NCBI RefSeq assembly: GCF_018977255.1
Contig: NW_024704743.1
Coordinates: 26,042,001-26,106,000, forward strand
Reading direction: 5' to 3'
Origin: Callorhinchus milii
Taxonomy: Eukaryota
DNA: 64,000 nucleotides
Shown: in pieces, positions 1 to 64,000 of the stretch
Layout: each line of letters opens with the position of its first letter
How positions within the stretch are numbered: the stretch's first letter is position 1
Position numbers and translations under genes: made by a program
Notes under the pieces: model-generated
What the model saw: the letters and a program-made list of their open reading frames with translations, nothing else
Told to the model about the DNA's origin: nothing
The model's database searches: none

Positions 1-904
1 AAAATAAATGCCCTTCATCTCTGGAAAGCGCCGTCTATTGTTGGGTATGGTTCCCTCGACAGCCGTCTCCTTGACTGTGACCATTATTTATGTGCGAGGC
101 TCAACAGTGAGTACCGACAGGCTGTTTGACAATGTGGGGGGGACTTTCATGAGTTGAAACCCTGGCATAATTGTTCTACTTTCCATCCGGGCTACAGCCA
201 ACTGAAGCAGCCCAACCTCTGGCCTGGCTCAGGTCAGCTAACTGAGCACAGAGCAGCATAGCAAGAAATAAACTCCTGTCACCGTCTGATTTGCAGGACT
301 GAACGGCAGTACACTGTGCGTGGCCCTTGTCCACTGGCCACCGGTTGAGCTGGTTTTACAAGTGTAGAGCAAGAGTAGCGTACGTGGGAAGATGATTGAT
401 GGAGCTGTGAAGGTCAGGGCACATGGAATGATAGACCGCAGGCTAACACTTGCAAACGGTGGCACTACAGGCAGGGAGACTGATCAAAATCATGTGTGTT
501 AACAAGGGAAGCTTCCCAACACTGAAGGCCAGTCCTGCAGTGGGAGGGCTGAACAACAAGCAGACAACACAACACTGGGCAGCTCTACAGCAGCCCATTC
601 CCACCCAAGCATCCAGTTCACAAAACAGACAACGGCAAGGAAGGAGGCCCTGGGGGAAAGAGGTGAGCTGCTCACAGCCTGCACGAGTCTCGTGAAGAGA
701 CCGTGAGAGGAGGCAAGTGACTTGGAAAGAAATGTGCTTGCTCTCGGGATATGATCCCGAGGCTAAGGGAAAAATCCAGCTATTCAGAACACATTGCTGG
801 GAGGAGCTTTGCCGAGAGTACGGAGGGGGTTTCTGTGAGTAAGGAGCAGCACACCTTGAATTACGTGTCTCGAGACACCTAAGTGCTTTCTGCACCTGAT
901 ATCT

Positions 905-1000
905 TTATATCTCGCTGTTTAATTTCTTCTTCTCTTCAAACTGCCTGTCCACGATCTTGGACAGAGCTTCCAGAAACTTCTCGACTGTTGCAGATGGCGA
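905..1000 (-). CDS. TRIP13: TRIP13 last coding exon (96 nt incl. TAA)
   Basis: [31 protein letters not shown]; acceptor ctcctcag. Confidence 0.95.
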   Translation of the reverse strand, partial: SPSATVEKFLEALSKIVDRQFEEKKKLNSEI

Positions 1001-4000
1001 CTGAGGAGACAAGGTGGAGAAAAAAATGAGCAGAACACATAAGCATGAGCAAAACAACTCCAAGGCACTATTTTTCCATGCATTTTTGAGGGCCCAGATC
1101 AGCAGCCACAACTGAAGCAGATAAAGTCCATTTAACATGAGCTGAATAATGCAGCAAAATCTTTCAACATCAGACACCAATGCCAGTTACGTATTTACAG
1201 ACTGTCCGTTATAGTATGCAGTATTATTGCTTTTAAGACAAATTGACATGCTATAGCTTTGCACTGGACGTAATGAGGTCAGTTCACAGATCAATTTGAT
1301 ACTTAACCTCATTGAATAGTGTTTATGCCTCTCTCTCCTTTCCCAGACTTTGTTCTCAATTGTGACGTCTATGAAGTTGGACTGAATGCCGTTTATTACC
1401 AGGCTTTTCATGGTTTTAGTTCACTGAACACAAAACCATTTTCACAGTGAGTTGTTCGGATCTGGAATGCATTGCCTGAAAGTGTGGTGGAAGCTGATTC
1501 AATAACAACTTTTAAGAGAGAAGTAGATAATTATTTGGGGAGGACAAGTTTGCAGGGCTATGGGGAGAGAGCGGGGCAGTGGGATTGAATTGGACAGCTC
1601 TTTTCAAAGAGCCGGCACAGACACGATGGGCCGAATGGCTTCCTTCTGTGCTGTATAATTCTATGAAAGGCTGGTGTCCTGCTTAATGATAGTCAAAGGT
1701 CACAATTCACAAGTGCAATGCAGCTTCATGCAATTCAACACCGAGAACAGCATTGGGGAGGGAGGAAATGGGCAATTAGGCTACTGTCTTATTAGAAAGA
1801 TCACAAGGGAGGTTCAGATGAAGAAGGCATTTCAGCTCATCTGATCCCATTCTTCCTGAATACCCACCTGACATCTGGGACGCTACCCGGTATGAAGGGA
1901 GTAGTAAGTTATAATTGTAAGTTGTTGTTGTTTTGTTGACCTTCCTCCCATTACAGCATCAAGCTATTCTTAAATGGCTAATCACTCCCAAGATTTAATT
2001 TGTTATGTATAAAATCCACCTGACTCTCTAGAAAAACTCATTAAGTACCAGTTATAAACTGGCTGTGACAAAACTCACCTGAATGTGCAGAGCATGGGCC
2101 AGAAAGGGAAGCTTTCGCAACACTCTTCCGCTAAGTCCCTCACTTTTTCTAAGGAGGAGGAGGAAGAAAATGTTAACACTGGAAATTTGTATTCCAAATT
2201 CGTACGAGACCCTACGTTAAAAAGCACATCGTAATGACACAAAATGTGGAGTCCATGTCTGCCAACATGGTGTGGATTTATGTCACAGCACCAGGTTACA
2301 TATGACCTCATCTTAGAGCTGAGGCACTGACAACAAAACTACTGCAGGGAGTTTTCTAGTCCAGCCAGTCAGTTTCAGGTTAACAAAAGAGGAGAAACAC
2401 TGTGCAGCAGAGCGCTGCTTATCCACATGCCACTTATCCACATGTGCATTTATCCACATGGGGCTCCAATGTAAGATGTTCCACATGGGCGGTTACGTAC
2501 AAGGTTTCTAGGAACATTCTGACTAGTCTCCATCGCAGTCCTGGCACCTTGCATGCACACACTCATACTTTTACATTCTACAGTTTAGGGCTAGAGATAG
2601 ATAAATAGAAAGTTAGAGAGATTCAGAGACACACGTATACATACACTAAGAGAGAGACACACAGAGAGAAAAGGGCAGAGTGAAATAAAATCAGTGTGGA
2701 GGAGAGAGAGTGAGAGAATGGTTGGCACAGTGTTTCATAATTCTTTAGCTGGTCTTATAGCCAATTTGTATTTTGTGTGAAGTTGGATTATCCACAATGT
2801 TTGCATATCTGTAAAGTGGACCGATCATAATTAGTACGGATTATGATACAGAACAGTAGACACAATACACAATAACTAAATTAGTTATAAATTGCTGAGT
2901 GGATGCAGTGAGTTAAGAGCGCTAACAGGTGTGGCCATCCAGAGGAGGAGTGGATTTACCCACAAACTCTGGTAATGTGGTGAAGCACTGAGGGGAGACC
3001 AGCAACTCCCACAAAGAGATAGGGCAGTGTGGGGAGAAGAGTAGGTCAGTCTCAGGCTGCACTGGTACCCTCCTTGCTGCTGACTTCATAGCACAGGTTC
3101 TGGAATCAGGTAACCTCACAATCTGCCCTCAACAAAATTAGGAAACTAAGGAAAAGAATGGGGAGACAAAGACACCTCAAAAGGAGATGCTACCCTAACA
3201 ATTATGCAGAAACAGTATTTTGGCCTTGTAGGATTCAAGGCTTATTGGTCTAAGAATACAGGACTGCAAAGCAGCCAGAGCAACTTCTGAAAACAGTCAG
3301 GAGTTGCACAAATGTTACGCAACCGACAATAACTGACCAACAACAAATGTTGATCATAATCAGCCAGCGGCGAATTAGTTTTCAATTAATTTCACTATTT
3401 TTCTTCTCACATTTGTCTTCATATTCAGAATCCAATTTATATCTAGTTAGTAGATCTGTAGTCACTTGAAGAAGGGCTTAGGTTTGCTTACCAGCACTTT
3501 CAATAAATCTGACAATCCTAGAACACAGTACTAGAGAGCATCAATTTAAGATACTCAGCAAATGGGGAAGTAAAGAGAAATGTTTTCATTTGCAGAGTAA
3601 TTAGGATATGGAATGCCCTGCCAGGAGTGATGATTGAAGCAGAATCCTTATCAGCTTTCCAAAGGAACTTGATAGATTATGTAAAACAGAGTAAGTTATA
3701 AGGGGTCGCTGGGTGCAGCGACTTCTGTTTTTGTTTTCAGATTTCCATCATCTGCAGTATTTTGTGTTTTGTTTAAGTTATAAAGGTACGGGGAAAGGGC
3801 AAATGAATGGAAATGAAAGGACTGCTCTTAAAACAGCCAGGACAGACACGATGGGCCGAATGGCCTTCTTCTGTGCTGTACATTTCTAAGGATTCATGAT
3901 ACTCATAAGAATAGTCAGACAAGAGGGAAGAATGTCTTACAATTACAGATACAGATCAAGCTTTTACAAGAAACTCACATTGCAATATTCTTAAGTGCTA

Positions 4001-7000
4001 AGCTCAGTCTGGACACATCATTTTCCATGTAGCCTATCATCTGCAGCTCTCTCAGGCTTAGCAGCTGCTGTCTGGGATAGATGATCTGGCACTAAAATGA
4101 AAACATACAATAAGTAAAACCTTCACAGCAAACTGACGTCCAGCAGAGGACAGATTACTTTCCTGTTCCTGTAGATTTGGCAAAGCTGTTGGGTAAGGGA
4201 TTGACTGAATGCGTGTGAATGACACGTTCTGAGCCACAGAATAAGACAAGCCCAGATTTGTTTCCTGGTAAGGACTGGACATGTCTGGGCTCTGAGAGTG
4301 GCCGTCAATCAATATCTTGCGAGCGCATTTAGTATTGTGGGTAAAGTGTACCAATGGAAGTGTGCCCCAGCATGAGGCAGTTTGGAGCAAGCCTGGCAGT
4401 TATTTTTTCACTAAAACTAAATCCATAGCCACATTTATTAACATAGAACTGGCAAAAATATCAGTTGCGGCGGTGGGAAGATCAATTATGCTTCTGGTTA
4501 TGTTGAAACTGCAGCATCCTTGAAAGTTTAAGGTTTCTAAACACTGGCTAACATTCCCCCTAAATAAAATTGCTCATTCACTTTCATGGCTGTTAATGGG
4601 GACACCCCTGCACGCAGAGTGGCTGCCCCATTCACATACAAAAAAGTCACTGCACTTCACGGTGAATCTTGTGAAGCGTTTTGAGACGTGCTCCCGACAT
4701 GAAACACGTGATGTCAAATGCGAGAATTATTATTTATATTCCAAATAAATAACAGGCATCACGAGTTACTGTAAATTAAGTCATACAGAGAGTGGAACAG
4801 TCATGGTCTGGAGCAGCATTTTGAGCTTGCGTGAAAGGCACCATACAAATGTAATTTGTTGTTGGCCATGAATGATATCCGACACTATTAGTTTAAATCA
4901 ATCTGTTCCCTTCTTCTCCCATCTCCTTCCAGCGAAACATTGAACAATCTCAGCACTAAAACAGCTCGAGAAACAGCAACTAGAAATGGGTCAGTTTCAT
5001 ACCTTCATTAATTCTTCCAGGCAAGAGAGGTAGATCTTGAAGATAGCAGCAGCAGACGGTGGACCAATATACTGTTTAATGTCTGCCCTGTCTACAAAGG
5101 CCACGTCAATTTTTTCAGTGATGTTGGAAGTGGTCAGAATTACAACGTTGGGGTACCTGTGTGGTTTGGAGAAAACAACCAGAGATAGTTTAGAGCTCAG
5201 ACAAGAGTCAGAGTGGAGATTGTAAGGGTAGGAGGAGGAGGGATTGAGGCCAGCCCCAAATGCACCTGCTCAGAATGTGTGGCCAATCTTGACCCAGCAA
5301 CTCACCATTCTCACAGTGAGGCTCACTTCTAAACAAGTGAGCACAGTGTAAACGGACGTCCTCCAACAAAAGACATGTGCACTCACAACTACACAAGTAT
5401 ATTTTGCCCCCAATCCTCTCCCCCTCCCGCGTACTCTCATCAGGCATGTTACAGTACCGAGTTTTCAGACTGGTTTTGTTCATATGCAGAACAGAGTCAG
5501 AAACAGTTCAATATTAGGACAACTATCAACTGTCCACAAAATATACCCACAGTATTTTGCCCACAGCAAATTCACTTTACAGTTATATTCTGTGAAGCGC
5601 TTTGAGATGTCTCGAAGACGTGATAAGGCGCGATATCAAATGCAAGGATTATAACTGCTGATCCATTTGATGCTTAATGGTGTTTTCTGCGTTCCGGTTA
5701 TATGGTAATTCACTGCACTTTAAAACAAAAATGTGGAAGATCCCATCAAAGATCCACAAAGATAATAATCTTGAATGATTCTTAGCCTCGCTAAAAGTTT
5801 TTACCTGGCCTGATGATGCTAAGCCACACTTCTGGTCAGATGGTTGTGCAGGTGGTTAGAGACGTACCTTTTGATCTGGTCTATTTGTGTCAGCACAGCA
5901 TTCACTACTCGGATGGCATCGGACGGCTCGGTGCCACCTCTGGAAGCGTTGCGGGCTGCGGTCAAACTCTCCACCTGCAGGAGGCGACAGAATGATTGTA
6001 TAATAATAATAATCCTTGCATTTGATATAGCGCTTTTTACGTCTTCTAGACGTCTCAAAGCGCTTCACAGAATATACTGTAAAGTGAATTGACTGTATAT
6101 TTTGTGGGCGAAACGCAGCAGCCAATTGCGCACAGCAATATCCCACAAACAGTCGTGGATTGAAGTGACCAATTTATTATTGTTTCTTTTCTTGAGTGAT
6201 TATTATTAGGCGTGCGGAGTAAGGAAACTTGCCCAAGGTTTCGCCCTGTCTGGATCGAATTCAGGTCTCTCACTTGTGAGGCAAGTGCTGTCACCATTGA
6301 GCTACAGAACTCCACAGGCTTAACACGTCTTCAAGATGTCTCAAAGTGATTCACACAATATGCTATAAAGTGAATTGACTATATTTTGTGGGTGAAACGC
6401 GGCAACCAATTATGCACAGCAGTCGTGAATTGAGGGACCAATTTATTTATTTATTTTTGAAGGGATTGTTTCCCCTGGAAAGTGATCCGCCAATCGACTA
6501 ACAACCAGGTTCCTACTTACTGCTAGGTAAACAGAAGCGGATGGAGTAAGCCCAAATAAATTGCAACAGACCATTTTTAAATCCAACTTCATGGGTGGTG
6601 AACGAAAGCTTTTTACTCTTAAAAAACAATAATTGTTCAACCTACTCGGAATTACATAATCTGATATAGTTTTATGATGAAAAATTTAAAACACCAAATA
6701 ATCTTTTATACATATTAAAACAAAACCTGTAGTCCTCGATAGGAATTCAGTATCAATCAACTTCAGTCACCCATTGATGCCCTAGAAGAATTGACACCAG
6801 AGGACAACTACAAGCCTTCACATATTGTGTAGTTTACATAGCTAAGCTTGAGTAGTAATACAGTGGCCATCGGAACTACAGAGGACCGGAAAAGACCATT
6901 CAAAGTAAAACAAAACATTAAATTAAATAAATAAATAATCCTGCACTACTCAATGCTCATACCCACCGCGCAACTAAATTCTTTGGCAATCACTAGCTAA

Positions 7001-10000
7001 TTCCCTCGAGAATTTGCTGCCTAATCAGAGCTCCATGCTCGGATTCTTGGACTGGAATCACTCCAGCATTTTTTTTACTTTCACAATGTGTATTTATTTA
7101 TATTCTTTATGGAGCGGTTTTATTCAATTTTGTGGCAACACTCGGCTGGCTCGGCATATACACTGTGGCAATAAAGAAGCTTAGTGGGCAGTGTAAAGTG
7201 ATTCCAGTCGGTTATGATTATACAGCCCACATGTGACCATTGACAAGACATTTCAAAGCAAGAAAAATGTCTTGACAAACACTGAAGCACCTAAGACGTA
7301 CGATAACATTTACACTAAGTAATAGCGGTTATCTTATTATTGGCAGAAGAGAATCAATCATTCAACAAACAGTTCCATTGATTCAGTGATGCACAGGGTG
7401 GCCAAAATATTGTGATACCATTAAAATGTCTAACAAGTCTTAAAGAAATTATGCTGATTTTTTTTTAGATATTAGGGTAGACATCACAACTTTTTGGTCA
7501 CTTTGTACAACAGTTATAATGCGATGTCTTGGATCCCAAGAAAATAAAACTCCGCATTAAACAGGTCCGGGAAAATAAATGGACTTGCTGGGTAGTATCT
7601 CAGAGCACTTAACAGTGGCAGAGCCTGACTTCGAGTTGGGAGGGGGTATGCACGGTCGAAGAGGAAAGTTTTCAGACAGGGCTTGAAAAAGGAGAGGGGC
7701 AAGGCAGAGGTATTGAGGGAGAGTGTTCCAGACTTTCGGGGCGTAGTGGCTGAAAGCGTGATCTTCGATGGTGGGGCAGAGGGTGCGAGGAACGAGCAGG
7801 AGGCCGGTGCCAGTCGAGTGGAAGCATAGGGTGGTGGATTGGGTCGTGAGGAGGTCAGAGTGGTAGGGAGGTGCCAGGGAGTGAAGGGATTTGAACACGA
7901 GAGTGAGGATCTTGAAGTTGATCCATTCAGTGATGGGGCGCCAGTGGAGCCTGGGCCAGAACTGGTGAGATGTGGATATGGAGTTTGGTCCAGGTCAGTA
8001 TGTGGGCGGCAGAGTTTTGAATGAGCTGGATCTTGTGAGTGGTGGAGCTGGGGAGACCGGCGAGGAGTGTGTTTTGAGTAATCCAGGCGGGAGGTGACAA
8101 ACACATTCACAAGGGTTTCGGCTGCATTTGGGATAAGTACGGTAGGAGGTGGGTAATGTGGCGGAGGTGGAAGAAGGCAGTCCTTGTCAGGGACAGGATG
8201 TGGGGATGAAGAACAGCTGGTAGTTGAACCGGACTCCTAGATTGCGTTCTGGTTCGGTAACTGTGAGCGAGAGGCCCAAGGAGGTTGAGGAGTTCAGATC
8301 CGCAGGAATGAAGCTGTTGGCAGGAGCCAAAGAGTATGGCTTCTGTCTTGTCCCCATTCAGATGCAGGAAGTTTGCACTGGTATGAGGATCTTGGAGTCG
8401 GATTTGAAGCATGATGGCAGAATTTGGATTTTCAGGTAACAAAATGTCAGAGTCCACAGCCCGAGCACTTGAACTTGAAGTTATAAAGGGATTGCACTAT
8501 ATTACCCTATATGTTGTTGGTCTTTTTTCATACTCTCTCTTGGCCCTCAGTGTTCTAAGCTTTTTGCATTTAATAAACCTTGCAGTTGATTTAGTGCCTT
8601 ATCATGTCAAAACATCTTGCAGTGCTTCACAGTAATTCCTATTTTGTGCAGTGACTGTATTTGCAGACAAACTCTCCTGATTTTACTAGGATTTTTCTGG
8701 AGTCCTGTAGCTCAGTTAGTGCACTTGCCTTGCAAGTGAGACCTGGGTTCGTTTCCTGGCAGGACGAAATGTTGGGCAAATTTCCTTACTCCACACACCT
8801 CTCTTTACCTAGCAGTAAGTAGGAACCCAGTTGTTAGCCAACTGGCGAATCGCTTTTCCAGAGGTAATAATGCCTCAAAAAAAATTAGTCACTCAATCCA
8901 TGACTGTTTGTGGGACACTGCTGTGCGCAATTGGCTGCCGTATTTTGCCCAAAAATATACAGCCAAAATATACTTGATAAGGCGCTATATCAAATGCAAG
9001 GATTATTATTATTATAGCCTCTTTTTTAAATCGCAGTTTATTTAAACTTTCATTTATGACTTAATCTTCCAATTCATTCACAAAACACCAGATCTTGACG
9101 CATCTCTATTTCTGGTAGATCCCATGGCATTCTTCAAAAAGAAAAGGGATTTTCTTTCTGTGTCCTGGCCAACGATCCTCCAAATAAAATTACTCATCCA
9201 CTTCATGGCTGTTTGTGGGATATTGCTGTGCACAAATCGGCTGCTGTGTTTATTTACAAATACACAGCAACTGCACTTCAAAGTATATTCTGTGAAGAGC
9301 TTTGAGACATTTCAACGACTTGATAAGACGCTATATCAGCTGCAAGGATTATTAGAATCACCGAACGACACACGACCATTTTAATTCCATTCGAGACTAT
9401 CAATCGAACGACAGGTGGAAATCATTCAGAATTGATGACATGAACTTTAAACAACTGTAGCTCACAAAACAACTTGCAGCCACTGCATAAAATCACACAC
9501 AACAGTCATATTGTAGTGTCATCTACTGGTAGACAATGAGAGCTGCAACTGACCATTCGGAAACATGCATTTCAACACCAACCTTTTCGACACCATGACC
9601 TGCTGCACAGTTCTAAATGATGGAATTATCAAGTTTTCTCCAGGATTAAAATACACCCTCTTACCTCGTCGATTAAAACAAACACAAGAGCTTGGGTATC
9701 CCCGATTAAATCCCGAATGGTTTGAAACATCTTCGTAACAAGTTTGCCACTCTGTTTAAGAAGAGATTTAATATCAAATTAGCATTTATACACTTTTCCG
9801 AAAAAGCACAAATATGATTCTATGGGTTACGAGAACTTTCCTGTTTTACAGTGATGTGTGGATCTTATCATTCTCTCCTCCCCCCCCCCCTCCCCCTCAT
9901 TTCAGCTACGCAAGCAACAGTCAGTTTAATATAACCTGACAGTGGTTTGCCGTTGGGTATAAGATCATTTCTAGCTGAAAGGAACTGATTATGCAAGTTT

Positions 10001-13000
10001 ATCCAGAATTAGCTGTTACTTAGTGCAGCTCATCAATCAAAATATTAAAAGGAAACAGAAAAGGTTGAAGAAGTCAGGTTAGTATTTGTACTATTGAGCT
10101 GTTGTAGTTCAAATCCAAAAAGCCATTGGGACATTATCATCAGTCAGTAAATACAAAACCACGTAGAATTGCTTTGTCCGAAGATCAAGAATTTAACAGT
10201 TACTTCAAATTGCACTTATTTTTTTAAAAAATTGAATATAACCATTATAATTAAATAAAGCCTAAAGAAGTGCAAATTACACTGTCAACATTGAACCCCT
10301 GAATGATATGAACACGTAATTGTTGACACTTAAGGTAGGGCTTACCTCGGAAAACCATTTAGAAAAGAGACTATGGCTGTTGATTTCTATTAGCTGCCCA
10401 TACCGGTACCTGAAACAAATGCAGCTACATTAATACAAAGCTTTTATTTTGTTTTCATGTAGTTTTTTTTTGAAAAACTACTTGTTATATAAATTATTGA
10501 TTTTTTTTTAATGAAAGCGTGCCAAAGGCTGGGTGGAGAACTTGTTCAGCACACAGGCTTTTCACTTCTGGGTAAGTAGTAGGAATCCTGCCCAGACAGT
10601 GTCTCCTATGTCTGTCTGCTGGCTGGACGTTCACTTCAGAGCAGGAGTAATCCCACAGCACAAAACTGGCACGAATTATCATTCATAGTTCAGAGCAACC
10701 GCAGGGCGGCTAACGGAAAACGTCAGACTGGCTCCTGTAGGAAGTGCTCTTCTGAGACTGGACTTGACTGATTCTAGTGCTTTCTTCAGGCGCCGCAGTT
10801 GATTTGATTTAAACAGGACTGTATTTCCCACTGACATGCTTCATCTACTCAAATAAAAATCATCCATTTTTTAAAAATATAAATCAGAGAAGTGAGCAGG
10901 GCCTTCAACAAGCTCACAAACTCACTTGAACTGGAACTTTCATAGTCAGTAAAGAGATTTCAGATCAACTGTCCAGTTAAACCCAAGTTACAGAGATGAA
11001 CGATTATATCCAGCGCTCAGTCTAGTGCATTCAATCTCCAATAACCACAACAATTTCCATCTATAAAGTGACTTACACATCGGAAGCACATCTCATAGTC
11101 CTTCACACAACTGGCCAGGAACCTGAGATGTGGGTTGGGGGCGGTGGAGGGGGAAGAAGAGTAGTGGCCAAAAGTGTGCATTCAGTGTCTAGTAGTTTAG
11201 CAACAGTCGAATAATTTAAAATGTTAGCCACCACCGTATCCTTAGTTCTCCACATAATGCAATTTTTCATGTCTCAATTTTCCCTATGTCCATGATGTCC
11301 ATGGAAACAGCCTTCAAATTCAGTTGTAGCTAATAACATTCCCCACGCTACACATTACCTCAAACCAAAGCAAACAATATTAAATGTGAGCATCCAGCAA
11401 TGCAATGCAAACTTCTCTCAAAAAGCTGATTCAGACAGTGGAACAATACATTTGTGCATTATCACCTGTCAGATAATCGAATGGTGAGTTTTTGAGCCAA
11501 TGCTTTACACAAAGATGTTTTGCCGGTTCCTGGAGGGCCTGTGTCGAAAACGAAAAAAAACATTTTAAACTTATAATAATGATAATCCTTGCAATTGATA
11601 TAGCACTTTATCATATCTTCAAGACATCTCAAAGCGCTTCACACAATATACTGTAAAGTGAATTGACTGTATATTTTATATTTTATGGGCGAAACATGGC
11701 AGCCAATTGCGCACAGCAGTGTCCCACAAGACGTTGTGGATTGAATGACCAAATTATTATCATAGGAATTAGGGACGAGGCGGGATAGTAAAGGTACAAA
11801 CTTTCTGTCTGTTATCATACAGAATATTCCAGGAAGGAAGTCCAAACCTTTTTAGCAACGTTCGGAGAATTTGGAGAATATACAATCCCATATGTATCTT
11901 ATCTCATTTTGGAGCATCTCAAATGTGCACAGATTGTTACTTGGATCCACACTAAGCAGTGAAGGAGCTCATGTTAAGCAATAAGGACTTGATTGAATTC
12001 CCCTCCCCAAGAACCACGACCAAACCCATCACTTGACCTCCCATAGCTTGTGCCCATTCTTTACGTGAGCCTAGAGTTATATGATAGATAAGATTAGTCT
12101 TCCTCTCACTTCCCACTAAATGTAGGACTTGTACAATAATAATAATAATCCTTGGATTTGGGTATAGCGTCTTTCACACCAGGATTTACTATGAAGTGGA
12201 GAGACTGTATATTTGCAGACAGTATACTTTTATAGTGGGACAGTCCCAAATTCTAAATGCTCATTGCAAAAGTCACCATACTGCAAGAGCAATTTCAGCA
12301 ACATAACATATCCCTTCAGCGTCCATTAAGGGGCTAGTAGAAAGCGGGAACCCTGGCTAATTTTCCTTTCTCCAACCCAGAATTCTGAAACCATTTTTTT
12401 CTTTTTTAGTAAACTTAAATGTTGCATTCAGTGATATGCTGCATCATAGTTGTACATGTAACTAAACGTGTGTCGGCCTGGTTCAGATGGTAACACTCTC
12501 ACCTCTGAATCAGAAGGTTGTGGGTTCAAGCACCACGCTGGAACTCTGAACTCATAAGCTAAGCTGACACACTAGGACAGTGCTGGGGGAGCACTGTATT
12601 GTCGGAGGTGGCGTCCTTTGGATGAAACATTAAACAGAGGTCTCACCCGCCTGTTCAGGTGGACACTAAAGATCCCATGGCACTACTCAAAAAGAGGCAG
12701 CTCTACCAGGCTCCTGACCAAAGATCCTCCACATAAAATACTGGTCATTCACTTCATGGCAGTTTGAGGAATATCGCTATGCGCAAATTGGCTGCTTTAA
12801 AGCAACTTGAGATGTCCTCGTAATATGAATTGCACTACATTAAATGTAAGAATTATTATGTTATTACTAAAGTCTCTTAGCTGCCGAAGAGCAGTTCTGA
12901 TCATTGTGGAGTGCACTTGGGAGGATCCCTTTGATTGCTTCAAAGCATCCAATGAAAGTTACAATAAATGAATGAGCCCCCTTTACTGTTCATAGTCCTA

Positions 13001-16000
13001 CTTTCCTCAATAGGAAAATAATCTTTTCCTGCATTGAGCACCATGAGACTCTGGTGTACCTGCCCAGAGGATGGGCTCTATTATATAAGTCTTGTAATTG
13101 TAAACACATGTATATAATGTACCATATGAAAACAAGTGTACAAAGGGTGCTTTTAATTATGAAGTTAACATTCAATGAGAAGGATTAATTAATTATATGG
13201 TGTTGGGTTCTATTCTATAAGTTGTGTAAATACATGTATATTATGCGCCATTTTAAAACATGTTTAATAAAAATATAATTCAAATGGTATTAATAAGTCA
13301 CTGTACTTTCAACCCAACAACATAATAAAAGGGGTTAAAATGTCACAGGCTGTAAAATTAGAGGATAACTGTTTTTAAAGCAACATTTTTGTCTTGTAAC
13401 TTGTTCATCTCTAATTCAGCAGTCGATCTGAAAGGTTCAGTGTGTTGTAAGTTATGTGAATGCTGAACACACAGAGCTTGCTCCCTGCCGTTCTGGCCAC
13501 CACTCTACAGGGTATCAGGTACTCAGGATGGCCATGATTCGTCCTGGAGAAGAAAATAATCAGATCCTGTAAAGGAGCCCAAGACTCACCATGCAACAGC
13601 ACAACCCGATTCCAAGCAATCAAATTGCTGTCAACATTTCTGTCAGAAAACAGCAAGGTCGTCGAAACATAGTCAAGCAGCTGCCGGGAAAACAAGGTAA
13701 CACGTTGCTTAATAGCTGCCAGAGACACAACACAGGGTTGCTTCGAAGCACAAAAAGATTAACATAAAATATCGAATTTCAATGAAAATATCATGGCATA
13801 AATAGCAGAGGATTAAAAAGTAGAACTATTGATATTCAGTGGCCTCCCTGCAGCACCCCTTTCCAGCGCCCTGGTATGTCTTTCCAACATGAAGGGCCCT
13901 ATACAAGTGTAATTTGTTGTTGTTGTACATCCTACATTGATGTGGAGTTATGGATGTTGTAAGGAACACGTGTTTAATAGTAATATTCAAAGAGAATAAT
14001 ACTTGCATTTGATATAGCGCCTTATCAAGACTTCGAGACGTCGCTTCACAGAACATATGGTAAGATGAATTAACTGTATATTTTGTAGGCGAAACGCAGC
14101 AGTCAATTGCCCACACCAGTGTCACACAAACAGTCATGGATTGAGTGACCGAATTATTATTTTTTAAATAAAAATTTTGAAGGGATTATTAAGCCTAGAA
14201 AAGCAATCCGCCAAGATCAGAAGATCCAACATTTATAAACAAATTATTAAAATATTCTCAATTAGGCTAAAATGGCTCCTCCTGTATTACTTGTATATAT
14301 TCTTTGACACAAATCAGCTGCATTATAAAAATCTGCCCATAGACTTCAAGCAGACGTCAGAATAGCTGCAAATAGTATTTGTGCCTGTCTTTTCCGCCTA
14401 TTACTTACTTGCGATTTAACTTCGGTGTCATATACCAGGCTCTCCCAGAGACCATGGAATTCACCTGGAAAGAGGGAAGAAACTGTTATTAAATAAATTT
14501 AGAAATGGATATATAATATCATATATCCCTAGTTTGATAACAATGGCTGTTATTTCATTCGCACACAGATAATTCACAATGCAACATCAATGTGCAATTC
14601 CATCATCTCTCTCCCTATATACAAATTCCTGTATTTAATATAAAAAGGTCCCAAGGATGAACAAACTGGCAATTCAATATTTTAAATGGTTCTGATATCT
14701 GTAAACAACTGTTTCAAAGTAACATTTTGAATGTTAGTCATTAAATGCAGGTGTGGAAACCATAGAGTTTAAGTCAAGTAAAATATTTTACTGTTAAACG
14801 TGGGTTGTGCAACCTTAATGTACAACATTTGACAGCAACAAAGGGATAATCTGTAAAATCCATCTATAATCAAAATCAACTCGATCGTCTGAGTTTCTGA
14901 GTCAGGCAGATCCACAGGACTGCAAGGCACTGCTGGAATTGGGAATTACAGGGCTTGAAACCTTCAGTCTTAACAAGAGAATAGCTGTGGTCAAGTAACA
15001 TAAATAGACATTGATATAATGTCTTTCACGTCGGGAGAACATCCCAAGGTGCTTGACAGTCCTGGCTTGGCACCCGAGGTGGGAGTGTGAGCTGAGGAGG
15101 TTGGGGAGGGAAAAGAAGACTGCAGGTGTGGTCCAAGTAGAAGGTCTTGAGATGAACCTTCAAAGAGCTGAAGGAGTGCGAGCGTCGGACAAATTCCGGG
15201 ATGGAGTTCGAATCAGATTGACTAGTTTGACTAAAAGCTGGGTAAATGCTGTTCTCACATGTCCTCGTGGTATAGCAGCCAAAGGCTCCAACCACCTAGC
15301 TGAAGAAGTTCAAAAGAAATGGAATTATTGCAAGTTAAGGAGCAGTTAGGGTCAAAAACATACAGACTTAGAAACAAGAACAAAATCTTGTTGCACTTTT
15401 GCAAAATACAGCACCAAGTTGTAACAGATAATAGAGTGGGTCTAGATTGTAATATTTACTGAGAATTTCTAAAGAAAGTCCCATCAATTGACAAATCAAT
15501 TAAGATTTCCTCTTCACTGCAATTTGCCGCTAGGCCAACATAGCCCTATTTAACAAGCCATGCTGAACATTACTAACATGTGGCACATACCAGCAGGTAA
15601 AAGCCAGTTGCTTGCTGCAGGCATATTCTCTTCTTCCCCCTCGAGAATCTCAGATGATGGACCCTCTTCATTCAGGCGAAAAATGTAAATCGAAAGATTG
15701 TATTTGTTCAGGTCAATGGGCTGCGAGAAAGAAATAACCAATACAGTTTAAGAACAGGTGCACCTTTTCATAACCGATCTGAAAAATAAGAGCCTTGCAG
15801 TCTATCAATGCATCCACCAGAGCAGAACTGCCTTTTTTGACAAGTATTGCAAAGCAAGATATCACAGGAGTCCCGTAGCGTAGTGGTTGGAGCACTCGCC
15901 TCACAAGCAAAAGGTCCCAGGTTCGATTCACGGGCGGGCAAAATCTTAGGCAAGTTTCCTTACTCCACATACATTTGTTTACCTAGCAGTAAGTAGGAAC

Positions 16001-18342
16001 CCGGTTGTTAGTAAATTGGCGGATCGCTTTCTGGATGTAATAAATCCCTCAAAAAAAAATTGCATGACAATGCATGACCGTTTGTGGGACACTGCTGTGT
16101 GTGCAATTGGCTCCCGTGTTTCAGCCACAAAGTACACAGTCAATCCATTTTACAATATATTCTGTGAAGTGCTTTGAGACTTCTCAACGACATAAGGCGC
16201 TGTATCAAATGCAACTTTTTTCAATAATGTTACCTGCAGATGTTCAAGAGACTGCACAGCTGGACTCTCAAACAGCAGTAATTTCAGGCCCCAGTAGAGT
16301 TGACAGTACATTCAGTGGCACTGAAGTGCATTGGATGCTCTAGCAACACATATACTGAAGAAAAGCCATTCACAAGAGCATATAGTATGTGTACAGATCC
16401 TGGACTGATACCTTCCTTTTGCAATTCAGAGAGAAGAAAACCTTAACAAAAAGGGAAGAGCTACGTGTAGCAGCCGGGGTTACACTGCATTGGTAGATAC
16501 CAACATAAGCAATCCATGGGTGCACCACTTCAACTGGTTGGGTGTCAGTCTGGCTCAGTTGGCAATAATATTGTTTTGGGTCAACAGGTTTGTGGGCTCC
16601 AAAACCCTAGATCAGGAATTTAAACTCATAGTCAAGACTGACAGTTCAGTGAATTGCTGCGGAAGTGTTGGAATATGGAGGTGCCGACTTTGAGTGAAAC
16701 AATAAACTGATGACCCGTCTTCCTGTTCAGGTGGACGATGAAGGTCGCATGATCATTTTGAAAAGAGAAAGGGATTTCTCCTGGTGTACTGGCCAGATAA
16801 ATTGGTCACTCATTTTATAGCTGTTTGTGAGACATTGTTGGATGCCAAGTTTGTCTACAGAATACACAGTACAATTCTATCATTTTCCGTGAAGCACTTT
16901 TCGACATTAGAGGCACTATAGCAAAAGCGAGGGTTATTATTTCTACAATAATGCGCAAGAAAGAAAAACAATAAAATAATGAAGTCATGACCTCTGCTTA
17001 TTTTCCTTTTATGTTTCACTGCTACTGAAAAGCATACCAGATTGGTAAATAAACAGAACATGAATGCCGTCACCTAACTAACCAGTACTGTACTAATTAT
17101 AAATGTCCTAAATAGCAGTTTTGATTACAGTCCCCATTTCTTACTTGTCTGTCTTTAATATTCAAATCGGTGTCTATGATAGATACAGAATCTACATTCC
17201 TCGCTAGAAATTCATCGTCAAATTCCTTCCAGATGTAATCGCCAAACACCACCCTGTGCCTGCTGAGCAGCTGAATGACACGTCCCCTGACATCTTCTTC
17301 CTTCACAATACTGTAAAAATAGGAAGAAACCTCGTAGCACATCACTTACAAATACATTCAGCAACAATCTACACCAGAACAGCACCACGTCTAAACTAAT
17401 TAGACGTGGTTAAAAATTCTATGTTGGGACACATGTGCATGCAGAAGGCGAACTAGATGGACCTTCGCCTTTTCTCGTCCAGCATTTCTTATGTTTTTAA
17501 TTTAGGTTGTCTCACCTTCACTTACCAGAGTCAGGCAGTTAATGACCCGCCTGGTCTTGGCAATGGTAATCTATGTGTAACCCTGCAAGCTCAAATTCTA
17601 ACGAACAGAGTGCTCCCAGAAGGGCAAGCAGCGGCAATCTCTACAGTTTTAGCTGGTTAAACAGCAGTACCCCAATGCACACTCTGGGATCCCCTTGTCT
17701 TTTGCCAACCCGGCCTAAAGTACTCCTGAATTAGGTAAACAGGGCGCATTCCTCCGGGAAGTGAGTATTCCATTCCAAACATGGGAATTTCCCATGCACA
17801 AGTGGCAAACATATGTGGAACTTTCAATCTAGTTTTAACACTCTTTACATGGTGATGGACTTCCTGATAGGTCAGATACCTGGCTGACCATTTAAAAATT
17901 CTATGTTGGGTGACACATCAAAGCCTATAACAATATCCTCTGCATACATATTTTGTATTTATTTTGTATCCATCTCCACAGATTGTCTGTGATCATGACA
18001 TTTACCATGTGAAAAACTGCAGACACAAGTCATAGTTTTTTTCAATAGTCAACTAACCCATTACTTTCTTCACCTTTCAAGATCTGGCTTTAAGTTTTCT
18101 TTTTCAAATTTGCCTTTATTTAAACATGAGAATGATCAGCTAGAATCTAAAGGACATTAGCAGCTAATTCTAAACAGGTTTGGTGGTTCTCCTCCAATAT
18201 TCTCAAACTAAAATGCGATCAAGTTCGAATGCAGATAAAATCAAATCACTCACCTGTTCTGTTTTACACAGACTTCCACGTGTATTTGCATTGAATCACA
18301 AGATGGTAAAGCTTGCTTTAAATCTCCAGCCACTGTGTCCAT
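905..18342 (-). CDS. TRIP13: TRIP13 / Pch2 AAA+ ATPase, whole gene span (13 coding exons, 1296 nt, 431 aa)
   Basis: The spliced exons give one open frame, [13 protein letters not shown]...GPPGTGKT (Walker A)...SKWFSE (pore loop)...LIDEVESL (Walker B)...DRAD...KKKLNSEI*. All introns are GT-AG with compatible phases. Confidence 0.98.
1430..1665 (+). mobile_element. CR1-clade LINE 3' end
   Basis: [19 protein letters not shown] ORF2 end and the tail ACGATGGGCCGAATGG..CCTTCTGTGCTGTA. Confidence 0.85.
2079..2148 (-). CDS. TRIP13: TRIP13 coding exon 12 (70 nt)
   Basis: [23 protein letters not shown]; cttag|...|gtgagt. Confidence 0.97.
3570..3895 (+). mobile_element. CR1-clade LINE 3' end interrupted by a 72-bp insert
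   Basis: Same WNALP motif and same tail as the 1430-1665 copy. Confidence 0.82.
3979..4091 (-). CDS. TRIP13: TRIP13 coding exon 11 (113 nt)
   Basis: [37 protein letters not shown]; tttag|...|gtgagt. Confidence 0.96.
5003..5156 (-). CDS. TRIP13: TRIP13 coding exon 10 (154 nt)
   Basis: [51 protein letters not shown]; cacag|...|gtatga. Confidence 0.97.
5868..5974 (-). CDS. TRIP13: TRIP13 coding exon 9 (107 nt)
   Basis: [35 protein letters not shown]; ctgcag|...|gtacgt. Confidence 0.97.
5998..6313 (-). mobile_element. tRNA-Ala-headed SINE with L2-derived tail (short form)
   Basis: Head resembling GAGTCCTGTAGCTCAGTGG with A/B boxes, shared body, stem-loop and (TTA)n tail. Confidence 0.9.
7590..8400 (-). 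mobile_element. L2 ORF2 C-terminal fragment
   Basis: [39 protein letters not shown]. Confidence 0.9.
8699..9014 (+). mobile_element. tRNA-Ala SINE (long form)
   Basis: Family head plus the internal ACCTAGCAGTAAGTAGGAAC module. Confidence 0.88.
9665..9751 (-). CDS. TRIP13: TRIP13 coding exon 8 (87 nt, Walker B)
   Basis: [29 protein letters not shown]; aacag|...|gtaaga. Confidence 0.97.
10346..10409 (-). CDS. TRIP13: TRIP13 coding exon 7 (64 nt)
   Basis: [21 protein letters not shown]; ttcag|...|gtaagc. Confidence 0.97.
11466..11538 (-). CDS. TRIP13: TRIP13 coding exon 6 (73 nt, Walker A)
   Basis: [24 protein letters not shown]; cacag|...|gtgata. Confidence 0.97.
12470..12860 (+). mobile_element. 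Deu-domain SINE (SacSINE1/AmnSINE1-like)
   Basis: tRNA-like head plus the core GGAGGTG.CGTC.TT.GGATGA.AC.TTAAAC.GAGG...CAGGTGGAC..TAAAGATCCCATGGCACTA. Related copies at 9110-9352(+), 16545-16950(+), 43880-44190(-), 46220-46300(-) and 54500-54940(+). Confidence 0.75.
13590..13680 (-). CDS. TRIP13: TRIP13 coding exon 5 (91 nt)
   Basis: [30 protein letters not shown]; ggcag|...|gtgagt. Confidence 0.97.
14409..14464 (-). CDS. TRIP13: TRIP13 coding exon 4 (56 nt)
   Basis: [18 protein letters not shown]; ttccag|...|gtaagt. Confidence 0.96.
15591..15720 (-). CDS. TRIP13: TRIP13 coding exon 3 (130 nt)
   Basis: [43 protein letters not shown]; cgcag|...|gtatgt. Confidence 0.96.
15867..16215 (+). mobile_element. 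tRNA-Ala SINE (long form)
   Basis: Head, internal module and tail match the family. Confidence 0.9.
17145..17310 (-). CDS. TRIP13: TRIP13 coding exon 2 (166 nt)
   Basis: [55 protein letters not shown]; tacag|...|gtaaga. Confidence 0.96.
18254..18342 (-). CDS. TRIP13: TRIP13 coding exon 1 ([29 protein letters not shown])
   Basis: ATG at 18342-18340; donor AG|GTGAGT; resembles human [13 protein letters not shown]. An acceptor ttttag lies 11 nt upstream of the ATG (exon edge 18353). Confidence 0.93.
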
Positions 18343-18909
18343 TTATTTAATTACTAAAACCGGTTGAAAAAAATATAAAAATATAATCAACATTTGCGAA
18401 TTTGACTCTATAAAACTACGACTCGAGTTTTTTTTCGCGGTGGGGAGTAGGGGGTTCTTGTAACAATTAACATTTTCTCGAAAGTACCATGGGAGCATAT
18501 ATTATAAAATAAATTTTGATCATTCTAACAAATTCTTTGGGACTGGTTGAAACACAAAGAATTTTCACAAGAATATCCTGTTAAAAGGGAGGCGAATACA
18601 ATAACAATTTTACATTGACATCGTGCCACCGCTGTCAGGAGGATGTCTGAAAGTGCTTCACACAAAGCTGACTGGTAGCCACGGCTGGGGTGGAGGGAGG
18701 GGAAAGGTGACCGAAAAGATAGCTTTGAAGCTGGGTTTTAAAGGTTGGGAGGGACGGATCGAAGGCTTCTCCTTCTGTTTGATGCCATTCTGTAAGGAAG
18801 AGGGGAGGGGGCAGCTGGCTTGAGCTTTGGTTTAAATATTGCATCTTTTTTAAAAAAATACAGCTATCACTTTACGCAGGAGAACAACTCCCACTCCAGT
18901 TACTAGCCA

Positions 18910-19450
18910 ACAACAATAACAACTTGCATTTAGTGCCCCTCACGCAGGGTAGCGTCCCATAGTGCTTGACGAGGCGCGACACCCAACTGGGGGGAGGTGA
19001 CCGTACTCATGGTCGAAGAGGAAGGTCTTCAGACGCGATCTGAAGAGGAGGAAGGGGCAAGGCAGAGGGATAGAGGAAAACTGTTCCAGAGTTTCGGGGT
19101 GAAGTGGCTGAAGGCGCGGCCGCCAATGGTGGAATGAAGGGCACAAGGGACAGGCAGAAGGCCGGCGCCAGTCGAGCTGAGGGAGGGTTGTTGGTAAGCA
19201 GGTTGGAGCTGTAGGGAGGTGCCAGGGCATGAAGAGATTTGAAAACCAATGTCAGGATCTTGAAATCGATCGATTCGGCAATAGGCAGCCAGTGGAGCCT
19301 GGCTGGAACTGGTCTGATGGGGATGTGGAGTGTGAGTACGCGGTTGGCGGAGTTTGGGGTTGGCTGGGTCCTGTGCACGGCGGAGCTGCGGCGAGACCGG
19401 AGAAGAGGCCAATTGAAAAGTCAAGTCGGGAGGCGACGCACGCACGTTTG
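18910..19450 (-). mobile_element. L2 3' fragment
   Basis: [17 protein letters not shown]...[16 protein letters not shown]; (CAA)n tail at 18910. Confidence 0.9.
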
Positions 19451-19479
19451 AGGTACAAAAGGGTCATCGCAGGGCACCA

Positions 19480-20560
19480 GACTGTGAAATGTCCTCCCTA
19501 CCCTCTGTGATCTCTGACCGCCCCCAACCCCTCCCGCCAAACTATCGGCTCCCTCCGTCCAGCGGGTTCCGGCCTGCTTCACGTCTCCTGCCTTGCCCGC
19601 CCCACCATTGGCGGCCAGGCGGGCGGGCGGGGTGGGGGGGGAGCGAGCCTTCAGCCCCTCTGCCACCCCCCGCCCTCCGGAACTGCATCCCGCGGTCCCT
19701 CCGCCTCGCACCCCCTCCCCCCCCCACCTTGCCTCCTTCAAGACCCCGCCGTCTCAAGACCCTCCTCTTCGACCGGGCCCTCGGTCACCCTCCTACCCCT
19801 TACCCTTACCCCGCCCTGGCGGCTCTCCACCCACCTCCTGATTCCCAACCACCAGCTCCCTCCCCTCCCGCCCCCACCTCACTCGGAAAGGCGCTGAACA
19901 AACGCAATTTGTTGTTGTTGTTGTTGGCCGGCCTTCCCGCCGCCTCCCTCCGCGAGCTGCAGGTCATTCAGAACTCTGCAGCTCGTGTACTGTCCCGCAC
20001 CAGTGCTCCGGGACCACATCACTCCCACCCTCGCTCGCCTCCACTGGCTCCCCATCCCCCAGAGGATCGAATTCAAGATCCTCATCCTCACCTACAAGGC
20101 CATTCACGGCTTCGCTCCCTCCTACCTCTCCGACCTACTATCCCCCTACCTACCTGCCCGTACCCTCCGTTCCTCTGGCTCCGGTCTGCTCCACATCCCC
20201 CGCCCCAACCGCCCTACCATCGGTGGTCGGGCCTTCAGCCTCTCAGCCCCCAGGCTCTGGAACTCTATCCCCAGTGCCTTCGCCGCCTCCTCCCTCTCCT
20301 CCTTCAAGGCCGGTCTCAAGACCTTTCTCTTTGACCGAGCCTTCAGCTCCCCTCTCGACTCTCTACCCCCTCCTCGCTCCCTCCCTTCCCTCCCCTCACC
20401 ATGACCATTACCCCCCTCCCCCCCCCCACGACGCTCGGGTCCCGACCCAACCGTCCAGCGCCTCGGGACGTCCTCCCGACGTGAAAGGCGCTCTATAAAA
20501 TGAAATCTCGTGGTGGTTGTGGTGGTGGCGGTGGCGGTTGTGGGCGCCGTTGCTGTGGCG
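19480..20560 (+). mobile_element. Two tandem L2 3' fragments (19480-19925, 19926-20560)
   Basis: Each fragment ends in an L2 tail. The second is near-identical to 53165-53720 ([23 protein letters not shown]). Confidence 0.92.
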
Positions 20561-20604
20561 ACCACTGTGACGGTGACGGGGCTGTGAGAGACCGGAGCAC
20601 ATAC

Positions 20605-20665
20605 CCCGCGGGGCTTCTCTCTCTCTCTCGACTCGAATCCGCCGCCGCTTCAGCCTACGTCACCC
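20605..20665 (-). other. TRIP13: Putative non-coding first exon of TRIP13 (5' edge approximate)
   Basis: A minus-strand donor GGG|GTATGT (intron begins at 20604) lies at the CpG-island edge. The ATG exon has its own acceptor 11 nt before the ATG, so an upstream exon is needed. Confidence 0.55.
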
Positions 20666-21295
20666 ACCTACGCAGGCACGCAATGCGTCACATGTTCCAA
20701 GCCCCCGCCCCCCCCGCGCCAGGGTGGCGGGACGCACCCCTCCGCCCCCACCCTCACCCCGCGCGCGCCCGCCCGCCCGCCGGCCGTCGGGGCGGAAACG
20801 CCGATTGGCTGAACCAGCCGCCGCTCATCGTCGCCCCGCCCCCCCCCCTGCGTCGGCGGACCGCGCCGCTCATTGGTGCATCCCGCCTGCCACTCAGCCG
20901 AACGTCGCTCTGTGCTGTGATTGGCTCCTTCTCTCTCTTTCTCGCTCTCTCTCTCTCTCTCGCTCTCTCTCCCCCTCCCGCCCCTCCCCCTCCGCCTCTG
21001 TGCTGGAAACTGACGGAACAAAGGAGGCCGGAGAGAAGAGAAACGCGCTTGCGCGTGGCTCCACTTCCTCGCGGCGCAGCACCACCCCACCCCACCCGCT
21101 GGCCCGCTCGCGCGCGCGCGCGCACGTCCCCCCGCCCTCCCTCCCTCCCCCCCCCCCCCACCCCGTGCCGCCCCAGTAACGGTCAGTGCGCGAGAGGCGA
21201 GCGGAAGTGGTGCGCAGAGGCCCCGTCCCCCCCCCCCCCCCCTCCCTCCCTCCTCCCGTGGTCTCAGGACGACGTCTGGGCGGCCGTTGTCAGCA

Positions 21296-21344
21296 ATGGG
21301 CAAGAAACACAAGAAGCACAAGAGCGAGTGGCGCTCGTACGACG
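21296..21344 (+). CDS. BRD9: BRD9 exon 1 coding part ([16 protein letters not shown])
   Basis: GCAATGG Kozak context; donor G|GTCAGT. Confidence 0.95.
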
Positions 21345-24300
21345 GTCAGTGAGAGGGGGCGGGAGAGGGAGGGACGGGGAGGGGGACGGGACAGGGGGAG
21401 AGGGAGGGTGAGGGAGAGGGAGGGACAGGGGGAGAGGGAGGGTGAGGGAGAGGGAGGGACAGGGGGAGAGGGAGGGAGGGAGAGGGAGGGACAGGGGGAG
21501 AGGGAGGGAGGGAGGGACAGGGAGGGAGGGGGAGAGGGACGGGGAGAGGGAGGGAGGGGGAGAGGGAGGGAGGGACAGGGAGAGAGGGACAGGGGGAGAG
21601 GGAGAGAGGGACAGGGAGAGAGGGACAGGGAGGGAGGGACAGGGAGAGAGGGAGGGACAGGGGGAGAGGGAGGGACAGGGGGAGAGGGAGGGAGGGACAG
21701 GGGGAGAGGGAGGGAGGGGGAGAGGGAGGGACAGGGGGAGAGGGAGGGAGGGACGGGGAGAGGGAGAGGGAAAGAGGGACGGAGATAACAGGGGGAGGGA
21801 AAGAGGGAGGGAGGGACAGGATGGGGAGGGAGGGAGGGAGGGACAAGGGGAGAGAAAGGTGGGAAGGGAAATGGGGGGAGGGAGGGAGGGAAAAGGGAGG
21901 AGAAAGGGGTGGAAGGAGCAGGACAGGACGGAGGGAGAAAAGAAAAGGGAGCGGAGGGCGGTGACCCTGCGTCGTCTCACACCAGTGGGCGGTGTGTTTC
22001 CATGTATTTTGAAAATAATGGCTGACCACGACGACGACAACAACGACAACAACAATCCTTGCGTTTGGCATCGGGGTTCTTTTGAGACGTCGCGCGGCGG
22101 ACCGTGAAGTCAGTGCTTCGTGGGCGAAGGGGCCGTCGGCGGTGGTCCCACGACCCGTCGTGGATCGAGCGAGCGATTCCTTATTTTTTTTGGGGGGTGG
22201 GGGGGGGCGCAAGGAATTATTACCCCCGTGGAGCAAAAACGTGGCGCCTCGGGGACCTCCTCCCGACGGGAAAGGCGCCGTGTGAATTGCAATTCGAAGG
22301 GTGAATGCTTCTGCCCCCCCCCCCACCCGCGGGGAGACAGGCAGTCACTCCGCTAACAAAGACTCCCATGTCGACCACAGGACCTGTCAGACCCTTTTTT
22401 ATAATAACAATAATCCTTTTGCATTTGATATAGCATCTTCTCACGTCTTTGAGACGTCTCGGAGCGCTTCACAGGCTGTGCCGTCAAGTGAATTGACTGT
22501 GTTTTGTGGGCAAAGCTTACCTCAGGCGAAATTCACCTCTCGAGCATTGTGGCAAACTCGCTCTTGGATCCCGTCTTCACAAAAAAGTTCTTAAGAATAA
22601 TTGTACTTGCCTGTCTCTAGCTATTTTAGGAAGCTCAAACGTATTGAGTAAAGTAATAATAATAATAATAATCCTTGCATTTGATATAGCGCTTTTCACG
22701 TCGGGAGGACGTCCCAAAGCGCTTCACAGAACACACTGTAAAGTGAATTGACTGTATATTTGTGGGTGAACACGGCAGCCAATTGCGCACAGCAATGTCC
22801 CACAAACAGTCGTTGATTGAAAATGACCAATTTATTATTGTTTTTGGTTTTGGAGGGATTATTATTAGGCTCTGTGTGGAGTAAGGAAACTTGCCCAAGG
22901 TTTCGCCCTCTGCCTGGAATTGAACTCAGGTCTCTCACTTGCAAAGCGAGTGCTCTAACCACTGAGCTACAGGACTCCAAAGTAATATAACACATGTCAC
23001 ATGGCAGTCTTTCTTATTGGCCTGGCTGAAAACCTGGGCCAATAGAAAATTGTGAAAATATTTGCTAAACATTGCAGGAGAATTTGACAAATTTTGCTGG
23101 AAAATGCTGGGGTGATGTTGAATGGTTCATTTTACTGCCAAGCGACATTTTTTCACTTTACTGATGCAACCTAAACGTGAAGAAATCGGACATTAAATTG
23201 GTGCAACAAAAAAATGAATGCTTTCATTAACAATAACTGGGTGGGCTGCTCGGGGGTGACAGCAACACAGACCCCAAGGGGCGAATGGTCAGTTTCCACC
23301 CCGCACTACATTTAAAGGCCTGGAGATCTGCCAAACACCCACATTACATTGCTTCCCAAGCTCGCCAGTGTCTTGACTGCGGGGCTCCAGGAGGTCAACA
23401 TTTCCTGACTCTCGGGACTGACACCGTGCACAGACACACGGAGAGACACACAGAAAGAGTGACACACACCCAATCACACACACAGACACTGAGAGACACA
23501 CAGACAGACATACAGAGAGAGATATATACTCACATAGATACACTTACAAACAGACACACGTACAATCTCAACAGTAGGGCCTGGGTTGAGCGAAGCCTAT
23601 TTCCCGCTCGCGCCGCACATGTGCTTCCAGAGCCGCTCTGCCCACAGTAGAGTCGAGTCCTGTAGCTCAGTGGTTAGAGCACTCGCCTCGCAAGTGAGAA
23701 ACCTGGGTTCGATTCCCAGCAGGCAAAACCTTGGGCAAGCTTTCTTACTCCACACGCCTGATAATAATCCCTCAAGAAAAAAAAAATAATAAATTGGATC
23801 ACTTCAATCCACGACTGTTTGTGGGACACTGCTGTGCTCAATTGGCTGCCACGTTTCGCTCACAAATATACAGTCAATTCACTTGACAGTATATTCCGTG
23901 AAGCGCATTGAGACGTTTAGAAGACGTCAAAAGCGCTATATCAAATGCAAGGATATTATTTTATTACTATAGTGTCGAGTAAATAGTCAATAGCAGCGCA
24001 CAGACCCCAGGGATCGGGCAGACTGCATTTTTAGAGATTTTTAGCAGATGAGGTTGTTTGTAGTGGATTCCGCAGAAAAATTGCAGCCGGACTTTTCTAT
24101 TGGCCCAGCCTAAAACCATTTAGAAATTACTTGTACAGAGTAAATTTAAACTATAATAACATAACAATACTGCTTGTGATTGATACAGCGCCTTATCAAG
24201 TCGGGAGGGAGTCTTGAAGCACTTCACAGTACACACTGCAGTGCATCGTTTTTTTTAAAAGGAATTGTTACCCCCAGAAAAGCGGTCCAACAGTTGACTA

Positions 24301-27300
24301 ACAACCAGGTTCATACTTACTGCTAGGTAAACAGAAGTGTGTGGAGTAAGGAAACTTGCCCAACATTTCCCCCTGGCAGGAATCGAACCCAGGTCTCTTG
24401 CTTACTCTAAACACAGAGTTAAGCCAGTAATTTGCAGGAATTTACTGTACTAGGAACATAGAAGCATAGAAATTAGGAGCAGGAGTAGGCCATTTGTCCC
24501 CTCGAGCCTGCCCCGCCATTCAATAAGATCATGGCTGATCTTCTAACGTAACTCCATCTGCCTGCCATATCCCCATATCCCTTAATCCCTCTCAGCTCCA
24601 AACACCTTCAATTTGTGATGTTGGCTGTGCCACCTGAGGAAGTGTTCAGCAAAGGGCAGGTACCAGTGGCAAGAAAAGGGAAAGGGTACACTGGTTATAC
24701 CGGCCTTTCCCCAAACAGATGGTAGCAGAATTGTAGTGATGGTAAACTAAGAAAAGGATCTATTTTCTTTCCCATCTTCCTGAGATTGACGGAGAATGCA
24801 CAATCACTACACCTGCAAACATATAATAAACCTTGCATACAAAAAACATGAACTACAATCAGATAACTAGCCCAAATGTAAACACCTGCTTTATTATTGG
24901 AGACGTTCTTGCTTGTGTATTAAGATTTTTTTTCTTTTTTTAAAACAGATTTCACTGATAAACCAACTGAAAAGCCACTTAAGCTAGTACTGAAGGTGGG
25001 AGGAAGTGAAGTCACTGAGCTCTCGGGCTCAGGACATGATTCTAGTTATTACGATGATCGATCAGACCATGACAGGGAGCGACACAAGGAAAAGAAAAAG
25101 AAGAAGAAAAAGAAGTCTGAGAAAGAAAAAGATAAACATATTTCAGATGAAGACCGTCGGAGGAGGAAGGCAAGTAGTCAAACTATTAATTAATTCTTCA
25201 CTTAGAGGTTCTTGAATTTTAGTGTTGGTACAGAAGGTATAGTATTAGAAATCTAACCTCAGTTTTACAAAGGTGGTTGCATGTCTGTGACACAGTAGAA
25301 AGGTCTGTTTTGCCATGAAATAAGTTGTGTATGCAAGCATCTTATTCTCCGACAAACAAACTATAGATTCCAACCCAGATCTTCAAGAGATGATGAACAA
25401 AGCAGTTTGTTTTAGAATCTCAGTGGCAGAATTGATCAGTAGTGTACACATGATCAATGCTTTTTTTAAATATTGTGGCTCAGGGGTCTTTACTTCCCCA
25501 CATCCAAGCCATGACCCGCTCTGCCTTCCCTCACCTCCTTAACATCACCCGACTCCGCCACTACCTCACCCCTCAGGTCGCTGAAACTCTTGTTCGTGCC
25601 TTCATCACCTCCAGGATCAACTATGCAAACTCCCTGCTTGTCGCCTTCCCAACTCCTCCCTCCACAGGCTGCAGATAATCCAGAACTCTGCAGCCCGTGT
25701 CCTCTCCCGCACCAAACTCCATGACCCCATCTCCCATTCTTGCCCAACTCCATTGGCTCCCTATCCTTCAGAGGATTCAGTTCAAGATCATGGTCCTCAC
25801 CTACAAAGCCCTCCATGGCCTCGCCCCACCCTACCTCTGGGATCTCCTAACCCCCTATCAACCTGCCCGCTCCCTCCGCTCGGCCCACTGCGTCCTGCTT
25901 CACGTCCCCCGACACACCCGCCCCACCATTGGAGGAAGAGCCTTCAGCCACTCTGCCCCCACCCTCTGGAATTCCATTCCCCAATCACTCCGTCTCGCCC
26001 CCTCCTTAGCCTCCTTCAAGTCCCGCCTCACAACCCTCCTCTTCAGCCATGCCATCAGTCACCCCCTTCTCCCCTCCCTTCTCCCTCCCTGACCCCAGCT
26101 TGGGTCTGAAATGCTGTACACTGTCCAGCGCTTTGGGACGTCCTCCCGACGTGAAAGGCACTATACAAATCTAATCTTGTTGTTGTTGTTAATGATAACG
26201 AGTTCCAAAGCCTTGGCAAGGAAGGGCAGGTTGGAAATGGGTCGGTAATTTGTGAGGTTGCAGGGATCAAGGATGAGGAGGGAAGTGACAGCGGTTTTAA
26301 GGGGGAGGAGAGCGCGACTGGTTGACTGTCGGCCAGCAGCAGAGAGAGGAGGGGGAGTTGGGTGACCAGCAACAGGGTGGGGAGGGGGTCTAGGCAGCAG
26401 GTGTTGGGCTTCATCTGGGAGATGGTGGTTGAGAGGAAGTAAAAGGGGCAAAGGAGTTTAGGAAACGGGGAATGGTAGAGTCTGTTGTGGAAGGAGGGGG
26501 TGATGTAGATGGTCTGGGAGGTGCGGAAGGGCACGTAAGGAAGGAGGATGCAGCCAAGTGGATATTTTCAATTTTTGACATGAAGAGTACTAGGATCTCT
26601 TTGCACTTGGTGTTTGAGGTGAGGATGGAGGGGTGAGTAGATGAGTTGATGGATGGTGGAGAACAGTGCCTTTGGGTTGTTTTTGGCCAACTCTGTTTTT
26701 GGCCAGAGATATCGACTTTACTCATTTTGAAGCTTATCCGCTATCTTCTGCTCACGAGATTCAAACAATTACGATGCCAGTACCGGGATTTGCCGGCATT
26801 TTTTCAGCACCGAAAAATACCAGTAAATGCTAGTATTGGCATTATAATTACACTTAGCTGGAAATTCTTGCTCGCCATACCGGATCTCCCCACTTCCCCA
26901 ATTGGTCCGACTGCAAGCGCTTTTAATGTATATGTTTTCTTTAACCTTTTGTGTGCGTGTGTGCGTGCAGTCCCAGAGGGTAATTAATGCCAAACAGGTT
27001 GCCAGGAAGTGTGGTTGAGGCCAGCATCGTCGATCATTTAAAAAGCATCTTGGTCTGTTATGGGAAGATGGTAGGGTGGGTATTCTGGAAGAATGGGATC
27101 AAATCGGTGAAGGGCCTTCTTCATCTGAACTAATCTTGTGATCTTTGCAGCCATCAATGGCTACATATGTTTCCCAAAAGAGAGACTGGTTGTGTTCAAT
27201 GCTAAATAAATACTCCTCAATTTTACTCAGTGGCGCAGGTTAACTCTTGTTTACCAATATATTTTGCAGTATTTAACGGTTAAACACTTCTCAACAGACA

Positions 27301-30300
27301 GACTTTTTCACAAACATATTTCACTAATGGAGGAATTAAGACATCTGTTTGTGACTGTTCTCAATAATCCTCAAATTGTCAAATGTCAGAAAATATTTGA
27401 GTTCTATTAATTGACTTCTAGGTCAGAAAATATAATCCAATATGTTAATGGTTAAATATTTTTGTATATTAAATCATCTCTGAAAACACATTTTTAACTG
27501 ATTACTCAGAGCCTCACAAAGTAATGTGCTTGGCATCATGTTGAATGTTGCCCAACGCATTCAGTTTGCATCTTTTAAGCACCACATCTGTCTTTTCTCC
27601 GTAATGGCTCAAAGGCAGTGACTAAATTTCATGTTGAGCCCATGTCCAGATTCAACATGGGCACTGTACAATATTCAACTACTATACATTTGCACCAGTT
27701 TGCTTGCTGACCTATTTGCTTGTTTGAAAATTCACAATTGATTGTGTCACCTTGTGGGAAGATTTTTCACTTTTCTGCGCACTGCATGTCTACTGAGCTA
27801 ACTATTTAACGTGTGTTCTCTAAGAGGGGAATCTGACTGGAAGGTGAAGTTTTACACAAGTTCATATTTGCAATGAAATTGCTAAAGGACTTCTTTTGCA
27901 TGTTGGCGATTTCTTGTTCTGTGGTTGCACAGGTTAAAATTAGAACCATTTCCGGCAGGTGGTGTTCACCAAATATCGTTCTAGTTGGATAGGTGCATCT
28001 AATGAAACGGCTGTGTGAGTACATTTTACTAATTAGACTGTATTCTAATAGGAAGAGAAGAAACGAAAGCGTGAAAAGGAACATGTCGACAGCGAAGCAG
28101 ATGCTGATGAATTTGACCCAGGAAAAAGGGTGGAAGTTGAGCCTCCTACAGATCGGCCAGTCAGATCATGTAGAACAAAAGAACACGGTAGAGAATCTGA
28201 TCATAATTTCTTTTAAGTTTTATCTCTCTTTGAGTGGACTGATTGTAGGCAATTATTAGGCAGGTTTGATATGAAGTGCACAACCCACCATCATTGACTT
28301 CAGCCACTACGCCCCTAAACTCTGGAATTCCCTGCCTCAATCCCTTGGCCTCGCCCTCTTGATCTTTAAATCTCACAAAAGTCACCACATATGGTCGCCG
28401 CCGTGTCCTTCTGCCTTGCTTGAAGTCTAACCCCGCACAGTGCTCCAAAACATTATCCTGCGTGAAGGGCGCTATATAAATCCAATTTGTTGTTGTAATT
28501 TATATAACTGGAAATATAGAAGGATCTGAATAGATTCAGGAGTTAGGCTGAAAATGACAACCGTAAACATGAACAGAATGATGAGATGAAGAAAGGAGAA
28601 TTAATATTGGAAATATAAACAAAATAATAGTCTGCACGGGGTGATACAATTGAGGGATTTTGGAGCATTAGTGGATAGATTGAAATTAATCTATTCAGTC
28701 ACACTCCCAAATTATTCATCTCTTCTCCCAACTTTACTGTGTTTTTTTGGGGAGCACTAGAATCTTAGTATTTGGTTAAGTTCTTCACTAATAAAACAAC
28801 TTTTTTCCTTTAAAAGTAGAAAATGAGAACACTCCACTGCAGCAATTGTTGGAGCATTTTTTGCGTCAGTTACAGAGGTAAGCTGTGTAATTATTTTTTG
28901 GGGGGATTTCGGTGTCTGACATTTAGGAAACAATCACCATGCTTAGGAGTATCTAAACTAGATAGAGTTCCATGCATGCCACCTACACATGAAAATTCCT
29001 GTGTTTGGATTAATAATAATAATTCTTGCATTTGGTATAGCACCTTTCATACTAAGAGAAAATCCCAAAGCGCTTTACAGGGTTTTAGTGTGAAATTGAG
29101 TCACTGTGTATTTGTGGGTGAATGAATGCAGTGTGCACTCTCTCCCAAGAGGGATGATTACTGCTTACCTAATTCTAGAGATTATCAAATTTTACCGCTC
29201 CGCCCTCGCCTCCTCTAAATTGTCGTTCTGCTCCAAGACAATCTTGGAAGCTAAGGACAACCCTAGGCTCCTCTTCTCCATCACCAACCAGTTCCTACGC
29301 CCATCCTCTCAAGCCTCGCCCATCCTCAATGCCAACTGCGAGGCGATGCTGGACTTCCTCAAAACCAAAGTCGAGAGGATCTGCTCAGCTGCCTCTGCCC
29401 TTCCATCTATTACCCCCTCCCCATCTACCCCTCACACCCCGGCCCTTACCCATCCCTCCCTCCACACCTTCGAACCTGTCTCCCACTCTTCTCTCACCAC
29501 CACTATAACCCACACGAAAACGACCACCTGCTCCCTCAACCCCATCCTACCCCTCTCCTTACCTCCCAGCTTCACCTTCTTACTCACAGCCATCATAAAC
29601 CATCCTACCCATAAGCCATCCTACCCCTCTCCTTACCTCCCAGCTTCACCTTCTTACTCACAGCCATCATAAACCTCTCCCTCTCCAGTGGCACCATTCC
29701 CACCCCTTTAAAACCGGAAGTCATCACTCCTATCCTTAAAAAAAACCTCCCTGGACCCATTCCTGCTCTCTAACTACCACCCCAACTTAAACCTCCCTTT
29801 GCTTTCCAAGGTCTTGGAACAAGTCATTGCTTCCCAGCTTCACTTCTTTCTCTCCTGCCACTCCCTTCATAAACCCCTCCACTGCTGCCTTCAATTCTGT
29901 TGATCACTCTATCCTTATCTACCGCCTCTCCTCTCACCTCAACCTTCATAGTTCTGTCCTTGAAGGTTTCAGATCGTACCTCTCACACCATCACCACTTC
30001 ATCTCCCCAAGTGTTTTCTCCTCTAGCCCCTGCACCATCTCATGCAGCGTTCCTCGGGGCTCTTGGTCCCGTCCTCTTCAATGTCTATATGCTCGCTCTT
30101 GGTGACATCATCTGCAGACATGGGGTCAACTTCCACATGTGTGTGAATGACACCCAACTATATCTCTCTGCCTCCAGCCTTGACTCCAGGACCACTGCTG
30201 TCCTGACAGAATCAAGTCCTGGATGAGAGTTAACTTTCTTCAGTTGAACGTCAACAATATCGAGGCTCTCCTGATTGGCTCCCGTCATCGCCTCTTCACC

Positions 30301-33300
30301 TCAGGCGCTGACAGCATCACCATCCAAGGATGCGACTCCACCTCACTAAGCCAGTCCAGAACCTTGGTGTCTTGTTTCACCCTCAATTATCCTTTCTACC
30401 GCACATCCATGACATGACCTGGTCTGCCTTCCCCCACCTCAGCAATATCTCCCGGTTCCGCCATTGTCTCACATTGCAGGCTGCCGAAACCCTCATACAC
30501 GCATTCATAACATCCAGGCTTGACTATGCAAACTTCCTGCTTGTCGGCCTCCCCACCTCCTCCCTCTGTAGGCTGCAGATCACCCAGAACTCTGCAGCCT
30601 GTGTCCTCTCCGGCACCAGGCTCCGTGATTCTATCACTCCCATCCTCGCCCGACTCCACTGGCTTCCCATCACATAGAGGATACAGTTCAAGATCCTGGT
30701 CCTCACCTTCAAAGCCCTCCGTGGCCTCGCTCCCTGCTACCTCTGTGACCTCCTACCCTTTACCAAACTGCCCACTGAGCAGGCTCCAGCCTGCTTCACG
30801 TCTCCCACCTCGCCTACCCCATCATTCGCAGCCAGGCCTTAAGCCACTCTGCCACCACTGCGGAACTCCATCCGCAGTCCCTCCACCTTGCCTCCTTCAA
30901 GACCCACCTCAAGATCATCCTCTTTGAAAGTGCTTTCAATCAGTCTCCTTCCGCCCCTGCCTTCCATCCTCCCCAATCCCGAACCCCACCTCAGGTCCGA
31001 AACACTGACTGTCCAGCGCCTGGGACATCCTCTCGGCCTGAATGGTGCTGTACAAATGTAATTTTGTTGTTGTAGAGTGTATTAGGCATAGGTTAGACTA
31101 GCCAAGGCTTGGAGATCTCAGAGTGTATGTTGAGGTATTGCTGGAACTTAATCAGCTAACAACACATAGATTTCCATTGAAAGCCCCATCTGGCAAGGTT
31201 TCTACTGATTGTCCAGCTAGGACAGGGTTTTAGCTTACAGGATTAATCTGAACTGATTGGTAATAAGACCTTCTCCCAGTGACTGGTCTGCCTCTCCGAG
31301 GCAATGTCCTGGAATACTATGGACCCGCCTGGCTCAGGAACCGATCTACCAAGAACGCCATAGAGGATTGACTTCACTCCGACATTTCATTGTGAAGCAT
31401 TTCACCCTGAAGCCAGTTGAGCTCCAAGGAGAACCCGTTAACCTTTCCTCCCTAACCCCCACCCCCGCATGGATTGTCACTATTTGATCATTCACATTCG
31501 ACAAGAGCCTGTTGAGACCTCACTAGATACATAGCAGGTACCAAGTCCTCCCTGCAAGCTTCCTGGTGAGCAGCTCAGTTCATACAGACAGATACTCTTT
31601 TTCAAATAGTTTTGTTTTACAGGATTATTTTGTGGCGCTCTATAATTATACACTTTCTTCAGTAGCTGTGGAGTGGAATTTTTAGGTAAAATAATAATAA
31701 TAATTCTTGCATTTGATACAGCACTTTTCACGTCTTCTAGACGTCTCAAAGCGCTTCACAGACTATACTGTAAAGTGAATTGACTATATTTGTGGGCGAA
31801 ATCCAGCAGCCAATTGCGTACAGCAGTGTCCCACAAACAGTTGTGGATTGAGTGACCAAATTCTTTTTATTTATTTTGAAGGAATTATTACCCCCAGAAA
31901 AGCGACCCGCCAATCGACTAACAGCCAGGTTCCTACTTACTGCTAGGAAAACAGAAGTGTGTGGAGTAAGGAAACTCGCCCAAATTTTCGCCCTGCCAGG
32001 AATCGAACCCAGGTCCTCTCGCTTGCGAGGCGAGTGCTCTAAACACTAAGCTACAGGACTCCACGTAATTTGCTACTATGGAAATACATTTTATTTCAAT
32101 AATTTGCGTATCATACCTTCCTGTTTTATGAAGTGAGTTAAGCCTTCTACCAAAATAACTCTTTTGTAGTCCAAGAATGATCAGATATGTCAGGAGATGG
32201 AGGGAAAAGGAAGATTGCAAACTGGAGTTTACATTGATGGTTAATGCTTTAAATAATGTTTTTCTTCTTCTCAGGAAAGACCCTCATGGATTCTTTGCAT
32301 TTCCTGTGACGGATAGCATTGCACCTGGCTATTCAATGATAATAAAACATCCAATGGATTTCAGCACCATGAAGGATAAAATCTTGACAAATGATTACAA
32401 TTCCATCACAGAATTCAAGGTAGAGATAATATCTAAGACTCTTGTTGAGTACGGAGAGTGTATTGTTTGTCATATGATGAAGCATGTATTGATCGTGCAC
32501 TTTGTCTCCATGTTTGCTCAGCAAACTAGATTTTTTAAATTATACAGTTCCAACATTAATACATTTTAAGCTACCTTTTGTTTTTTTTCCTCCTTTAATT
32601 GGAGGCTGAGAAAAGATTTAAAAAGATTAGGATTTTTCGTTCTTCACCAGGTTTCCTGTGTTAGATTTATTGTGGGGATACATGCTTAAAAGTATCAAAC
32701 CGAATTGAGAGCTTTGTGCATCCCACCCGTCCATGGAAATTCCACAGATATTTGTTGGGATGGAATGCGCACTCCTTCCCTCTCTCTTGCAATGGAGAGA
32801 ACTGTTTGGCCAGCCTACCCCTGCTTGTCCAACTAGAACCACCCTTCCCATTAGGGCTTTGACTTGCAGGAGCCGAGTGGGATGATTCCCTGCCCCTAGT
32901 GAGTAGTCTGGCCTTCCAAGTCTTGCTGATGAGTCAGCCTGAAATAATGCGGACCCGCCTGGCTGAAGAACCAAACTGCTGAGACCGCCACAGAGGGGTG
33001 GCTCAATTCTTACATTCCGTTGTCAAACATGACACCTTGGGGCAGTTCAGGTCGAAGGAGACCCTGCTTGTTCAGATCAGTTGCAGAGGGTTTTAACTCT
33101 GCTTGTCTCTACTGAGTTTTAATTCCAGTAATACTTAAACATTTGAAAATTGTCTGTTTTTCAAGAGGAAGATCTGACTTATGATACAAACTTGCACTCA
33201 AATATAGAAAGGGAAATGAAAGGCTGCCTTGCTGATTGAAAGCAGAATTAGAATTTCCTCGAACAGAGTTGTATTCTAATGCATAAAGTAGACGTAAAGT

Positions 33301-36300
33301 AGCACGGCCATTCGCTATCACTTCTAGATTTGCTGGGGATGTTGCCGATGTTACTGAGGCACACTCCACTTGTCATGCACATGAAGTCATCCAGTCAGTG
33401 GTGACTCCTCACAGTCACTCCAGTGGTTGGCTGGAGTTGCTGCTGATATCAAATTAAATGTTGTCTCAGGACTTCTAATATGCTTTTTGTTCATCAAAAG
33501 TCCTGAAACCATCTGCCTGAATCACAGCAGCAAGATTTAATTCTAGGACCCTACCCTGCGTGAGAGGCGCAGTACAAATTGTTGTTGTTAATTGATCTTA
33601 TGTGTCCAATTCCAGTGAACTATTGCACACGAATACATTTTTTTTGTATGTGGGATTTGTCATAAGCACAATAACTTTCAGTCCTTTTTATTTTTTTGCT
33701 TGCAGGCTGATTTCAAACTAATGTGCGATAATGCAATGACTTACAATCGACCCGAAACCGTATACTACAAGGCAGCGAAGAAATTGCTTCACACCGGATT
33801 TAAGATGATGAGTAAAGTAAGATTCATTTTACTTGGGGGCCAATGAGGTGGTGTGTAACAAAATTATTGTCAAGTAGTGATGGGTCACCACAACAGTTTG
33901 TTGCTCGAAGCTGAGGTTTTAGCTTGCCAGTTAAATATTTATTTGATGAGGCCTCCTTATAACAAACTATGAGAGGTACTCAGATTAAGTAATACTGAGA
34001 GAAGAGACAAAAATTACCAACTGGTTCAATCCAATTAATATAGCAATAGTCTTGGATTAGATTTTTCATATTTTCGTTCTTCTCCAACTACCAGTGAAAT
34101 GCACTTATAGTAATTTTGCTGGAGCAAGCAAGAGACGATGTTTGTGTTGAGCTGTCGCTACTGTGAGTGATCCATTCTGTGCATAATTCAGCTATTGCAC
34201 CATCATTTGTATTGCTAGGACTACCAGAAACTACCTTTATAGTGGAAGAGTTTTTGTAATATTCTTGAAATGCATAATTGAAGTAAGTTAACATTTATTG
34301 TTTTTTCTATGCTGTTATGTTTTTGGTTGTAAACATTATATTCAGTAGTGTGTGTTCAATAGTGTGTATTGCTTTTTGTGCAGTTGGGCCCATTTTAATG
34401 TTATTGGAAGTGATTTTCAGCATCCCATTGAATATTTTATTTTTTCCCCATCACCCTTTTGCGATCCTCCATTGTGATTTTGCAGACTGTAGAGTCTTTG
34501 CTGAAATGTGCCGTACACCACATGTAAACATGAGTGATGTACTTCATTGAGCCATGATCACAATGGTCATCTGAAATCACCCTCATTTGCAGGAGTGTCA
34601 GTCATAAAAACACAGGCAACATCAATGACCAGCTACCACTGTGTGCTGTGCATGTGCATGCAGCTCACCCCAGCACCTGGGGAGAAGTAAAAAGCGTGCC
34701 CTTCTGTGTTCTCTGCTTACAGGAGCGCCTGTTAGCTTTGAAGCGCAGCATGACATTCATGCAGGAGATCGATTTTTCTCAGCAGGCAGCACTGTTAGGT
34801 GATGAGGATACAGGACAAGAAGAAACTGTTGCAGAAGTTACTGTGGTGCCCGTTGAAACTACTACCAAGAAATCCAAGAAGCAGAGTAAAGAAGTCATCA
34901 GGTAAATAGAAATTCATTCTTTCCCTTCGTATCAAAGGATTTAAAAATGGAGTGGAATAATGTAATGCAATGTTGATAAGCAGTGACTTCCACATTTTGA
35001 AGATCTCAAAAAGAATCTGCTGTATGAATGAATGCTAAGTGTCCTATTTGCTGAAATGTTGCTGGCTGAATCAGTATTCTCCACTGATTCTCCTCACTGC
35101 TCCACCTCTGCTTCACCTCCACGTGATCTCCTTTCCTGGCTCAGCTCTTCTATTCCGGCATATTCACCTTGTGTTTTCTAGCAATTTCTCCTCTTGCGCC
35201 CGCGCAGCATTACAGGGTTACTCGGGGCTCTATTCTCTGTCTTCCCTTTCATCATCTTATGGTATTATATCTATATGCTTCATCCCTTGGTGATATCATA
35301 CAATACAAAATCACATTTGTATAGCACCTCTCACGTCGGGAGGACGTCTCATGATAATGTAGTCAGGGATTCAGACCTGAGGGAGGGGGGTTTGGGGTAA
35401 AGGAGGATGGAGGGTAGGAGACCTGGATCAGACCGAAGCCTGCTGAGCAGAGTAAGCGGACAGGTTGATATGGGGTTAGCAGGTCACAAAAGTAGGAAGA
35501 AGCAAGACCGTGAAGGGTCGTGAAGGTGAGGATGAGGATTTTGAACTCTATCCTCAGGCGAGGGTGGGTGTAATCGTGTCACGGACCCTGGTGTGGGAGA
35601 GGACATGAGCTGCAGAGTTCTGGATCTGCAGCTTGTGGAGGGAAGAGTTGGGAAGGACTTAAGTGAATCTGGATATCGAGTTTAAAGCTAATCTCTTGCA
35701 TCATTGTAATTTCTGTCTCAGAAAGGCCTATTTTAAGAGAGTATTCTGTTGTGGAATTGAAGGATTTAATGAATAAGAAACGGTAGTATTTGTGACAAAC
35801 AGTAATGACCAAAGATTACTTTTGAATCAGCAGTAACAAACTGAAAGAACTATTCCTGGTGGAATTTCCTGAGAGGGTGTTATAGAGCTTCAAAGCCTCC
35901 AACTTTTGAAGACTTTCAGCACATTTTTGCAGTACTTGAGTTATTTCTTTGAGATCTAGTTAGTGTTAGCAGTTCTGTGCTTGCAGTAGCAAGCAGTGGA
36001 TACAAAAATGTAGTGCCTGATTAATTTCCTGTTAATCAAGCGTTATGATATTTTGTTTTTCAGTTATTTGTATGAGCCAGAAGGGACCGCATGCAGTTCG
36101 ACAGACAGTACAGCGGAGGAACATGTGCTAGCTTTGGTGGAACATGCAGCTGATGAAGCTCGTGATCGGATCAGTAGACACGCGCCTAACAGCAAGGTAG
36201 TTCATGGGCAGTTGGAGAATAACGTGTATAAAATTTATTTGACAACTATTCTCACTTATTTCCAGAGTCCATAAATTAAATTTTTTTGGGGTCAGCTGGA

Positions 36301-39300
36301 TGTCTGACACATGTGGAAACCCATCACCATCCTTAAGAGTATCCATAACAGACTGAGTTCCAAACATGCCGCATGGAAATTCCTGTGTCTGTAGTGGAAT
36401 GTGCACTCATTCTAGACGGATGCTGACCTAATTCCGAGAATATTAGGCTCAGATTGGCAAGAGCCAAGACTTGGGGACTGCTGGAATATGCTTGGGGTAC
36501 TGCTGGAGATTAACCAGCAAAAGCTGCACAAGTTGCCATTGAAAACACTGAAATCTCACTTTAAAACCTACCTCTTCTAGTGCTTCTTTCCCCCACCCCT
36601 TCTTAATCTGTGTCTGATCTTGCTATTGTTAAGTACTCAGAGATGTTCTCCTACATGAAGGGTGCCGAATAAAATCAAGTTGTTGAACTGGTGAATAAAC
36701 CATTCTCATGAAGTGCTTCTGTTGGTGTACCAACAGTATATTTAATACTGAATGACACCAATATCAATAAAACAATATACACTTATACAATATACATAAC
36801 TCCTTTTGTCTCAGGAGGATGTCTCCAGTGCTTAACACAGCTGACTGAGATCCTGAATTGAGGGGCGGAACGTCTGAGGAGGGGGAAGGTGGCTGAAAGG
36901 ACAGTTGAAAATATCGGCCTTAGCAGGTTTTGAATGTGGGGAGGAATGGGGCAAGTCAGAGGCCAGTGTCTGCTGAGCAGAGGGAGTGGCTGGAGCAGTA
37001 GGGTCAAAGAGATAGGATGGATAATGTAGAACTGTGATGCCAAGTTCTCAATAAGAAACATTTTGAGAATTTTAAATGTTTTACCAACAAGCGAGCAAGG
37101 CAATGTACATTAAAGAACAATACAACAACATCTTGCATTTATATAGAACCCTTCAGGTGGGGTAGCATCCTGCAGCGCTTGACAGTGGCGGAGTCTGACC
37201 ACGAGCCAGAAGGAGGGGGGAGGTGACCATAGGCACAATCAAAAAGTAAGGTCTTTAGGTGGGATTTGAAAGTGGGGAGGGAGGGGCCGAGGCGGAGGGA
37301 TTGAGGCAAACAGTTCAAAGCTTCGGGGCATAGCGGCTGAAAGCACAGGCACCGACAGTGGAGTGGAAGGGGCGAGGGATGAACAGGAGGCTGGAGCTGG
37401 CCGAGCAGAGGCAGCGGGTGGTGGAGTAGGGGATAACCAAATCGGATAGGTAGGGAATTGCTATTTGAAAGCGATTTAGAGGATCTTGAAGTTGATCCGT
37501 TCGGTAATTGGGAGCCAGTGCAGCCTGGCAAGGACTAGTGTGATGGGGGTACAGAGTTTTGTGCAGGTTACTATCTGGAGTTCTAAATTAATTGAATTTT
37601 GTGTATTGTGTATGGTTCACAGTTATAATATATATAACTTACCTTAAATACCACAAGTGTGCACAGACATTCTGGCCTGAGATCATAACTAGTTGCTGTT
37701 ATGAAAGTGCTCATTTTATTCTCTACAGCAAACACAGAACTGTGATAATTCCAGATGTACAAGTACAATGCAACTTTTCATTTTGTTCTAATGTGCAATT
37801 TCTATTCTATTCAGATTGGCTACCTTAAAAAGGAAGGAGATGGTGCTCTGCTGTTTGCTGTTGTAAACCAATCTGATCCAGACACTGAAGGCAGGTTACA
37901 TTCCGTGCTTGGTTACAGAATTGTTTCTGAAATATTCTAACCTCCTTCAATCATTTTTTATGTTTGGAAAAGTGGGAAAAAAACGTAGAATTATTTCGTC
38001 TTAGTGGTGATCTGCCCGATTGTCCATAATTGGCAAAGTGCCAAAGTATCCATTATTTTAATTCATTATCCAGAAATGCATTGAACAAGCAATGTTTTGA
38101 ACTTTCTGTTGACATTTATAATTTTTTNGAAAAGTTTATTGTTACAGTAGGAATATGTAATATGCTTTGTTGCTTTGTGTATGGACTGAATATGCTTAAC
38201 TTTACATGGCTGCATCGAATAGCTGTGCAAATTGATCACATCAAAAGAATGCATGTTCACAATTCAATGCTGGTGGTTGCAGAGGAAGAGATCCACCAAG
38301 TGGATCTGAGTTCCCTTACAACTAAGCTTCAACCAGGCATTAATACCATGGGATTTAAAGATGACCGGAGAAACAAAGCGTTATCAGGTAAGACTTGTCA
38401 ATCTTTACCGACTCACGATTTTGAGTGTTGTTTAAAAGGACTGATGAGATATTGATGAGTGTTTCGAAAAATTCATACTATATTTTGTATAACAGTGGCT
38501 CAGCATTTGGGTAGTCTCTAAATATGCCTGGTGTCACTTGCATTCCTTCGTAACTGCTTTCCTATTGCACAGTACTTTTGTACAAGAACACGTATATTAT
38601 TGGTACGATACAGCTAAAACTCGTTTGCTGAAGCAGGCAGAGGCAGCAAGCCGACATCTAGTGTTATCCCAGCAGCTGGAACTAGGAAGTGGCATCAGGG
38701 AGTGGTAGCCATATTTATAGTGCTCCATTGTTACACAAGATCTAATTTTATGGACCCAATTCATCATGTTATATAACAGGGTCGGTCTTCAATAATTAAG
38801 AGTCAATCGCTTTGTGTGTCAGCAAGGCTTATTTAGTAAGTAGTGATCGGGTCAAAGATTGTGGGCTGAAACCCAATATCGGGACTTCAGATCATAATCC
38901 AATACTGAGGGCCAGTCACTGCGAGCGGGGTTCTTTTTTCTCAGCTCCTGTTAACTCTAAACCAAAGCTCTAAGGGCTAGGGTAGTACCAGCTGGATAAA
39001 AAGTGGGAAGCTTGCCAGATAGTGCTCTCAAATGGCAAACTGGTTTTAGCTGGTTAAACTCCAGCAGTACCCCAATGCACACTCAGTAGTCCCCAAACCC
39101 TGACTGTTGCCAACCTGGCCCAATACTGTCTGATATTAGGTAAGCAGGATGCTTCTCTGTGGGGAGCTGCATTCATTTCCAGACATAGAGAAATTTCCAT
39201 GTGTACGTCGAATGCTGTCTAGTTTGTGAAACCTTGTATATAAAATGGCTGTCGCATTTCCCTACAACGGGCAATAAACTTGATAATAGTTACTATAACG

Positions 39301-42300
39301 TGCTTTGAGACATTTTGACGTAATAAGGCATATACAAATGCAAGTTCTTTCAGTTAATGTGATCCGCATTTTAATTTAAGAATCCAAAGACAATTTTGGA
39401 TTTATCATAAAATAGTCATGTTAATTATGTGTGTGACAACATGCATAAGACTAGTAAACTCACCATCGATTTTTCACCTTTGAATATACAGTAACATACC
39501 TTGAGTTAAAAGCATTTTGGATGCTTTGCTTTACCCTCTGCAGTTACCTACTTGAACTGTGTGTATACAGCACAGTCCATACAAAACAACACCGTCTTTC
39601 CCAACCTTACTCCAGAGGAAACAGAGCTATTGTATTCTACATATGGAGAAGAGACTGGGGTACAGTGCGCCTTAAGGTAATTCTGTTAATTGATATAATG
39701 TAGGAAATGTACAGGGTGTGTTCATTTTGTATTACAGCAAAAAATAATCCTTCCAGCTTCTTGGATACAAATGGAGTATTAACATATAATGATACAGAAG
39801 TACATACATTCTACAAAATGATTTCTCCATAAATAAATATTGATGTAATGTGCTTTAATGTTGCCATGGTTTATATATGAAACAATCATCAATATATTAC
39901 TTTTCATCAGGCAATGTGAATTTTATATTTCAGAGCAAAATCATTTTTCATTTACATCTATTGGCATTAATCTTGTGGGCACAAAAAAGACTGCTATTCT
40001 TTGTGGTGTGCATTATTTTTAATAAAATGTGTAGTGTTGGCAAATATTAAAATCATCCATCTAAAATGACCGGAATGATTTCAGTTAGTTTCAAAGAATA
40101 ATACAGAACACAAAGAATAACAGTGTTCTGTTATCCGTCAAAATATATTTCTACCTTGAAACAGCTTAATGGTTTCATTCCCATGGTTGTGGAGTCCTGT
40201 AGCTCAGTGGTTAAAGCACTCGCCTCGCAAGTGAGAAACTTGGGTTTGACGCCCGGCAGGGCGAAACATTGGGCAAGTTTCCTTACTCCACACGCCTGAT
40301 AATCCTCAAAAAAATAATAATTTGGTCACTTCAATCTGCGACTGTTTGTGGGACACTGCTGTGCACAATTGGCTGTCATGTTTCGCCCAGAAATATACAG
40401 TCAATTCACTTTACTGTATATTCTGTGAAGCAGCTTGAGACGCCTGGAAGATGTGAAAAAGCGCTGTATCAAATGCAAGAATTATTATTCCTAATGTATT
40501 AAGGCCCATTTAAATTAATGGCTCCAAAATCAGTCAATTCACTACAGTATATTCTGTGAAGCGCTTGGAGAGTCTAGAAGAAGTGATAAGGCACTGTATC
40601 AAATGCAAAGATTATTATTGTTATGGAGATACGCAGTTGATTCCAAAAGAAAAATATAAATTATGGCTTGTACCATACACCTCGTACTGATTCGTAAATC
40701 CATCAAACAGTTGAGATGCCACATGACAGCAAAAGTTACACGTTTTGTTTTCCTCACGCTGTAGGATTGTAATAAAATAATTTATTTTCAATTGATTTAT
40801 ATCAAATTGTAAGTAAAACTCATAAGTTGTATCAGTTGGGACTATAACATTCAATATGACGTACGTCATTTCCCGTGATTCAAAGCAAACGTTAAATGCA
40901 GAAGCAATGTGGGATAGGGGAGAAGTGTTACTAGTTAGGAAGTGATTTATACAAGTAGTGCAAAGAAATCTTAAGTGGTTTAGATAGGAAACTAAATGGG
41001 ATTCGGTTGAATATATGACTGAGGCGATTATATGACTTATAAAACATAAGACTTATGCTAATGTTATTGTATAAGATTTAAAAATGTTAAGTCTAAGCCA
41101 GGGATTAAAAGGTAAATTTAAAATGTAAATGTGCATTTTCTTTACAGTTTACAAGAGTTTGTTAAAGACTGTGGAGGCTCCACAAAGAAAATGGTAGACG
41201 ACTTGTTGAATCAGATGACAGGTGGTGAACATTGCAAAGCAGTCTATCATTTGGCACAGGTATGTGTGGTTTGGTTGATTTATAATAAAGATTTATACAA
41301 CTATTGTCATCAATAACATCCTGCAACCTAGGGTATTCTTGAAGTGTTTATATAGATTGTCCTGGCCGCCAAGTAGAGAGGGTGTCTAAGCCATTTTGTC
41401 TATGTCATTTTGGATGCGCTGGAACTTGTGGTTGGTGGAGATGGGGAGGCTGACAAGGAAGATATTAGAGAAATCCAGTCTTGAGATAATTAAGGCTGGG
41501 ATAAGAGTTTCGTCCACGTCACCACTAATATGGGAGGAGATTCCCCAGCAAAGATCTCTGCCTTTAGAAGAGGCAAAATAGAGAGAAAAAAGCATGGCAG
41601 AAAAAAATGTAGTCACATCCTGTTAAAATGCAGCAGTTTGAGTCCATTAAAAATAGAGATCATGTTGTGTTTTGAACCCACATTGCCAGAAGGTCGCCAT
41701 TTCTGGGTTGTCGAGTGCTGTCACTAAACTACTGCATGCAGGAAACCAGCTGGACAGTGGTGACTGCTCTTACAAGCATTTCCATCGGTTGCTAGCTTAA
41801 TGATGGTGCTGGCAGGCTCTTCTGTGCCGGCCGGCATGCTTTGCATGGGAAACGGTGACTCTGCATAAGTGTATCACCCTCCTACCCCCGCTTCCATTAC
41901 ACTGTGGGTACACCATGGGCCTGCATTATCTATGTAACCATGGTAAACTGAAACATGGCGTAACTACATCCAACTGGACATTTTTCATGATATTAGTTCA
42001 GGTTATATTTTATTATAAGCCTGTTTTCTTTTGGGGAATAAAGAAAAATGTACAATTCATTAGTGTGTCAAATGTTGGTTTCTAAGTTTTAATAATCATA
42101 GTTTCAGTACAATTCTGGAATCCTTAAAGAGACTTGATTATCTCAGTACAAGCTAATTTTATTTCTTTAATAACTCCAGAGTTTTAAACACATTGGTGTT
42201 CAGTTGTTGATAGAAATCCACTCTTCATTTCACTGTGTTGAATGTAAATATCTGCCAGTTACTCTTAGTAACCGTCTTGCTCCAAGTGCATGTAATTTTT

Positions 42301-45300
42301 TAAAATTAAAATGGAATAATATACACTTGAGTACCTTTGAAATGTATTGAGTTTGAGATGTGAACTGTTAAAGCTACAATGTTTTGAGATTCATTAGGAA
42401 ATGTTCTAATATTTGCACTTATTTTTCTCAGAAAAGAAATATTGAACAGAAAGCAAGTAAAGACATCAAATTGAGTCTCGACGAAGTGCAGGTGAGGCCT
42501 GCCAAATGAATATTGCACAATATTGTGGTTCTACTTCCCTCTTTCTCTGCATCTTCCATTATATTTCTATCTCCCTAACTCCAGCCTCTTTGGCCTCCAG
42601 TTCGACTGTTCGGTCCCTTGGGACAAAGTGAAAGGTGCTATGTAAATGTAACTTGTTGTTATTGAAGATGGTATTAAGGATACATGTATGAACACTATTC
42701 ACAAATTCGTGGTCCAGATAACACTTCACAAGATATACTGCCACGAGTATGACTCTTTTTTTGTAGGTAAACAACATCTTTACAAATAAGAGTTCAAATC
42801 TTTTCAAACTGAGGTTTTTTTTTGCACTTTATTTATAACTCAGCCACTGAAATACTGGACCCAGATAAGCATGCTATAAACTACGTTGCCCTGTACTATG
42901 AAACAGTCAACAACAACAACAAATTACATTTGTTTAGCACCTTTCATGTCAGGAGGACGTCCCAGGGTGCTGGACAGTCAGGGATCTGCACCCGAGCTAG
43001 TGGTTGGGATCAGGAGAGGTGGAAGGTGGGGGAGGGGTAGGAGGGTGATCGATGGTGCGGTCAAAGAGGAGGGTCTTGAGACAGGTCTTGAAGGAGGCAA
43101 GCGAGAGGGCGAGGCAGAGGGACTGTGGAATGGAGTTCCAGAGGGTGGAGACAGAGGCTGAAGCCCGCCCGCCAATGAAGGGGCGTGCAAGGCAGGGGAG
43201 GTGACGCAGACCGGAGCCCGCTGAGCTGAGGGAGCGATTAGGTTGGTAGGGGTTTAGGAGGCCACAGAGGTGATTACAGTCACCAGCCATTCCATAGACT
43301 AATACGTGCTCTGCTTCAGCATGAACTCAAAGTTAAGGTAACATCGCACAACCAAATAAATGATAGGAAAGCACGTTATTTTTGTGGTTAGTATCCTCAG
43401 GGTTTGAATCAAGCTCAGAATAAGGTCATCTCTCTTGACTGTAAGCGTGCTAAGTGAAATGAAAAAGTGCGTAAAACTACTTGTACTTTAGCACAAATTG
43501 GCGGTCTCAACCAGACTGCAAGAATTAATCTTGTGAAAAATAGAAATTTCATATTGTGTTCAGTAATGGATTCCTACTTGAAGCGGCAAAAGGCAGAGTA
43601 ATGCCACTATCCTGCATGTGGCTGTAATATAAGATGAGAGACTTATATTGGCGGCTGTTTCAAAATTCTGAAAATTAAAACTATTTGGGCTGAGCTTGCA
43701 ACTATGTTTACATCCTACAGTTGTAATACACAACACATTTGTCCTGAAGGTTCAAACTGAATAACATTTGGTTTCTTTGCAGATCCCAGCAGTCTTCATA
43801 AAAGAAGAACCTAAAATGCAGCCCACTTGTCCTGAAACGTCTAAACCAATCGTGGTGAGAGGCTTTGAATGCTCATGAATAATCTTCTATTTGGTGTAGT
43901 GCCTTTCACTTTGGGAGAACGTCTCAAAGCGCTTTACAGGATATTTCTGTGCAGGGGAGTGACTTTTTTGGGGGGGCATAGGCAGCAACCAATTTGCACA
44001 CAGAAATGTCCCACAAACAGCCATGAATTGAATGAACATTTAATTGGGCACGTGTCGGCCAGGACACTTGAGAGAAACACCTTTCTCTTTTCGAGTAGTG
44101 CCATGGAATCTTTAACATCTACCTGAACAGGCAGACAGTATTTTGGTTTGACGTCTCATCTGAAGGACAGCACATCCAACAATACATCACACCACTAGCA
44201 CTGAATTAGAGTGTCATCCTACACTGTATAAGTTCCAAGTCCTGATGTGAAAATTATTCTGTAAAAGCAATGCCCAAACCCAGTGTTTTAGATGAGGTCA
44301 TGTTTAGCCCCAGAATGATGTTCTTTGTATTGCACTGAATGGCCAGACAATTACTTTCTGGAAACTACTGTAACTTATCTTATTTTGTGGTAAATGGGAG
44401 CAGGGATTCTTTCCACTTGGCTCCTGTTAACCCTGAAAACCAATGTCTTATTAAGTATGGTGGTTCTGCTTGGCAAACTATGTGGTTTTAGCTGGTTAAA
44501 CTACACTAGTGCCCCAACACACATTCTGCAATTCCCTAGCCTTGGCTTTTCCAACCTGTGCCTAATAATTTACAGTATTAATTAAGCATCCTTTTAGGTA
44601 GAGAGTGTGCAATATATTCCAGACACACCGACAATATGTGGAACTCTTATCTGACTACGCCAACTACCTGCTCGCTGGACTTCACAACTCTTCGTATCAT
44701 AATTATTCAGAACTCTGTAGCTCGTGTCCTCTCCCGCACCAGGCTCTGCAAACCATCACCCCCATCCTTGCCTGGCTTCACTGGCCTCCCATCCCTCAGA
44801 GAATCAAGTTCAAAACCCTCATTCTCACCATCAAAGCCCTCCATGGTCTTGTTCCCCTCTACTTCTGTGACCTCCTGAACCCATATCACCCTTTCCACTC
44901 CCTCTGCTTGGCGGACACCGGCCTGCTTCAGGTCCCCTGAACTTCCTGCCCCACCATTGGTGGTTGGGTATCAGCATCTCTGCCCCCACACTCTGCAACT
45001 CTATCCCAAAATCCCTCCGCCTCACTCCCTCTCTTTCCTCCTTCAAGTCCCTTCTAAAGTCCTTCCTCTTTGACCATGTCTTTGACCACCCCCATGACCC
45101 CTACTGACCCCAACTCCCAGCTCAGGTCGAAAACCCCTGATTGTCCAGCGCCCTGAACGTCTTTACGATGTGAAGGGCGCTATACAGGTACAGGTGTTGT
45201 TTGGATACTCATAACTATGGTGATGTACCCATTTGTGAAACACCTAGCTGGCCCAAAGAAAACTACTAATTTAACTACGCGATAAATTCTGTTTTTTTGT

Positions 45301-48300
45301 TTCTCTCCATGTAGAAAAAGTACATTGTCTGTGACTTTGATGAGGGCAGGACTGCTCATCAAAGTTACTGGCAACATATAACCCATACAGGAGTTGTGAA
45401 ATAGTTTTTTTTTCCCTTCTCATCAAAAATGTTCCAGGTTTTCAGTACTGACCAACGCTCAACTTAGTTGTTAGCTGTATGACGTTACTGAGTGAAAATA
45501 AATTGATGAGTGCTAAGGTTACGGAAGAAAAAGAGTTCTTCCTGTGGTGTTAATTGCTTTTGAAGTATTTTCCTCAAGTGGTACTGGGGAAGTTTGTAGA
45601 TCCATTTAGTGCATCAGCATTAGTTAACAAGTCCTGTCCTAAAGTAGAGTCCTGTAGCTCAGTGGTTAGAGCACTCGCTTTGCAAGCGAGAGGCCTGAGT
45701 TCAATTCCAGGCAGGTCAGGGCGAAACCTTGGGCAAGTTTCCTTACTCCACAAGACTAATAATAATCCCCCCCCAAAAAAAACAATAATAAAATTGGGTC
45801 ATTTTCAATCTACGACTGTTTGTGGGACATTGCTGTGCGCAATTGGTTGCCGTGTTCGCCCACAAATATACAGTCAATTCACTTTACAGTATATTCTGTG
45901 AAGCGCTTTGAGATGTCTAGAAGACGTGAAAAGCGCTATATCAAATGCAAGATTTATTATTATTATATTGTAAAGGGAATTGACTGTGTATTTTGTGGAC
46001 GAAATGTGGTATCCAATTGCGCACAGCAGTTTCCCACAAACAGTCGTGGATTGAGTGACCAATTTATTATTATTATTTTGAGCGAATTATTATCCCTGAA
46101 AACGTGAACCGCCAAGCAACTTACTTACTGCTGGGTAAACAGGCGTGTGGAGTAAGGAAACTTGCCCAACGTTTTGCCTCCCCGGGAATCGAACCCAGGT
46201 CCACTCGCTTGCTAAAACTCTTTACTTTTCAAATAGTGCCATGGGATCTTTAACGTCTACCTGAACAAGGTAGATGTGTCCTCCGTTTAACGTCTCATCT
46301 GAATTTCCGGTCAGTGTTATGCGTAGTCGCATCGACGATGTCAGACACTAATGGGAATTCCCCATTAATAAGTGCGCATTGCCAAAGACATGACACAAGT
46401 TAAAAGTTATATCCTCATGTTTCTTTCCAAACCTACTGTAGGTTGGAGGGGCAAGTGGCAGTACTGGAGAGAACCAACCCCCTGTCCTAGATTTCATGCC
46501 TTTGAAATCTTACTCTGACGTTTCCTTGGATATTTCTCTATTGACTTCATTAGGTAAGTAACATTGTGATCTAAAACCAAAAAAATTATTTCAACTAGCT
46601 GAATCACCCGAGTCCTAACTTATTACTTGAAAATGGTTAAATATTTAATCTGCTTTTACCACAGTCGGGCCTCCTTATAAAGTGAGTGCTCTTTGGACGG
46701 GTGGTTGGTTTCAGCGCTCAGACCAGTCGGTTTCCAGCGTACATAAATTGTCCAAATTCCACGTCATCAAGTCACCATCATTTTCTGCACTTTTGTATAT
46801 ACAATGTGTATAATAACTGCAAGTGCATAGCTTGTATTCACAGCATGAAGGAAGTGGTGTTGACAGCAATATGGTGAGCTGGTAGTTAGACTTTTTGGCG
46901 TGCTTCATTGTGCCGGAAATGGTAACAGCCATTGTGTTTAGTAGAACCATATTCTACAGAACCAGTTAAGATGAGGGAAAGATTCATATGCTTGTACTTT
47001 CAATTACATGGAAATCCATATTACCTGGAAGATTTGTGTTGGAACACACTACTTACTGACTTGCTTTTACTTTTGAACCGGGAATGATTGGAGCAAGTTG
47101 TAAAAAAAAAGTGTTACGCTGCTTATGGTGGAGAAAAAATATAAAGAAGTGTGTACAGACGGGGCAGAGGCTGTGGCTGTTCCAGACAAGTTTGGAGTTG
47201 GAATTTCCACAGAGTTTGATGCAGAAGCGGAAGGATAAGCTGCTGGTGTTTACTCAAAAGTTCAAAAGGGGAAAAAAAAAGTCTTCAACTCTGCTTTCTT
47301 CACATGGGTCAAAAACAAACATACTGAAGGTACTATGTTCCCACCTAGTCCAATATCTGGCCTTATTCTGCTGGAAAATCTGTGAGGTTTGTGAAAGAGT
47401 TTGAGGATAACGGTTTTCATTGGAGTGTGGGGTAGTTAATACAACAAAACAAAGGAGGGTTGTTTTCATCTATACTATGGGCAAAACATTCCATGCCCAA
47501 TTTGCAAAATGCATTTAAAAGTGATTGTATTTTATTCTGTATTCCTGTGCATTTTGTTTACTAAATTGCATTAATATTTGGTAATCTGAACTGCTAATCA
47601 TCTGGACAGAAAACAGTGGATACAATGGAACAGAGTCATTTGGATAATCGGCGATATGGTGCATATAACAGGACAATTCCTATCCTATGTTTAAAGGCAA
47701 ATATATCATTTGCATATATTCTGATTACATATGCAAATATTTTATTTTGTGTTATATTTACTATACTATATTTTTCTATAATCTGCTACAAAATATTAAT
47801 AGAATATCTTTTTATATCTTATGTAACATCTGGCAGTATATTTTAAGCAGTAATTCAATCTTGTGTTTTATTGTTTTTATGAGCTCTACCTTCCTTATGG
47901 TTTGATGTAACTGAACTACGCTCTTAATCAATGGTTTCAAGCTTGCTACCAATCATTTCATCTCTATAATTGAGATGTGTTTTTTGTCAAACTCATCCTC
48001 AGTGTTAGAATTGTATTAAGGATTATATGTTTTGAGGAGTTAATGCAAAAGTGTTGTGGAGAAAGTGTTAACTTTTTTTTTCCTCTCCTCTTCTGAGTCA
48101 CTTACATCGACACTTCCTCAAGCAGCTGGTTGAGTGAGCGAATATGGTTCAGACTCCACTGCAACATCTCAACTCCTGCAGATCCATTGATAATTGCTGT
48201 CATTTGAACATTTCCACCTGGGTAGTTATGAGGTTTAATTTTTTTTATATAGTCAGCATTCGATTGGAAAAGCAGCAAGAAATCTGTACATCAGCAAATC

Positions 48301-51300
48301 ACCTGTTTATGACCAAATGTCTTGACTATAAAAATAGAAGTAGGGAACTGTGTGGTGCATATCACCCTATTATTTCCCCTCAGTTTGGGGTTTAAATGAA
48401 ACCTAGCCCAATAGGACCAAATATTCTGCTATTTCTACATAAAAAGCATTCTCAGTCTCAGAAGTCACTGGGAACACTCAACAGGTCAGGCAGAGAGTGA
48501 GTTTACCTTTCAGGTCGATGACCTTTTGTTTCCCGCATCTGTAGTATTTTGCTTTTTATTCACAGTCTCAAATTAGTTTCTAATGGGTGTCAATTCACAG
48601 TAAAAAACTGCCCTTAATTTGTCAGTATATTGACTCGTACTCTGACCATATGATGGATGGTGAGGGAAATAGAAAATATCACTATTGAGGTTGGGGTTGA
48701 GCAGAGGGATCTGTATCTGATCTATTCCTGAACTGGACGTTCTAAATAGAGATTCTGGGTGGCAAAATGGGAAAGCATTCCAATTCCCAGCATTAACATA
48801 GGTGAGCATACAATTCACCAATTTTGTTTTTTGAATAAAAAAAGTAGAAAGATTGCCACTGGTTCTTCCGCAACTTGATTTAAGTATTTGAAAAACCCAT
48901 TACAGATATGCGGAAGTCTGGTCTCCGAAAACAGTTAAAAATGACATCAATCTGAGAATTTAACATTGAATTTTAGGGAAATCGGTGAAGAAGGAGCCAG
49001 ATCATGATGATAACCAGAGGAATCTAGATGAGACTACAAAGCTGCTGCAGGATCTGCATGAGGCTCAGACCGAACGGGTCGGCTCTCGACCCTCTTCAAA
49101 TCTCAGTTCAATCTCCAGCAACTCCGACCGGGAGCAGCACCATCTAGGTATAAGCTAAGTAAAAATAACATTGGCTCCATGTGTCCACAGCACCTCCAGA
49201 TTGATTTTTTTTAAAAAATCTGCCATTCTTTTCACAAGCTTCCTTTTGGCTGTTTGTGAAAAAGTTTGTGTTTTCATTTTGCAGATTTTCATTTGAATCC
49301 CTTCAGACAGTTGCGATTTCTTCCCCTCCTCCCATCTCTCAGTGCACTGTTGTGATCATCTTTTCATTGTCTTTACTGTCTTCGCTGTTGTTTTTCCGTT
49401 AACTGCTTTAGAATTCTCAATTTTTTTTTGCTAAGCTTCACGCATTCACAAATTTTATTCACAAAATACCCTTCAGGGTATAATTTTATCGATGTAAGAG
49501 ATTCCAGTGTAATTGGAGATGGCCTCCATCCAGAGTATATCTTTAAACTTATGTAGGATTGTGCTGATGAAGAAGTTTAATTTTCACACGTAATCTGCAC
49601 AGACTGGCCAAAATGTTTGAATATCTTACTATTTATACTGCAAGATAATAATAATAATCCTTGTATGTTGATATAGCTCTTGTCACGTCTTCTAGACGTC
49701 TCTAAGCGCTTCACAGAATATACTGTGAAGTGAATTGACTGTATATTTGTGGGCGAAAAGCGGTAGCCAATTGAGCACAGCAGTGGTCCCATAAACAGTC
49801 GTGGATTGAAGTGACCAATTTCTTACTGTTTTTTTTCTTGGGGGATTATTATCAGGCGTGTGGAGTAAGGAAACTTTCCCAAGGTTTCGCCCTGCAGGGA
49901 ATCGAACCCAGGTCTCTCGCTTGCGAGGCGAGTGCTCTAACCACTGAGCTGCAGGACTCCGATGTTTGACATTCAGGGTCATAATGTCTTGTGACTGTTT
50001 TGAAACTACTAAAATTAGTTTGGCATTTGTTCTGAAGGCAAAGGAGTTTAACCTTTTCTGTCTCTTGTGCAGTTATCGTGCATTGTCCAACACAGAATGA
50101 GTGCTGGGTAAATATTATTTGTATTTATCAATGCTCAAGTTAGAACCGTAGCCTTCTAAAGCGAAATATGTAACTAGTGTACATATTTTGATTATGACAA
50201 ACCAAACTCAATGTGAATGTAGATTTGCCATGCAAGAAAAAACATCAGGTTTATTGAAAAGTGCTCCTCGAACCATGCACATATAATATAGAGTTTGGGC
50301 TGTTAGGAACATTGGATAGGAATGGAATGAGGCATTTTTTTAAAAAAACAACACTAGGGATCATATTAGATATTAGATTGAATATTTGATTATTTGTAAC
50401 ACTTGTGTTTTAACTTTCTGTTAATATTGACTAGCAGGAAACAAACAGATTCTGTTTTCTCACAGTATGTAAAATGACAGTATTGGTTGAGTTGCAGTGG
50501 TGAGATTCCATCATGAGTAAGTAGCTGTGAGAAAGTGTTGCTGTATTTTCATTGGTCTTTCCCAGTCCTTTGGTTGACAGCAAGCAAGCTATTTGCAAGG
50601 AAATGCTAATTTTAAATCTGTTCTTCATGTGTCTGGCAGTCGGAAAAGCAGACAGAGCATGTGAAAACTACTAAGTTGTTTACAGACTTGTCTGTAAAAT
50701 CTTAAGTTATATGAACTCAACTGATTTTTTAAAACACAGATTTGCCCATATAAATTAGGTTAATTAAGACATACTGAAGATTTTGTCCTGGAACAGAATT
50801 AATTTGCTACTTGCTAACTTCCGAGTATAAATCTTGTGCGTTCCACTGCCAGGTGGTGGCGCTGTTTTAATGGAAGTTCATAAGAACATGACAGTAAGTA
50901 GTCAAATATAAGAAAAGACTAATCGGGTTCCAAACGCTTTTTTACCATATTAATTATCCAACTAAGGGCATATGGATGTATTTTAAATCAACTGAATGTT
51001 TTTTGTCTCTATTTACTCGCTTGGCAAAGTATTGCAAACACTGATCACTTTGAATAAAGATTTTTTAAAAATCTTTTAGAATACAATTTCTATTTATGTC
51101 CTCTGGTCTTGCTTTCTTCTTGACTTACTTTTGATATTTTATATACTTTGGCAAAGTTCCCTTAACTACCTTCTTTCTAATGCTAACTGAAACTGCAACT
51201 ATTGCTGAAGTGGGGACATTTTATATTTTTTCAGAATTTACATTAAAAGTTAATGTTTTTCATTTAGAGTTTGGTTTAATGGCTGCAGGATGTATGGAGT

Positions 51301-54300
51301 CAAGTTATTTCCCCCCTGATAAAATGTCATACTTATGTAGAAATTATATTTTTCAACATCTTGAATCCATTACTGAAGTGGTATACAGGGTCATCAAAAG
51401 TTCTTGAATAACAAGTAATTAAACTGGGCAATTCGAAAAGTGCTGCTACCCCACAATATTATTATATTAGTATATTGGCAGATGGGGGAGGGAAGAGTCT
51501 TGCAAGCAAGTTATAAACCTGAAAAGGATAAGCACTTGGATTAATTGTATGGACTTGTAATTGAAGGAAAAAGTTTCCTTAATTAATTTGGCAGTTATAG
51601 TAATTGATAATCATATGTTTGAATAAAGAATACGTATTGGAGAGAAATGGAATTTGGTAGGAATCTTCAATGAATCTCTTATGATGTGGAATGGTGTCTG
51701 GAAATTTGCTCAACCTATGTGCAGTGTAGAAAAGCATTGCCGTTAATCGAAGGCTTTTAACTTGTTTTGAATTTCCACCTTGGATCCTGTTAACATCACT
51801 GTTGTTCTAGGTGGAAGATACCACTGTCGTTTCAGGCCTCACCGATACCTGTGCTGCAAATGCACACTAACAGTGGTAATGTTACCATGGAAACTAGGCA
51901 AATGTGAAAACGTGGGAGGGTATTTATTTGCTTGATTAGATTTCGGAGTAAAACCTCCACGCTACTGTTGTGTTGAACTATGAAGCAGGAGATCTGTATC
52001 TGGCAATAATCAATACAGTGATTTGTCAGCTTTAACCCATCTGCTGCCAAAAGTATAATGTCTCAGCACACAAACTATGGCTCAGTTGATCTGTCTTGAT
52101 CTCAAGTGACTCAAAGCATAAACTAATAATTACACTTAATTACTTCTCAATGAAAGGTTACAGAGCATGTTTAAGTGACTAATGATATCTGTCCTGTAGT
52201 CACACGAGTGTCATCACTCCCACTTTGAAAAAACCCTCCCTTGATGCGTCGCAGCTATCAAGCTACCGGCCCATCTCCAACCTCCCCTTCCTGTCCAAGG
52301 TCCTTGAAAGAGTTATCGCCTCCCAGCTGCGCTCTTTCCTCTCCACCCATGCATTATACGAACCCCTTCAGTCGGGTTTCCGTGCTGCCTATAGCACAGA
52401 AACTGCCCTGGTCAAGGTCACCAACGACATCTTGACCATCTGCGACCAGGGCTCCCTCTGGCTCCTCGTCCTCCTCGACCTATCGGCAGCATTCGATACG
52501 GTTGACCACGCTATCCTACTCCACCGCTTGTCCTCCCACCTCAACCTTCAAGGCTCTGTCCTTGAGTGGTTTAGGTCCTACCTCTCCCACCATCTTCATT
52601 TTGTTTCCACAAACGGCTTTTCCTCCACCCCCCGCACTGTCTCGTGTGGTGTCCCTCAGGGCTCTGTCCTCGGTCCCCTCCTCTTCACCCTCTATATGCT
52701 CCCACTTGGTGACATCATCCGCAGACATGGGGTTAACTTCCACATGTATGCGGATGACACCCAACTCTACCTTTCCTCCTCTACCCTCAACTCCACGACC
52801 ACCGATGTCCTGACAGCGTTGCCTGTCTGACATCGAGTCCTGGACGAGAAACAACTTTCTTCAGCTCCACGTGCGCAAAACCGAGGCCCTCCTGATTGGC
52901 TCACGTCAACGCCTCCGCACCTCAGGCGCCGACACCATCAGCATCCGAGGCTGCACTCTCCACCTCTCAAAGCAGTCAGGAACCTCAGGGTTCTGTTCGA
53001 CCCTGAGCTGCCCTTTCTCCCTCATATCCGCGCCACAACTGGCACCGCCTTCCATCACCTCCGGAATATCGCCAGACTACGGCACTACCTCACCCCTCAC
53101 GCTGCTGAAACCCTGGTTCACGCCTTTATCACCTCAAGGCTGGACTATGGGAACTCTCTCCTCGCCGGCCTTCCCGGCACCTCCCTCCACAAGCTGCAGG
53201 TCATTCAGAACTCTGCAGCTCGTATACTGTCCCGCACCAGGCTTCGCGACCACATCACTCCCACCCTCGCTCGCCTCCACTGGCTCCCCATCCCCCAGAG
53301 GATCGAATTCAAGATCCTCATCCTCACCTACAAGGCCATTCACGGCCTGCTCCCTCCTACCTCTCAACCTACTATCCCCCTACCTACCTGCCCGTACCCT
53401 CCATTCCTCTGGCTCCGGTCTGCTCCACATCCCCCGCCCCAACCGCCCTACCATCGGTGGCCGGGCCTTCAGCCTCTCAGCCCCGAGGCTCTGGAACTCT
53501 ATCCCCCAGTGCCTTCGCCGCCTCCTCCCTTTCCTCCTTCAAGGCCGGTCTCAAGACCTTTCTCTTTGACCGTGCCTTCAGCTCCCCTCCCAACTCTCTA
53601 CCCCCACCTCGCTCCCTCCCTTCCATCCCCTCATCCTGACCATTTTCCCCCTGCTCGGGTCCTGACCCAACTGTCCAGCCTTGGGACATCCTCCCGACGT
53701 GAAAGGCGCTCTATAAATGAAATCTTGTTGTTTTTGTGTTGTTGAGTGACACTATCAGTCTTGCTAGATTGATTTCACCAATGTGTGCGGATTATGCAAT
53801 TGGAAGTGTTATCTTGGCTAATGCATTTTCCTAGTGAGAGTTTGATTAGTTGTCTGGTAACTATTAAAACCAATGCTATTAACCCTCCAGTTCCATCTGA
53901 GATACCTCACGTGACTGTGGAAGCAAGTCCCTCTTTTTCCCCAACTTGCTAATATTGATCAGCTCATTGTAGTGATGGTATACAGGAAGGTGCAACTTTG
54001 GGCACATTTGAAGGAAAATATTAAAAAATGGAAACACTTGACATTTTCAAAACAGGAGGGCATTCAATCCATCGTGTATGTGCTGCTGTTATCTTCCCTT
54101 TTTAATAATCCCACATTCCACCATCTCTTAACGTTTTTACTTCTCAGCTGCTTATCCAGTTGTGTTTTCAATGATTCTATTGATCCATTTTTAACAGTTA
54201 CTCATGTTTGCTTAAGTGAGTTTGAAATGGGGTTAGAAAAAATATCTGCATTGTACATTAATAGTCAACCACAAAATTAAGGATGTGTCTTCTGTTCATT

Positions 54301-57300
54301 AACTATCTTATGTTTTATCTTGTTGACTTAAATGTTGTACATGTGTAAAATGGCATTTAAGATTTTCACAAGATTGGTTTGGATGAAGAAGACCCTTTGG
54401 CCCATCTGATCTTGTTCTTCCAGAAGACCCATCCTATTGTCCTCCCTTCTGTAGTTATGTGTAAGACTGAAGTTTGTCCTGGTGCACAATTGATATCTGA
54501 ACTTGGCTCAACTTGCTAGTAGGACCCTGGGTCAGAAGGCTTTAGGTTTAAACCCCTTGTTGGGACTTTGAACTCATGGTCTAATGCAATGTGGAGAAGT
54601 GCTGTATTGTCAAAGGTGATGTATTGCCAGTAATGTTTTTTAGATGAGACGTTAAACTGAGGTCCTGCTTTGCTTGTTCAGGTAGATGTTGAAAATCCTA
54701 TAGCATTATTCAAAGAGAGAAAGAAGTTTCTCCCAGTATGTTGGCCAACAATCCTCTAGATAAATTGTTCATTCACTTAATGACTGTTTGTGGAATATTA
54801 CTTTGTGCAAATTGGCTGCTTTAGTCGGTTTGTAAATATAGTCCTGTCACAACATTTTACAACTGTTACCCGTGAAGCACTTTGGGATGCTTCAATATTA
54901 TACATACCAAGTCAAATATAAGGATTGTTATTTATTTATTATTAATTTGTACGCTGAAGAATTATTTGCCATGGTAAGTAGGGTTACCACCAACACCAAC
55001 AGCACTGACAGCAAGGAACTGCACTCAGGCTGCCAAGGTACTTGCAACCAGGCTAAGAACAAGGAATTGTTTCTGTAAACACTTTGTGTCAATCGACTTT
55101 CACTGTTTACTGACTGTTTTCTTTGCTGATTCCTCACTTATTATACAATTTACATAAGATTCTGGCACATGTGTGCTCTACGTTGTATGGCATCCAGAAC
55201 AGAGGGTAATGTTTTTGGTGCTGTAACGAATGTAATGATTATTATGCCAAAAAAGCTAGTCTAATAGACACAATTATTTTTAAAAATGTATTCCAGTGCA
55301 GAACCATTGCAGAAGACAAGTGATAGTTCAAAGTCCACGTTCTTTTCTCACTCCTCTTGATTCCAGTTAAATCCAAGGTCTGATACAGTAAAATTCATCA
55401 AAGTCGTATCAGTCAGGACCATGTTTATCCTTTGGGCTGCTATTTTAATCCGCGGTTACAACTGCATCTCTTAGGTTAACTGTCCTTTTGCATTAGAACC
55501 ATATAGGTGATTTGTTATTGTCAAGCTGGGGGAAAAAACAATGATTTCAGTGGTCCCTGTAACTGTGATCTTCACATTATTAATACATGCTCAGTGTTTT
55601 TGCAGAGTATCTATATTACAGCTCCAGCTATAGTGCTGAGCAGCATGAATGTTAAAGATCAGACTTGAAGTTTTAATTCTTGACTTTTTCCCATCTTATC
55701 CAATTTATATAATGGGTGTAGCATTAAATAATTTGCTCAGAAAGGTACTACAAGGCTTTTAATGGTTGTGAAGTGTACTTATGGCCAGGTATTACAGCAT
55801 TTATTTATCATTTACATTTATCAACCATAAATCATCAAAAAAAATCAATAACAATGATTCACATTTAAACCCATTATTTATAAATTCACTAGGTATCTGC
55901 TTAATGACTACAAGCAATGCAAAATTCATTCGTGATGCCCAATAACATTAAGTAGATTTTAAATTCTTAAAATGTCTTCTAATAAAATATTTTTAAAAAT
56001 CAATACACTAAAATACATTGTAAGAAGAGTTTAATATAATTTCAGGTTCCAGTGTAATACCATATTTGAGCAAATAGAATTTACAGATGTAATGTGTCTT
56101 GTGAAGTTGCTCATTTGTTACCTGGGCAAGTACACTCATTGGTTAAATGTCATAGCACCTGAATACCTGGATACTATTCTCCCTGTGTAATGCTCCCACT
56201 TAACTGCTTAATGCCAAATTGATGACTCTTCAGCAGTTAAAGTTGGATTAATCAGGGCTAATGGTGTTCCTAATTGTTTGTTACCCTTTGGTTCTTTCAA
56301 ACAAATTACGTAACATCTTATACTTCAAGCAATAAGATATTGAACTGTTCATGTTCAAAAGATTGGATTTGCAGCCAGCATCTGCTTCAATTATGAACTG
56401 GGACTCTTCATCACGCTACCCTTAACCCTACAAGCGAAAACCTTAATAGGTAGGAAGGTCCAAGCTGGACAAGCAGTGGGAAAGCTTGCCAGGCAGTGCT
56501 TTCAATTCCAAACTACTGTATGCGGTTTTAGCTGCTTGGACTCCAGCAGTATCCCAGGGCACACTCTGGGGTCCCCAAGGCATGGCTCTTGCAAACCTGC
56601 GCCTTATACTTTATGGCATTAGATAAGCAGGATGCATTCCTTACAATAAATATCTCTGGAATTTCCAAGTAACAATGGGATTCATGGAACTCTCAATTTG
56701 GTTTGGAGCACAGTGACCAACTAATGGATCATTAATCATGTAAAATCTTATACTTCAGCAAACAACAACAACAACAATAAATTACATTTGTATAGCGCCT
56801 TTCACGTCAGGAAAACATCCCAAGGTGCTGGACAGTCAGGGATCCACAGAATTCAAGGGATTCCCTTGGCTGATATTACTGGAGCACTTAATATCATTTG
56901 ACTTTTCAATTAAGTAAATGGATGTCTTCAAGGCTTAATGAAAGGCATTGTGTAATTCAAAGTATATTGGCTGAGGTCATTTAAAAGCAATTGTGTGAAA
57001 CTCTGCTAATGGTAAATTCATAACTACTAGTAATGCAGTATTTGACTGTAAAAGTCCACTTTATAGTCCACATTATGTAATAAAGTGTATGTATTTATTT
57101 TAGTGTGTATTTGGTTAGAGCTTTTTAATATGTACATTACTTCAATCCTCCCATTGCAGACCATTTTAACTGAATGTCTTATTAAAGATTTTTTTTAACA
57201 AACCTGTATGCTCTGCAGTTGAACATTTTGTGTATAATCTCGAACTCTCCGACCAGCAAAGATTGTTTCTGCAACTAACATTTTTCATCAAAATGATGAC

Positions 57301-57447
57301 GTGTTTCGTCTTTTTACTTGTACAGGAAGTCCTCCTCATCTAAATGTCGGTGAACAGGGAGATCTAGTCCAAGACTTTCGTGAATTTCTTCAGGCCCCAG
57401 CTAACGCAGCTGCAGGAAACCTAAACCGCAGTACTGATAACTCTTAA
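21296..57447 (+). CDS. BRD9: BRD9 bromodomain-containing protein 9, whole gene span (17 coding exons, 1998 nt, ~665 aa)
   Basis: Spliced frame [12 protein letters not shown]...[13 protein letters not shown]...[12 protein letters not shown] (bromodomain)...DUF3512 region...STDNS*. The N-terminus and the head-to-head position with TRIP13 identify BRD9 rather than BRD7. Confidence 0.97.
21351..21960 (+). repeat. Polypurine G-run low-complexity repeat (GGGA / GGGACAGGGG units)
   Basis: About 600 bp of almost pure G/A on the plus strand, starting directly after the BRD9 exon 1 donor. Confidence 0.95.
22654..22978 (-). mobile_element. tRNA-Ala SINE (short form, L2-type loop)
   Basis: Full-length copy. 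Additional degenerate minus-strand copies lie at 22027-22230 and 22400-22520. Confidence 0.92.
23425..23560 (+). repeat. Degenerate (CA)/(GA) microsatellite
   Basis: ACACACAG/AGAGACAC runs. Confidence 0.85.
23655..23968 (+). mobile_element. tRNA-Ala SINE (short form) with probable TSD
   Basis: Full-length copy flanked by TAGAGTCGAGT (23648) and TAGTGTCGAGT (23970). Confidence 0.92.
24451..24600 (-). mobile_element. CR1-type 3' tail fragment
   Basis: CATAGAA repeats followed by GGAGCAGGAGTAGGCCAT..., the reverse complement of a CR1 3' terminus. Confidence 0.7.
24949..25169 (+). CDS. BRD9: BRD9 exon 2 (221 nt, GC donor)
   Basis: [40 protein letters not shown]...EDRRRRK; donor AAG|GCAAGT. Confidence 0.93.
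25495..26190 (+). mobile_element. L2 3' fragment
   Basis: [17 protein letters not shown]...[13 protein letters not shown]...[15 protein letters not shown]; stem-loop and (TTG)n tail. Confidence 0.92.
26197..26690 (-). mobile_element. L2 internal ORF2 fragment
   Basis: TCCLDPLPT and [23 protein letters not shown] in minus-strand frames. Confidence 0.85.
28052..28187 (+). CDS. BRD9: BRD9 exon 3 (136 nt)
   Basis: [45 protein letters not shown]; aatag|...|gtagag. Confidence 0.93.
28817..28877 (+). CDS. BRD9: BRD9 exon 4 (61 nt; alternative start 28820)
   Basis: (V)[19 protein letters not shown]; tandem AAG-TAG acceptor; donor AG|GTAAGC. Confidence 0.93.
29180..31073 (+). mobile_element. Degraded L2-clade LINE fragment
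   Basis: ORF2 pieces ([37 protein letters not shown]) with an internal deletion, 3' tail and (TTG)n. Confidence 0.92.
31690..32062 (-). mobile_element. tRNA-Ala SINE (long form)
   Basis: Full-length and close to the family consensus. Confidence 0.93.
32275..32419 (+). CDS. BRD9: BRD9 exon 5 (145 nt, bromodomain ZA loop)
   Basis: [48 protein letters not shown]. Confidence 0.97.
33706..33816 (+). CDS. BRD9: BRD9 exon 6 (111 nt, bromodomain BC loop)
   Basis: [37 protein letters not shown]; tgcag|...|gtaaga. Confidence 0.97.
34723..34901 (+). CDS. BRD9: BRD9 exon 7 (179 nt; internal in-frame acceptor at 34783)
   Basis: [59 protein letters not shown]. Confidence 0.95.
35300..35660 (-). mobile_element. 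Degraded L2 3' fragment
   Basis: Tail TCACGTCGGGAGGACGTC and body similar to other L2 copies. Confidence 0.75.
36064..36196 (+). CDS. BRD9: BRD9 exon 8 (133 nt)
   Basis: [44 protein letters not shown]. Confidence 0.96.
37120..37550 (-). mobile_element. L2 3' fragment
   Basis: [24 protein letters not shown]; tail at 37120. Confidence 0.82.
37815..37890 (+). CDS. BRD9: BRD9 exon 9 (76 nt, GC donor)
   Basis: [25 protein letters not shown]; the phase-1 donor AAG|GCAGGT is required by the next exon. Confidence 0.9.
38283..38387 (+). CDS. BRD9: BRD9 exon 10 (105 nt)
   Basis: [35 protein letters not shown]; donor CAG|GTAAGA. Confidence 0.93.
39544..39676 (+). CDS. BRD9: BRD9 exon 11 (133 nt)
   Basis: [44 protein letters not shown]. 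Confidence 0.95.
40191..40490 (+). mobile_element. tRNA-Ala SINE
   Basis: Full-length copy, followed by a second tail fragment at 40530-40620. Confidence 0.9.
41148..41259 (+). CDS. BRD9: BRD9 exon 12 (112 nt)
   Basis: [37 protein letters not shown]. Confidence 0.95.
42432..42491 (+). CDS. BRD9: BRD9 exon 13 (60 nt)
   Basis: [20 protein letters not shown] (cf. human RRNVPMKPPDEAK); ttctcag|...|gtgagg; phase 0-0. Confidence 0.82.
42909..43270 (-). mobile_element. L2 3' fragment
   Basis: [13 protein letters not shown]...IGGRAS...LWNSIPQSL; (CAA)n tail. Confidence 0.87.
43783..43854 (+). CDS. BRD9: BRD9 additional exon 13b (72 nt, no human counterpart recalled)
   Basis: [24 protein letters not shown]; gtttctttgcag|...|gtgaga; symmetric phase 0-0; no stop codon. 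Confidence 0.62.
44650..45200 (+). mobile_element. L2 3' fragment
   Basis: [29 protein letters not shown]; 3' tail. Confidence 0.85.
45647..46212. mobile_element. Tail-to-tail inverted pair of tRNA-Ala SINEs (+ 45647-45966; - 45967-46212)
   Basis: A plus-strand copy directly abuts a reverse-complement copy. Confidence 0.9.
46442..46553 (+). CDS. BRD9: BRD9 exon 14 (112 nt)
   Basis: [37 protein letters not shown]; ctgtag|...|gtaagt. Confidence 0.94.
48977..49147 (+). CDS. BRD9: BRD9 exon 15 (171 nt)
   Basis: [56 protein letters not shown]. Confidence 0.96.
49644..49959 (-). mobile_element. tRNA-Ala SINE (short form)
   Basis: Full-length copy with anticodon arm CTCGC-CTCGCAA-GCGAG. Confidence 0.93.
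52205..53743 (+). mobile_element. 5'-truncated L2-clade LINE with RT core, frameshifted
   Basis: [15 protein letters not shown]...QSGFR...[12 protein letters not shown]...[10 protein letters not shown]...YADD, then the HWLP...GGRAFS...LWNS C-terminus, a 3' stem-loop and a (TTG)n tail. Frameshifts near 52818 and 52970. Confidence 0.95.
57326..57447 (+). CDS. BRD9: BRD9 last coding exon (122 nt incl. TAA)
   Basis: [39 protein letters not shown] (cf. human SPSRLSVGEQPDVTHDPYEFLQSP). Confidence 0.93.
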
Positions 57448-58773
57448 CACAACTAAAAATGACAAGTTAAAGACTGGAGATTTATTTTTACACCAGATCT
57501 CACTCTATGGGAAAGACTTTGTTTTTACTGTACAATGCAGAATTAACATCTTGCATGAATGAAACTGCCAATCAGAATGGCATACATGCAGGGTCTGTCT
57601 ATTCAGTAATAATCAAGCACTAAATGAACAAATATGGTTTTGTATAATATGACGTTATTTCATCTGTGTTTCATATATTAGCTTGCACAAATGTTTAGAA
57701 TATGAATCAGATTTGTTTTTGTGTTTGTGAGAACAGACACTTTCAAAATTATATTTGTAGATTTTTTAAAAAAACTTGTAGGATTTCCTACTTGGAAAAA
57801 ATAATTTATGTACAATCGACTTCATTTCCATTTTTATAAGTGTCTTGAAGTGTATTTTTAAAAAGAAAAATCCTAATGTTAGACTGATGTGATCTTGATG
57901 AATATAAAACTGTACCATGCACCATGTCTTTTCTCCCTCCAATCTGGACGAAGGCAAGCACTGTCAGATGTACTGACTGAAAATACCTAGCCACCAGAAC
58001 AAAGCCTAAAATGCTACCACATAGACTGGACTACTTTTAATTCTGTGAAGGATCAATATCAGGAATTTACACTGCTTCACTGGGGCTTTGAAATTAAATG
58101 TCATGTGAGTTTATGCAGTGATTAATTTCAACATGTGTTTATTGTGGTGCGAAAAGGTTCCTGATAGGTTTACTACAGCACCTAAATTAGTTGAAGCTAA
58201 TGGGTTGTGTTCTATTGGACCCATGATAAATTCAGAACCTATGGTCTGGTAAACACAGCCTGTTTTGTTTAATGTGAAACAACGCGCTACTACAGAATGT
58301 GCGTGTCAGCGATTGAAAGTATTATCTATTGCCAATTTTAGACTGTTCTGCAGCCAGAACTTAGAAAGTTAACCAATAATTTATGTAAGCCACTGTGCAG
58401 TTTCTCTACCCACAATGCGGGAGCTTGTGGCTCTGTCACACCTTTCTGTGGTTGTCCTATATGAAACCTATGCCAATCGAGAGGTTACTTCTGCTTTAAA
58501 AGGACAATTTTCTAATTCTAAATGTTCTAGATTATTTTTTATAATGAAAACTTAGAAATGCAAGTGAAACTTTTTGAAATAATACCTGAAGAAGATCTAG
58601 CAAATAAGAAGTAGAATTCAAACCAGAACAAAACCTAAAGCCACAAAAATATTTTTAATTGATCAATACATAGCTGTGACCCCCAAAAATACTTATTTTA
58701 AGAAAAATGTGATTTTGGAAGTGTTACGCATTTCTGAAATATTTCATAATGAACAATTGAGGGTAGATTTAAA

Positions 58774-59010
58774 AATAAACTTGTTTGTAGCTTAACTTTC
58801 TGTATCTAAGGATATTTAAATGTTCTAGTTCAAGGGGAATGAACTTTGTGCAATTTAATGCTGTAATGAAACTAAACCTATGCTTCCTGTACAGTTTTAT
58901 ATTTAAGAGATGCATTCCCAAATATTTTTGGGATTGTAAATATCTTAATTTAAGGTTGAATAGCGAGATGTTTTTGTTTTGTATGTTGCTCAGTGTAATT
59001 CAGCATTAAA
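58774..59010 (+). terminator. Candidate BRD9 polyadenylation signals
   Basis: AATAAA at 58774 and ATTAAA at 59005, the latter followed by U-rich sequence, at the end of an AT-rich repeat-free 3' UTR. Confidence 0.45.
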
Positions 59011-60540
59011 TGTTTTGATTCAAATTAATTTTTAGAATTTGTTTTTAAATGAATTATTTCAGTCTGATAATGTGTGGATTTTATCTTTCAAATCTTTACA
59101 AAATTCAATATTTGAAATTGTAAGCTGAGTGAGGTATAGTGACTGGGACTGGGTCTATTGTGACTGGGTGTGAATATGGGCAATATATATTGCTATTTTT
59201 GCACTTATAAGATTTAACAACCACATAACTACTTTTTCCGGTTGTATATGTGAATGCACACTTTCATTCATTATTGATTTTACCAACACAATTCCCCAAA
59301 AATATTTTTTAAACCTAATGTGTTAAATGGCGTATTTGGAATGTTTATTTTGATTTAGAGTTTTTGGAGAGAGAAAGTATATGACTAGTGTTGCAGATTA
59401 AATTAATGTGTGTATGTTAGAACATGAGTGTGGTTTATTATTTTCATAAAGGAAAAGTAATGTGAGAATAACTTGTACAGTATTTAAATGTGCCGACAAT
59501 TATAAAAGTGTAATCCTTAAATTGTTATTATTTGAACCACTGTTTTATTCTGTGCATAACTAAACATAAGACAACTCAGTTGTGATATTGTAGACTGAAT
59601 AATGATTTGACTGTTAGTCAATCCAGCTTGTGACTGGCTGCAAATTTCCAGTGGCTTCTCTGTAGATCTTAAGGTTGGATACTTGCCAAATCCTAGTGGT
59701 AGGACACTGTAGGTTCCTGATCTCTGCTGTTTGATTTCAAGAAAGATTTGTGATTAGGCCAGGAGAGAAGAAACAAAAATCAGGAAAACACCTGCGTGCA
59801 TACAAATTGACAGAGTTGAAATGGCAGGAATGGAAATCCGGTAGGGTTGGTATTCAGAAAGGATGAAATTGAGTCTTCACCCCAAAACACGTTTGTGATC
59901 ATATGAAATTAAAGGCTATTTAATAAATAAAACATGGGCACTGAGTCTTATTTCAAAATAACCAGCAACTATATCTGTAGTGCAGGCATTTTGTTCTTTG
60001 CTTTCCGCAGAAGGATATCATAAGTCTGTCCTTGAGTATTTCTGGAGGAAGTGAGCATTGTTTGAAGAAGCTCTTCAACAGTATACTTTTCTGTATTTTT
60101 TCTGTTTATTTTAAAACAAAGTTTTATTGCATGCAAGGAGGTCTTGTTCAAAGTACTTGGATTCCTTATTAAGTGGATCATCTTGGTGTTTAAAATGGCT
60201 GTTACAAAATCATTCCCTTTTCTTGAAAGGACTTCACTCCTCCACCAGCCTTTGTTGCCTTGTCTATTTCAGTCACTGAATCCTACCGAGATTGTTATTC
60301 TGACCTTATAATGTCATCTCCTGAGCTTCCAAATTATGAAGTGACTCACATAAGATTATGGCGTTTTTAGAATATCATCTATGAACTAATAATTGTGTTC
60401 GTTAGTCATATTCTAAAAAAGCAATTTAACCCAAGTCATCAATCTACAAAATGTTTAATGCAATTGTCTTCAAATTTATTACAAAAACACATTTGACGGA
60501 GTAAGCAACTACACTGCCAGTCCCAACGCCGAATAACTTG

Positions 60541-60885
60541 AATAATAATAGTCCTGCATTTGATATAGCGACTTATCACATCTACGAGATGTCTCAGAGC
60601 GCTTCACAGAATATACTGCAAAGTGAATTGACTGTATATTTTGTGGGCGAAAAATGGCAGTCAATCGCACACAGCAGTGTCCCACAAGCAGTCGTGGATC
60701 GAGTGACCAATTATTTAATTTGAAGGAATTATTACCCACGGAAAAGCGATTAGGCCATCGACTAACAACCGGATTCCTACTTGCCGCTAGGTAAGCAGGC
60801 GTGTGGAGTAAGGAAACTTGCCCAACGTTTCACCCTGCCCGGAATTGAACTCAGATCCTCTTGCTTGCGAGGCGAGTGCTCTAAC
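60541..60885 (-). mobile_element. tRNA-Ala SINE (long form)
   Basis: Near full-length copy. Confidence 0.9.
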
Positions 60886-63800
60886 TACATTCCATTGTAC
60901 ACATTCTATACAAGTCCGTGCCAGAGTTTATATTTCACTTCTCTATTCCCCTCACCTAAACCCTTCTCTTCTCCCTGGTGTATGTACCAAGCTTTCTTTT
61001 GTTATGTACACACGTTGATGCTTTCTGCTTCAACTACAGCTTCTGATAGTGAGTTCCACTTTTCCATCTGAGTGAAGAAGTTCCTCCTAAACTCCCAATC
61101 ATATAAGCAAGTTCCTGGCTTGCTTATACAGGGAGACCAAAAAGTATATAAATGAATATGAACATATAAAGGATGTTGAAGATCCCTATAGAGTATATAG
61201 GGATACTTTGATGTCCACCTGAACTGCATAGTTTATTGGGATTAGAACTGTGATACCTTACATCCTCCCTGTGTTTATGTGCACTGTACATGGCTTGTCG
61301 CTGAGCACCCTGGAGGCAGATTGAGCTTCATAGTGAGCGTATCTATTTGCCAAAGTCGCTCACATGAGGACCTGGATTAAGCAGCTGAGCAATCCTGGTA
61401 CATGGACCTTGGGAACATCAAGGTGGCTGGGCTGGCACATCACAAGTGGTCCTGTGAAGGTCCTCTTACCACACTGAAGGCAGGTGTCTGGCAGATTGCT
61501 GATGAGGAAATTCCGAGGCTTGGGACGACAGTAACTGGAAGGCGTTACGTGCCGTACGGGTTCATGAACACGTGTTCGTACCTCCAGGGCTTGAAATCCA
61601 CCGAGATTCTCGCAGAGAGGTAATTAGCTGCTGCTCAAGCTCCACACCTCCAACTGATGGAACCATTGCTCGGTGGGAAGGGATGTGCGCCCAAACTGTG
61701 GACAGGAAGACGGTGGCAATGCTCTCACACATTTCAATCATAGCTGTGTTCCCCACCAGGGAAATATATACCCAGACATTTTCAACAACAACAAATTACA
61801 TTTGCATAGCACCTTTGAAGTCGGGAGGACGTCCCAAGGTGCTGGACAGTCAGGGAATTGGACCCAAGCAGTGGGTCGGGATCAGGGGGATCATGACATT
61901 CTCAGTCATGTGGCCCAGCCTTTTGGTACAATATAATACAGTTTAATATATAGTAATCCATGGCAACTGTACACAATTCGGTGCAATATGAGAAAATGGA
62001 CTTTAAAGAAATGGGTCTAATTCATTTCAATTATATCTATGCCACTCAATAAATAAACAGGTGAAAAGGATATTTAAAAATTCAAAGATACAAACAGCAT
62101 TTAAAAGAAAAACAGTGCTATCAAGTTGCACAAAATGAAATCTTGCTGATTTATTAAATTCATTCCCCTTCTTATTGGTGATTTACAGTAAAACTCCTGA
62201 TAACTCTACCCTGCCTTAACTTGTCATTACCACTTAAATCATCAAACTGTCAATAAATATCCTGACTGTGTTTATTGATGTATTAATACATATGCCTAAC
62301 TCGCCACTCTGGATAACTCATCACAGCTCTTTTGCCTTGGAGTGATGATTTATCAGGAGTTTGCTCTTCTTAAATTCTTTCTTTTCCTCACACTAGTCTG
62401 AGACTGCAAAGGAAGAGCATTTGTTCCCACCCCTCACTTTTGTTGATTGGATACCAGGTGACTTTTGATATTGATATTGTCATTCCATCTTGTAGAGAAA
62501 TATTTTCCTGGTAAATCCCCAAATGGTTGGAAGTTCACCTTAAGAGTGCCCATTGCATGGTGCAGCTTAGATTCCTTCATCAAAAGATTATAGACTTCTA
62601 AGTGAATTCTTAATAAACCCCTTCCAGACAAAGGGCACTAGTGATAACATTCACTGATTTGAGAAAGTTCAATATAAAAATAATGACTTGCTTTAAACTC
62701 AAACCTTACTAATTGCATTTTTTAAACATTAAAAAAACTACAAATTCCGAAATAGAAATGTAGCACGAATTAAAAAGTGGTCACTGGACTTATTGGAGCT
62801 CCAACGCTTAAAACTAACTATGCAATGGAAAAAAATTAGTTAAATTTACATTCACGCTCTACTCCGCCAAATTCCTGATCTAAGTCACTGAACAGATTAA
62901 GAACTGGAAGCCAAATCTTCTCCCAACTCCCCAGAAGAGAAAGTTGGGTATTGTGTATCCAACATGCCTTGTTCATTTGCCTTGGCAGAGATCTGGGAGC
63001 AGCTCCACTTTCTCAAGGTGCTTGCAAGACCTGAATAAGTTGGTGTTAGCATTGCCATCTCTGAGCTGCAGAAAGTTCATATTCATTCAGCTTTTAATAG
63101 CAGAAAAAGCAACAGTTCTAGAATCAAGAGTGGTAGAGGAGAGAGAGAGATGGAAATTAACCCCATCATTTCTGATAAAAGGCAGAAAATAGAATGAAGA
63201 AGGGAAGATAAACCACACAAGTAGAACATATATGATAAACAGGAAGGATTTATTCTTCTCTGCAAATAAAATAAATAAAATTGTGTAGATTAAGGTAAGG
63301 AATGTGAATAATCCCAGGACAGGCAAAGCAAATTTGGATGTAGATTTAAACTCGGTATATTTATAAGCAGTTTTGTTTAAGCCTTATACCCATATTTCAC
63401 AGAACAAAATGCCCAACAACAGAGTGCTAACCCACAAGTATACATTAACAAGACTACAGTTACTAGTTTGTCATGATAAACTATAGTTTCTAATAGGATG
63501 AGAGGGAGTAAATAGTGAATGTTCATATTATTTAAAAACCAGACCCTATTATGAAACGTTTTACTTGCACTGTTGACTCTGTCCTGTAGGTGTAGTGGGT
63601 ATCCCATTCCAACAGTCTATCTCTGGATTTTCCAATGTGTAGGTGGGATGCATGGAAATCTCAGCTTGGTTTGGATATTCTTAAGCATGGTGATGGGTTT
63701 TGGACCTCAAGAACATCAAGATGGCTAGCACATCACAAACTGTCCTGTAAAGGTCCGCCCACCACACTGAAGGCAGATGCCCGCCAGATAGTTGATGAGA

Positions 63801-64000
63801 AAACTCAGGCTTGGGGCAATACCTGGAGTCCAAGTTCATGAACACATGTTCATACAACCAGTGCTGTACTCCACCTTGACTGGCCTGCAGAGAGGGAAAC
63901 AGCTGCTGCTAAAACTCTGCACCACCAATTGGTGAAACCGTCGCTCAATGGGAAGGGGTGTGTGCCCGAGCTGCGGACAGGAAGATGGTGGCAATGCTCT

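Follow-up and report, generated by a model that had tools for sequence, protein, structure and literature searches.

Human BRD9 contains a poison exon, exon 14a, that lies in intron 14, is derived from an ERV and is activated by mutant SF3B1, as set out in passages of several papers (PMC7469106, PMC8773931, PMC7464941, PMC12962102, PMC8652244). A sequence-only reading of the Callorhinchus milii locus had cited a primate ERV-derived poison exon in the counterpart human intron; review passages bear out the exon and its origin, and the passages at hand from PMC7469106, PMC10789245, PMC12962102, PMC8773931, PMC12884080, PMC8652244, PMC7464941 and bioRxiv 10.1101/2024.09.17.613571 do not call it primate-specific. 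Poison exons are also described, in parts of PMC10789245, for the bromodomain genes BRD2 (exon 3b) and BRD3, and a passage of a 2026 review calls BRD9 autoregulation poorly defined. Other systems that bear comparison, as excerpts of the papers present them, are decoy exons in retained introns (Parra et al. 2018, PMC6097662), detained introns (Boutz et al. 2015, PMC4281565) and SRRM3/4-dependent neural microexons (bioRxiv 10.1101/2024.09.17.613571). Our search of the literature found nothing on a BRD9 microexon, on BRD9 intron 14 in fish or on BRD9 splicing in chondrichthyans.

Here we report that intron 14 of BRD9 yields unproductive splice forms in C. milii RNA. We lean toward the view that this intron is spliced internally, and that 17 nt proposed as a poison microexon are the start of a long stop-carrying exon (46665-48221), not a microexon.

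BRD9 and its intron 14

The window, by which we mean the whole 64,000-nt stretch of contig NW_024704743.1 that was analyzed, contains the C. milii BRD9 gene: window exon 15 is 100% identical to C. milii BRD9 records, and RefSeq isoform X1 (not to be confused with RNA run X1 below) maps to window positions 21296-57447 in 17 coding exons (Table 1). The intron at 46554-48976 is flanked by an exon ending DISLLTSL and an exon beginning GKSVKKE. It is the 15th coding intron in RefSeq X1, and its position (phase 1, before GKxVKKE) is that of human and amniote intron 14.

That reading also took the surroundings of the candidate to be non-repetitive. The intron is indeed single-copy, but for a fragment of ~70 nt of a short interspersed repeat, to which 40 of the 40 other scored matches of the intron in its own genome map; no second copy of 46554-48458 was present among the scored candidates, a search that very old repeats could escape. 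Repeats found within the window make up 27% of it and none of intron 14, and further long repeat-free stretches are present elsewhere in the window; the scarcity of repeats in intron 14 is a mild hint of constraint. Rfam gave no match inside the intron.

Table 1. Positions of BRD9 exons and of proposed or used splice features of intron 14 (window coordinates; a slash marks an exon/intron boundary)
Feature	Position	Strand	Basis or remark
BRD9 exon 14 (orthologue of human exon 14)	46442..46553	+	donor TAG/GTAAGT; RNA contigs in 8/8 runs
111-nt mini-intron	46554..46664	+	sometimes retained, giving stop 46559-46561; removal would account for contig starts at 46663
Proposed 17-nt microexon	46665..46681	+	acceptor likely used; donor AAA/GTGAGT not seen used (8 runs)
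Putative long poison exon, 1557 nt, stop 46811-46813	46665..48221	+	5' end from contig starts and simulation; 3' end from the 48221 to 48977 join
Alternative acceptor 47032, stop 47085-47087	47032..47087	+	C. milii isoform P0136 (UniRef A0A4W3JZV5); X7 contig start 47030
Putative 124-nt poison cassette with a pyrimidine-rich acceptor (48098), a stop at 48205-48207 and donor TGG/GTAGTT	48098..48221	+	annotation and RNA join
Short interspersed-repeat fragment, sole repeat found in intron	48459..48530		genome matches; high contig depth
Further donor TAG/GTGAGC, last exonic base 48801	48799..48807	+	joined to exon 15 in X7
BRD9 exon 15	48977..49147	+	171 nt, in frame; often skipped
BRD9 last coding exon	57326..57447	+	stop 57445-57447

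Unproductive splicing of intron 14

Of 14 public runs, none on record as RNA, we examined the eight (X1-X8) that had been guessed to be RNA and were chosen for containing part of the stretch; they carry no tissue labels and were studied as assembled contigs, which show the presence of joins, not their level, and are probably blind to minor joins. Since exon-exon joins are present, these runs are RNA. Among the matches listed, exon 14 was joined to exon 15 in two of the eight runs (X2, X6) and to exon 16 in four (X1, X4, X5, X8). Exon 15 was also joined, again among the matches listed, to two donors inside the intron: one at 48221 (48221 to 48977, GT..AG) in three of the eight runs (X2, X3 and X4, from 2 studies), and one at 48801 in a single run (X7, side 137). 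In X2, contig depth was 99 for the join from 48221 and 81 for that from exon 14, values that are not a measure of level. All eight runs had contigs within 46682-47800. Contig cover was missing at the end of intron 13 (8/8 runs), at the start of intron 15 (7/8) and over AT-rich 47750-47830, gaps that we do not use as evidence.

Two of 21 C. milii isoforms (P0136, P0140) leave exon 14 into intron 14 and then stop, and annotation and RNA together point to two acceptors in the intron besides 46665. The X7 contig start at 47030 falls on the AG of the annotated acceptor 47032, although a neighboring contig that ends at 47029 also fits an indel. Acceptor 48098 comes from RefSeq isoform XP_007887844.1 (P0140) and donor 48221 from the RNA joins, so the two ends of the 124-nt cassette rest on separate evidence; X3 and X4 contigs pass 48098 unbroken, and, among the matches listed, no single contig extends as a spliced exon from either 46665 or 48098 up to 48221. 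With an annotated acceptor and an observed donor, the cassette would be a second poison form.

We scored splice sites with approximate matrices. The acceptor of exon 15 was the weakest, with a score of 0.6, and the 12 further acceptors that had been placed correctly scored 4.1-14; donor 48221 was also low (2.3). These ranges leave out acceptors 24950, 28819 and 38225 and donor 43855, whose boundaries lay 1-2 nt off. The weak exon 15 acceptor is consistent with the frequent skipping of exon 15, which is in frame and is annotated too (isoform P0121). It would also slow the removal of intron 14, such that internal acceptors (46665, 47032 and 48098, the last two presumably used as annotated) and donors (48221 and 48801) could compete for it.

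A stop codon well before the last exon junction leads to NMD, by the established EJC rule. Because the stop of every form that we modeled lies 159-1831 nt upstream of the last junction (185-1831 nt for the four forms ending at 48221), the unproductive forms are predicted to be NMD targets or to be retained in the nucleus, either of which would lower BRD9 output.

We considered that these forms might be splicing noise, in which intron 14 is slow to leave because of the weak exon 15 acceptor and the use of cryptic sites is neither regulated nor under selection. Many sites are used (48221, 48801, 47032, 48098 and 46665), two of them of poor consensus; X1 contigs also extend over unspliced RNA into intron 15; the microexon motif pair is near chance, and our searches found no homologue. 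Moreover, the stretches free of variants around the splice sites did not reach significance (P 0.34 and 0.13). However, donor 48221 recurs in three runs from two studies and survived graph simplification, and together with the annotated acceptor 48098 it delimits a tidy 124-nt exon that carries a stop. We regard noise as a somewhat unlikely explanation; if it is correct, this is an ordinary leaky intron preceding a weak acceptor.

The proposed 17-nt microexon

The proposal concerned a poison microexon that begins 111 nt past the end of exon 14. The letters there are as described (TTTAATCTGCTTTTACCACAG, then 46665-46681, then GTGAGT), and the distance from exon 14 is exact. Also exact is the reading on inclusion, SL-VGPPYK-GNR followed by a stop at 48986-48988, which lies 159 nt upstream of the last junction, that between exons 15 and 16 (compared to 50-55 nt under the NMD criterion), and read-through beyond the donor at 46681 does reach a stop, as had been stated. 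The segment has the size of a microexon (3-30 nt between AG and GT), and the 111-nt mini-intron offers branch-point-like A residues at 46618 (-47) and 46648 (-17) and a TGC at -14, that is, the UGC between branch point and AG that is a feature of SRRM3/4 microexons.

The splice sites had been called strong. Both are present, but at 7.7 (acceptor) and 8.5 (donor) on our approximate matrices they are only moderate, mid-range among the real sites of the BRD9 gene. With these two scores as the thresholds of a pair search, the 36-kb gene had a single acceptor/donor pair 3-30 nt apart in the sense direction, 46665-46681, and the antisense strand had none. Nevertheless, this does not place the motif beyond chance: shuffling the gene gives an expectation of 0.35 such pairs (20 shuffles), and when intron 14 was shuffled, 6% of the copies (19 of 300) contained one. 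The motif of AG, 17 nt and GTGAGT is near chance and by itself is weak evidence.

The contigs suggest that the acceptor is likely used with read-through of the donor. In X1 and X4, which belong to one study, contigs begin exactly at 46663, on the AG common to the end of exon 14 and acceptor 46665, and extend beyond the proposed donor, as far as 47459 in X1 and 46998 in X4. If starts are uniform, the probability that at least 2 of 24 listed contig starts fall on this base, which had been named beforehand, is 5e-5, and X2 and X6 cross 46662 without a variant. The 111-nt piece is not always removed: X2 has a single unbroken contig from 46525 to 48222 that crosses it unspliced, and a contig of X6 (46629-46790) crosses its end unspliced. 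Elsewhere, exon 14 contigs end at 46554 and exon 15 contigs start at 48976, or they run through.

We simulated k=31 contig graphs for seven isoform mixtures. A mixture of the canonical form, the skip and the extension to 48221 reproduced X2 exactly, including a 58-nt junction contig (33 matching bases), a 199-nt exon 15 contig from 48976 and an intron contig from 46525. A start at 46663 appeared in only two of the seven mixtures, those that combine an exon 14 to 46665 join and read-through with retention of the 111 nt. The exon 14 to 46665 join itself was not seen in the eight runs, and the 30/30-nt contig predicted for it is probably below the reach of the method. When the microexon path was retained, exon 14 contigs ended at 46553 and exon 15 contigs started at 48977; no run shows these ends, and thus the microexon is not a main path.

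Could the 17 nt still be a true poison microexon, perhaps neural and SRRM3/4-dependent, with low inclusion and degradation by NMD? The gene has no second pair of this kind, the acceptor of the candidate is likely active, and the TGC at -14 and good donor are features of SRRM3/4 microexons in the excerpts cited above. A minor form could also escape detection, since the simulated microexon junction pieces align to the genome over just 30 nt, probably too little to be seen, and NMD would deplete it. Nonetheless, none of the eight runs (which lack tissue labels) has the microexon joins or any letters between joins, among the matches listed; the contig ends (46554, 48976) differ from those predicted; and contigs that start at 46663 read through the donor. 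The microexon tail is also missing from all 193 exon 14-containing proteins compared and from the 21 C. milii isoforms, and six motifs had no match in the MicroExonator tables (2,988 mouse and 1,906 zebrafish rows); a search at mouse BRD9 coordinates was likewise blank, a weak result. We therefore think a true poison microexon quite improbable.

Thus, the proposal was right that intron 14 undergoes poison splicing, in stop-carrying forms that are independent of human exon 14a sequence. It is not supported as to the 17-nt cassette as a unit, because contigs that start at its acceptor read through GTGAGT and the donors joined to exon 15 are 48221 and 48801, nor as to the "ancient" switch, given the mouse and zebrafish tables and the lack of such a tail in the BRD9 proteins searched. 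In the long exon that we favor, exon 14 would join acceptor 46665 and then read through GTGAGT, which at 46682 may bind U1 without splicing and so act as a decoy donor.

Comparison with exon 14a and other systems

The C. milii forms resemble human exon 14a, as its passages present it, in gene, intron position and phase, and in a premature stop well upstream of the last junction. They differ from it in that the human exon is ERV-derived and switched by mutant SF3B1, whereas the shark forms involve several sites and are found in public RNA with no known mutation. We asked whether one of the shark exons might be a true homologue of exon 14a, a poison exon that predates bony vertebrates. Our exon 14 profile had 49 matches among 1.84 billion representatives; in a partial chimpanzee isoform (P0184) and its orangutan twin (P0189), exon 14 continues into a 45-residue non-genomic tail, which we take to be exon 14a. 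The tails, ape and shark alike, have V as their first residue (T being the first base of the exon) and run for 36-49 residues before the stop, and a start-anchored global alignment to the 46665 tail, one of three tests, gave P = 0.04. In contrast, local protein scores were 18-22 (P about 0.3), the best score against the intron (31) was mid-range among 52 control stretches, and the back-translated profile (15.4) exceeded only 2 of the 52. The P0184 tail thus has no detectable sequence in common with the shark tails or intron, by protein and back-translated comparisons that stayed at background, and the genome matches scored showed no repeat at the shark exons. On sequence, we consider it very improbable that a shark exon is an orthologue of exon 14a, despite the common intron and phase. 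The ERV insertion was reportedly placed near the base of amniotes in the original exon 14a paper, by Inoue and colleagues in 2019.

Other searches addressed how widely the arrangement occurs. In two fish-like proteins the entire intron is translated, as 34 and 58 residues (102 and 174 nt); such introns are too short to hold the shark architecture, which is therefore not universal in vertebrates. Searches of metagenomes with exons 14 and 15 returned no vertebrate locus, the paralogue BRD7 has no intron sequence in common with BRD9 intron 14, and the tail of P0140 had no homologue, a weak result because that search did not return P0140 itself.

The shark forms are like the BRD2 and BRD3 poison exons in affecting a bromodomain gene and in unproductive splicing of independent origin. 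The latter are controlled by conserved RNA pairings, according to the parts of PMC10789245 at hand, whereas the RNA fold of the shark region was no better than shuffles (z 0.24) and the region has no long inverted repeat. By analogy, the shark BRD9 forms may work like the poison-exon control of bromodomain genes, with regulation and conservation putative. As in the excerpts on decoy exons and on detained introns, intron 14 is partly retained and has internal splice sites that give non-productive forms; a decoy role is a candidate, and nuclear detention putative, in the shark. BRD9 was absent from the searched supplements of PMC6097662, PMC4317164 and PMC4358997, and from those of PMC7821500, whose tables carry transcript ids such that gene names may not show; supplement file 4 of PMC4281565 has one BRD9 row. 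Finally, the 17-nt candidate is similar to the SRRM3/4-dependent microexons, as excerpted, in its size, its UGC between branch point and AG and its good donor. It is unlike them in that no inclusion was seen in eight runs, it breaks the frame, its upstream intron is 111 nt and no conservation was found.

Discussion

Unproductive splicing of intron 14 suggests a broader scenario, which we offer as a doubtful speculation: an old rheostat of jawed vertebrates, in which the weak exon 15 acceptor would keep intron 14 open and lineages would add differing poison exons, such as 46665-48221 and 48098-48221 in the chimaera and the ERV-derived exon in amniotes. In cancer, mutant SF3B1 would then hijack a late tenant of a ~450-million-year-old ncBAF dosage switch. 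If the unproductive forms are regulated and common to sharks and rays, the tuning of BRD9 dosage via intron 14 would go back to early jawed vertebrates, and a control point would already have been in place where the cancer exon of humans lies.

Other features of the window

Some further observations concern the BRD9 family. The BRD7 paralogue (L004/L005, G000:C14:9195000-9204900) has a homologue of exon 15 that is 53% identical. In a protein of Albula (P0174), exon 14 is likewise followed directly by exon 16, so the exon 15 skip may be old. Several BRD9 isoforms of sharks and rays (Mustelus, Leucoraja, Rhinoraja) include an alternative exon downstream of exon 15 and have its tail in common, to which a repeat-free part of C. 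milii intron 15 (49961-52485) had only a non-significant match (51358-51372, E 1-2).

In the gene itself, two introns start with GC instead of GT (25170 and 37891), and two alternative coding segments are missing from many isoforms: 43783-43857, an exon before exon 14 that is common to marsupial and reptile isoforms, and 38223-38280, where the exon at 38223 has an acceptor further upstream. Rfam found tRNA-like matches within SINE copies at 45648-45719 and 49887-49958, and model P0002 wrongly takes one SINE as the last exon. A divergently transcribed AAA+ ATPase gene has exons at 908-5507 on the minus strand and is presumably TRIP13, the usual neighbor of BRD9. RNA contigs of intron 14 show A-to-G differences at 47109 and 48312, which may reflect alleles or editing.
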